64,000 nucleotides of DNA from the human T2T-CHM13v2.0 reference genome, Homo sapiens (GCF_009914755.1 NC_060935.1), one strand, 5' to 3'. Numbered from the stretch's first letter, positions 1 through 64,000 are shown. Notes: generated by a model not told the origin, from the letters alone. Made by a program: numbers and translations.

Positions 1-333
1 GTGACTAGCCCTCCCCCACCTGCCCAGCAATTTACTCTTAAAAAGGTGGCTGGAGCCAAAGGCATAGTCAAAGTTAATGCTCCTTTTTCTTTATCCCAAA
101 TCAGAAGCGTTTAGGCTCTTTTTCATCAAATATAAAAATCCAGCCCAGTTCATGGCTCGTTTGGCAGCAACCCTGAGATGCTTTACAGCCCTAGACCCTA
201 AAAGGTCAAAAGGCCGTCTTATTCTCAATATACATTTTATTACCCAATCTGCTCCCGACATTAAATAAAACTCCAAAAATTTGAATCTAGCCCTCAAACC
301 CCACAACAGGACTTAATTAACCTCACCTTCAAG

Positions 334-639
334 GTGTACAATAACAGAAAAAAGTTGCAATTCCTTGCCTCCACTGTGAGACAAACCCCAGCCACATCTC
401 CAGCACACAAGAACTTCCAAATGCCTGAACTGCAGCAGCCAGGTGTTTCTCCAGAACCTCCTCCCCCAGGAGCTTGCTACACGTGCCAGAAATCTGGCCA
501 CTGGGCCAAGGAATGCCGCAGCCCGGGATTCCTCCTAAGCCGCGTCCCATCTTTGTGGGACCCCACTGAAAATCGGACTGTTCAACTCACCTGGCAGCCA
601 CTCCCAGAGCCCCTGGAACTCTGGCCCAAGGCTCTCTGA
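334..639 (+). pseudogene. gag: HERV-H gag C-terminal remnant (nucleocapsid)
   Basis: CYTCQKSGHWAKEC zinc knuckle (CX2CX4HX4C) at 475-516. Confidence 0.88.
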
Positions 640-719
640 CTGACTCCCTCCCAGATCTTCTCGGCTTAGCAGCTGAAGACTGACACTGCCCGATCACCTT
701 GGAAGCCCCCTAGACCATC

Positions 720-974
720 ATGGATGCCGAGCTTCAGGTAACTCTCACAGTGGAAGGTAAGCCCATCCCCTTCTTAATCAATATGGAGGCTACCCACTCC
801 ACATTACCTTCTTTTCAAGGGCCTGCTTCCCTTGCCTCCATAACTGTTGTGGATATTGACGGCCAGGCTTCTAAACCTCTTAAAACTCCCCAACTCTGGT
901 GCCAACTTAGACAATACTCTTTTAAGCACTCCTTTTTAGTTATCCCCACCTGCCCAGTTCCCTTATTAGGCTGA
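720..974 (+). pseudogene. pro: HERV-H protease remnant
   Basis: VTLTVEGKPIPFLINMEATHS: active-site DTGA degenerated to NMEA; ends PTCPVPLLG then stop where GRD is expected. Confidence 0.85.
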
Positions 975-1127
975 GACACTTTAACTAAATTATCTGCTTC
1001 CCTGACTATTCCTGGACTACAGCTATATCTCATTGCCGCCCTTCTTCCCAATCCAAAGCCTCCTTTGCGTCCTCCTCTTGTATTCCCCCACCTTAACCCA
1101 CAAGTATAAGATACCTCTACTCCCTCC

Positions 1128-2900
1128 TTGGCGACCGATCATGCACCCCTTACCATCTCAGTAAAACCTAATCACCCTTACCCCACTCAACGCCAATATC
1201 CCATCCCGCAGCACGCTTTAAAAAGATTAAAGCCTGTTATCACTCGCCTGCTACAGCATGGCCTTTTAAAGCCTATAAACTCTCCTTACAATTCCCCCAT
1301 TTTACCTGTCCTAAAACCAGACAAGCCTTACAAGTTAGTTCAGGATCTGTGCCTTATCAACCAAATTGTTTTGCCTATCCACCCCATGGTGCCAAACCCA
1401 TATACTCTCCTATCCTCAATACCTCCCTCTACTACCCATTATTCTGTTCCAGATCTCAAACATGCTTTCTTTACTATTCCTTTGCACCCTTTATCCCAGC
1501 CTCTCTTCGCTTTTGCTTGGACTGACCCTGACACCCATCAAGCTCAGCAAATTACCTAGGCTGTACTACCACAAAGCTTCACAGACAGCTCCCATTACTT
1601 CAATCAAGCCCAAATTTCTTCCTCATCTGTTACCTATATCGGCATAATTCTCATAAAAACACATGCTCTCCTTGCCAATCGTGTCCGACTGATCTCTCAA
1701 ACCCCAGCTCCTTCTACAAAACAACAACTCCTTTCCTTAATAGGCATGGTTAGCGTGGTCAGAATTCTTACACAAGAGCCAGGACCACACTCTGTAGGCT
1801 TTCTGTCCAAACAACTTGACCTTACTGTTTTAGCCTAGCCCTCATGTCTGCGTGCAGCGGCTGCCGCTGCTTTAATACTTTTAGAGGCCCTCAAAATCAC
1901 AAACTATGCTCAACTCACTCTCTACAGTTCTTATAACTTCCAAAATCTATTTTCTTCCTCATACCTGACGCATATACTTTCTGCTCCCCAGCTCCTTCAG
2001 CTATACTCACTCTTTTTTGAGTCTCCCACAATTACCGTTGTTCCTGGCCCGGACTTCAGTCCGGCCTCCCACATTATTCCTGATACCACGCCTGACCCCC
2101 ACGACTGTATCTCTCTGATCCACCTGACATTCACCCCATTTCCCCAAATTTCCTTCTTTCCTGTTCCTCACCCTCATCAGGCTTGATTTATTGATGGCAG
2201 TTCCACCAGGCCTAATCGCCACATACCAGCAAAGGCAGGTTATACTATAGTACAAGCCACTAGCCCGCCTCTTAGAACCTCTCATTTCCTTTCTATCATG
2301 GAAATCTATCCTCAAGGAAATAACTTCTCAGTGTTCCATCTGCTGTTCTACTACTCCTCAGGGATTATTCAGGCCCCCTCCCTTCCCTACACATCAAGCT
2401 CAAGGATTTGCCCCACCCAGGACTGGCAAATTAGCTTTACTCAACATGCCCTGAGTCAGATAACTAAAATACCTCTTAGTCTAGGTAGATGCTTTCACTG
2501 GATAGGTAGAGGCCTTTCCTACAGGGTCTGAGAAGGCCACCGCAGTCATTTCTTCCATTCTGTCAGACATAATTCCTCAGTTTAGCCTTCCCACCTCAAT
2601 ACAGTCTGATAACAGATGAGCCTATTAGTCAAATCAGCCAAGCAGTTTTTCAGGCTCTTAGTATTCAGTGAAACCTTTATATCCCTTACAGTCCTCCATC
2701 TTCAAGAAAAGTAGAATGGACTAAAGGTCTTTTAAAAACACACCTCACCAAGCTCAGCCACCAACTTAAAAAGGACTGGACAATACTTTTACCACTTTCC
2801 CTTCTCAGAATTCAGGCCTGTCCTCTGAATGCTACAGGGTACAGCCCATTTAAGGTCCTGTATAGATGCTCCTTTTTATTAGGCCCCAGTCTCATTCCAG
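1128..2900 (+). pseudogene. pol: HERV-H pol remnant (RT start, RNase H and integrase fragments; stops and internal deletions)
   Basis: QYPIP, SPYNSPILPVLKPDKPYKLVQDL and DLKHAFFTIPLHP RT motifs; FIDGSS near 2187; QDWQISFT integrase motif near 2420. Confidence 0.88.
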
Positions 2901-3505
2901 ACACCAGACCAACTTAGACTGTGCCCCAAAAAACTTGTCATCCCTACTATCTTCTGTCTAGTCATACTCCTATTCACTGTTCTCAACTACTCATACATGC
3001 CCTGCTCTTGTTTACACTGCCGGTTTACACTGTTTTTCCAAGCCATCACAGCTGATATCTCCTGGTGCTATCCCCAAACTGCCACTCTTAACTCTTGAAG
3101 TAAATAAATAATCTTTGCTGGCAGGACTATGCTGAATCTCCTTAGGCACTCTCTAATCAGTTATCCTGAGTCGTCCCAACTCTTAGACCTTTTATACCTG
3201 TTTTTCTCCTTCTGTTATTCCATTTAGTTTCTCAATTCATCCAAAACCGTATCCAGGCCATCACGAATCATTCTATAAGACAAATGTTTCTTCTAACATC
3301 CCCACAATATCACCCCTTACCACAAGACCTCCCTTCAGCTTAATCTCTCCCACTCTAGGTTCCCAAGCTGCCCCTAATCCCGCTTGAAGCAGCCCTGAGA
3401 AACATCGCCCATTCTCTCTCCATACCGCCCCCCAAAAATTTTCGCCGCCCCAACACTTCAACACTATCTTGTTTTATTTTTCTTATTAATATAAGAAGGC
3501 AGGAA

Positions 3506-3958
3506 TGTCAGGCCTCTGAGCCCAAGCCAAGCCATCGCATCCCTTGTGACTTGCACCTATACGCCCAGATGGCCTGAAGTAACTGAAGAATCACAAAAGA
3601 AGTGAATATGCCCTGCCCCACCTTAACTGATGACATTCCACCACAAAAGAAGTGTAAATGGCTGGTCCTTGCCTTAACTGATGACATTACCTTGTGAAAG
3701 TCCTTTTCCTGGCTCATCCTGGCTCAAAAAGCACCCCCACTGAGCACCTTGCGACCCCCACTCCTGCCTGCCAGAGAACAAACTCCCTTTGACTGTAATT
3801 TTCCTTTACCTACCCAAATCCTATAAAACGGCCCCGCCCTTATCTCCCTTCGCTGACTCTCTTTGCGGACTCAGCCCGCCTGCACCCAGGTGAAATAAAC
3901 AGCCATGTTGCTCACACAAAGCCTGTTTGGTGGTCTCTTCACATGGATGTGCATGAAA
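3506..3958 (+). mobile_element. LTR7 (3' LTR of HERV-H), probably LTR7up-type
   Basis: Starts TGTCAGGCCTCTGAGCCCAAGC, ends GCATGAAA; repeated CCTTAACTGATGACATT; TATAAAA 3822-3828; AATAAA 3894-3899; ACAAAAGA at 3593-3600 and 3643-3650. Confidence 0.96.
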
Positions 3959-3974
3959 TCTATGTATCTACATT

Positions 3975-4376
3975 TTTTAATGTTTTGGTATAATCTGTTT
4001 TTTAAAAAATTCATATGTAACAGATGTAACATATTTTGAGGATACATGTGATATTTTGATACATTCATATAATGTGTAATAATCAAATCGTGATAATTGG
4101 GATATCCATCACCTTAAACATTTTTCTTTATGCTGGAAATGCTTATTCTCTATTACCTATTTTAAAATTTAATATAGATTACTGTTTACTATAGTAATTC
4201 TATTGATCCATTGTACACTAGATCTTATTCCTTTTATCTAACTGTATTTTCGTATCCATTAATCAACCTCTCTTTATCCTCTTCTCTCCCTTACCTTTCC
4301 TGGCCTGTGGTAACCACCAATATACTCCCCATCTTCATGAGATCTACTTTCCTAGCTCCTGCATAGGAATGAGAAC
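3975..4376 (-). mobile_element. L1MA-type LINE-1 3' UTR fragment
   Basis: TACATGTGATATTTTGATAC and GGTAACCACCAAT...GAGATCTACTTT motifs typical of antisense L1MA 3' ends. Confidence 0.75.
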
Positions 4377-5339
4377 TGCTATGTATATATTTTGTACGTA
4401 TGTATCATCTACTTATTTTGGTGTTTGAGGAACTCCTTTATGGTTTTGCTAGTTCAGATCTATATTTACAAGTATTTTTTGAATCAGATTTTATTATGTA
4501 TTTATACTTTTTATGTACTGAGAATTTTTTCAGGGAATGTAGTCTCTAATACTACCTCAAGTAGAAATATTTGTTAAATAGTTAATTATTGTTTTTGCAT
4601 ATATTTACCACTTTTCAAACACAAGAATTATTTCTATGTTACATACCATGATGTACCTCTCATATGTATCATTTGTATTTCATTGCCTTTCTTCCCTTTT
4701 CCATTATCCTTTTGCATGACTTGCTTAACCTTGTTATCCATCTTATTACTTTTCTACAGTGATTTTTCAGATTCCTTCCTTTGTCCCATTTGGCATATTT
4801 TCTTTGTGATGCCCATTTGCCTTTCTCTCAAACTGTTGTATACAATCTCATCATGCATTTCTTTTCTTAAAAGTGAAATGTGCATTTTCTTATATGTTGT
4901 TGCCAAAAAATGACTGTAGGTTGATACCTCTTGGGTATCATTAGTCTTTACTTTGGCATCTTTTAAACCTTTGCTTTGGAACATAAGCTAAAAGCATGTT
5001 TATATTAACCATTTGGTCACCACTGACAACCTAAGAGAAGGACTGGGAGCTGATGCCATGAGATGTTATTGCTGTAGAGCTTTGTTTTTATAGGCCTATA
5101 TTTGTATTTATTAATATACTTGTTTTAATGCTGTGTCTGGGTACATGCTCCACTAAAGTGGAGGATTATTCTATTCCACTGAGAAAATACATTATGGCTC
5201 TTTATTGTTGTTATTCATGGTGTCCTGGCCATTTTAGAGAATTTCTTATGAGGACACAGGCAGTCTTTAGACTTCTTCTTTTGTGAACATGGGTGACACT
5301 GCTAGTTGTTTCCTTAATATTTATTTAGTCATTTATTCT

Positions 5340-5900
5340 CACTGATGGAAGCTCAATTCTGTCTAGAGTGGCAATGCGTCCAGGCAAAACATCCTGTCTC
5401 TCAGTGTTACTTGTCTCCATATGCCATATTCGATTGGATCATAAGCCATATTTTTAAATGCATGGCATAGTTTATTAACAACAGTTTCGTGTGATTGAGC
5501 CAAGAATTTTTGGCCACGAAGATGGAAATCACTGGGTGCAGCAAATCACTGGGTGGAGATTCTGTGAAGGCTGTTTTAAAGGAGCTGTATATTTCTGGTT
5601 TGATTTTTCAACCTTCTGTCCTTTGCCCTTCTCCTTCATTTCATTTTCTGTGATCTTCAACCCAATGACTAGCATTAAAACAGCCATCTTATAAATAAAG
5701 CCTGAAAGATGCATCTGAATGAGAGCAGAGTAAGGACAGAATAAGTCCTTGATAACCTATTTAAGCAATTGCACCATCCATAGACTGCACACTTTTGGAT
5801 ATGTTGTTATATGAAAAACAAATAGGTCCTTATTTAGTTATGTCAGCCCCTACCCCTCTACCATCCTAATCATTGCTTTTTCTGATGAGTACTCATAACT
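5340..5900 (+). mobile_element. Old MaLR LTR (MLT1J/K/L-like), highly diverged
   Basis: Weak resemblance to MLT1 motifs near 5690-5850; edges approximate. Confidence 0.4.
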
Positions 5901-6414
5901 AAGAAAATGGCTCCAAATAAATTGGTCCTAGCTTCTTATATATTTGTAATTTCCAAATAAATTGGGCATAGTCTCCCTTACCTTAAGTCTTCAGCAATCC
6001 AGATGAAGAAACAGTAGAATTCATTCTTGTACTGAAGTAAACTTGCAATACTATTTCACATGCTCAGAGAAGAGTAATGAGGAAAGGCTACTCTTTTTTC
6101 TTTCTCTAGACACACAAGAATGGTTTTTACATGTAGTGATTGGCGTGGAGGAAAAGACCCCAACTACAGCTGCTTATGCTCCAAGCTATTGCCTATTTAA
6201 ATCGAGGGATATTAGAAAATATTATTCAGATTTGTTTCACTTACTTCCAGCAACACTTCACTCCTGCCTTTGGGAGGGGAGTTTTATGTTGGGTCTCTAT
6301 GTCCCAAGCCTAACCTAGAACATTATAGATGTGTTTGCAGATCAGTGGGCTGTGTTATGCAGGCAGCTTGCTGTGCTCCTGAATTTTAGGGTCAAGGATA
6401 TGGTAATGGTAATT

Positions 6415-6620
6415 GCTACTTGTCATTAAGTTCCTACCATGTTCTAGCTACTGTTCTCAGCACTTGACATGTGTTAACTCACTTAATTCTTATACAGTAG
6501 ATAGGTTCTATTATTAATACTCTCACTTTCCAGGGGAGGCAACTGAGACTGTGAGAGATTGAATCATTTGCCCAATGTCACCTGGTTAGAATGGGGCAGA
6601 GTGGGGATGGGACTCTCACA
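6415..6620 (-). mobile_element. MIR SINE
   Basis: GAGGCAACTGAGACTGTGAGAGATTGAATCATTTGCCCAATGTCAC matches the antisense MIR core. Confidence 0.75.
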
Positions 6621-7019
6621 GATGGACTCCATAGTCTGTACCATGACTTCTTAGCTGCTTTTCCTGGACCTTGTATACAGATGTCTCCCTGGAATTCTAA
6701 ACCTCATAAGGAAAGAAGCTGTGCTGGGAAAGACAGGAAGGAAGCACAGAGAAAAGCAAATGAACACAAACTGTTGGAGAGGAAAAGCCACTATTGAAGA
6801 GGCTGCCAGGAAATATGAGAGACTTTCCCTACCCCGATGCTATGATTTTTGTCCTAGTTTGAACTGTACCCAGAAATAAAATTGTCCTCTTCATTTTTAC
6901 TTCTCTGAAATCTTTCATGTTCACGGGAAGATGTGTGAAAGTTTTCTCTTCTACTGCCATCCTTTCACAAACCCTAAGGCTCTTCTCTGAGGCTTGGTCC
7001 ACTATGGCATCCATAGAGC

Positions 7020-7175
7020 TGCTTGGTGCAGTAGAAAGTTGGTTCTCAAAATCAGACAGGCTTGGATTTGTATTCCTCTTCAGCTATTACTAACCCGTGT
7101 GATCTGTGTGATCTGTACAAGTCACTTAACTCTTGGGGGCCTTAGTCTCTTTGTTCATCAAATGGGAATACTAAT
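7020..7175 (+). mobile_element. MIR SINE (followed by an antisense L2 3' fragment at ~7190-7390)
   Basis: CAAGTCACTTAACTCTT...TCATCAAATGGGAATA MIR core; TTCATTAAGTCAACCAATATCTATTGATTACCTACT L2 tail. Confidence 0.65.
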
Positions 7176-8789
7176 TGTTAGGAAATTGGCTTATTCATTA
7201 AGTCAACCAATATCTATTGATTACCTACTTTGTGCTAGTCACTGGTAGATAATGTTTTGGCAAAAATAAATAATAAGTAATATTTGATCTTGCACTCAAT
7301 AAACTTAAAATCCAGTAGAGAAGATAGGCATGTAAGAGATAATCAGCACTCCTGGTATAAATGCTATGATTAGTGTAAATACAGGCTGTTGTGTTGAGAA
7401 TTATAGAGCTCTTGTCACATAAAAGGCACTCAGCAATGTAAGTGCTTGTTCATTTCTTCCATTCTTCCCCTTATTCTAAAGGATCCTGCTGCTGCCAAGC
7501 CTTCCCCACATATGTGCAGTTTCATTTCAGAAGCTTTACTCTATCCCAGGACGTCTTTTTACTTTTAATGTGCAGTGTGGCTCTGAGAGGATACTGTTTA
7601 ACTACCTCTCAAAGCCAAATAGGGCGATTTGTGACACGTGTAGTTTGCACCTTGGGCATCTATTATTCACATCAATATTTGTGTGCCATTTAATACATTA
7701 AACTTAAATTTCTACTAAAAGAAAAATAACTGAGAATTTAAGAGAGAGATATAAAAAGAAAACCTTAAAATGTTGAGAAAATAAAATGTTTGGGGTTTTT
7801 ACCTTCTTAACTATTTGCATGTTATAATTACAGAATTACCTACTATGGTTTTGGTTGGCTGTGTCCCAATAACCCCATTCCAGTTTTAAATGTGAAAGTA
7901 CAATTAGTTTTTCCTAGAGTTGGTAATAGAGTTTGACACTTCTGGGTTCTTGACTTGTGTGTTAGAGCCAAACCATATGCGCTAGTAATACAGATAAATA
8001 CACATTGCCTCATGCATACTTTTAAATCAGTATGAAGCTAGTCTAAAATTTAGGAAGTTACCATATAGATCAAGGAGAAAATATGTATTTTTTTCTATCT
8101 CCCTTTAGATGAGCCTTGATTCTGCAGAACTACCAGGCTTAGATGGTGTGTGGGGCTCAGTAGATTTAGTTTTAAAGCTTATTAAGGGGGATTGCTAAAT
8201 TCTTTTAGCTTCCAAAATAAAAGGAGGTAAATATTATTGGAAGAATTAAATATGTAGGTAGACTAGGAGAGAATGAAGAAAGTTTTCAGGGCCACATTAA
8301 ATTTTAAGTAAGTTTTTCCAAAATGAGTTGTAGGCTGTCTAGCAAGGTGACTGGAAAACTCCTTTCCTCTAAATTGACAAGTACTGCTGCTGATCAGTTT
8401 ATATTGGTAATTATCTTTAGAAATGTTAGCTGTGGAGGCATTTTATATGAGAACATCCACATTTACCTATTACTTTGGTAACTCTGAAATGACAAGAAAG
8501 AATATTCATAGGCTTTTCTTATAATCCAGTAGGAGCTCCAAACATACAAACCCATAGAGCAGCAGCATTGCAGATCAATAAGGACTAGAGATCTGCAATA
8601 GGTTTTCAAAACTCACTATAAAAAAAAACAAGCTTTTGTGCCTTGGGAGTATTTCACAATAATTAGAGTATTAATCTTAAATTCACAGTGCAGATAAACT
8701 ACTTAGAGGATGGTATAGCAATGGCACAAGCTATTTCCACATTCAGTTTGTGAAATATCTTTAAGCAAAAATCCTATTAATATGCTGTA

Positions 8790-9130
<341 letters not shown>

Positions 9131-9448
9131 TCACTTTGCCAAAACCCGTTATCAAGATTTACTTACCATGATATCAGCAAGGGAGAGGGAGGCAGTTATA
9201 TTAAATAATAATTAAAACCCATCTCAAATTACCCACAAATATTTAGGATTTTATTTAATTGAACCCAAGATGAAAACAAAACTAATAAATGGCAAAGTTT
9301 ATTATGCAACTTCTGATTAATAGAATAGTGCAAAGATTGCTCAGGAAACCAAGGAAGATTTAAACACACACATTTATATATGTAATATGAGTAATATATG
9401 CATATCTGCATTATTTTGTTTTTTTAAAATATAAGATAGATGGGTAAT

Positions 9449-9573
9449 GGCTAGGTGTGGTGGTGTGCACATGTAGTCCCAGTTACTCAATAGGCTGAGG
9501 TGGGAGGATTGCTCGAGCCCAAGAGTTTAAGACTAGCCTGGGTAACACAGTGAGACCCTGTCTGAAAAGAAAA
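9449..9573 (+). mobile_element. Free Alu monomer (FLAM-like)
   Basis: Single ~125-bp monomer with GGAGGATTGCTCGAGCCCAAGAGTT and short A tail. Confidence 0.85.
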
Positions 9574-9653
9574 GGTAGATAGGTATAGCTATAGGTGGGT
9601 GTGTGCATGTGTGTATGTCTGTACATTTCACATATTATGTTATTTTTAAAGTC

Positions 9654-9657
<4 letters not shown>

Positions 9658-9692
<35 letters not shown>

Positions 9693-9924
9693 AGATGGAG
9701 TTTCACTCTGTCACCCAGACTGGAGTGCAGTGGTACCATCTTGGCTCACTGCAACCTCCGCCTCCAAGGTTCAAGCTGAGTCTCCTGCCTCAGCCTCCCG
9801 AGCCCGAGTAGCTGGGATTACAGGGTCGTGCCACCACACCTGGCTGATTTTTGTATTTTTAGCAGAGATGGGGTTTCACCATGTTGGCCAGGCTGGTCTA
9901 GAACTCCTTACCTCAGGTGATCCT
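9658..9924 (-). mobile_element. AluS, 5'-truncated
   Basis: Poly-T 9658-9691, then antisense Alu ending at CTCAGGTGATCCT; small internal duplication CCCGAGCCCGAG. Confidence 0.93.
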
Positions 9925-10089
9925 ACTTCTTTGAACTTGGCTCATGGAATTCTATATTCTTTTTTCCTGTGAATTCCATTTCATCCCTTACAGCTTAAAA
10001 CTGGGATATAATATAAAAGCGTTAAACTTCTCTGCTTGGCTTAGAAAATTGCACAGTGATAGTCACAGTATTGGACCCCATAAAGTATG

Positions 10090-10481
10090 ATGTTCCTGTG
10101 AAAGATAAGAGGGGAGGCAGCAAGAGTAGTGGGCAAGGAGAACGCTTCAGATTACAATATAGGTCTGGAACCTGAAAGGATAATGGGAAGGAAGTGCTGA
10201 GTAAGAAGAACCCCTTATTGGAGATTAGTTCTGAGAAAGTTTCGGACAGACATATGAGAAGCCCCTGAGCCAGATTTTCACCCTGCACTGGGTAGCTATG
10301 CCTTTTTCTAGCCCCTGCTGTGCTTAGTCATAGGCTAGGAGATGCCTGGAAGAAGCACAAACTGGGGTGAATGCTGTCATGGATCTACAGTTATGGCAGC
10401 TGAAGCCTGTCAGTCAATCATAGTCCCAGCAGCAGATTCCCTCGAGGGAGACCTGACCAGGGCACCTCCATCGATGACACA
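10090..10481 (-). mobile_element. LTR16-like (ERVL) LTR
   Basis: Reverse complement begins TGTGTCATCGATGGAGGTGCCCTGGTCAGGTCTCCCTCGAGGGAATCTGCTGC, resembling the LTR16 5' end. Confidence 0.6.
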
Positions 10482-10530
10482 CGCACATGACTCTTGGCTC
10501 AACAGAAAATTCTTTTAAATTCTGTGCTCT

Positions 10531-10845
10531 GACTAGGCATGGTGGCTCATGCCTGCAACCCCAGTACTTTGGGAGGCCAAGATGGGAAAATCACTTGAGG
10601 CCAGGAGTTAAAGACCAACCTGGGGAAAGTAACAAGGCCCCATTTCTACAACAACAACAACAAATTAGCTGGGAGTGGTGGCACACACCTGTAGTTTTAG
10701 TTACTAAGGAGGCTGAGGTGGGAAGATCGCTTACACCCAGGTGTTGGAGGCTGCAGTGATCTGTGATTGCATGTGCCACTGCGCTCCTGCACTCTAGCCT
10801 GGGTGGCAGAGCAAGATCCTGTCTTTAAATGAAACAAAACAAAAA
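10531..10845 (+). mobile_element. AluJ
   Basis: Diverged dimer with GGAAGATCGCTT and GAGGCTGCAGTG J-type positions; (CAA)n linker; AAATTCTGT on both flanks. Confidence 0.92.
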
Positions 10846-12074
10846 TTCTGTAATTTCTCTGCTCTGATAAGAAGTAAGTTTTTCTCCAGCAGCGATTTGG
10901 GAAGATTGATCTCTATCATGATTGTTTCAACGCCCTCCTACTTCAAACCTCCTCTTCTAATTGCTTCCTACCAACTACACATTCTTCTGTATTTTACGCA
11001 CAGAGAGTAGAGACAGACTCTTGAAGCAGGCTTTAATACAGAGAAACATCTGTAACATAAATTGCCCTAAAGTGGAATTAAAGTCTTTCTGTAGGCAATA
11101 TAATAAGGTTTGGTAGTTGAAAGATTCAAGGGATATCTTTCTGAAATGGCCTCACTTGTAAGAATACACTACAGCAAGAATCTCTAGAACCAGTGTGGTA
11201 TAAGCCATAGGCAACTGCCAAGGTTTTTACTACAGGGTGGCAAATTCAGACTTGCCATGTTTGAAATATCATATTTGGTTGGGGATTAGATATTTATCTA
11301 TGGCTGCTCAGTAGTTTGTTATCCTGAGGAACTTAGCATGGGCAGCAGCATATTATTGATTTTGGAAAACAGGAAGGATTGAAAGAAGCTGTGTGGATTA
11401 TTATGGGAAAAGCTGTTGGCAGGTGTGTGTCCTGAATAAATGAACAACTTGATAATTCCACACCTGGAACCCAAAGAGAAAAAATGTGGATGGTGACCTG
11501 CTGGCGTGGAGGTTGTTCGCTGGAGTGGTTTTGGATGAGCCTGCAGATGGTTCCTACTTCCTTGTTCTGAGTTCATTGGCAGAAGGGATGTGCCTCACAG
11601 ACCATGGCACTGCTCTAAATTATATTGCTAATCTCTTCCAACTCTGCATGGATTTGTATCTGAATTATATTTTCTTCCCCTCTAGATTGGTTTGTTTTCA
11701 TGACATCTATTATTTGGCAAGAAATTATGCAGCAATAATCCTAACTCATTCTTAGAGAGATGGCTTAAAAAGCCTTTAGTAGAATAAAAAGGTTTGGATA
11801 AAAGGTTATTCTTATTGAGGAACTACTATGGGACAGAATCTATAGAAGGTGCAGAATTAGGGATAAATAAAATGTGTGCATACCTTTGGGAAACACAGCT
11901 TGAAGACAATTATGCAACAGCTAACTATCAACTAGGTTGGTAAGCGACGGTTTCTATTTCCTGAAGTGAATCCTGACTGATACAGAGTCCAAGGTGCTTA
12001 TACCACATCACTGCTTAAAATTTTTCAGGCTCCTCATTGTTTTCAAAAAAGGGCAAATTTCTTTGCCTAGAAAT

Positions 12075-12270
12075 ATTAGCTAACATATGTTGATTGCTTA
12101 CCATGTGAAGGGAACTATTCTAAGTGTATATACATTAATTCATTTTAACATACAAAAGAATCTGGAAGTGGGTTCTTTACAGAGAAATGAAATGAGGCAT
12201 AGGGAGATTAAGTATCATTTCCAAGATAAAACAGTGAATGTTAGAGTTAGGACACAATCTAAGAAGTACA
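12075..12270 (-). mobile_element. MIR SINE
   Basis: TTTACAGAGAAATGAAATGAGGCATAGGGAGATTAAGTATCATTTCCAAG core. Confidence 0.65.
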
Positions 12271-12769
12271 GCTTCAAAGCTGTAATTGACCCATTAATTT
12301 ATATTGCAAAAGGGTCACCATTCTTGTGAAGAATTAGAACCATCTCTATCCTGGACCCCATTGTATATTCCTCCAGTCATACTGACTCCCTGTCATGTTG
12401 TTTCACACATTTGTGCTTTTGTACAAACTATTCTTTCCCTCAGCTGTAATTCAATAATTATTTACTTAGTTCTTGTTCTATGCCATGGCATTTCAAGATA
12501 TTGGAAGTTCTGACACCTATTAAAATAAAAATACAGTCCTATCTTTTATGTAGGTTATAGACTACTGGGACTTGAAAACAAAGAGACACATAGAAATATA
12601 CTTCTAGAAGGATGGGTGGAAGCAAATAAAGAAGAAGTTACAATTATACTGTTATCACAGGAATTGAAAAGTGTTGCAAAAACACACATGGGGGGCACAA
12701 TTTGAGCTTGAAGGATTAGGAAAGGCTGACGGTCTAAACAGATAGCTGAGTGCCTGGTATTTTCAACAT

Positions 12770-13033
12770 CTTCTCTGCATGGCTGATTCTTAGTCATCTA
12801 TCATGGCTGTTTCTTCTTTGAGAATTTCCCCCAATCTTATTAACGCCCCTTGAGGAATGTGGACAGAAAATGCCATGTTATTTTTCGCTGTTATTGTTTT
12901 TTATTGCTTTTCTCCCACTAAACTGAAAGCTCTTTGAGGAAAGAACTTATTACTTGCTTATATTTGTGCCCACTGTATCTATTACAGTGCTGGCTTAGCA
13001 TATGTCCTCTATAAATATTTGTTAAATGAATGA
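12770..13033 (+). mobile_element. L2 3' end
   Basis: CTCCCACTAAACTGAAAGCTCTTTGAGG...ATAAATATTTGTTAAATGAATGA canonical L2 terminus. Confidence 0.75.
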
Positions 13034-14510
13034 GAGAGTGGTTGAGGTTGAAGTGATATGTAAAAAGTTATCAATTCAAGGTGGGTCTTGTACATCTTGC
13101 TAGTAGTTTATATTTTTTTCCTAGATGATCAGAGATCCTTAGAGTGTTGGCAATAAAAAACTGATTTTTTGTTCTTTCCGTATTATGCATGTGTATGTAT
13201 CCTTGAGTCAAATTAGTTGCAGGGTTGTGTGAAAACATTACCTTGATGGAGCTAAGTAGTAAGTTTCACCTTTATAGGACCAGTTAGCTTCATTTGTATC
13301 TCCAAGCAGAGATGGCCACATGCTTGTTGGCCACCTGAGCTGCAGATGTATAATTTTGATTATAAAGACAGATGAGAAAGTGTGTGTGGATCATCTCAAA
13401 TTGATTTCCATTCCTGGAGCAACAGCTCTCACGTACATATGCCAGCAATGGTGAGCCAATAACTATACCTTCACATATGGGGCAGCATACTTTATATATA
13501 AGTTTGGGTATCATTTTCCCACACCATTATATTATGCTTGAAAATAAATTATGGACAAGTCTCTAGGGTTAATATGACTGTGCACATCAATATCATCATA
13601 GACGTAGAAAATAGATTTAAATTAAGGTAATGTAGTTCCCGAATTGTCAAAAAAATTGTATTTTATGTATGTTTAAATAAAATGATTTTCCTCAACTGTG
13701 CATTTACATAATTAGTTATATTGAGTTGCAAAAGATTTCTGAGTAATTTACAAGTAGAGTGTAGCATTTGTTTTTCATAAACTCAGAAAATGATTGATCT
13801 AAAAGTATTTATAGATTCAAAATATTTAGATGTTACTCTTTACCATATTGGTAGCAGATACTGTATTAAAATCACCAAATTTGCATAATTTTAATTCAGC
13901 AAGAACAATAAGATTGCTAAGGGAATCATTCCTTGAAAGAAAAAAAAACAACACCATAACTGTGATTCAAATGACCTTCGTGGGTGCTTTGTAGAAAATG
14001 TGAATAAAATTAGGAGTAAAAGCTGAAGACATTTCATTTGGCTAGTGTTAAAGTATCATGGGTGTTATTTTATCAGAGATGTGACACGCTGTGATAGGCA
14101 TAGACAGATCATTGATTTTCACTCACTGTGCATAAAACACAGTTGACTCTCAAGATCCTGTTGAAAGAGTGCTTTAAATTGCCCAGAAAGTAGATCCCAC
14201 TCCTGGTCCCAGGTATTTGAGCATATGTACCCAAAAATAAACATCATTCCTGAATTTAAGATGATTTTAATAATAATGGAGAAAAAAAGTAGGCAGGAAA
14301 AGCCAATTAGTTTTTCCTGAGCCTTCCCCTCTTCTTTTCACTGCATTAGTGCTCTGGAGATTAACAAGATGGGAAGTGTTTCTGTTCTCCTGAAACTTAA
14401 AATTTATTTGTGAAAAGACAATAATGCCTATTAGGCAATAAATGATTAATACATACTTATACTCATCTGCCTTTGTTTTCTTATTTGCCAGATACAACGT
14501 ACACATTTTC

Positions 14511-14806
14511 TTTTTTTTTTTTTTGAGACAGATTCTCACTCTGCTGCCCAGGCTGGAGTGCAGTGGCGTGATCTCAGCTCACTGTAAATTCTGCCTCCTG
14601 GATTCAAGCGATTCTCCTGCCCCAGCCTCCTGAGTAGCTGGGATTATAGGAGCCTGCCACCACATCTGGCTAATTTTTGTATTTTTAGTAGAGATGGGGT
14701 TTCACCATATTGACCAGGCTGGTCTCGAACTCCTGACCTCAGGTGATCAGCCCACCTCGGCCTCCCAAAGTGCTGGGATTACAGGCTTGAACCACTGCAC
14801 CCAGCC
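14511..14806 (-). mobile_element. AluS
   Basis: Poly-T followed by a complete antisense Alu dimer. Confidence 0.95.
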
Positions 14807-17800
14807 ACTATTTTTCTCTTAAATGATATAGAATGATAAACACCAAAGTGAAGAGGAAGAAAGAATGATGAAGGTAGTTGAAGCGCAGAGATAAAGACAA
14901 GAATCTAGACATTCTGCATTCCAGTTCCAAGGGACCCACCTGTTTTAGTGGATACTGAGGTCTTTGATGGACTTAGAGAAATAACTTGGAGATTACCTGT
15001 CTTAGATTATTGCTAATGTATTTTTTCTCACCAACATAATGAGAAGATGTAGTACTAGATGTTTAAAAACACTTATGGAGAAGGGTGTTATGTTCGTTGG
15101 TGGATAGTGGTGCTTTCCTTTATTTGTTTCTTTCTTAAAATATTGAGAGTACTTTGGGAAAAAAAATTCAGTGATGAAAGGGACTGAGTGATAGAAAATT
15201 TGCATATGGCAGGTGGGAGAAAAACCCCTGAATTATGACTGCACAGTGAAATAAAACCATGCTGTATGCAATCTGGACTGTGTGTGTCAGTGATCCACAC
15301 TGTCTCAACCTCCTCTGACATGGATGCTATGAAATAATAACTCAGGAGAGATGTATTTGTCCCCATGAAAGAATTTTTTGTTGTTGTTTAAATACACTAA
15401 GTTGTCTCCCACACGGAGTGAAAAAAATTTGGAACTAGGTCACATGAGTTAAGTCCTTTGCAATTATTAGTTGATGGTCCTTTTAAAAATTACTTTATTA
15501 ATGTTTGGCAACCACAAATCCATGTAAACATCAGCATTTTGGTTAAATAATAAAAGAGTAAATAAAGCATTGTGACCGTATGCATTTACCCTGAGTGGTT
15601 TTAAGTTATAATTTTTAAAAATTTTTCTTTATAGAAAGTCATTGTTTTCTATAGTTTCTTTTTAGTGAAATATCCTTGCAGCACTACATTTGGCATTTTC
15701 TTTTGTCTAATGCATTGAGAAGATAGTTGGTTTCTATATGCCAAATATTATTGGAGAGTCTGATAAAATAAAGGGAGCAAAAGAAGAATCTTAGATTCCT
15801 ATTAGATTCATAATTATAAAATTATAATTACAAAAGTAATCATGCCTGTTTAAAATATACATGGCCTTCTTTATAAGAGAAAAAACTAGAATTGGACTTT
15901 GTTTCCATTTATAAAATATTAATGTGCCCTGACATTGAAAAATGAAATGAGATTAAGTAACTGTTGTGTCTGGGGTAACACTACTCCAGACGTTAAAGCT
16001 GAGTTGGGAAGATGATGACTGGGAGATAAGTTCACCTACAGCATCAAGAAAGCTTTCTCATATTTCAGAGACATTTCTATCCCTAAAAAGCTCCCCTTAA
16101 TAATACAGTAGAATCTGAACTAATGGGATACTTTAGATTTCCTATAATTAAGCAAATCAGCTGAGTGCAGGACTAAATTTCCAGCTCTTTACAGAAATTT
16201 CAGCTTTGTAATTCGAGAGACATATAATACCATTCATGTACTTGACAAGGGATATGCACTACATTTTTTCTTTGTTTTTTTCTTTTTTGCTTATAAACCC
16301 TCTTTCCTTTGAATACACCATGGACCCTTGCTTTCTAATGGCTCCAGAAGCCTAGGTTGTCCTCTCCAGGCTTTGGCTCTTGCCCTCTGGCTAATTTTTT
16401 TGGATTCCCTGTTGCTACTAAGGAAACAGGAGAGGATAGTGTTGCTAGGGTAGTGAAATGCTCATCTCTTTCAGCAATAATATCTGGCCAGAGGGAGAGA
16501 CAGCTCAGGGCTGACTGGTTTGCAGTGCCAGCGGGCAGGGGAGCCTTATGACTGCAAAAGGCTCCAGGAAGAATCTATGCCACCATGAATTCTGCACAGA
16601 ATGCATTTTAGTTGGAATCTGTACCCTTCTTCTATCCTCTTGGTATTAATAATTAATATGATTCATGAATTAAAGAGAATATTTCTTGAAAATTTTTACT
16701 TATTAATGCATTCATTTGATACTCTAAAAATGATCAAGTATACTTTTGCTAACTTATTCTGCCTCTTTGAGACATTATCTTGTGTTATGTGAAATATAGT
16801 AGCAGTCTGGCCCATGTCCTCTAGCTTAGGGATTGGTTTTCTCCCACTTAATACCTTGTTCATGACAGATTCAGACCCACATCAGAACACAGTCATCCCT
16901 CTCAATAATTTCTTGTTGGAATTATACCTATGTAGTATAGTAATAGTAACCTACATATATAGTATAGTAACCTACACTATAGACAGATACTCATATACAC
17001 ATATATAGGTCAGCCCCATATGGTAAAAGAAACAAGGCTCAAACAGCCAGAGAATGGGAGTAACCTCAACCTCTACACTCTGATGGTTGTCTGCAGGGCT
17101 ACTGCTCCCCTGGCAAGTTCCTTAGCCTGTGAAATTCTCCTGAATTTGTCATGGGAAAACAGCTCCCTCTTTGCCTTTGTTGAAGATGAAACTCTCACAG
17201 TCACTCCATTCCTCTTTCTTTGTCCCTCTATCCAAATTATAAGCCTGTAATACTTTCATGAATATAAAACTTACATGAAACCATCCATTTATGCAATATA
17301 TAATAAACTTCAGTAGTTTCTGGCTACTTTATCAACATGCTGGCCTTGTTTGCTTATCCCAAAAACTAAATTGGCATCAATGATGCTAAAATAATGGCAA
17401 CATTAAAACAAAAAGCAAGCATATAGACCATGACCAGCTTAAGACAACATTGATAACAACAAGTAATTAAGTATTTTCCAAACCTCAAGTTTTTAAAACT
17501 ATCTTTCAGTAGGTGTTCTGGAAGGACATCTGTAGGCAGACTACTTAGAATACTAATTTCAATCATTTAATAAATTTTACTATACACATGCATTAGTTTG
17601 AAAATATCAAATTTTAGTATCTAGTAGATTATAAGTGACTAACCCAATTTCTCCTATGTAAAAAATTAAAAGCCTACATAAAATTGTTCATCAATTGCCC
17701 AAAAGAACTGCATGAGGAATGTTTACTTTTTTCAGACAAGTTCGTATCCATTAAGAAGCTCCTCAAGTGTCCAATAAGGATGGTTGATCATTCTTTGAGT

Positions 17801-18459
17801 ATTAAATGTATCTCTATCTATGTCCCCATCTATGTTAATTTTATGTCTACATCAATATCTTAACATTCTGGAAATATTAGGATTATAAACTTCTTAAGAA
17901 TCCAATATTTCACCAACTCTACTCTTGTATCAAATGGCAGACAATAAAATACATAGGGGATGCAGGATGCCAGAGTTAGGAAAGAACCATGCAGATGAAC
18001 AGAAAGAGGTAATATTTTCCTGAGCATGTTGACTTTGAATTTCTGTCACATAAAGGAATACATATTACAAAACCTCACTCAAATTCTACTTAAGTATTCT
18101 TAAGCCCTTTAATTTTTCCCTCTCTGGAAGGTCTTCCATTTTATTCTATTTCTACTATCGAGAGCATTACTTCTGGGCTCTTAGAGATGCTTTGTCTCTT
18201 CAAGAAATCCCAACACTCTTTAGTCACGTTGCACAATACAAGGGGAATAATGCTGTTGGTGCACCATGGCTGTACGTTTAACTGTATTACAAGGTAATAA
18301 TGCCTTAACAATATTATTTTCAAGTAGGGTAGGCATGCTTTTGGAAGCACAAATCAGATAGTGAAATATATTAAATAGTTATTGCATGAGTCACTGATTT
18401 TCATCCCACGAAAAGCACCCTGCCATTTGGGGCACTGTTTTAGTCATATTCTACTTAGA

Positions 18460-19320
18460 AAAAAGGGAGCTCTGCAAGGTGTTTCAAGAACTGGGAGTCT
18501 AATTAAGCAAAGTGTTTATGCAGGTGTTGAAAAGCTGGAAAATCTAAAAGTATGAGAGGTTGGTAACTGCAGGAAGCTGCTATTGTCTGTAAGTGTGGGA
18601 AAGCAACAGGGGGATGTTGTCACAATTTACAAGTCAGAAGGAGAAGCCACTTCCTCAAAAGCTCCCATTGTCTGAAGAGTTGTCATAACTTCAGGAGATT
18701 CCACTATCTCAGGATCTAAGACACTGGATAAGTTACCACAGTTTCAGAGACTCTGGGTCAATGGAAGATATACTGACATATGAGTGAGTGCCAGGCTCTG
18801 CTGGGACATTTAAGAGAGTACCACTTTGCTATTGTTGGGACGACTGAGATCATGCCATGTACTTTTTCTGGGAATGATGAAACATGTTGAAGCTATAGTT
18901 ATCAACTGCTGTTGAAAGGATTCTGACAGAAATTGGAAGCTGAAATTGAGTTTCTTCTCTTCTCCTTCTTTCCAAAATTCTTCAAGAGGCTCCCATGGGC
19001 CAAACCTAATGAGAAATGATCTGGTGAGGAGGTCTGGAAATGCAGTTTACAGACTCCTACCCCCATCATGATAGAGCAGGATAAGAAGGCTTGGTATGAG
19101 ACTAAAAATGATAGGCGAGTAACTGGCACACTTTACCCCATTTCAGTGCATGGCATTTGCTCACACATTTCTATTCATATTTCAACTAACATATAACAAT
19201 CATTACAACCTCATTCTTCCACTTAAAAAGATGCAACTATTTTTTTAAAAAAACAAAGTTGTCATACTTTCCTCAAAAACAAAACTTCCAACAGACACTA
19301 TTAGTATTTGAGTGATGTAA
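18460..19320 (-). mobile_element. Ancient LTR (LTR78/MLT1-like) plus start of adjacent internal sequence, interrupted by the L1
   Basis: GGCCAAACCTAA...GGTCTGGAAATGCAGTTTACAGACTCC...AACTGGCACA LTR terminus at ~19130; internal-like sequence resumes at 25984. Confidence 0.5.
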
Positions 19321-19565
19321 ATTCCTCTTATTTTTTTTTTTAAAGTTTACTTTAAGTTCTGGGATACAAGTGCAGAACGTGTAGGTTTGTAACATAGGTA
19401 TATGTGTGCCATGGTGGTTTGCTGCACCTATCCACTTATCATGTAGTTTTGAAACCCTGCATGCATTAGCTATTTGTCCTCATGCTCTCCCTCCCCTCCC
19501 CTCACCCCCGAAACCCCTACTAGCCCTGTGTTGCTCCCCTCCATTTGTCCATGTGTTCTCATCGT

Positions 19566-22500
19566 TCAACTCCCACTTATGAGGTAGAAAATGCGGTATT
19601 TCATTTTTGTTTTTTGGTGTTAGTTTGCTGAGGATGATGACTTCCAGCTGTATCCATGTCCCTGCAAAGGATATAATCTCATTCCTTTTAATGGCTGCAT
19701 AGTTATTCCATGGTATATATGTACCACATTTTCTTATTCCAGTCTATCATTGATGGGCATTTGGGTTGGTTCCATGTCTTTGCTATTGTAAGCAGTGCTG
19801 CAATAAACATATGTATGCATATGTCTTTATAGTAGAATGATTTATATTCCTTTGGGTATATACCCAGTAGTGGGATTGCTGGGTCAAATGGTATTTCTGG
19901 TTCTAGATCCTCGAGGAATCACTACACTGTCTTCTGCAATGTTTGAACTAATTTATATTCCCACCTACACTGTAAAAGCATTCCTATTTCTCCACAGCCT
20001 TGCCAGCATCTATTGTTTCTTGACTTTTTAATAATCACCATTCTGACTAGCATGAGATGGTATCTCATTGTGGTTTTGATTTGCATTTCTCTAATGATCA
20101 GTGATGTTGGGCTTTTTTTCATATGCTTGTTGGACGCTCCCATTGTCTGAGGAGGAGCTTAAAGTAAAGACATAAATATCTTTTTTTTGAGAAGTGTCTG
20201 TTCATATTCTTTCCCCAGTTTTTGATAAGGTTTTTTTTTTTTTTTTTGTAAATTTGTTTAAGTTCCTTGGAGATTCTGGATATTAGACCTTTGTCGGATG
20301 GGTAGATTGCAAAAATTGTCTCCCATTTTGTAGAATGCCGGTTCATTCTGATGATAGTTTCTTTTGCTGTGCAGAAGTTCTTTAGTTTGATTAGATCCCA
20401 TTTGTTAATTTTGGCTTCTGTTGCAATTGTTTTTGGCATTTTCATCATGAAGTCCTTGCCCATGCCTATGTCCTAAATAGTATTGCCTAGGTTTTCTTCT
20501 AGTGTTTTTATGGTTTTGGGTTTTACATTTAAGTCTTTAATCCATCTTGAGTTAATTTTTGTATAAGGTATAAGGACAGGGTCCAGTTTCAGTTTTCTGC
20601 ATATGGCTAGCCAGTTTTCCCAGCACAATTTATTAAATAGGGAGTCTTTTCCCCATTGCTTGCTTTTGTCAGATTTGTCAAAGATCAGATGGTTGTAGGT
20701 GTGTGGTGTTATTTCTGAGGCCTCTGTTCTGTTCCATTGGTCATATGTCTGTTTTGGTGCCAGTACCATGCTGTTTTGGCTACTGTAGCCTTGTAGTATA
20801 GTTTGAAGTCAGATAGGGGACGCCTCCAGCTTTGTTCTTTTTGTTTAGTAGGATTGTCTCAGCTATATGAACTCTTTTTTGGTTCCATATGAAATTTAAA
20901 GTAGTTTTTTCTAATTCTGTGAAGAATGTCAATGGTAATGTGATGAGAATAGCATTGAATCTATAAATTGCTTTGGGCAGTATGGCCATTTTCATGATAC
21001 TGATTCTTCCCATTCATGAGGATGGAATGTTTTCCCATTTGGTTGTGTCCTCTCTTATTTTCTTGAGCGGTGGTTTGTAGCTCTTCTTGAAGAGATCCTT
21101 CACATCCCTTGTTAGCTATATTCCTAGGTATTTTGTTCTCTTTGTAGCAATTGTGAATGGGAGTTCATTCATGATTTTGCTCTCTGCTTGTCTATTGTTG
21201 GTGTATAGGAATATCTGTGATTTTTGCACATTGATATTGAATCTTGAGACTTTGGTGAAGTTGTTTATTAGCTTAGGGTGTTTTCTGGGCTGAGATGGTG
21301 GCGTTTTCTAAATATGGAATTATATTGACTGCAAGTAGAGACAATTTGACTTCCTCTCTTCCTATTTGAATACTGTTTATTTCTTTCTCTTGCCCGATTG
21401 CCCTGGTCAGACTTCCAATACTATGTTGAATAGGAGTGGTGAGAGAGGGCATCCTTATCTTGTGCTGGTTTTCAAAGGGAATGCTTCCAGCTTTTGCCCA
21501 TTTGGCATGATATCGGCTGTAGGTTTGTCATAAATGCCTCTTATTATTTTGAGACATGTTCCATCAATACTTAGTTTATTGAGAGTTTTTAACATGAAGT
21601 GATGTTGAATTTTATTGAAGGCCTTTCCTGCATCTATTGAGATAATCGTGTGGTTTTGGTCATTGGTTCTGTTTATGTGATGGATTACGTTTATTGATTT
21701 GCATATGTTGAACCAGCCTTGCATCCCAGGGATGAAGCCAACTTGATCGTGGTGGATAAGCTGTTTGATGTGCTGCTGGATTCAGTTTGCCAGTATTTTA
21801 TTGAGGATTTTCACATCGATGTTCATCAGGAATATTGGCCTGAAGTTTTCTTTTTTTGTTGTGCCTCTGCCAGGTTTTGGTATCAGGATGATGCTGGCCT
21901 CATAAAATGAGTTAGGGAGAACTCCCTCCTTTTCAGTTGTTTGGGATAGTTTCAGAAGGAATGGTACCAGCTCCTCTTTGTACTTGTGGTAGAATTCGGC
22001 TGTGAATTCTTCTGGTCCTGAGCTTTTTTTGGTTGGTAGGTTATTAATTACTGCCTCAATGTCAGCACTTGTTATTGGTCTTTTCATGGATTCAACTTCT
22101 TTCTGGTTTAGTCTTGGGAGGGTGTATGTGTCCAGGAATTTATCCATTTCTTCTAGATTTTCTAGTTTATTTGCTCAGAGGTGTTTATAGTATGCTGTGA
22201 TGGTAGTTTCTATTTCTGTGGGGTCAATGGTGACATCCCCTTTATCATTTTTTATTTTCTCTATTTGATTCTTTGCTCTTCTTTATTAGTCTAGGTAGCA
22301 GTCAATCTATTTTGTTAATTTTTTCAAAAAATCAGCTCCTGGATTCATTGATTTTTTCAAGTGCTTTTTTTGTGTCTCTATCTCCTTCAGTTCTGCTCTG
22401 ATCTTACTTATTTCTTGTCTTCTGCTAGATTTTGGATTTGTTTGCTCTTGCTTCTCTAGCTCCTTTTATTGTGATGTTAGGTTGTCTATTTGAAATCTTT

Positions 22501-23418
22501 CCAGCTTTCTGATGTGGGCATTTATTGCTATACATTTCCCTTTTAACAGTGCTTTAGCTGTGTCCCAGAGATTCTGGTACTTTGTCTGTTTGTTCTCATT
22601 GGTTTCAAAAAACTTCTTGATTTCTGCCTTAATTTCATGATTTACCCAGGAGTTGTTCAGGAACAGGTTGTTCAATTTCCATGTAATTGTGTGGTTTTGA
22701 GTGAGTTCTAATTTGGTACTGTGGTCTGAGAGACTGTTTATTATGATTTCAGTTCTTTTGTATTTGATGAGGTTTGTTTTGCTTCCAATTTTGTGGTCTA
22801 TTTTAGAATAAGTGCCATGTGGCACTGAGTAGAATGTATATTCTGTTGATTTGGGGTGGAGAATTCGGTAGATGGCTACTAGGTCCACTTGATCCAGAGC
22901 TGAATTCAAGTCCTGAATATCCTTATTAATTTTCTGTCTCATTTATTTGTCTAATATTGACAGTTAAAGTCTCCCACTATTATTGTGTGGGAGTCTAAAT
23001 CTTTTCATAGGTCTCTACGAACTTGTTTTATAAATCTGCGTGGTTCTGTACTGGGTGCATATATATTCAGGATAGTTAGCTCTTCTTGTTGAATTGATCC
23101 CTTTGCCATTATGTAATGCCCCTCTTTGTCTTTTTTTAAAATCTGTGTTGGTGTAAAATCTGTTTTATCAGAGACTAGGGTTATACTAGGGTTGTAACCC
23201 ATGCTTTTTTTGTTTTTCTTTTCATTTTTGGTAAATTTTCCTCAATACCTCTATTTTGAGCCTATATAGGTCTTTGCATGTGACATAGGTCTCCTGAATA
23301 CAGCACATGATGGGTTTTCACTCTTTAACCAACTTTCCAGTCTGTGTCTTTTAATTGGGGCATTTAGCTCATTTACATTTAAGGTTAATATTGTTATGTG
23401 TGAATTTGATCCTGTCAT
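19566..23418 (-). pseudogene. L1 ORF2 (endonuclease/reverse transcriptase), multiply disrupted
   Basis: Starts MTGSNSHITILTLNVN (ATG at 23418); fragments [80 protein letters not shown]. Confidence 0.93.
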
Positions 23419-23479
23419 CATGATGCTATCTGGTTATTTTGCACACTAGTTGGTGAAGTTTCTTCATGGTGCCATTGTG

Positions 23480-24502
23480 CCACTGGTTTTTATATTTTGG
23501 TGTGTTTTGCAGTGGCTGGTACCAACTTTTCCTTTCCATATTTAGTGCTTTCTTCAGGAGCTTTTGCAAGGTGGTGACAAAATCTCTCAGCATTTTTTTG
23601 TCTGGAAAGGATTTAATTTCTCCTTTGCTTATGAAGATTCGTTTGACTGGATATGAAATTCTGGGTTGAAAATTCTTTTCTTTAAGAATGTTGAATATTG
23701 ACTCCCACTCTCTTCTGGCTTGTTAAATTTCTGTTGAGAGATCCACTGTTAGTCTGATAGGCTTCCCTTTGTAGGTGACCTGCCCTTTCTCTCTGGTTGC
23801 CCTTAAGGTGTTTTTCTTCATTTCAACTATGGAGAATTTGATGACTATGTGTCTTGGGGCTGATCTTTTCATGTAATATCTTAGTGATGTTCTCTGTAGT
23901 TCCTGAATTTGAATGTTGGCCTGTCTTGTTAGGTTGCAGAAGTTCTCCTGAATAATATCCTGAAGTGTGTTTTCCAACATGGTTCCATTCTCCTGGTCTC
24001 TTTCAGGTACTCCAATCAATTGTAGGTTCAGTCTTTTTACATGGTCCCATATTTCTTGAAGGTTTTGTTTGTTCCTTTTTATTCTTTTTTCTCTAATCTT
24101 GTCTTCATGCCTTATTTCAGCAAGATGGTCTTCAAACTTTGATATCCTTTCTTCTGCTTGGCTGATTCAGCTATTGATACTTGTGTATGTTTCACAAAGT
24201 TCTTGTGCTCTGTTTTTCAGCTCTATCAGGTCATTTATGTTCCTTTCTAAACTAGTTATTCTAGTTAGCATCTCCTGTAACTTTTAATCAAGGTTCTTAG
24301 CTTCCTTGCATTGGGTTAGAACATGCTCCTGTATCTCAGTGGAGTTTATTACCCACCTTCTGAAGCCTAGTTCTGTCAATTCGTCCATCTCATGCTCTTT
24401 CCAGTTCTGTGCCCTTGCTGAAGGGGCATTGTGATCATTTGGAGGAGAAGAGGCACTCTGGCCTTTTGGGTTGTCAGCAGTTTTTCACTGATTCTGTCTC
24501 AT
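23480..24502 (-). pseudogene. L1 ORF1, disrupted
   Basis: IGVPE...LENTLQDIIQENF.NL.RQANIQIQE...REKGQVTYKGKPIRLT in ORF 23723..24019; early stop after the ATG at 24502. Confidence 0.9.
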
Positions 24503-25773
24503 CTTCATGAGTTTGTCTAGTTTCAATCTTTGAGGCTGCCGATCCTTAGATGGGGTTTCTGTGGGGACTTCTTTCATTGATGCTGTTGTTGTTGCTTTTT
24601 GTTTGTTTTTCTTTCAGTATTCAGGTCCCTCTTCTGTGGGGCTGCTGCGGTTTGCTGGGGTTTAACTTCAGACCCTATTTATCTGGTTTGCTCCTGTGTC
24701 TGGAGATGTCACTCGAGGAGGCTGGAGAATAGCAAAGATGCTCCTTCCTCTGGGATCCCTGCTCCTTCCTCTGGAATCTCTGACCTCGAGGAGCACCAAC
24801 CTGATGCCAGTAGGAATGCTCCTATATAGGGTGTCTGACAACCCCTGTTGGAGGGTCTCACCCAGTTGGGTGGCACAGGGAGCAGTACCCATTTCATGAA
24901 ACACTTTGTCCCTTGGTGGACGGGGTGTGCTTCATTGGGAGGAAATCCACTTGTCTGAGCTGCCCAGATTCCTCAGAACTAGCAGGAGGAAAGACCAAGT
25001 CTGCTGGTCTGCAGAGACTATGGCCACCCTTCCCCACAGGGGGTCAGGGCCAGGGAGATCAGCGTTCTGTCCTGAGCCCCTGGCTGGAGTTGTTGGAGTT
25101 CCTGCAGGGTGGCCCTGCCCAGTGAGGAGGGATGGGTCAGGATCAGGCCTGAAGAAGTATGTTGAGGTGTGAAGGATACCTCTTGGGACCAAATTGTCCA
25201 GCCTCCCTGGCTCCAGCAACGGAAAAGCACAGCCTGGAGCTATACAGATGGCTGCTGCCCTTCCCCCCGACACTGGGAGCTTAGTGTGTTAGGCAGCTAT
25301 CAGTTCCAGTGTTGGCTGCCACTCCTCCTCCAAGGAGCTCAAATGGCTTAAAAAACAGGCAGCTGCAGCTGTTATCCTGGCCTCTTCTCCCCCAGCTCCA
25401 CTCCCGTCTCCCTGGGGAGCTCAGCAGTCTTAACCAGATTTTAGCTGAGTGGCTGTTGAGAATCTGTGCCAGCCTCTGTGGTTGGAACCCTAGGCCTGGT
25501 GTCGTGGGCTCATGAGTGGGATCTTCTGATCTGTGGGTTGCACAGTTCCATGGAAAAACCATGGATTCCCAGGATGGGTAGCATGCTCAATCACTGCACC
25601 CTTGGCTAGGGGGTGGGGGCTCCCCTGCCCTACGTGGCTGTCAGGTGGGCCACCACACCACATTGCTCTTCCTTCCTCTTTGTGGGTCATCCCAGCCACC
25701 TAGTTAGTTCTGATGACATGACCTGGATATCTCGGTTGCCAGAGTGCAAGATTCGCACATTGTTACGGTTCTT

Positions 25774-25971
25774 GAGCATCTCAGGTCATCCCCAAACCGT
25801 TGGAAAAGACAGGACAGTGGCTGAGGACACATCACTCATTTTCCAGCCTTCAGATGTTCCGGTGTCTTCCCTATGGCTCTCCCAGTACCTGCAGGTCACA
25901 GGACAACAGGGGCTGTGGTAAAGTCACCTAGGTGTTCCTGGAACAAAGGAAATGGAACACTGGAGCAAATT
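25774..25971 (-). pseudogene. Retrocopied 5' exon(s) resembling a primate KRAB-ZNF gene leader, fused to the L1 5' end
   Basis: Minus strand reads CAGCCCCTGTTGTCCTGTGACCTGCAGGTACTGGGAGAGCCATAGGGAAGACACCGGAACATCTGAAGGCTGGAAAATG, resembling (from memory) first exons of ZNF91-subfamily / ZNF727-ZNF736-like genes; lies inside the L1 TSD. Confidence 0.65.
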
Positions 25972-25983
25972 ATTCTTCTTATT

Positions 25984-28600
25984 CAGTCACATTTTCACCT
26001 AAATATTCAGTAAAGTAGTAACTAAAAAAACTTAATTACCATTGATAAATTTTATATTGCATATTAGGGAAAAAGAAGAAGGGAAATATGCAATGAAATA
26101 CATACTAAATAAATAAAGAATAACATATTTTTTGTACCAGATGTTTTTATTTATGTGACTGGTCATTATTCCTCCACAAACTGTATCATATCCTTTGCCC
26201 TGAAGCCTCAGGGTGAAAGAATCTGGGGTCAAGATTCTTTTTCTGGTAGAGTGAACTAAAACTTCATTTCTGAAGGGTCTGAGCCCTCTGCAGCCCTGAC
26301 TTCAGGACCTAATTTTTCATTAACTTTTACTAATTGATTTTGAAGTAGTGAGAATCCTTTAGAATTCCCAGAGTTCTAGACATAGTCTTTCTTTCTTCCT
26401 TTTTTTTTTTTTTTTTTTTGAGGATTAATTATGGCACTCTGCAGACCACTGGATTTCTAGAAAGTGGACCAAGGTGGTGAATTTATGCATTCTCATAGAA
26501 TTTATCTCCTACTCTTTGGAACAATTGTGTTTTATTAATGTATCTTTTATATGTACTCTTTTCTGCTCACCAGGTCCAATCTGTGAGACATCAAGACTAC
26601 CAAAGTTCTTATGGTTTTTATAGATTGTTTTCTGGAGAATAGAAGAGTTAAATAAACAAATATACCCCTGAGGTGACCAAGATAGCCTAACAGTCCCCTC
26701 AGCTTGACTAAAATTTTGGACAGGTTTCTTCTTGACTATAGGCACCTAACCTCCATTTTCTTAGAGCATTTACTTTAGAAAACTTGCAATTGTAAATTCT
26801 CCCTCTATTCCTTTGAGATGGACAACTCAGGAATGCCTTTATCAAGGACCTGAAAATGGACTCTTTGAAATGCAGTCATCAAGAATAATAGAGTTCTTAT
26901 TTCCCAGTCTCTGTGGGAGGGTAGAAGTCTAACTATGATAAGCACCAGTTAGCAAACACAAGTGGCCTAATTACAGCGACCAACATCCTCCCTCACCCCC
27001 CAACACATACAAACGACATCCTCCAATACTTTCCCATTAGCTTATTCCAGCATTTAAAAACCCTTCAGCCTCTGTTTCAGTGGAGTTGAGTTTAATTTCT
27101 CTCCCATTTTGCAATAGGCTTGAGTAAAGTCTTCCTTGCCTTTTAAAACCCCATCTGGTGCATTTTTTTTTTTTTTTGATAGAGGCAAAACAATGAATGT
27201 GTATTCCTGTCTCTGCCAGATGAAAATAAACTTTTTGTGGTTTGTCTTGGGAAACTGATATTTTAAAAAGCATTTTTTAGGCTAACAGGTAAATGTATCA
27301 GGTGCCAGGACCTATGTTGATTTTCTTCCCGGGAACCTACCATATTTGAAATAGCAGCTGAATTTGAGTTTGCCAGGTGATTTAAAGAATTCACTGTTAA
27401 AACTACTGTTATGGATAGAACAAATAGACAAATAATATGAGTTAGTGATAAGAATCGTTTCTCTTTCATCTTTCAAGACTTTGATGGTTGTACTAATTGC
27501 AGCAATTTCTTCAGAGATGACATTGTGTTTGTGGCTTCCTGGATGGAGGGAAAATTAGGACTTTTAACTTGAACCTTTCTACAACAATGGCTCTTACTAC
27601 ACTCCATTTGGCCAGTCACCAAATATGAAAATTGAAGTCATAAATTCAGGAACTGGAGAAATGGTGCACAATGATTTTGTGGAATTACTGTTCTCACTGT
27701 GAGACTCGGCCAAAATAACTTTTATCACCCGTCCCCAGTATCTCCTCACTTTGCTGGTGAACATCTCTGATGTTTTTCTTACTCATATGCTAGAATAAAT
27801 TCAGAGTTAGCATCCAATAATTCCTGAAATTTCTTTTCTTTTCTGGAGAGTCACTTCAAACAATAGCCGTAGGTCTCTTCTGTGCAAGCCTGGATATTTA
27901 CAGTGTTCTTGGGCAGCATCGCAGGCACTTTCCTTAAGGGGATTCTGCTAAAATGGGTAACTGAGCTACAGGCTGTGAGTCTCCATTATAGTACACACTT
28001 GAAATGGAGCTCCTCAGGTTACCTGGATCAAATAATAGTTTAGTCATATTCCTACCAGTTTTCTTTCTAGGGATAATGTGAACAACTTTCCATAACCAAA
28101 AGTCCAAGACCATAGGTCAAAACCTTTTGATTCTCACTGTGATTTTATTTCCTATTATGTCAATTCTGCGTCCTTTGCCTCTGGAGTTGCGTACTGACAT
28201 GGAGCTTGTACCATTCTGAGATGCCACTATTCTCATTACAATCAGAATGCTGGTTACAATGGCAGCATCTCCTAACATCATGCCCGCGCTCATAGAACAG
28301 CAACTACACAGCTTTCCAATGCATGCAATACTTTTCTCACTAAGAAATTTGTCAATTTCTCAATGCCTTAGTCAACCAGGCATCCTAAGGTCCCTCTAAA
28401 GAGAGCACAGTGGGATGTAAATGTTTACATTGTACACGATAACTTTGTTACAACATTACGTTCTTCCTAAGCCTTTTATTCTTTTACATAAATTCAGGTA
28501 GTAAGCTTCTAAAAATAATGCATAGTTTTATAGTATACTGTTGGTGAAAACTTGAATATTCATTTGGGAATACTGAGTGATGGATTTTGTTCTTGTGTTC
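25984..28600 (-). mobile_element. Ancient ERVL/MaLR-like internal fragments (interrupted by the LTR at 26669-27181)
   Basis: Continues the sequence left of the L1; degraded gag/pro-like content at 27480-28500; no intact ORF. Confidence 0.45.
26669..27181 (+). mobile_element. Solo ERV1-class LTR (MER31/MER67-like; subfamily uncertain)
   Basis: Starts TGAGG; CAGCTTGACTAAAATTTTGGACAGG and CATTTACTTTAGAAAACTTGCAATTGTAAATTC; GAGTAAAGTCTTCCTTGCC polyA-signal region. Confidence 0.65.
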
Positions 28601-28769
28601 AGTACAAACTCAATTTAGTGTATGGGGTGTGGGACTTATCAATAAAGTTGTACTTGCTTTGATCTGTGTCAGCTGTACATTATTAAATAGTCATCCTTAC
28701 ATCTTTTTATTTTTGCTTTTGCATCTCTAGACCTTAAGTTTCAAGAAATATTAATCCACTTTCTCAGTG

Positions 28770-28807
28770 ACACACACACAGACACACACAAGCACACACA
28801 CACACAC
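28770..28807. repeat. Imperfect (CA)n microsatellite
   Basis: Seen directly. Confidence 0.9.
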
Positions 28808-30599
28808 TTTGTCTATCACCTGATAATAGGCTGTCTAAAATTGTTTCAATCCTTTTCTTATCTAAGAGTTTCATCACTCCTAAATAATTGAGAACATCTC
28901 AAGAACAAATTTTTTTCTTATGCTTTTTTCTTTGCCTTTCATAGCATTTAATGCAATGCTGAGGACATATTTGACACCCAATATTTGTTAAATAAGTCAT
29001 TGATAAGACACCTGACACTGTGCAATAAAAATCTCCTTATTTTATCAATATCCATTTTAGTGTCTCAGGAACACCATTTAGAAGTATTGTGCATAGGCTG
29101 GGGCAGCAAATATTTCTTTAGCAACTCGCTTTACTATCCTGAGGCAAATAAAAATGGCTTCTTGCCCATTTTGAAGTAGGGAGTACTTAGTTTTCATATT
29201 TGCAGATGAAAACAAAGCAGGAAACAGATGCTAATCCAAGAAAAGTTCTGTGGGCATTTGCATTCAGTTTGAGTAAATGTAATTTATGTTTGGATATTTC
29301 ATTTATGGTCTATTTTGGATACACATTTGGATTTCTAGTTACCACAACATACATTGAATTGTAAAGAGATGGGAAGTTTGAATGTAACAGATGGTAAATT
29401 AAGCTCTAAAATAAAATAGATGGATGTTAATGTTAGGCATTGTTTTTATTAGGGCTGTTTAAATTTCTACACCCAGTGACTTTTTGTCAGTGTTAAAACT
29501 CAATGGCAAATAGGAGACGCTTTAAAAGGTGATTATAAGTGTATATTTTAATATAATTTGGTTTTAATTTTTAAAAATTACTTTAAAATTATGCATGCCT
29601 GTCATTAAGCCATTCAAATAAGATAACACGCAAAGGAGAAAATATAAATGTCACTAAGTTGCATAATTCAGAAAGCACCACTGCTAATATTTTGGTGACT
29701 ATCCTTCCAAACACATCTCTCTGTAAGCATATACAAATAAGTATTTACAAATAATTCTACATAAAATAATGTTATATATGATACTTTAACTTCCCTTTAA
29801 CTCAATATGTCATTATTGGTTCCATTCCCCTGGTTTTGGTTCCATTCCCCTGGTCTCTTTCTGTATTAATGAATAGGGGAACATCATTGCATCTAATATT
29901 TGATTAATTTTTCATTGTACTGAAGAAGGATTCTAATGATAGACATATATGTTGTTTCCTTTTTCTACTATAAAGACTGTGGTAGAAAAATTTTTGTTCA
30001 AATGTAAGTTTTTCATCTTGTCCTATTCTTAGTTCATTCATTCATTCAGCAGATATTAGCCTCTACCATGCATTGGTCACTGTTTGAGATACTGTGGCAG
30101 AATAGTAATCTAAATATTTGCCTTTAGTGGATTAACATTATGCATGCGCTTTATATTCTTAAACTGTCCTACAGACATATACTAATGTAGACATCTACCA
30201 ACTTTACAGGATAGTACCTGTTTACCCTAAACAATTCTAGGATTTGTAAAATATCTAAATCCTTCCAAACCTGATGGGCGAAATGTGATCTCTCAGATAT
30301 TTAGTCACATTTCTTTGATGGATGTTGAATACATTTTTATGGGTATATTATTCATTTGTATATCTTTTTTGTGTGTTGCATAATCACATACTTATATTAG
30401 GACATTTTAGGTTTTTTCCTTACTGGATTGGTAAGAAATCTTTGTGTGTAAATATAAATAGTTAATTTATAAATTTATAATTTATAAATCTATGCATTAA
30501 ATTAAAAATTAAATAAAAATAAATATAAATTACAAAATAAATATAAATTTAAAATTATAAAAAATTATACATTTATAAATTATAAATAGTAATTTCCTC

Positions 30600-31180
30600 T
30601 AAGTTATATTTTCTACAAATATTATTGAACATGATATGAATGGAATCATACTATATGTAGTTTTTCAACATCTGGCTTATTTCACTCAACATTATGTTTG
30701 TGAGATTCATCTATGTTCTTGCTTTTAGCTGTAGTTTATTCAATTTATTCATTGCCATATACATTTTTAATGAACATAGTTCTATGTACTACTAAAACTT
30801 ATCTCCCTATTCTGTTCTTGGTAGGCATTTCAGTTGTTTCTAGTTTTTGGCTATTACATATAGTGCTGTTATTATTATACTTGTTTATGTCTTCTGGAAA
30901 ACATTGGCTCACATTTCTGTGGTTACATACCTAAGAGTAAAATTGCTGTGTCATGGGAATTGTCATTTTCAGTGTTCAGAAGAAGATCGTACCAAACAGT
31001 TTTCTGAACTGGTTGTTCCAATTTTTGTTTGTAACAACTATGTATATGAGTTCTGGTTTCTATCTTTTTTTTTCTTCTTTGAAACAACCTGGTGGATATA
31101 TAATGGTTTTGCATTTTTTCAAGTTAGTATTCCCTGATAGTTAATGATATTGAGCACCTTTTCATGTGTTTACTGACCTT
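30600..31180 (-). mobile_element. Old L1M (L1MC/ME-like) 3' region
   Basis: TGGAATCATACTATATGTAG...CTGGCTTATTTCACTCAACATTATGTTTGTGAGATTCATC; GAGCACCTTTTCATGTG. Confidence 0.75.
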
Positions 31181-31504
31181 GAAAACTTCAAAATACAGAT
31201 TCTCAGGTCCCTTTACAGTCCTGCTGTAACAGAATAGGCATAGAACTCAGAAACCTGCATTTTTTAAAGTTCCATAAGCTATCATCATTCAGACAGTTTC
31301 TGAACATGAATGCAATTTTAGAATGGGTAGACTAGCCAGCTTGTATGGTAGCTAAAACAAAGAGAAAAATTTAGTATTTCTTATCTGACATGGAACATAG
31401 TAGAATTTCTCTCTCTTTTTTCCTTCCTTCCTGTCTTTATTTTCTTGTCCTCCTCCTCTCGCTTCTTAATTATCTGCTTGTTTTAGAGAAATACAAAAAT
31501 ATGA

Positions 31505-31940
31505 AGGATAATGACATTCTGTCATATGCTGCAACATGAATAGAATTGGAGGTCTAATTATGTTAAGTGAAATAAGCCAGGCACAGAAAAAGAGAAATAT
31601 TGCCATTCTCATCTCATTTGTGGGAGGTAAAAAAGTGGATCTCATTGAGTTAAAGAGTAGAATGGTGGTTAGCAGAGGCTGGGAAGGTGGGGGTGGAGGT
31701 AGGAAGAGAGGTTGCTTAAAGGGTATAATATAATTAGAAGCAATAAGATTCTGCATTTGATAGTATATGGTATAGATAACAATAATGTATAGTTCAAAAT
31801 AGCTGGAAAAATTAGAATGTTACCAACATATAGTGAAGACATATGTTTGAGGTGATGGATATCCCAATTAGTCTGATTACATATTGTATGTATGTATCAA
31901 AATATCATAGGTACCCCTAAAATATGTGTAACTATTATGC
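31505..31940 (+). mobile_element. L1MA 3' end
   Basis: ATGTTAAGTGAAATAAGCCAGGCACAGAAA...GAGGTGATGGATATCCCAATT...AATAAAAA. Confidence 0.85.
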
Positions 31941-32664
31941 ATCAATAAAAACAGAAATAAATTGATCTAGTACATGTTCTCTATGACAGAAAAAGGAAAA
32001 AATTTTCATCATTTTATTTTATCAACTTCTACTGACAGTTGAAACCCTACCTAATTTATGCAATTTTAAATATTCTGCTGCAGACAAGTTCATGAATGCT
32101 TTAGAGATAATACATGTTATTTATTTAGTACAATTTTAGAGTAAATATTATGAATGGGACTTCCAAATTATGGTGCCAAGGTTTAATGAGGTGTAATTGC
32201 AGGTCTTAAGATATTTGTATGAGGAGAAAAAACTTAGTGTACACCATCAAAGTGTTTTATGTATGATGATGACTGACACAACCCATTATGGAATTTGAAT
32301 AAGTTTAATTGTCCAAGAAAAATAATTGAAAATAATCCTTTAGATGTCAAAATATAGCAATTTATCATATGACTCTGTCAGTTCTTATTTAATGTCCTTC
32401 CTGGTTATAGACATGCTTTTCTGGTGGCTCATTAATTATGTCACCAGGAAAACAATATTTTTAGCACTGTTAAAGAAGAAACCTTTACTCTCAGTGTGTT
32501 GAAATATAAATTGCACAAGAGCATTGGCATTAAAACAATGTAATATAATCAGCATGACCTAAGTGCTTGGCTAATTAAAGGGTAAAGTTGAAAGTAGACA
32601 TGAGCAATGATAATTTATCAGTTCTATTTCTGAATATTTCCATGAAGTTTAGTTATATTTTTAG

Positions 32665-32963
<299 letters not shown>

Positions 32964-33145
32964 AGAAATCTTCTTTAATTACTATTCAATATGGCATTTA
33001 ATGAAGGATATACCAATAATAATAATAATTCTACTATTAAGGAGCATATTGCACCTTATACCTAAAAACAAGAGGAATAGGGCCAAAGAGAAACAAATGA
33101 ATAGAAAAATAATAAAACCTGAATTTAGATTAGTACAGATTAGTA

Positions 33146-33471
33146 CATTCAACCTTTTGTATCCCCAGGTCCTGCATCCGAGGATTCAACCAACTGCGGA
33201 TTCAAAATAGTTGGAAAAAGGAAAAGCAATAAAAATCTTGCTAATAAATAACCCAAAACAGTATAACACTATTTACATAGCATTTACATTGTATTAAGTA
33301 ATATATGTAACCTATAGATGATTTAAAGTATATTGGAGGATGTGCATAGGTTATATACAAACATTACACCTTTTTAAACAAGGGACTTGAGCCTTTGCAG
33401 ATTTTGGTATCCGTGGGCCATCCTGCAACCAATCTCTTCCCCCGACCCCCCCGGATACTGAGGGACAACTC
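33146..33471. mobile_element. MER2 (Tigger-derived non-autonomous DNA transposon)
   Basis: TA flanks; terminal inverted repeats CATTCAACCTTTTGTATCC / GGATACTGAGGGACAACTC; internal TATTTACATAGCATTTACATTGTATT. Confidence 0.88.
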
Positions 33472-34958
33472 TATATGCTTCTGTACAGTTGCTAGAAGTG
33501 AGAAGCAAATTTGGCTTTAAAATTTATCAGGCAAAACAAAGATGGAATAAAATAATTTCTAAGGTTTAGAATATCCATAAATTAAAACCAATCAGTTTAT
33601 TAGAAAAGCATCACTTCTCTTGTCCCTGACAGATGCAGGATTATCTCTGAGTGAGCTGTTTATTTAAATAGTTTAAAGATATTGAGAAAAAGCTCAATTC
33701 AGTTAGAGCAGTTATTTAAAGGGCCAGAACAATGTGGTGCACGTTCTCCAGTCTTGAAGATTGATGTTGATGTTCAGTGCCAATTTAGAATAGATGAAGA
33801 AGTAGACGGACTGCCTGCTCTCAGACCAACATCCATAAACAACGTGCCTGCATTCTGGCTTTTGATAAGGGTTAAATTGCAGATAACTCGGGGTTACATT
33901 TTTCTCACAAGAAACTGGGGTGCAAATATTCTGTATAGTGTATAAAGGGATTACCTATATGCTTTGGTAATTAGCTGGGAAAGGGCTGATTTAAAGTGTT
34001 CCTAAAAGAAATGAAGGGGGCTAATAGCCATTTGCCTGCATAGATGATGCCTCACTTCCTCATGGAGGTGGTTAAAGGTGTACATGTAGGTAGAACCACG
34101 TGTAGAGTGTAAAGATACTAGAGTATAATGGTAGCACCTAAAATATTCTGTTACAGCAAACTTTAGAGACAGAATTTTAGATTTCCAATTTACAAAATTA
34201 CAAGGGTTACAAGACTGCTTTTTCTTAGTATCTGATTCATTTGGATGAAGGTATGAATCTGAATAGTCTACTCTACATGGTTATGGGATTCTCTTTTCTG
34301 ACTTTGATTTAGAGAGGAATAAAGGCTTTCTATTTTTATTTTTTTACAAAAGAGTCTTTCCATCTGCACAGGAGGCATTTTCCTGTTTTTTCTTTTGAGT
34401 GTTTTTTGCTTTTGCTTTATGAATACCACTTGAAAAGTGATAGGATATAAGACATCCTCTTTCATCTGCAAAGAAAAATTTCTTTACTGCCTCAGGAGCT
34501 CAGTTGCCATTTTCTATTTCTACTTAAATCCTTTTTTATTCTGTATCATCCTATCACACTTAAAGTCTTGCATTGGACTTTAAACTTGTTTTATTGTTGG
34601 TTGGATTAGAAACAGCCCTTAAGAGCCTCCTGCTGTAAACGTCCCTGCGAGTTCAGACTTTCTTCTACATGGTTCCTAGGGTGAGGGGAAACTTAGAACT
34701 CTCTTGCTTTTTCTCATCCAAATTTTGTTCCAAGATGGAATGAATATTAATGTTTGGTTCTATAGAATTTCCAGAACTAAAAAAAAAACAACAAAATCCC
34801 CCTAAAAACTCCAAAATGATTACTTAAAAAATCTAACAAATTCTAAAATGCAAATAATTTTTCCTATTAAGGACCATATAATGAATAAGTAGCAAGATCA
34901 ATAAAAAGAAGATGAATTACAGCAATTTTCTTTTTTTCTTTAAGAAATACAGTGGGAA

Positions 34959-35254
34959 TCCCGGGCGTGGTGGCTCACGCTTGTAATCCCAGCACTTTGG
35001 GAGGCCGAGGTGGGCGGATCACGAGGTCAGGAGATCGAGACCATCCTGGCTAACACGGTGAAACCCCGTCTCTACTAAAAATACAAAAAATTAGCCGGGC
35101 GTGGTGGTGGGCACCTGTAGTCCCAGCGCTGGGGAGGCTGAGGCAGGAGAATGGCGTGAACCCTGGAGGCGGAGCTGGCAGTGAGCCGAGATTGTGTCAC
35201 TGCACTCTAGCCTGGGCAACAGAGCGAGACTCCATCTCAAAAAAAAAAAAAAAA
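34959..35254 (+). mobile_element. AluY
   Basis: CpG-rich; GAGATCGAGACCATCCTGGCTAACACGG and AATGGCGTGAACCC diagnostic positions; A tail. Confidence 0.95.
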
Positions 35255-36379
35255 TACAAGGGGATTTTTTTGTATTTTTTATTTACCTGATCTATGGATT
35301 TGTAGCCTTTTAAAGACCATTTTTTAGATGAAGGAAAATAAAAAACTATTGATTTTATCCTTTTTTTCATAAGTGTATGTCTTTATAAGCAATGAGGATG
35401 ACAGTTTAGTTAAATCAATTTCTATGTAAACTGACTAGATATCTGATAAAAAGTAACACACGTTTATTATATTAATAATGTATATCATAATATGTAATAT
35501 ATATTAACAATTATTTCTTAGCCAAAGCAATATAGACTATATTAGACTTTGCAGTTCTCACTACATTATAAGAATTTTCAGTTTCTTAGGTGTATTGATC
35601 ATCCTGTTAACTTTACTGACTTAGCAGATAGAAGCTCAGTGGTAGAAGTCTTTTCTAGTCCATCTTTAGGAGCCATTCTTGTTCACTGCTGGTTTTGGTG
35701 TGAGGAAAGTGAAGATCCTATTTGTCTTAGTCTCCTTTTCTTCATGCCTTATAAAAAGAAGTGTCGATCTGGAATTTCTTCATTTCTAGGGCACTTGTTC
35801 TACCCAAATTTTAAAGGTGTTGCAGTCTTAAAGTTACAAATAAGATTTTATGAGACAATCATTTTCCCTCTTCCACTGATTCATGCATTGTGGGTGTTCC
35901 ACTTGAATGGAAATTTCAGAGAGTAGGGTTTAGGCATTGGTGGCCAAAACAGCAGCCTTAGGGCCTACTTTGGTTTATGATGCTGCTTATACTTAAACAA
36001 AGAAGCTTTCTACATAGTCAGCCAAACTACTAGAATTTTAAAATAGAATATGGTTCAAACATTCCTCTGATAATAATATTTCTTTCTGCTTTGGTTTGCT
36101 TACTATATGAATGTATCATCATTGGGGATTTTGGAAGAAGAGGGATGAGATGGTCAAGGCAGAGTTTTAATATTCCTGGGTCCCCAACTTAGTTCATCTT
36201 AATAGTATGCTTTAATTTTACTCCATTATAATGAATTGTATTAGGTGGTAGCATGAGTTTGCTCTTCTTCTGAGCCAACTTCTTACTTAGTTATAACTGG
36301 ATTGAAGTTAAGAAAGTGTTTTTTAATAGGTATGATCACTTACATTGATTAATTATATTGGTTGAATTTTGTAAATTAT

Positions 36380-39300
36380 AACTATAAAACCAAAATCAGA
36401 TAAGTAAGGAGATTGATTTTGTTCAGGCTTTTGTAGTAAAGAGAAAATCTCAGATCCAACAATCAGAGTGTCTCAGCAGGGTGGTTTTGCATTAGATTTT
36501 TATAAGGAGGGGTAAAGAAGTAGGAGATGGGGAAATTTATATTTGGGGCTATTTTTCAAGAAGGGGAAGTCTCAGTAAGTTATTTGAACAGGAAGTGTTT
36601 TACTTCGTGTTTAGGGAACAAATATTTCTAAACTTACCGACTCAACCATGACATGCCATTGTAATCTTAGCTAATCAATTATGAGACAAAGTATGGGAAG
36701 TTTGAAAGTGTACCTCAGGCCTTAACAGTAGGTTCAGGGAAAAGAAGATAGAAATGTATTGGCCTCATTTTTCCCCATTCTTTTGTTCAAGACAAAAGTT
36801 GTCTTAAAACAATCTTAGGCATAAGAGTAATTTCAGTAGGGTTTTATATCAAGGTTTTATATTATAGTCCACAGAGTCAGCAGTTTCTTGCTAGCTCTGT
36901 TCTTGGAGAACTAACTCAACCATCTGTTATGACGTGAAGGATGTCTGGAACTCAGAAAGGGTTCTGATTGCACAGCATTTAATTAGGTGCATACCTATAA
37001 GAATAAGCAGAAAAATATTTATTAGAGATTGTCTTAAGGAGTAAGATCAAGACTTAACAGCCAGTTGGCAATGAGTCTAGTGGATTCTAGGAGATGGACG
37101 TGGAAAGGTCCTTCGATGATAGAATAACAACTGTGGTGGTGATGCAGCAAATTTTTTGGTTAGTATATAAAGTATTCTTGGTGTGATGTAGAGGTCAGAG
37201 AATTTTTTGTGAACAACTGTGGCAAAGCCTTTGCTTCTGACCATAATACATGTTCTCTTTCTGGATGCTCAGATTATCTGAAGTGCTGGTTGGTTGTGGA
37301 GACCTGCACATTGAGGCTCTTGAAGTTAGGGTGAGGAAGTCAGTATTCTTTGTCACATTGTCCAGAGTTATAATTATCTCCTCTAATGGGGCATGGGGGA
37401 TGCAAGAGTTTTATTTTACTTCTTGAGTAGTTCATATTACAATACTGCAGCTGCTCCATGTCCAATGGGGGTCCAAATATGATTGGATGCAGCAGTCAAT
37501 TCTTCTCAAGCACTTAGCTTCCTTTTTGCAGATGTCTTCAGATCCAAAGTGAAGAAAAGACTGCAGCCCATATTTAGTGTCAGTCTTCATATTTGTGTAC
37601 TGTTGAGACTGATGATAGGGCAGTAAAGGAGATAGACACTAATTTAAATAGTTTAAAAGGGAATTGAGTTAAAGATCTGATAAGAACTGGCAGCATTGAT
37701 TAAATAACATAAGTCTGTTCAGTTTTCTGAAGTGAAAGTACATTCAGTTTCCACAAATGAAATAGGTGTCTTTTAGAACTATCAAAAGGGGAGGGAAGTA
37801 CTTGTTTGCTATAGACTATGTTTTCTACTATATGGCTGTAATATGCTGATTGGGCGTTTTCCATATGTAATGTTTTAGTACCTTCTGTTGGCAACACCCC
37901 ATGGTGGAGTTGTTTGATATAAAGTTATATCTTCTGTGAAAAAAATAATGAATATTACAAGTAATTGTAATCAGAGTTGGCAGCATGAAAGGTGTATTTG
38001 CAGAAACAAGAATTGAGAAATAGGTCATCTGTAAAATTGCGGGAGAAGCAAACACCACCTCTTCTAAAAGTGGTCCAGATTGAATTTAGATCTTCATTTA
38101 ATCTAAATAAACTATAAGAAGAGTTTCCCAACATTGTGTATGGGAAAACAGCTAAATTAATAGCAGTAGAGGTTTTAAGGATGAGAAGAGGAATTTTGGG
38201 AAAGATGGTGGAACCAAGAGAAAAGGGACAACAAAACCAACACTTACAGGAAAGATTACAAGACCAATCAGTTCTGCGGATACCATTCAGATGATTTTGA
38301 GGTCCTAAATATTTGTAGGTAAATGAAGAATATAGAAAAAGGAAACAGTAGGGAAAGCCAAAAGGAAAAGGAAAGGACATTAATCAAGGAAGTTTTGAAA
38401 CCAATGAATGATAGAAAATTAAAAGAAGTTAGTCTCTAAAAAATATAGAAGCAACCAATAAGTACATGAAAAGTCATACAATATTATTAGTTATTAGGAA
38501 AATGCAAATGAAAGGCACAATGATATACAACCTCACACCTAGTAGGATAACTATAATTTTAAAAGACAGGTAACAAGTATTGGCAAGGATGTGGAGAATT
38601 TGGAACCTTTTTACATCGCTGGCAGCTATGTTAAATGGTCTCTCTGCTTTCGAAAACCATTCGACAAATCCTCAAAAAGTTAAACTTAGAATGACCATAT
38701 GATCCAGAGGTGCTGCTTATAAGTCCCTATCCAGAAGAATTAAAAACATATATTGATACAAAAACATATACACAAATTTTCATACTGACATTATTCCTAA
38801 TAGCTCAAAAGTGGAAACAAACCAAATATCCATGACTGACAAATGGATATCCAATATGTATGTCCATAAAATGAAACATTACTCATTTATAAAAAGGAAT
38901 GAAGTGCTGATTCATGCTACAACATGGATGGACCTTGAAAACATATAAAGGAAGCCAGACACAAAATGCCACATATTGTATAATTCAATTTATATGAATT
39001 GGCCAGAATAGGAAAATCTATAGAGACAAAAATTATATCAGTAGTTGCCAGAGACTGGGTGGGGTGGGGTGAGGGGAGTGGGGAGTAACTGCTAATGGGA
39101 ATGGAGTTTTTTCTAAGCTAATAAAAATATTCTGAAATTAGATTGTCATGATGGTTGCACAACCTTGTGAATATACTAAAGCTCACTGAATCATATACTT
39201 TAAAAAGGTGAACTTCATGGTGAATTATAGCTCAATAAGAAAAATAAAAGAAGGATGATGAGTAGGTTACAAAGGAGGTTTACAGAAGAAATTAAGTATA

Positions 39301-42300
39301 AGAATCCTAAGGGATCTTGATCCAGTGTCTTGGGTAGAAGCTGACCACTTTGAGTTGTCATCTGCTTGGTGCCAAGTTCTTGGGAATGCAATGTATCTCA
39401 TGTTGTCATCCTCTTCTGGGGACTTTTAAAAGATCCTCTCTTTATGGTATTCTGTTGGTGTGGATTTCCATTTGTAATAAAGCTTAGTTTTAAAATTGCG
39501 AAACATGAACCCCAGCTTGTACTACTTGTAGCTTTGCAGTGGTATTGATAGTTAGGAGACAGCATAATGCCTCTTATACTTGGGTTCAGGATCGGTCTTT
39601 CAGTAGTGTCTTCCAGAAGACTAGGTCTCCCATCTGAAAATGATGTTTAAGCTGTGGTGGTATATCTTGGGAGAAACAACTTGACCTGTTGGGGGAAAGT
39701 GTAAGTGCACTTAACAATTGCTTGGCAGTATTTAGGGATAATATATTGTAGCAGATTGCAATGTCTGCTTCATTCCAAAGCAATGTCCAGAGTAATATCT
39801 CATTGATTGGCCTGCTAGTAATAATTTCACAGGAGGATAAAGTTGACTGGGTGGTGAGGAGTTCAAAGGATCATTAGGTCTAAAGGAGAGACTTTGGGCA
39901 AAGACAGGTTAGGTTCCTCAAAGAGTTCGCTACTATGAAGTTAAAAACACTATTGGACCATTATATCTTTCTAGAGGTTTGAAGGTAGTAAGAATAGTGA
40001 GTTCTTATGAGAGTAGAAGTAGTGTTTGAATATCCTGAGTAAGCTTACCAGTGAAGGGATTTCCTCTATTGATAGACAGGAAAAAAGGGATTCTCCAAGT
40101 GGGGAAAATTATTTCTAGTAGCAACTTAAATATAGTGGTGGCAGTATCCTATGTGCAGGTAAAATCTTCTTATCATCCTGAAAACATGCAGACTATGGTA
40201 GAAACTATTCATATTTATAATACTTTAAAAGTGGAATAAAATCCATTTGCCAATGAGGAAGGGAACAGAGGAAACTGTCTCTCATCTTTGCCTTACCTTT
40301 AGGTTTTTGCCAGGATTGTATTTTTTTTTTTTTGTGGCAAATTGAGAAAGTTGAGGTTATTTGCTTACCATGAAGCTGATGTGACCCTACCAATATTTCT
40401 GAAGGATATTTTAAAGATATTCTTTGCTGTGGGCTTTGCTGATGTTGTGGATTAAATTTTGGATATGAAACCAAGGAATGAAAAGTAGCCATCTGGGTGT
40501 CTTCACATGTACAAAACATGTAGCTTGTTTTCAATGAGCTTTCTCAGCCTTAGATGCTAGCAATTATTGTCCCAGAAGTTCCTTAATTAGAGTTTCTATC
40601 TCTAAAGGAGGTTGAGCAAGGGGAGTAGTGCAGGCAACTGAGGAAGAATTTTCTTGCAAAGTGGCTCTCTTGACGTATTTGTCTCCCCACGGGTTTCCTT
40701 TAGCATCAGGAGACTGTCTAGTGTGAGCTTCAGCTTTGAGGGTAGCTAATTCCTTGGGTAGCAAGGCTTCTAAGAGGTTAGCTACTTGAGTTCCATTGAA
40801 TATCTGCTACCTGTGCAAATGTTAGCTTTCTTATCTTGTGCTAGTATGCAAGTCTGGCGAGGGCTATCAGTTTAACTGCTTGGCTGATTTAACTTTAGGT
40901 AGGGGTTTGAACTCAACAAATGTTTCAAAATCTGGGATAGTATATTTTGCATAAAACTCCTCATTTGTATGCCTGAGGTAAGAACTGTGCACAAAGGAGG
41001 TGACATCTGAGTATTTGGGAGTTCTGGTGAAGTTTGGGTGAGAGTGATACAGTCATCAGGTTCTTCCTCAGATAGTAGGGGAAGAAGAGCAGAGGACTGA
41101 GGTGTAGAGAGTGATAAGTAGCAATATGAGAGGAATAAGGTAGTAGGATCTCACAGGACGTGAGGATGGAAGTGGAAGAGTGTTGAATATTCTCAGTTAG
41201 TAGTAGGGTCTTAACTACTTGGGGCACATAAAGGTTGAATGCATGACTCAGAATTAAGTTAGTATTGATCTTGACCAATTTGGTAGCAACAGCAACTAAA
41301 GCAAAGTGAAAATGTCTGAGCCACAGGGTCAAAAGTGAGGCTAAAGAATCCAACAGGACTTTGGCTTCCATTGTATTTTTGGATGGCGACATCTAAAGCA
41401 TGTCCTTTTCCTTTATGCATAAAAAAATGGAAAAACTCAATGAGTAACTGTAGAGTCCAAGAGTCAGGGGAAATGATAGAGAGGATTTGAGGTTTTGAAA
41501 TGCAAACATGGGAGGGGAATCTCAGTTAAGGGGTTTGGAAATGGACTCCTTAGCTGTGGCTTCAAAAGGAGAGGTGGTAATAGAAGTTAGTAATTCAGTT
41601 CTGGCAATAGGCAATAAATCCTATAAATCTTTGCAGTTCTTTTGGTCTCAGGGATGAGAAAATTGATGATGGTGTTAATTCATTTAGTGAATAAATTATT
41701 CCCTTCAAGGAAGATATCATGTTCTAGGTAATGCACTTGAGGGCTGCATAATTGCATGTTTTTGGAGACATTATGCCCCTTATGGGCAAGAGCTTGTAGT
41801 GAATATGGGCTGTAGATAAGCAAGGTGTCAAAATCAGGTGAGCAGAGAAGGTCATCTATGTACTAAATAAGAGTTTCAGGATAAGGTCCAATATCTCAGA
41901 TTTGCGTGTAGAGTGTGAGGGAAACAAATAGGGGCTTTAGTAAACCCCTGAAGCATAATGTAAACTATTGATTTCCATATGAAAGCAAAAAGATACTGTG
42001 AGTTGGGTTGAAGAGCTACACTGAAAAAAAAAAAAAGACTACCAGTCAATGACTATAAAGTGAAAGGTATTAAGTTGGCTAGAAGCCAGAATGTATTTGA
42101 GTTAGAATCTAGAGCAAATCTGGAATGACTATTTGTTTATTGCTCTCAAGTCCTGGACTAACTGGTATCCTTTGACATTATTCTTACTTTTTGGGAGGAT
42201 AGGGATATTACAGGGATTGGGTGCAGGGCCTAAGAGTCCTTGTCAGAGACCTTGACTTATAATTGAAGACCTTGGAGGGGTTCTAGTTTAGAGGATATTG

Positions 42301-42960
42301 TGGCCATCTTGTGAATGGCATGGAACAGACTATTTCTTCTTTGAGAGGTCAGCTTCTCAGATTTGAGTTAGCAGCCCAAAGGAGTAGCACGTATGGAAAA
42401 CGGGTACGGTGGTACCCATGGAGGGCTATCAGTGAGACAAGGGTTTTGAGGGTGTTTGGGGGGATAAAGGAAGAGCTGAGGAAGAGTTTGGTTGTGAGAT
42501 AGTCTTTAAGGTGCTGTACAGTTTGAGATATTTTAGGGACATATTCTTATTTTTAAAGCTTCTTTGTACCAAGCAAAATTAGCTGACAAATAGTGAGGTC
42601 TTAAAGCCCTGACATTCAAGGGGATCTCATAACTGGACTAGTTTAGGGAGATCAAGGCTGCCACAAAGGGGCCATTGGAGTCTAAATTGTCCTTAGTTAA
42701 ATTCAGCCAATTTCAGAAATAATGGACTGAATTGTTAATGACAGAGTTTATGATTGGCAGAGGTTTTTAAAAATGGATTGAAAATTTTCTGTAGTACAGA
42801 GATTAAACAAACCTGGCAGCAAAATCAAACTGAAAGAGTACTCAAACAAAGAATCAAAAGCCAAATCCTTATTGTGCTACCATAGACAAATATCTGTAGC
42901 ATGGGGATCAGGAGTTAACTCTCTGTGAGAACCCTGAATTGCCATTCAGGGGAGGAGCAT
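36380..42960 (-). mobile_element. Decayed class-I (gamma-like) ERV: 3' LTR ~36380-36767, env, pol, gag-MA remnants; 5' LTR not recognised
   Basis: Minus strand: YIDD at 41851-41862, MLQGFTKAP at ~41931-41956, integrase HWQMDFI (ORF 40205..40534), purine tract AATGGGGAAAAA abutting TGAGG at 36767. Confidence 0.8.
38425..39250 (+). mobile_element. L1MB 3' fragment inserted into the ERV
   Basis: GGAAAATGCAAAT, GTATTGGCAAGGATGTGGAGAA, CATGCTACAACATGGATG, ATGGTTGCACAACCTTGTGAATATACTAAA; G-tract 39057-39082. Confidence 0.9.
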
Positions 42961-43608
42961 GAACTCAAGAGGGCTTAGTGCTTTTGGTAAATGAATGAAC
43001 GAATAATTGATTTGTACATAGTTTGAATGCATTGTTACAACTGGAAGATTTTGATTCAATTTCCATTTTAGGTTTTCTGTACTTGTAAACTGGAGTCTAG
43101 AACCATTGATTTCTCTCCTATGATTTAGTTAACAAATTTTATTTATATAGGTGAATTTCATCACATCTGTCAAAAGTATGACTGAAATCAAACTTTTATT
43201 AGAAAAGGGAAGTACATAAAATGATGCAGAGGAGGTAAAGACAGTTGTGAACTCTTAACTAAAATGCATTCTGTCCCTATAAATTCCTTTATGGTACATC
43301 ACTCTTTATGGATTACAAAATGCTCCTCCATCTGTAAGTATGCGGGACTCCTAGTAGTGACTTACAGTATACAGAAAAATAGTCAAATGTCATTTTGCTC
43401 CAGTGGAAAATCCACCTAAACAAGGTATCATTACCAATGGTTCTTTTAATGCTTTCTCTACGTCATAAACCAACTTTGATATACTATTTACCAAACATTG
43501 AACGAATAAATTCCATTTTTGGCAAGAAATATTATAATGATGATTACAAGGATTTGCCACATCTCAAATGTTCCTGTTATCTCTCCATATCATCAAGAAT
43601 ATGAGAAG

Positions 43609-44220
<612 letters not shown>

Positions 44221-44671
44221 AAGAAATACCTGGATTTGAATTTGACTTTGCTATTTATTAGGCACCTTTGATCAAGGTACTTAAACTTTTTCAACTTTCT
44301 AGAATGTCAGATCCACTAAGACAATTTTTTTTTCTTGTTGATACTTCCTGGTGCCTAGAGTATTATATAGCATATATTATACTCTCAATAAATATTTGTT
44401 AAATAAATAAATATTTTTATTTAGAAAAATCAGTGAAGGAAGAGGGAGACAAGAGATTGAGATAAAGTGTTGCAGCATTTACCACTATCAGTAGCACATT
44501 TTCAGCATTAGTATACCCTGTTTCGTTTTCAGATTGTTGCTCAAATGTTACCTCCAAGAAAGGCTTTCCCAGACCTCTCTCCCCTTAAAAGTCAAAACCT
44601 TATTTTGTTCTTTCTTATAATTACCACCATCTAATCCATCTAATATTCTCTTTTATTTTACCTATTTCTCC

Positions 44672-44954
<283 letters not shown>

Positions 44955-45398
44955 TATTTTTTTTTTTAACATCTGCACTTTCCCACTAAAATATAAGCCC
45001 TACGAAGAAATGTAATTTCATGCTGTTCATTGTCTACCTCCTGTCCATAAACAGTACCTGTCACCAAATAGTTTCTCTGTAAATATTTATTGAATGTTGA
45101 AGGAACTGAGAGGAGTTTACTGCTGCTTTTGTTTTTTAATCATTATTCATGGTAAGGACCCAAATGCCCTGCAGGCAACATTCAACCTCACCAATTAAAA
45201 AATAAAAGTGAAGAAAACATTCGTGAAAAATGTTTGAGAAATTTGAACCATGAAGTTTCATGTGTATAGGCAATTAGTAAGACTGAAAGCACCATGTGGG
45301 CAGATGACAAATATGCTTTGCCCACACCTTTATTCTGGGGATGGGGCACAATGTCTGGCATACAGAAGCGGCTTAAAATCATTCATTGTATAAAAAAG

Positions 45399-45526
45399 TA
45401 TATATATACTTTATATATACATATATAAAGTATATATATATCAAAGTATATATATATATGTGTATATATAAGGTCCTTATATATACATATATATAAGGAC
45501 CTTATATATACACATATATATATATA
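45399..45526. repeat. TA-rich tandem pair of perfect palindromes
   Basis: 45399-45418/45421-45440 (20-bp arms, AC loop) and 45447-45485/45488-45526 (39-bp arms, CA loop), checked base by base. Confidence 0.92.
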
Positions 45527-45765
45527 TGTAAGGTCAATTAAGGCTATTCTCCCATTAGAAAAGTATAATTTTGAGAAAAATAATTTAAAAAATATGAAAT
45601 AAACTTGACTATTGCTTAAAAGGTTAATGCCAATCAATGTTGTCATGGTAGAATTTATTACTCAAAACTCAGAAAAAAAAATGTCATATTTCTTTGGTCT
45701 GAATCAAATGAGATTTGTTTTTCATTCTGTACTCTCCAAGATAGTGGGAAATTCCATCTCATTCA

Positions 45766-45919
45766 TTTTTTTTTAAATTTTTATTTTATGTTCTGGGTTA
45801 CATGTGCAGGATGTGCAGGTTTGTTACATAGGTAAAATGCACCATGGTGGTTTGCTGCACCTATCAACTCTTCACCTAGGTATTTACAAGCCCGACATAC
45901 ATTAACTATTTTTTCCTAA
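45766..45919 (-). mobile_element. L1PA 3'-terminal fragment interrupted by LTR12
   Basis: Poly-T then TACATGTGCAGGATGTGCAGGTTTGTTACATAGGTAAA...CCATGGTGGTTTGCTGCACC. Confidence 0.88.
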
Positions 45920-47147
45920 TGAGAGGTGACAACGTGCTAGCAGCCCTCGCTCACTCTCAGCACCTCCTGGGTCTTGGCGTCCACTCTGTCCATGCTTCAG
46001 GAGCCCTTCAGCCCACCGCTGCACTGTGGTGGCCCCTCTCTGGGGCTGGCCAAGGCCGGAGCCAGCTCCCTCTGCTTGCAGGGAGGTGCGGAGGGAGAGG
46101 CTCGGGCAGGAGTCGGGGCTGCGGGTGCAAGTTCCGGGTGGGCACAGGCTCGGTGGGCCCCTCAGTGTGGCCGGCCAGCGCCTGCTGGGCTTGATCGGGG
46201 GACAAGCTCCCTCTGGGCTGCTGGACTGCCTGGCTAGGTGTGACAAAGTCCCATGGTTAGTGCCACTGAGAAGTGAAGCAGGCTGGGCTTCTGGGTCAGG
46301 AGGGGACTTGGAGAACTTTTCTGTCTAGCTAAAGGTTTGTAAATGCACCAATCAGCACTGTGTGTCTAGCTAAAGGGTAGGGGACTTGGAGAACTTTTGT
46401 GTCTAGCTAAAGGATTGTAAACACACCAATCAGCACTCTGTGTCTAGCTAAAGGTTTGTAAATGCACCAATCAGTGCTCTGTCAAAACAGACCAATCAGC
46501 TCTCTGTAAATGGACCAATCAGCTCTCTGTAAAATGGACCAATCAGTAGGATGTGGGTGGGGCCAGATAAGGGAATAAAAGCAGGCCACCCTAGCCTGCA
46601 GCGGCAACCCATTCCAGGCCCCTTTCACGCAATGGAAGATTTGTTCTTTCAGTTTTCTCAATAAATCTTGCTGCTCCTCACTCTTTGGGTCTGCGCCACC
46701 TTTATGAGCTGTTAACACTCACCACGAAGGTCTGCAGCTTCACTCCTGAAGGCAGCGAGACCACAAACCCACAGGGAGGGACGAACAACTCTGGAGGGGA
46801 GGAACGAACAACTCCAGATGCACCACCTTTATGAACTGTAACACTCACCATGAAGGTCTGCAGCTTCACTCCTGAGGCCAGTGAGACCACGAACCCACAG
46901 GAAGGAATGAACAACTCCAGACATGCCACCTTTAAGAGCTTTAACACTCACTGCGAAGGTCTGCTGCTTCACCTCTGAAGTCAGCGAGACCATGAACCCA
47001 CCAGAAGGAAGAAACTCCGGACACATCTGAACATCAGAAGGAACAAACTCTGGACACACCATCTTTAAGAACTCTAACACTCACCATGACATCCGCGGCT
47101 TCATTCTTGAAGTCAGCGAGACCAAGAACCCACCAATTCCAGACACA
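45920..47147 (+). mobile_element. LTR12 (B/D-like), 5' LTR of ERV9 provirus
   Basis: TGAGAGGTGACAACGTGCTAGCAGCC start, CAGACACA end; six CCAATCAG motifs 46348-46546; GC box, AGATAA, AATAAAA promoter core; tandem R/U5 repeats. Confidence 0.95.
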
Positions 47148-47150
47148 TTT

Positions 47151-47168
47151 TGGTGACCCAGATGGGAT
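47151..47168 (+). promoter_or_regulatory. Primer-binding site, tRNA-Arg
   Basis: TGGTGACCCAGATGGGAT just after the LTR; 16/18 match to the recalled complement of a tRNA-Arg(CCG) 3' end; ERV9 uses tRNA-Arg. Confidence 0.8.
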
Positions 47169-48387
47169 TATTGCCTATCACCAAGCGGTGAGACCATTGC
47201 TAAGTGGTGAGACCATCGCCTATCACTAAGCGGTGAGACTATCACCTATCGCCGAGCGGTGAGTACCATTGGACCCCTTTCACTTGCTAATCTGTCCTAT
47301 TTTTCCTTAGAATTGGGGGGCTAAATACTGGGCACCTGTTGGCCAGTTAAAAGCAACTAGCGCGGCCACTGGACTAAAGACACGAGTGTCAGGCTTTCTG
47401 GGAAAGGGCTTTCTAACAACCCCCAACTCTTCGGAGTTGGGAGCGTTGGTTTGCCTGGAACCAGCTTCCACTTTTCCCGTACTTCCGGGCTGAGGCAAGG
47501 GTCGACAGAGAGGAAAGCCATTCAGCTCTGGGGTCCTGACAACAAGTTGGTTGATCCTGCAGCTGTGAGCGGAACTCTCAAAGGCATGTTGCCCAAGTGA
47601 GACTTGCCCATCTATTCTATCTACCCTGACCCTCCTAGGTCCTAATGCCTGTCAGGCAAACTTCCTCTCACTTCTCTTTCCCGAGGCTAGTCCTGCTTCT
47701 AAAAATCACTCCCTGTCTCTGGTGCTTTTCTAGTTTCTCCTATAAGAATGATTTCTAGTATAAACTCCAGGACTTTCTTACCTTCTTTAGGCTCTCGGAT
47801 TCACTAATCAGAAAGACATAATTTTTGCCCAAAGCCCCATTGTAGTGGGGACAATCTGGAATTTTAGTATCCCTTCTCAGACTAGCAGGCCTAGCAAAAG
47901 CTATTCCTGAAGCTAGGATATGGGGAGCCTCAGAAATTGTATCATTCCTATTCATATAAGTAAGGACAAAAGGTGTCACTCTTCCAACCCTGGAGAACCC
48001 TATCCTCCCACAGGTTATGGCCCTCCACTTCATCTTTGGGGCATAACATCTTTATAGGTCAGGGGTAAAGTCCCAGTACTAACAGGAGAATGCTTAGGAC
48101 TCTAACAGGTTTTTGAGAATGCGTCAGTAAGGCCACTAAATCTGACCTTCCTCAATCCTCCTTGTGGTCTGGGAGGAAAACTAGTGTTTTTGCTGCTGCC
48201 TTGGTAAGCACAACTATTCTGATCAGCAGGGTCCAGGGACCATTGCGGGTTCTTGGGCAGTAGTTGTTTCTGCTGCTGTGTTGGTGGGTGCAACTATTCT
48301 GATCAGCAGGGTCCAGGGATTGTTGTGGGTTCTTGGGCAGGGGGAGAAACAAAACAAACCAAAACCGTGGGCAGTTTTGTCTTTCAG

Positions 48388-49851
48388 ATAGGAAACACTC
48401 AAGCATCAACAGGCTTACCCTTGAAATGCATCCTAAGCCATTGGGACCAATTTGATCCACAAACCCTGAAAAAGAGGTGGCTCATTTTTTTCTGCACTAT
48501 AGCCTGACCCCAATATTCTCTCTCTGATGGGGAAAAATGGCCACCTGAGGGAAGTACAAATTACAATACTATCCTGCAGTTTGACCTTTTCTGTAAGAGG
48601 GAAGGCAAATGGAGTGAAATACCTTATGTCCAAGCTTTCTTTTCATTGAAGGATAATACACAACTTTGCAAAGCTTGCAATTTACATCCCACAGGAGGAC
48701 CTCTCAGCTTACCCCCATATCCTATCCTACCTATAGCTCCCCTTCCTATTAATGATAAACCTCCTCTAATCTCCCCTACCAAGAAGGAAATAAGCAAAGA
48801 AATCACCAAAGGACCATAACCCCCCCGCCCCTCCGCCCGGGCTATTGGATATGTCCTCTTCAAGCTGTAGGGGGTGGGGAATTTGGCCCAACTTGGGTAC
48901 ATGTCCCCTTCTCCCTCTCTAATTTAAAGCAGATCAAGGCACACCTGGGGAAGTTTTCAGATGATCCTGATAGGTATGTCCTACAGGGTCTAGGGCAAAC
49001 CTTTGACCTCACTTGGAGAGATATCATGCTACTGTTAGATCAAACGCTGGCCTTTAATGAAAAGAATGTGGCTTTAGCTGTAGCCTGTGAGTTTGGAGAT
49101 ACCTGGTATCTTAGTCAAGTAAATGACAGAATGACAACTGAAGAAAGGGACAAATTCCCTTCTGGTCAGCAAGCTCTCCCTAGTATGGATCCCCACTGGG
49201 ACCTCAACTCAGATCATGGGGAATGGAGTTGTAAATATCTATTGACCTGTGTTCTAGAAGGACTAAGGCGAATTATGAAAAAGCCCATGAATTATTCAGT
49301 GATGTCCACCATAACTCAGGGAAAGGAAGAAAATCCTTCTGCCTTCCTCAAGTGGCTACAGGAGGCCTTGAGAAAATATACTCCCCTGTCACCCAAATTG
49401 CTTGAGGGTCAATTGATTCTAAAAGATAAGTTTATTACCCAATCAGCCGCAGCTATCAGGAGAAAGCTCCAAAAGCAAACCCTGGGCCCTGAACAAAATT
49501 TGGAGGCACTATTAAACTTGGCAATCTTGGTGTTCTATGATAGGGAACAAAAGGAACAGGCCCAAAAGGAAAAGCAAAATCAGAGAAAGGCTGCAGCCTT
49601 AGTCATGGTTCTCAGATGAACAAACCTTGGTGGTTCAGAGAGGACAGAAAATGGAGCAGGCCAATCACCCAGTAGTGCTTGTTATCAGTGTGGTTTACAA
49701 GGACACTTTAAAAATGATTGTCCAAAGAGAAACAAGCTGCCCCCTTGTCCATGTCCACTATGCTGAGGCAATCACTGGAAGGTGCTGCCCCAGAAGAGAA
49801 AGGTTCTCTGGGTCAGAAGCCTCCAACCAGATGATCCAACAACAGGACTGA
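48388..49851 (+). pseudogene. gag: ERV9 gag, disrupted
   Basis: IGNTQAS.G.PLKCILSHWDQFDPQTLKK (start ATG mutated to ATA); MHR ITQGKEENPSAFL in ORF 49026..49619; CYQCGLQGHFKNDC at 49680-49721. Confidence 0.9.
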
Positions 49852-50231
49852 GGGTGCCTGGGGCAAGTGCCAGCTCATGTCTTCACCCTCACTGAGCCCT
49901 GGGTACGTTTAACCACTGAGGGCCAGGAAATTGACTTCCTCCTGGACACTGGTGCAGCATTCTCAGTGTTAATCTGCTGTCCTGTAAGACTGTCCTCAAG
50001 GTCCGTTACCATCTGAGGAATGGTACAGAAATACCTGTAACCAGGTATTTCTCCCACCTCCTCAGTTGTAATTGGGAGACTTGGCTCTTTTCACATGCCT
50101 TTCTTGTTATGCCTGAAAGTCCCACACCCTTATTAGGTAGGGATATATTAGCCAAAGCTGGAGCTATTATCTACAGAATATGGGGAACAAGTTACCCATT
50201 TGCTGTCCCCTATTTGAGGAGGGAATCAACC
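49852..50231 (+). pseudogene. pro: ERV9 protease and first codons of pol, disrupted
   Basis: FLLDTGAAFSV at 49936-49968; PESPTPLLGRDIL at 50112. Confidence 0.88.
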
Positions 50232-51874
50232 AACAGTTTAAAAATTGATCTGTTCATTCATGTTTTAAGGTTCTCCCTTTTATTTTCAGAGGCTGTACTG
50301 GAATGTGTCAGGAAAGTGAAAAGTCTCTGGTTGTTAGTCTGCAGTGGCCATACAGGTACTGTAACCTATATGTTATGGTACTTATATGACCATACTCTGA
50401 CCTTCTTGATGGTGCCATGGTTCAGTGAATCTTCCATGTTCCTGATGGTAGACTTAAAGGTATCCTTCAAAGACGTCTTTTCCAGGGATTATAAACTCCT
50501 TATTGTAAGACACCATGAATATGCTGAAGACCTTGTGTTTAGGAACAAGTCCTCACCAGTCTCCCACTTTGGCCTCTCACCTCTGCAGAGAGGGTGTGGT
50601 TCTTCACTACTCCCTGGAAGTCTAGTTCCTTCTTTCCTCACAGTCTTGAGAAACACAACATTTTTTCTCCAATTTTGAGCTCCTTTCTTCCATAAAATTT
50701 AAACAGTTTTTATACCAGATACTTTTGGTGAGTCACTACCTCTCAAGATTTGATGTCAGCAACTGGGGGAATTTTTGTTTTCCATGCGTTTGCTGACTTC
50801 TTATTTCAGGTTCTGTCACATAAGTCATTACAATCCTTGGGACAGGGAGCCTAGATTCTGGATTCATAACCACTGTCTTAGAATGGGAAGGGTCCAATAC
50901 TTCTCTTTCTTTGACTTTTTTACAACAGAGGAAAAGAAAACCTCCACAAATTATTGTCTAAGTAAATAATCCTCTGAATTTTCTTCCTCCAGTAAATTTT
51001 TGTTTTTAAGAAATATTTTTCCCCATTGCAGTGTCTCATTTTATAAGTGTAGCTCATGTACCTGTGTATCTTCTCTCCCTAAGCAGTTATTCTCATAATT
51101 CAATCAGTGTCTCAGATATTTTTTATATTCTCCCTGAGCATTCATGTGAGCTTGCTTTCAATAATTAAGTTAGGCTAGCTGATTGCCTTAGAAGAGATCT
51201 CCTTCATAATCGTGGATGTCTTAGGCTTAAAAACCGTAAAAAGAAAAATTAAGATGCAATTTCTGGTTATGTCCAATTCATCTTCATTAACCTTAAGTTC
51301 TTTGGGCTTTTGCTTGTATTTGAAGACCTCATTTCTTATCCTCTGAGACTCTGACATTGAGTGTCTTGCCATAATCTAATTGCCAGAGGGAAAGATCTTT
51401 GCCATTGTTGGTCTTTATCTCAAGTTGGCAGTTAAAAAAAAAAAAATGAATGGGCCTTTTGGCGCTTTCCTTTTCTATTTCCTTGGTCACAGCTACCTTG
51501 GGTTACACTTACAAGGGGAATTGTGTCAGAAAGTCTAATTTCTTTTAAGACCAGGTTGGGTCATTTTCTTTATTCCTCTCTGGTTTATCAAAATCCATCA
51601 AATGTGTCATAACTTTGTCAGTGCTTATTTAGAGTTCTGTTTATGAGCACACAACTCCAAAGAGGTGCTTTATCTTTTTAAAACACGTGGTTATCTCTGA
51701 AATGTTTAACCTTTGTACCTGGCAATGCGCTTTCTAGCTTCATTTTGTCTTTAGTTGTTGTCTTTTGATTCATAGGTGTGTATTTGTGGGTGTACATGTG
51801 TATTTCTGTATGTGTGTTCTTTTTCATCTTAAATTATTTATTTAGTCTCTACTAAGCACATTAGTCATTATCAT

Positions 51875-52312
51875 TGCTAAATTAAATAAGCAGGAGGCCA
51901 TTAACTTGAGGCTGTCTTGTACTTTGCGTTTTTATGTAACAAGCTACAACCTCACTGAGTAGGTAAGCAAACTGAAACCTATCTTAGAAGTATATTTTTT
52001 GTAACAGATAGTTGGTTTTCAGCAAATCGGTAACATCTGAGCTCAGCCATTCAAAGGCAACCCAGCTGAATAGACCATGCTCAAATAAAGCAAATGCCTT
52101 ATCACACCATGTTCCAATAAGGCAGAAACCTAGCTGTAGCCAATCAGGTGATTTCTGTATTTAGCTTCTGTGTTGGGCTTATAAAAGCTAGCTGCTCTCA
52201 TTGCTGCGTGGAGCCCTCTAAATCCCTTTTGGTTCTGAGTTCTGCCCTGTACGTGAATTGCCCTTTGCTTAAATAAGCTCTGTTTAATTAGTCTAAAGTT
52301 TTTCTTTTAACG
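51875..52312 (+). mobile_element. Solo ERV1 LTR, MER57-like
   Basis: TGCTAAATTAAATAAGCAGGAGGCC start; TATAAAA; ends TTTTCTTTTAACG; 4-bp TSD TCAT (51871-51874 / 52313-52316). Confidence 0.75.
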
Positions 52313-52699
52313 TCATTTAAATATCTGACTTTATTAGGAACTATTTTAAAAACTTTTCTCTCTCCTGCCATTAAAAATATGGTAAGTACTTTGCTTTAAA
52401 AAGAACTGTAAACGAAAATTATGGTTTCCTCTCACTAAACGAATATGTACCTCAGCAATAACAGTTTGTAAACCAGTAAGACAGTAGGCTGAAGACTGAG
52501 ATTCAAATGACCTTCCCCTTAAAAATGCTGAGCTATGGAACTGGCTTTCTCTATGCTTTGTTTCTCCATATCCTAACATATGTACAACTACACGCACTGA
52601 TATAAAAACTACTAAATAGTGCTAGACTCTGCTCCATTAGTTTAAATAAATGCAATTTACTTTTAGCATTATATTCAGAAAAACTCTTAAGCCTCAAAG

Positions 52700-55100
52700 T
52701 CTCCAATAACTTAAAGTACTGAATTAGGTAACTACTCTAAGACACATCTGACAGAAGTAATGCCTTATTTAAACACAGGTTCCCCAAACCTGCTGTTAGA
52801 ACCTACACATACGTGGAAAACTTTGATAATCACTCGTTGTTCACACAGTTTTACTCCTCAGGCAGTCCTTTGCTATTGGTCAGCTTTAGGCCAGAGTCTA
52901 GCAGGAAACTGCATGGGACACCAGATTCACCGTCTCTTAAGCTGCCATTGTTGTCTTCTTTACTGAAGGTTGTATTGAGCCAGGCTTCACCCATGCCAAG
53001 CTGGTAACATGAATACTTTTATTGTGCTGTTCTTCAGGCTTTTTCTGAGTCAGCATTTCTCTCTGGTTTTGTTATGTACATAAGGATTCCAAGGAGGAAA
53101 GCTAATTGTGTGAGGGTCTTTTATAGTAGGTTAGTCAAACAAAGGAGTAGTGCACACCTTAACACTTTCCTTTCAAAAAATGAAATAATACTGCAGCTTT
53201 GGGATTTGGGGGATTTCCATATCTGTCTTGTAAAAAACTCTCCTTGCACACATTAATACTTGCCAAATATAATTATGGCTCCACCTCCATTTTGCAAATG
53301 CTCTCTTTATATCCGGTTCACCTGAGGTGGGATCAACTAGCAGTGTATGATAGGAATATCAAACACCAATCATAGATAATCACTATCTGAATAGTTATTG
53401 GGGATGTAAACTGTAAACATAAATATGCCCTCTTGAAGAAGTCCATGTCATATATCAATATTTATCTGAGCCACATTAACTCAGAATGGTAATGAGAGGT
53501 GAAGCCATCTGGGCTTCTGGGTCGGGTGGGGACTTGGAGAACTTTTCCATCCAGCTACAGGATTGTAAATGCACCAATCAGCACTCTGTAAATATGGACC
53601 AATCAGCACTCTGTAAAATGGACCAATCAGCAGAATGTGGGCGGGGCCAAATAAGGAAATAAAAGCTGGCCACCGAGCCAGCAGGGGCAACCTGCTTGGA
53701 TCCCGTTCCATGCTGTGGAAGCTTTGTTCTTTCGCTCTTCACAATAAATCTTGTTGCTGCTCACTCTTTGGGTCTGCACTACCTTTATGAGCTACAACAC
53801 TCACCACAAGAGTCTGTGGCTTCACTCCTGAAGTCAGCGAGACCACGAACCCACGAGGAGGAACAAACAACTCTGGAGGCGCCACCTTTAAGAGCTGTAA
53901 CACTCACTGCTAAGGTCTGCAGCTTCACTCCTGAAGCCAGCGAGACCATGAACCCACCGGAAGGAAGAAACTCTGGACACATCTGAACATCTGAAGGGAC
54001 AAACTCCGGACACACCATCTTTAAGAACTGTAACACTCACCACAAGGGTCTGCAGCTTCATTCTTGAAGTCAGTGAGACCAAGAACCCACCAGAAGGAAC
54101 CGATTCTGGACACAGTAAGATGGCTGCACATAGATACCTGGACTTTTGCTGCACACCCACAGCAATTTCTGCAAGAAGTAAATATTCCAGGTAGAATAGT
54201 CCCTCAGAAGCATGTGCCATTTGTTGACTGTGCTGCTGGGGCAGGATATGCAGGCTTAGTTATTAAAAAAAAAAAAAAAAAAAAAAGCATTTTTGGGAAT
54301 AGAAGGCAGCTGGTTTTTTTTGAAGTGGTGTAAGGAGGACTGATTTTTACATCCCACATTAATGCCTTCACCATCAGATCATTTGTGTACAGAGATTGTA
54401 GACGTGCTTTGGAAAGGGTTCATAATGTATACTCCAAACAAATAAATTTAGTTGTCTGTGTCATTAAACTCTTTCCTCTTCAGCCCGTGGTGGGAGCCTG
54501 TAGGGCAGTGCACTTCACCCTGGTACCTTGAATGCAGAACTCCAAGAGCATCTCCCATAGCAATACCAGCCCAGTTCCTTTCATGCCCTGTACCAACCCT
54601 ATCCTTGCCTGTATTTTCCAGGCACAATATTGATAGCAGATTAACAGACAGTCTTTATTTTTCAAGGTATCAGGTTTGCCTTGCTTCTGTAGTGAGCTCT
54701 TAAGGGACCTACAGAAGAAGGACATTCAGAGTAGCCATGCATTTTTACTGCCCTGCTCAGTTGCCATCTGTTGTAGCTGGCAGAATCTGGGTTATTGCTC
54801 CCAAACACATATCCTTTCTTTCTCTGGCTAAACAGTTCTGAGTGTTTTGTGACCAGACTTCTGAACCAGTTTTTAGCTTTAGTTAAATGCAGACACATTT
54901 TCATTTTCATTTGGATGGATATTCAAGAAGCTGATCTGTATTGCTCTCTGGTTTTCAACATAGCCAAAGCTTAATCTAAAGTGCTCAGGTAATTCAGCCA
55001 TGCACTTTGAGTGCCATAATACTCTTAGGGACTGGGTCCCTCAACTGATCTTTTTATAAAGGTAGGATCTGCCTGGTTTGGGGCAAGATTTGCTGCTATA
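52700..55100 (-). mobile_element. Very old ERVL/Gypsy-like pol remnant split by LTR12
   Basis: Minus-strand GVQQKSRYLCAAI (~54120-54170) resembles integrase GIDTYSGYGFA; F.SP..I..SD-like segment near 53380-53430. Confidence 0.35.
53493..54114 (+). mobile_element. Solo LTR12 (short type)
   Basis: TGAGAGGTGAAGCCA start, GGACACA end, three CCAATCAG motifs; 4-bp TSD GTAA (53489-53492 / 54115-54118). Confidence 0.95.
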
Positions 55101-56744
55101 GCACCTGAGTAATGGACCTGCTCCAAAATTCTAGTATCTCTTTCTTTAAAACTTTCTAGCCCTAGAAAATACCTTCATTTTCAAGGAGTTCATTGCTTCT
55201 TTTGGAAGCTGAAGGTATTTTTGCAACAAATTGAAAACATTAGACCATATCTGAGTTTATAGTCAAGCTTAGGATATTATAATATTCCCACACCTGCTAC
55301 CAAATGCCCTTCCCTTTTCAGGAAAATGTTCTCTCTTAGAAGTTCAGAGCCTGATAAAAAGGACCTTCAAAATAACCTTCTGTGATATGTTTGCTGTCTC
55401 TTCTTTTTGAACCTTCTTCCACTCAGTTTCTATCTATTTAGGAGTGTTTGTAAACATTTGCAAAATCTCTCCTTAAATGGAGACTTAGTATTGCCCACTG
55501 TTGTTTTTCTCATTATTGTTGTTATTCTTAAAGTTAAAAATGATTATTAACATTTTTCATCTGTCTGTTTTTCTCTTCAGAGTCTTGGCTATGGTTTAAA
55601 AACAATAAGCTTGATTTATTGGAGTTTTGATAGTCTGTACATAGTGCAGCCACGATCTGTAAAAATATTTTTAGTAATTTTGAGTAAGATCTCAGTTGGT
55701 AGCAAGTATAAAATTCTCCATAATCTTCGAGGACAAGAGAGGAAATATAGTTTATTTTCTTATAAATTAATTTAAATTTGTCCCTAAACTTCCATTTGCT
55801 AAAATGGTGAACTAAGTCAAATCTCAGTTTTATTTTTGGAAATGTTTTTTCACAGTCTAAACTTCATCATGATACGGGAGTTGGAGGCAGCTAGAAGAGA
55901 ATTTATAAAACAAATGAGAGACTTATTTGTCCTTGGTGCTGTCTTGTTCCATCTGTTGCTTGATGCTACTGTCGAGGCTGATTCTTTGCCATTATCTGGG
56001 CACTAATCCCTGGGTGGAATCACAAACACTGCTTAAGGTAGTCCTCTCCCTTGCCTGATGACTGGGCTGTGGAGAATTTCATTGATTCTCAAACTTCAGT
56101 GCCTAATTACTGGTTACAGCTAATATCTGATACCTACAGTTGGTGATTAAATATAAAAAAGGTTTAGGTCTCTACTATTCATAGAAACCTACAAATTTCC
56201 CAAACTCATCCTTTCCTTCAGGGTTAAATCTCCTTTTGCTTCTCAACTCCTAGAATCAGGCTCTTTCACTTTCTTCTCTACAGGAGAGGACCCTAGTCTT
56301 AAACAATACAGCAGATGTCTCCTTTGGGTGACTGGCAACTTCTGTTTCTCACTTGCAATCCAAAAGCTAATAACAGTGTCTGAAGGAGAGAACCTTGAGT
56401 TTTTAGCATGTATAAGGGAAACATATTTCTCACTCTTTTGTATTTTGTTCAATGACAAGAAGTGAATATTAAAAATTTAGTGCATTTTCCTACCAAAGTA
56501 TTAATTCATTGCACTTGTTTTCATGAACACATGTAGTAGATCATACTACACCATCTTCACCCTTCTAACCATTGCATTTCTGAACTGTTGAGTACATTGT
56601 AGGCATTAGCAAATACTTAGGTTGAATGTTGGGCTTTTCTTTAGGCTGCTTTTATCTTGTACATAGACGAATCTGCAGTGAAGGAAGAAGTCTGCATTTA
56701 GGAAGAAGCTATGGTTACAGATTTCCTATCTTTGGTCCTAGTTT

Positions 56745-57830
56745 AATATGTAAACATTCTTCATTTATAAATATTTCATCTATTTTTAGACACTATAGAA
56801 TTAATAACATTAAATACGATAGACAAAAACCCTTCCTTTGTGGAATTTACATGCAAGTGGGGCAGTCGGGAGAGAGATACTAATCAGAAGAAATAAATAA
56901 AGTACATAGTATGACAGGTGGTGGTAAGTGCTATGGAGAAAAGTAAAGCAGAGTTGAGGGAGATAAAGTGAAAAGAGGGAAGCTGTATTCTTATTTTTTT
57001 TTTTTTGAGATGGAGTCTCACTCTGTCACCCAAGCAGGAGTGCAGTGGTGCGATGTTGGCTGACTGCAACTTCCGCCTCCTGGGTTCAAGCGATTCCCCT
57101 TGCCTCAGCCTCCTGAGTAGCTGGGATAACAGGTATGCGACACCACGCCTGGCTATTTTTTTTTTTGTATTTTCAATAGAGACGGGGTTTCACCGTGTTG
57201 GCCAGGCTGGTCTCGGTGATCCGTCTGCCTCAGCCTCCCAAAGTGCTGGGATTACAGGCATGAGCCACCGCACCCAGCTGGAAGCTGAAAAATTTAAAGG
57301 AATGCACGGGAGTACCTTAATTATTGGAAGGAAGTCATTTGAGCAAAAATCTTCAGATAGTGAGGGAATGAGCCATGTGTAAAATTCCTAGTTACAGGGA
57401 AAATAAAATCCTGAGCCATGAGGCAGAAGCATGCCTGCTTGTTTGATACATGGAAAAGAGACCTGTTTGATTGGAACAGACGGACTGAAGAAGACAGTGA
57501 TAGGAGGTTAACGTGGGCTGGATTTGATGGAGGCTTGCAGGTCAGTTAAGGACACTGGTTTCTTATCCCAGTGAAATAATAAGCCATCATACGATTTGGG
57601 AAAAGGAGAGACATGATTTGATTTAAGTTTTAAAAGCATCACTCTGGTTGCTCTGCTGGGAATAGAGGGTTTGAGTTGAGAAGCAGGGCAGAAGCATGGG
57701 ATCTGTTAGGAGGCTGCTGAAACAAGCCGAGAAATTGATGACAGCAGCTTGTACCTGGGGTGTATCTGAGCAGGTTGTGAAAAATGGCAAAATCCTGGAT
57801 CTGTTTTGAAAGTACAGCCAAGAAAAACCT
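56745..57830 (-). mobile_element. L2 remnant (contains the Alu below)
   Basis: TAAGTGCTATGGAGAAAAG; AAAAGGAGAGACATGATTTGATTTAAGTTTTAAAAGCATCACTCTGG; GTTAGGAGGCTGCTG. Confidence 0.75.
56993..57279 (-). mobile_element. AluS with small B-box deletion
   Basis: GGCTGGTCTC joins GGTGATCCG; TSD GGAAGCTG. Confidence 0.93.
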
Positions 57831-59390
57831 AAAGCTTTAATAAACAAATTCAAGTGAATGGGTTCATACTCTCCTCTCACTGTTTTGCATTCTTAATTAT
57901 ACTTCCCCGTATTTCTCAATGAAAGCATGAGAATAGAAGTGACTGATTAAGCTGGGCCTGTGAATGAGCTGTTAAAATGCCTGTGTTGAAGAGTTATGTG
58001 ACATCCAAGTCAGTAATGGTTTATTCAGGAAGAATAGAAAGTTAAGCCTTTCACTGAATTCTTGGTTTACTGTACCATTTAAATATCATTGTGAGTTTTA
58101 CAACATCGCAACACAAGCGTTAGTGGTGGATGAATGCTTGTGGAGCTGCAGCACAGCATGAATTCTTCCTAACACCTCTTGGGTTATATACTGCAGTACC
58201 CATAAAAGAATTCCAGCTAGTCCAGTCATTACTCTCGAGAAAGAGAAAACACCTACTCGCCTTAAAATAATAATAAAGAACAGTGGGATATGAAGTCCCA
58301 TTAAGAATATCACATGCAGGACTTTGCTTTACTAATTTGCAGAAGAGAAAACATGCTTCAGTGAAATTTGTCAGAGGAATGCCACATGGGGCTATATCAT
58401 GAGAAATTAATAGACAATCAAAGAAAACCAGAAGGCTCCCATTTTTTGTAGATTCAGAGCTAGGCACTCATTTATTTCTGTAGTTTTCTCTTAATAGTCC
58501 AGTAGTTTCTGCCATGCAGTAATTTCACTAAAGCTTTGATCATACCAGTAATATAAACTCAAGCTTTCTGCAAAGGCTTCATTGCCCTAAAGAATCAGTA
58601 ATTGGCCAAATGGCTTTTAGAGTTTTGCTTGGATTCATTGCAGTATAAGTAAAAATTAATTACCCCCACAGTTTCTACAATACCATAATATAAAGGTGTC
58701 AAAACTTGTCTTTCTAAATGGCATTTCTTAGTATCACACTGGATATAGGGTTTGCTATAAATGTGATTTGTGGAAACCATTAATGAAGTACTAGACCTAA
58801 TTGACTTCTTTTAGCTTTATGACAACATAAAAAAGTTCTGCACTAGTGATGATAATTCTTTTGACGTTCTGCAGTTGGAAATCCATAGCTGTATATTTTT
58901 CCAGTGAGGCAAGACTTCAAGTTTTTTAGAATTTGAAATGCAGCTGCCACTAAGGAACAATATGGCAGACATGACTATTTTGATTTTTATAATTATTATC
59001 ATCATTATCTTTATCTTCTGTGCCTGCTGAGCTCCAGCTATATTTGTATCACTCTATTTGGTCTTGTTGTGTAAACTGGGCACCAGGAATGAAGCATAGC
59101 AGATGGTTGGTGCACACTATTGAATGTTTAACCACTGACAAAGCTGATCTACAACAAGAGCTTTAGTATCGGCAGGCCTGTGTTTTCTTCATAAATATGA
59201 ATGATCTAAGACTCTAAGCAAGATTGATTATTCTACCTTTAAGGCTTTGCTTTGGTGTCTGAAAATAGATAAAATATTTATAAATGAAGATTGTTTTACA
59301 TATTAAACTAGGACCAAAATTAGATACTGTGTAACAATCCTCTGTCTTTTGACCATTCTTTTCATGCTCTTTTAAAAACCATTGCTAATC

Positions 59391-59590
59391 AGCCAGGCAT
59401 GGTGGTATGTGCTTGCAGTGTAGCTACTTGCAAGGCTGAGGCGAGAGGTGGGAGGAATCACTTGAGCCTAGGAGTTTGAGGCTGTATTGCCCTATAATTG
59501 CTCCTGTGAATAGCCACTGTACCTCAGCCTAGGCAACATACTGACACCTCTTTTCTAAACACACACGCACACACACACACACACACACAC
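59391..59590 (+). mobile_element. FLAM/FAM Alu monomer with (CA)n tail
   Basis: GAGCCTAGGAGTTTGAGGCTG...GTGAATAGCCACTG; (CA)n 59560-59590. Confidence 0.8.
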
Positions 59591-59922
59591 TCCAAAGCAA
59601 AAACACTGCTAACAAAGGCAGACCAGTTGTTTGTTGGTAGAGATGAAAAGGCAAAGCTATATTTAAAAAAAAAAAAAAACACTGTGAAGGTAGCAGTAAA
59701 ATATGGTACTGGATTAAGTGACAACATAAACATAGTAAAGTGGGGAGATATTTCCTGGTTTTGTTTGGGCTTTGTTTCTTCTCTACTTTTCCCATTCCTT
59801 GTACTTTTAGTCACACTGTCAGTAATAAGATTCTTCCTCTTTCTGGTGCAGGTAATCTAGGCTTGGGCAATCTGTATGGCAAACAGTAATTGCCCATGTG
59901 ATGGGCTTGTGACCTAAGCAAG

Positions 59923-60493
59923 TGTATTCATTCTCTACTGCTGCTGTAACAAATTACAAAAGTTTCATAGCTTGTGTTTAACACAAATTTAGCTACACAA
60001 AATTATTATTTTATAATTCTGTAGGTGACACATCCAGTATTAGTCTCATTGGGCTGAAATTAAGGTGTTCTCTTATATAGACTAGGGGAGAATCTGTTTC
60101 CTTTCTCATTCAGATCTTAACAGAATTCTGTTTCATCTGATTGTAACATTGAGCTCTCTGTTCCCTTGCTAGCTGTCAGTTGAGAGCTGCCCTTATCTCA
60201 ACAGACCTCTTTCTAGTCTTTGCACATAGTGCCCTACAACTCAGAATGAGCAAAGGGACATCATATCTTTCTCATGCTGTCATCCCTCTGATCCACTTAT
60301 TTACCTTCTTCTTCCACTTCTAGAGCTCATTTGATTTATATTGGGCCCACCCAAATAATTCAGGTTAATTTCCCCATATCATAGTCCTTAATCTTAATCA
60401 TATCTGCAAAGTCCCCTTTGCTCTGCAGAGTAACATATTCATAAGTTCTGGTGCTTCAGATATATTTGGGGGGATATTATTCTGCCTTTCATG
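59923..60493 (-). mobile_element. MaLR LTR (MLT1D/E-like)
   Basis: TGTATT...GCTGCTGTAACAAATTAC; ATTGGGCCCACCCAAATAAT; TCATATCTGCAAAGTCCCCTTTG; TATTCTGCCT. Confidence 0.8.
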
Positions 60494-61141
60494 GTAAGAT
60501 AATGAGTACCATACCATTCCCAAGAATTGATGTTCACCTGCTAGTCTTAAGAAGCTACAGGAGCTGCCGGTGGCTATCTTTCCAAGCTTCAAAGGGAGCC
60601 ATTCTGCATAGAGAATGAAGCCAACACCAAGCAAAGTGATGCAAGGAGAGAGGAAGATGGAGAGCTGGAGAGGCCCTGGTAGGTTTTGAGCAATTGGATC
60701 CAGTCTTGCCAATACCCTGAATTTCCGAGTATACAAAACAAACAAACAAAACCCCCTTCATTATTTAGATCATTGGACTTATGTTTTTATCCCTTATAAA
60801 TAAATTTACAAATTGATATGTAAAAGTTTTGCAAGTAAGAGAATCTGAAACACAGAACTAGCTGAATTGAGCCAGGGTTATGAACAATGAGGATCCCATC
60901 CTGTTGCCCTCAGTTTGGAAACTTATTTGCTTCTTTGGATTAACAAAATAAGGAGTAGATTAAGCAGTCACCTGTCGTATTTTGAAATTCGACTTACAGA
61001 GACCAGAGATCTGAAGTATACATTACAAAAAACTTGAGTTGCTAGCATGTTTTGGCAAATTCTTGAAAGTCTGGGTAAGTTCCACTAAGAAATAAACAAG
61101 CTTTAGTACAATTGAGCCACTTGAAAGAAGAGTGAAGAAGT

Positions 61142-61439
61142 GGCCTGGTGCAGTGGCTCACACCTGTAATCCTAGCACTTTGGGGGACTGAGGCAGGTGG
61201 AATACTTGAGGCCAGGAGTTCAAGACCAGCCTGGCCAACATGGAGAAACCCCATCTCTACTAAAAATACAAAAATTTGCCAGGTGTGGTGTGGTGGTGCA
61301 CTCCTGTAGTCCCAGCTACTCAGGAGGCTGAGGCATGAGAATCGCTTAAACCTGGGAGGAGGAGGCTGCATTGAGCCAAGAACAGGCCAGTATACTCTAG
61401 CCTGGGTGACAGAACAAGACTGTCTAAAAAAAAAAAAAA
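61142..61439 (+). mobile_element. Alu (old S or J)
   Basis: Full dimer; TSD AAGAGTG..GAAG. Confidence 0.93.
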
Positions 61440-63246
61440 GAGTGTCGAAGCTTTTAACTTTATAAAGAGAAGCCCTATCTGCAAGTGACCAGTGATTTCA
61501 GACTACTGCATGTCACATATCACAAGCCCCTCAAAATTCACCAAATTTAAATTGTCTCTAGCACTCAGAAGCTGGTGCAAATAAATAGAAGATGGAAACC
61601 ACAATAGGAAATAAGAATGGGACTCAGAAAGAGCCAAATAAATTAAAGAACCTTTCACGAAGAAAGAGCATTCTTCTGTGTACTCATTGCATGGTACGGT
61701 TTATAATCACCCTCATGATAAAGCACCATTCACTAGGATGCAATTTGGAACAGAGGAGCCGATTGGCTCTGCCTCAACACAGCAACGTTTTGTGGAAGGT
61801 CAAGATAGAAGTAGTTATCCTAAAGCCTAGGATTATGAGAATAAAGTTATGGCTTCTTGCTAAGGTCAGGATCCTCCAATATTTATGGTTTTAATTATTA
61901 GCTAATGTCATTGCAAGAAATTAAACAGACTGATGGGCTGACATGCTTTTAATAGAGTCATAATACAGAGAAATCCTTAATTGGGAGAACAAGAGCCTAT
62001 GAAAGTTCAACATATAAAGTATATAAGGTAATTTCTAGGTCCCCATAGCCATAGCAGTGACAGGGAGCAGAGCAACTGCATACTCCCCAGATGACCACTG
62101 ATGGAAATTCAGAGGGTGCAAAAAATAAACCAAAAACTGTTGTAAGCCATTGAGATTTTCAGGTTATCTGTTACCATATAACAACCTACCACCACTTGAT
62201 ATCCTGTTTTATAATTTCCTTTTACTTTTGATTTCCAGATATCATTTAATCATAGGTTGATACTCCTGGAAGAGAATTATATGTTCTTTACTATTCAGGA
62301 TGAAACAATTTTATTCTCACTTCCATATTCCCATGTGGAAGACTGTCTTTAGAATAAAACATGCCTGGTTTTTCTGTCTCCTCAATCATGGACTTCCTCC
62401 ATGGGCAGAAGAACCAACTTATGAAAATGAGATTGGTTGAAGAAACTGAGCATGCAGGGCTCGTCTTCTTCCCTCTGTTCTCTATAGGATGTTTTTTATT
62501 TTGGAGAACATCTGCTTCGGTTGGTTCTTGGCCATATGGTAACCTGAAAACAAGCCCTGTACCTGCCAGGGAAGGCCTACTGCTGCCTGCCCCACCCTGG
62601 GACTCTGAATAACTCTGATTAATTCAGGAGAGAAGTAATAGCAAGTCCTTGACTCAGGGCTAAAGCTGCATTTCCTAATTTGATTTTAATTAGCAATAAT
62701 GTTTATTTTGATATCTGTCTGTCTAACTCCTGTGTCTATCTCTCAGCTGAGTTCAAACTCAGGAGGGCAAAAATGAATTACACGGGTAAGTGACGCTAGG
62801 ACTTCCATTGGATGCAGTAATGGTTGATAGTTGGTGTTGTCACCCTTTAGTTGCTATTACCTTTTGTGGGTGATAGTTTATTTTTATAGACAGGAATATT
62901 CTATATTTATAGGAAGGAATGTACATAGATTCTTGGCAGCTTAAGGTGGAGTGTAGTGAGGAAACATAGGTTTTTGTAAACTCAGCATTTCTTTTGTGGG
63001 GAATCTGATAAACCCCATTCCATAAGTATAATGAGATTGTCAGTTAATGTTATATCTCCTCTGCCCTCGCCAGGCATGGATCCTAAGATTGGCCAGTTAT
63101 AATGTCTTGTGTCTTTGGTAATAGAAATTAGTCCAAAATGTGAGCACTGACCCAAGCAGACTGATAATAATTAGAAAATAAACCTCTATTTCCTTTTGTT
63201 AATATAAATAATGGAAATTAAGAACTACTGATGACCATCTTCATTA

Positions 63247-63734
<488 letters not shown>

Positions 63735-64000
63735 TCAGCTAAACAATACCATACATTTTTTTTTTTATTAAGATGGTCTGAATATCTGTCATTTGCCACT
63801 GAATAAGTTTTGATTAATACAGAAAGTTATAAATGGTGAACCTAAAACCCTGTGATTGTAAGAATGTCTAGGATCATTTGTTTTCTGTTTATAGCTTGTA
63901 TGTGGGAAGAAGTATAGTGATGAGAAAAATTCACCTTAAACTAGCTTTAAGTTATTTAGGTCAAGAAAATCCATAGACAATAAGAAAAGTGATATAGAAA

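What the first reader, a model, noticed from the sequence alone, without database searches (positions are those of the whole stretch)
19321..25983. Near full-length L1 carrying a captured KRAB-ZNF-like spliced leader inside its TSD
Seen: L1 similarity ends near 25773, slightly short of the expected 5' terminus, but the matching TSD copy (ATTCTTCTTATT 25972-25983 vs ATTCCTCTTATT 19321-19332) lies ~200 bp further on. The older LTR-internal host sequence appears to resume after it, so 25774-25971 seems to have been inserted with the L1. On the L1 strand this segment reads ...CCTGTGACCTGCAGGTACTGGGAGAGCCATAGGGAAGACACCGGAACATCTGAAGGCTGGAAAATG (ATG at 25839-25837), then ~65 nt AGTGATGTGTCCTCAGCCAC...GATGCTCAAG, then L1. 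Recalled knowledge: primate ZNF91-subfamily genes (ZNF727/ZNF736-like) have first exons ending GAAATG before a GT donor, and no GT follows here. Inference: a transcript started at a KRAB-ZNF promoter, was spliced through a second small exon into an intronic L1, and was retrotransposed whole. That would be an L1 mobilised from a host ZNF promoter, analogous to MAST2 exon capture by SVA_F1. If several copies share the junction, it is an L1 transduction family driven by a gene family that represses retroelements.
Basis: partly seen in the sequence, partly recalled or inferred. Interest (0 to 1): 0.8.

Follow-up and report, generated by a model that had tools for sequence, protein, structure and literature searches.

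The report
L1 carrying captured KRAB-ZNF leader exons
An old, dead L1 retrotransposon on human chromosome 11 carries at its front end the spliced first two exons of a KRAB zinc-finger gene transcript, a real but already described kind of gene-L1 hybrid insertion.

Summary
A decayed, 6.4-kb L1 lies on the minus strand (19342-25773). It lacks about 55 nt of its family's 5' end and carries a 198-nt foreign leader (25774-25971). Leader and L1 sit inside one 12-bp target-site duplication (11/12 match; 42 of 20,000 shuffles). The leader is two blocks. Nt 25837-25965 match exon 1 of KRAB-ZNF genes, ending ATG before a GT donor; the best matches are two chr7 loci at 84% and 83%. Nt 25774-25836 match a segment 1.87-1.89 kb downstream in those loci, starting exactly after an AG acceptor. 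So a spliced KZNF 5' leader was captured. The second junction shows no splice donor in 0 of 8 paralogs. It sits in a 7-nt microhomology (AAGAACC). How leader and L1 were joined is therefore open: a KZNF-promoter fusion transcript (favoured, about 0.55) or reverse-transcriptase template switching (about 0.35). No other genomic copy shares the junction, so there is no transduction family. The class was published (Law and Burns 2026; 17 cases, one with ZNF681 exon 1). This locus is not in their Table S5, so it is a new member of a known kind. In passing, at least three more KZNF-exon-1/L1 hybrids turned up.

The parts
25972..25983 (-). 5' copy of the target-site duplication (AATAAGAAGAAT on the minus strand)
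   Evidence: 11/12 match to 19332-19321; 42 of 20,000 shuffles reach this
25837..25971 (-). Segment derived from KRAB-ZNF exon 1 (5' UTR ending in the initiator ATG at 25839-25837). Homology is firm for 25965-25837. The first 6 nt (25971-25966) are unassigned.
   Evidence: 84% (112/134) to chr7:65521874-65522006 and 83% to chr7:65253394-65253518. Those loci and chr19 loci continue with a GT donor after the ATG. KRAB box directly after this exon in retrocopy L008.
25774..25836 (-). Segment derived from a cassette exon in KZNF intron 1 ('block 2'), joined exactly at the exon-1 donor and the block-2 acceptor. It lacks 16 nt that all paralogs have.
   Evidence: identity 55/63 to chr7:64.62 Mb (L030) and 50/63 to each of the two chr7 ZNF loci. 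An AG acceptor lies immediately upstream in 5 of 8 paralogs. The segment is 1,893 and 1,868 nt downstream of exon 1 on the same strand.
25767..25773 (-). Junction microhomology AAGAACC, readable both as the end of the ZNF-derived block and as the start of L1 homology
   Evidence: most of the 15 aligned L1 siblings read AAAAGAACC or a one-base variant here. ZNF paralogs read AAGAGCC or AAGGACC and then continue with unrelated sequence.
19342..25773 (-). L1 body starting at about nt 56 of its family's 5' UTR. ORF1 remnants are at 23429-24166 and reverse-transcriptase remnants at 21458-22174. Many stops; decayed.
19333..19341 (-). Short poly(A) tail. The A-run is 19341-19331 and its last two A's overlap the TSD.
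19321..19332 (-). 3' copy of the target-site duplication (AATAAGAGGAAT on the minus strand)

Best explanation
One L1-mediated, target-primed insertion event placed a hybrid here. The hybrid is the spliced 5' end of a KRAB-ZNF transcript (exon 1 plus a cassette exon from intron 1 of a chr7q11-type KZNF gene) fused in sense to a near-full-length L1.

I put about 0.9 on this being a single chimeric insertion. That part is shown by the shared TSD, the exact exon-exon junction and the matching ages.

The favoured route, about 0.55, is inferred; the confidence given for this explanation is that of the route. On this route the hybrid already existed as RNA made from the KZNF promoter. An L1 that had lost the first ~55 nt of its own 5' UTR lay in sense orientation inside or just after the cassette exon of the source gene. 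Transcription from the KZNF promoter spliced exon 1 onto the cassette acceptor. It then read into the L1 and ended at the L1 poly(A) signal. The L1 proteins translated from that RNA copied it in cis.

This is promoter co-option, or spliced 5' transduction. It produced no detectable progeny. The captured ATG opens only a 17-codon ORF that stops inside the leader, so no fusion protein is implied.
For: - One TSD encloses leader and L1.
- The exon 1/block 2 junction is exact at donor and acceptor, across a 1.87-1.89 kb GT..AG intron in two chr7 loci.
- The leader is absent from L1 siblings. Among the 15 siblings aligned upstream, 12 share a different ~55-nt 5' end and none carries the leader. No scored genome hit to the leader other than self adjoins an L1 of this family.
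- Ages agree. Leader versus chr7 loci is 16-17% diverged. Sibling L1 pairs are 16.8% diverged, and the window copy is 8.8% from the family ancestor against 8.4% for siblings.
- The L1 is near full length (6.4 kb), as expected if its own proteins had to act in cis. This is also the pattern in 17 published mRNA/L1 chimeras (PMC13174262 section 13). That paper documents a source locus with a cryptic acceptor 15 bp upstream of a 5'-compromised L1 in RAP1GDS1.
- A second locus (chr14:39.72 Mb) has every ZNF junction at an exon-1 ATG donor, followed by 33 nt and then a full L1 5' end. This fits splicing onto an acceptor just upstream of an intronic L1.
- The captured ATG gives a 17-codon ORF.
Against: - No source was found. 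None of the four closest paralogous loci (two chr7 ZNF loci and the chr7:64.52/64.62 Mb pair) has an L1 at the junction point.
- No other genomic locus shares the junction.
- A 7-nt microhomology without splice signals is also what template switching predicts.
- Only 1.6 kb beyond block 2 was held for the chr7 loci.
- No outgroup genome was available, so co-arrival of leader and L1 rests on the TSD and the divergence figures alone.
- That the block is a used exon is inferred from the junction and the AG. It was not seen in annotation.
Confidence: 0.55

Rival explanations
1. Template switching during reverse transcription. ORF2p had copied an ordinary L1 RNA to within ~55 nt of its 5' end. The nascent cDNA then re-annealed at a 7-nt match inside the cassette exon of an unrelated, already spliced KZNF RNA and ran to that RNA's 5' end. 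This would be a chimeric retrogene of the U6/L1 type.
For: - The junction lies inside the exon-like block. No GT follows it in 0 of 8 paralogs, and there is a 7-nt overlap AAGAACC.
- No source locus with an L1 at that point was found, and no sibling shares the junction.
- This route also gives sense orientation and inclusion of the first exon.
- PMC13174262 lists template switching among the mechanisms.
Against: - The switch would have to fall in the last ~1% of a 6.5-kb template. From recall, not checked here, L1 parts of small-RNA chimeras are usually strongly truncated.
- The published authors disfavour it for near-full-length mRNA chimeras.
Confidence: 0.35
2. The reader's exact version, a sub-case of the fusion-RNA route. 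The cassette exon was spliced, in cis or in trans, from a donor at its end onto an acceptor inside the L1 5' UTR.
For: L1 siblings read ..AAAAG|AACC at the junction, so an AG precedes the first L1 base kept. In the published set, 6 of 17 chimeras end exactly at donors, and some L1 acceptors are known.
Against: - In 0 of 8 paralogs does GT follow the junction.
- ZNF homology continues through the 7 nt that would already be L1, which a clean exon-exon splice does not predict.
- No sense L1 was seen in the held part of the intron.
Confidence: 0.12
3. Two unrelated events. An older KZNF retrocopy fragment already lay here, an L1 later landed next to it, and the TSD match is chance.
For: The TSD has one mismatch, and no empty site could be examined.
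Against: - A TSD match this good arose in 42 of 20,000 shuffles, and it is the only candidate in 501 nt.
- The sequence after the L1 poly(A) does not continue the ZNF block.
- Leader and L1 divergences agree.
- No alternative TSD lies next to 25773.
Confidence: 0.03
4. The 198 nt are simply the normal 5' end of this L1 subfamily.
For: From recall, L1 5' UTRs have been replaced repeatedly in primates. This is echoed in PMC13174262 section 22.
Against: Twelve of 15 aligned siblings share a different ~55-nt 5' terminus followed by unrelated flanks. The leader search found 46 candidates in the genome. All 29 non-self loci read were genes, retrocopies, other hybrids or unexplained copies. None continues from the leader into the block 2/L1 junction of this family.
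Confidence: 0.01

Closest known systems
mRNA/lncRNA-LINE-1 5' chimeric insertions ('5' transduction events') of Law and Burns, Cell Genomics 2026 (PMC13174262). These include ZNF681 exon 1 plus a full-length L1 at hg38 chr3:94.44 Mb, and the RAP1GDS1/L1PA2 promoter co-option.
   Same: - First exon(s) of a gene, in sense, fused to a near-full-length L1.
- One TSD, a poly(A) tail and an exact exon-exon junction inside the leader.
- The partner in one published case is exon 1 of a KZNF gene of the same exon-1 type (Table S5).
- The source L1 is mostly not found in the gene (15 of 17).
   Different: - This locus is not among the 17 rows of Table S5.
- The leader/L1 junction is neither at a donor nor at L1 position 1. 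It lies ~55 nt into the 5' UTR, within a 7-nt microhomology.
- The second leader block is an unannotated (here) intron-1 cassette exon of a chr7-type KZNF.
SVA_F1 family carrying MAST2 exon 1 (recalled; no paper read here)
   Same: A host first exon with its promoter-proximal sequence, captured at the 5' end of a non-LTR retroelement by splicing.
   Different: SVA_F1 amplified into a family. Here the junction is single-copy, and the element is an autonomous L1, not an SVA.
Template-switch chimeric retrogenes such as U6/L1 (Buzdin-type; recalled). PMC4476161 was seen only in the search listing.
   Same: A 5' partner RNA fused to an L1 within one TSD, with a junction that lacks splice signals.
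   Different: The partner is a spliced Pol II transcript, not a small RNA. The L1 part is almost full length.

Membership tests
LINE-1 insertion made by target-primed reverse transcription | L1 ORF1 and ORF2 coding remnants | tested here: met
   Transposase_22 (E 2.2e-45), Tnp_22_trimer and Tnp_22_dsRBD at 24166-23429. RVT_1 (E 1.5e-11) at 21781-21458.
LINE-1 insertion made by target-primed reverse transcription | 3' poly(A) tail followed by a target-site duplication that also flanks the 5' end | tested here: met
   11-A run; 12-bp TSD matching 11/12; 42 of 20,000 shuffles
LINE-1 insertion made by target-primed reverse transcription | Endonuclease-type T-rich cleavage site at the target | tested here: inconclusive
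   the target reads ..GACTG/AATAAGA on the L1 strand. The start of the TSD is A-rich but it is not the textbook site. The consensus site is recalled.
mRNA/LINE-1 5' chimeric insertion (Law and Burns 2026) | Non-L1 sequence between the 5' TSD and the L1 that maps to the first exon(s) of a gene, in sense | tested here: met
mRNA/LINE-1 5' chimeric insertion (Law and Burns 2026) | Near-full-length L1 part | tested here: met
   only ~55 nt of the family 5' end are missing; the body is 6.4 kb
mRNA/LINE-1 5' chimeric insertion (Law and Burns 2026) | Leader and L1 arrive at the same time in a multi-species alignment | not testable with these tools
   No other primate genome is held. Indirect support only: leader and L1 divergences agree.
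mRNA/LINE-1 5' chimeric insertion (Law and Burns 2026) | Leader ends at a splice donor where it meets the L1 (seen in 6 of their 17; not obligatory) | tested here: not met
   GT follows the junction in 0 of 8 paralogs
Retroelement transduction family (SVA_F1/MAST2-like) | Several insertions sharing the same leader/element junction | tested here: not met
   4 candidates, 4 scored. They are the window itself, two block-2 paralogs and one plain L1. None spans the junction.
Template-switch chimeric retrogene | Junction at a non-splice position, with microhomology between the two RNAs | tested here: met
   7-nt AAGAACC overlap. The feature is compatible with this family but not exclusive to it.
Canonical 5' UTR of the L1 subfamily | The segment is shared by other full-length copies | tested here: not met
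   12 of 15 aligned siblings share another 5' terminus, and none carries the leader

The most novel reading that the evidence does not exclude
KRAB-ZNF first exons may be recurrent, perhaps over-represented, 5' partners of L1. Besides this locus and the published ZNF681 case, the same exon-1 type heads the following:
- an L1 bounded by its own TSD at chr1:110.88 Mb;
- an L1 inserted as a unit into an older L1 at chr14:39.72 Mb;
- a short exon-1/repeat-3'-end retrocopy with a perfect 13-nt TSD at chr6:115.12 Mb.
Four further L1-adjacent copies were not resolved.

If this is a real enrichment, promoters of the gene family that represses retroelements repeatedly launched L1s. One possible reason is that both are active in the same early-embryo or germline cells. 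Such captures could then be one route by which L1 renewed its 5' UTR.
Probability: 0.3. Interest if true: 0.6.

Novelty: new member of a known kind. Interest (0 to 1): 0.4.

Why it matters
The element is a clean, datable example of a host promoter-proximal exon pair captured at the front of an almost complete L1. The captured gene belongs to the family that silences retroelements. It adds a case to a small published catalogue of 17. In this case the first junction is certainly a splice and the second is certainly not at a conserved donor. That bears on the open question of whether such hybrids form as RNA (cis or trans splicing, read-through) or during reverse transcription. The element is old (roughly 8-9% from its family ancestor), decayed, single-copy and without progeny, so it has no present activity. 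The possible recurrence with KZNF exons is the part worth a systematic census.

Tried and rejected
- **Empty-site test through paralogs of the flanking sequence.**
- **Block 2 as unspliced intron directly after the ATG.** A weak alignment to a chr19 locus suggested this (L016). I rejected it because a far better match lies 1.9 kb downstream and begins exactly at an AG.
- **The chr7:64.62 Mb locus (best block-2 match, 55/63) as the source.** It has no KRAB or C2H2 motif within +-10 kb. It is a partial duplicate that begins ~420 nt downstream of exon 1, so it lacks exon 1.
- **The exon-1-like sequence as an interspersed repeat or an L1-family 5' UTR.** Rejected. The 29 loci read resolve as follows:
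  - 11 genomic copies with a GT donor;
  - 3 retrocopies with KRAB-A sequence directly after the ATG;
  - 2 probable differently spliced retrocopies (judged by eye);
  - 7 copies next to L1 or repeat sequence;
  - 1 block-2-only locus;
  - 5 unexplained.
- **Looking for an L1 acceptor at the chr1:110.88 Mb hybrid.** The search ran, but the loci could not be cut out.
- **L1 subfamily name.** No repeat library is held. I give divergence only.
Full report
**Anatomy**

The element lies on the minus strand. Reading 5' to 3' on that strand, it has these parts:
- TSD copy AATAAGAAGAAT (25983-25972).
- A 198-nt leader (25971-25774).
- The L1 body (25773-19342).
- An A-run (19341-19331).
- TSD copy AATAAGAGGAAT (19332-19321).

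The TSD pair is the only 12-mer match with at most 1 mismatch in the 501 nt upstream of the L1 (at <=2 mismatches only two overlapping registers of it). A match that good arose in 42 of 20,000 mononucleotide shuffles. Pfam finds the three L1 ORF1 domains at 24166-23429 and RVT_1 at 22174-21458. The frames are broken many times.

**Where the L1 starts**

A genome search with 25380-25800(-) gave 646 candidates, of which 40 were scored. Of the 29 non-self loci fetched, 23 align from 25773/25774; the other 6 start 9-31 nt further in. I aligned 15 of the 23 together with their upstream DNA. Twelve share a further ~55 nt that ends in unrelated flanks, 2 share part of it and 1 shares none. That shared stretch is the family's true 5' terminus, and the window lacks it.

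None of the 15 aligned siblings carries the leader. The leader is therefore foreign, and the L1 is 5'-truncated by about 55 nt.

**Age**

Over 358 nt of 5' UTR, the window differs from the 29 siblings by 17.2% on average. The siblings differ from each other by 16.8%. This puts the window 8.8% from the family ancestor and its siblings 8.4%.

A 701-nt ORF2 piece has best genomic matches of 87-89% (11,993 candidates, 40 scored). I infer an age of tens of millions of years. The subfamily name could not be determined with the tools held.

**What the leader is: block 1**

The 198 nt gave 46 genomic candidates, of which 40 were scored. Block 1 (25965-25837) matches chr7:65521874-65522006 at 84% (112/134) and chr7:65253394-65253518 at 83%. 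It also matches many loci at chr19:19.9-21.5 Mb. All of these read GGAAATG followed by GTGAGTG or a similar GT donor.

I read all 29 non-self loci. They sort as follows:
- 11 are genomic copies with a GT donor.
- 3 are retrocopies in which the ATG is followed directly by KRAB-A coding sequence. For L008, Pfam gives KRAB at E 2.1e-24.
- 2 look like differently spliced retrocopies (by eye, untested).
- 7 adjoin L1 or repeat sequence.
- 1 matches block 2 only.
- 5 are unexplained.

So block 1 is the first exon (5' UTR plus initiator ATG) of KRAB-ZNF genes.

**What the leader is: block 2**

Block 2 (25836-25774) first matched only chr7:64622111-64622144 and its twin (33/34). A 350-nt query from that locus found 88 candidates, of which 40 were scored. 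They include sites about 1.8-1.9 kb downstream of exon 1 in the two chr7 ZNF loci and sites 1-1.4 kb downstream of exon 1 in several chr19 loci.

In an alignment of 8 paralogs, block 2 is 55/63 identical to the chr7:64.62 Mb copy and 50/63 identical to each of the two chr7 ZNF loci. An AG (TTTGCAG| or TTTACAG|) stands immediately before its first base in 5 of 8 paralogs. All 8 paralogs have 17-19 nt, chiefly one 16-nt stretch, that the window lacks.

In the two chr7 loci, exon 1 and block 2 lie on the same strand, 1,893 and 1,868 nt apart, bounded by GT and AG. The window joins them to the nucleotide. This is an exon-exon junction.

The two chr7 loci are 89.5% identical to each other over 5.2 kb, so they are younger duplicates than the insertion. 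The leader is about equally far from both, so their common ancestor or a lost relative is the likely source.

The chr7:64.62 Mb locus is a partial duplicate. It begins ~420 nt downstream of exon 1 and has no KRAB or C2H2 motif within +-10 kb.

**The second junction**

ZNF homology continues to AAGAGCC or AAGGACC in the paralogs, which then go on with unrelated sequence. The L1 siblings read AAAAGAACC and then go on as the window does. The window reads AAGAACC (25773-25767). The junction therefore sits inside a 7-nt microhomology.

In 0 of 8 paralogs does GT follow it. An AG does precede the first retained L1 base in the siblings, so a splice from a donor that is not conserved cannot be excluded.

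No L1 homology is present in the 5.2 kb held for each chr7 locus. A query spanning the junction found no second copy in the genome: 4 of 4 candidates were scored, and they were the window itself, the block-2 pair and one plain L1.

**Mechanism**

The following are shown:
- The event was a single insertion (shared TSD).
- The leader is a spliced KZNF 5' end.
- Leader and L1 are equally old. The leader is 16-17% diverged from the chr7 loci, against 16.8% between L1 siblings.

How the two were joined is inferred.
- I favour a fusion RNA made from the KZNF promoter (0.55 in total). The main version is read-through from the cassette acceptor into a 5'-compromised L1 lying in that exon.
  - For it: the L1 is almost full length, as cis action of its proteins requires.
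  - For it: the published RAP1GDS1 source locus shows exactly this arrangement.
- Template switching by the reverse transcriptase at the microhomology is a serious rival (0.35), because no source L1 exists in any paralog examined.
- The captured ATG gives only a 17-codon ORF.

**Comparison with what is known**

Law and Burns (Cell Genomics 2026, PMC13174262) describe 17 mRNA or lncRNA/L1 5' chimeras. Of this paper I read the abstract and outline, passages, sections 13, 20 and 22 in full, and all three parts of Table S5.

In their set, 15 of 17 are in sense orientation, most L1s are longer than 5 kb, 6 end exactly at donors, and 15 of the gene loci have no intronic L1. One row is ZNF681 exon 1 fused to a full-length L1 at hg38 chr3:94.44 Mb. 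The only chr11 row is at 90.97 Mb with FHIP1A.

This locus is therefore not in Table S5. Their other tables were only term-searched, and three PDF supplements could not be read. Two literature searches found no other paper on KZNF-L1 hybrids in the held library.

The SVA_F1/MAST2 parallel and the U6/L1 chimeras are recalled, not read.

**Verdict**

It is wrong or unproven on two points: splicing into the L1, and the existence of a family. The element is a new member of a known kind.

**Seen in passing**

The same exon-1 type heads other L1 insertions.
- chr1:110.88 Mb: exon 1 ends at its ATG and runs straight into an old L1 5' UTR. A sense L1 of about 5 kb follows, and the unit has its own TSD.
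- chr14:39.72 Mb: the unit is exon 1, a second partial exon-1 copy, 33 nt and then a full L1 5' end. It was inserted as a unit into an older antisense L1 that is contiguous across it.
- chr6:115.12 Mb: exon 1 is followed by about 200 nt of a high-copy repeat 3' end. The insertion has a perfect 13-nt TSD.

Whether KZNF exons are over-represented among L1 partners was not tested.

Noticed in passing
L005+L079 (T2T chr1:110,877,352-110,887,000), leader at locus 1501-1636: A second KZNF-exon-1/L1 hybrid. Exon 1 ends at its ATG and is followed directly by an older L1 5' UTR (a multi-copy sequence, 451 candidates). A sense L1 then runs to about locus 6951-7130. An 11-mer TSD with 1 mismatch lies at 1469 and 7133.
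   Followed up: partly
L010+L078 (T2T chr14:39,716,873-39,726,500), leader at locus 1501-1621: Exon 1 is followed by a second, diverged copy of the last ~52 nt of exon 1, which starts at the internal CAG|GTAC. Then come 33 nt and a full L1 5' end. Both ZNF junctions fall at the ATG donor. The unit sits inside an older antisense L1 that is contiguous across it, with an overlap of about 20 nt.
   Followed up: partly
L004 (T2T chr6:115,120,733-115,123,838), locus 1415-1821: A short retrocopy with a perfect 13-nt TSD (AAAAAAAGCAAAG). It consists of KZNF exon 1 joined at its ATG to about 200 nt of a high-copy repeat 3' end with an A-rich tail (2,784 candidates, 91-93% identity). I recall that repeat as an older L1 3' end. 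The recall was not tested.
   Followed up: partly
L021 (T2T chr3:7.25 Mb), oriented locus 1441-1722: A 282-nt insert of exon 1, about 21 nt and about 100 nt that look like an L1 5' end. It lies inside the ORF2 of an older sense L1 that continues exactly across it. No poly(A) was seen. Unexplained.
   Followed up: no
L013 (chr6:66.08 Mb), L015+L080 (chr4:169.30 Mb), L020 (chr20:15.78 Mb): Further exon-1-like copies lie directly upstream of L1 5'-end-like or ORF1 sequence in sense. In L013 a stretch of about 30 nt lies between them, and only about 70 nt of L1 follow. Their 3' ends and TSDs were not examined.
   Followed up: no
T2T chr7:64,523,257-64,523,606 (+) and chr7:64,622,001-64,622,350 (-): Two copies of a partial KZNF 5' region, in inverted orientation and 100% identical over 350 nt. 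They lack exon 1 and have no KRAB or C2H2 motif within +-10 kb of the one examined. This looks like a recent inverted segmental duplication.
   Followed up: partly
T2T chr13:5.5 Mb, chr14:1.8 Mb, chr15:2.2-2.3 Mb, chr21:2.8-2.9 Mb, chr22:4.5-4.6 Mb: Copies of KZNF exon 1 with an intact GT donor, and copies of the intron-1 block, lie on the acrocentric short arms in near-identical sets.
   Followed up: no
window 25403-25425: Alignments of the 29 L1 siblings to the window's 5' UTR stop at about 25403-25425, although the query ran to 25380. The window or the family is variable here. Not examined.
   Followed up: no
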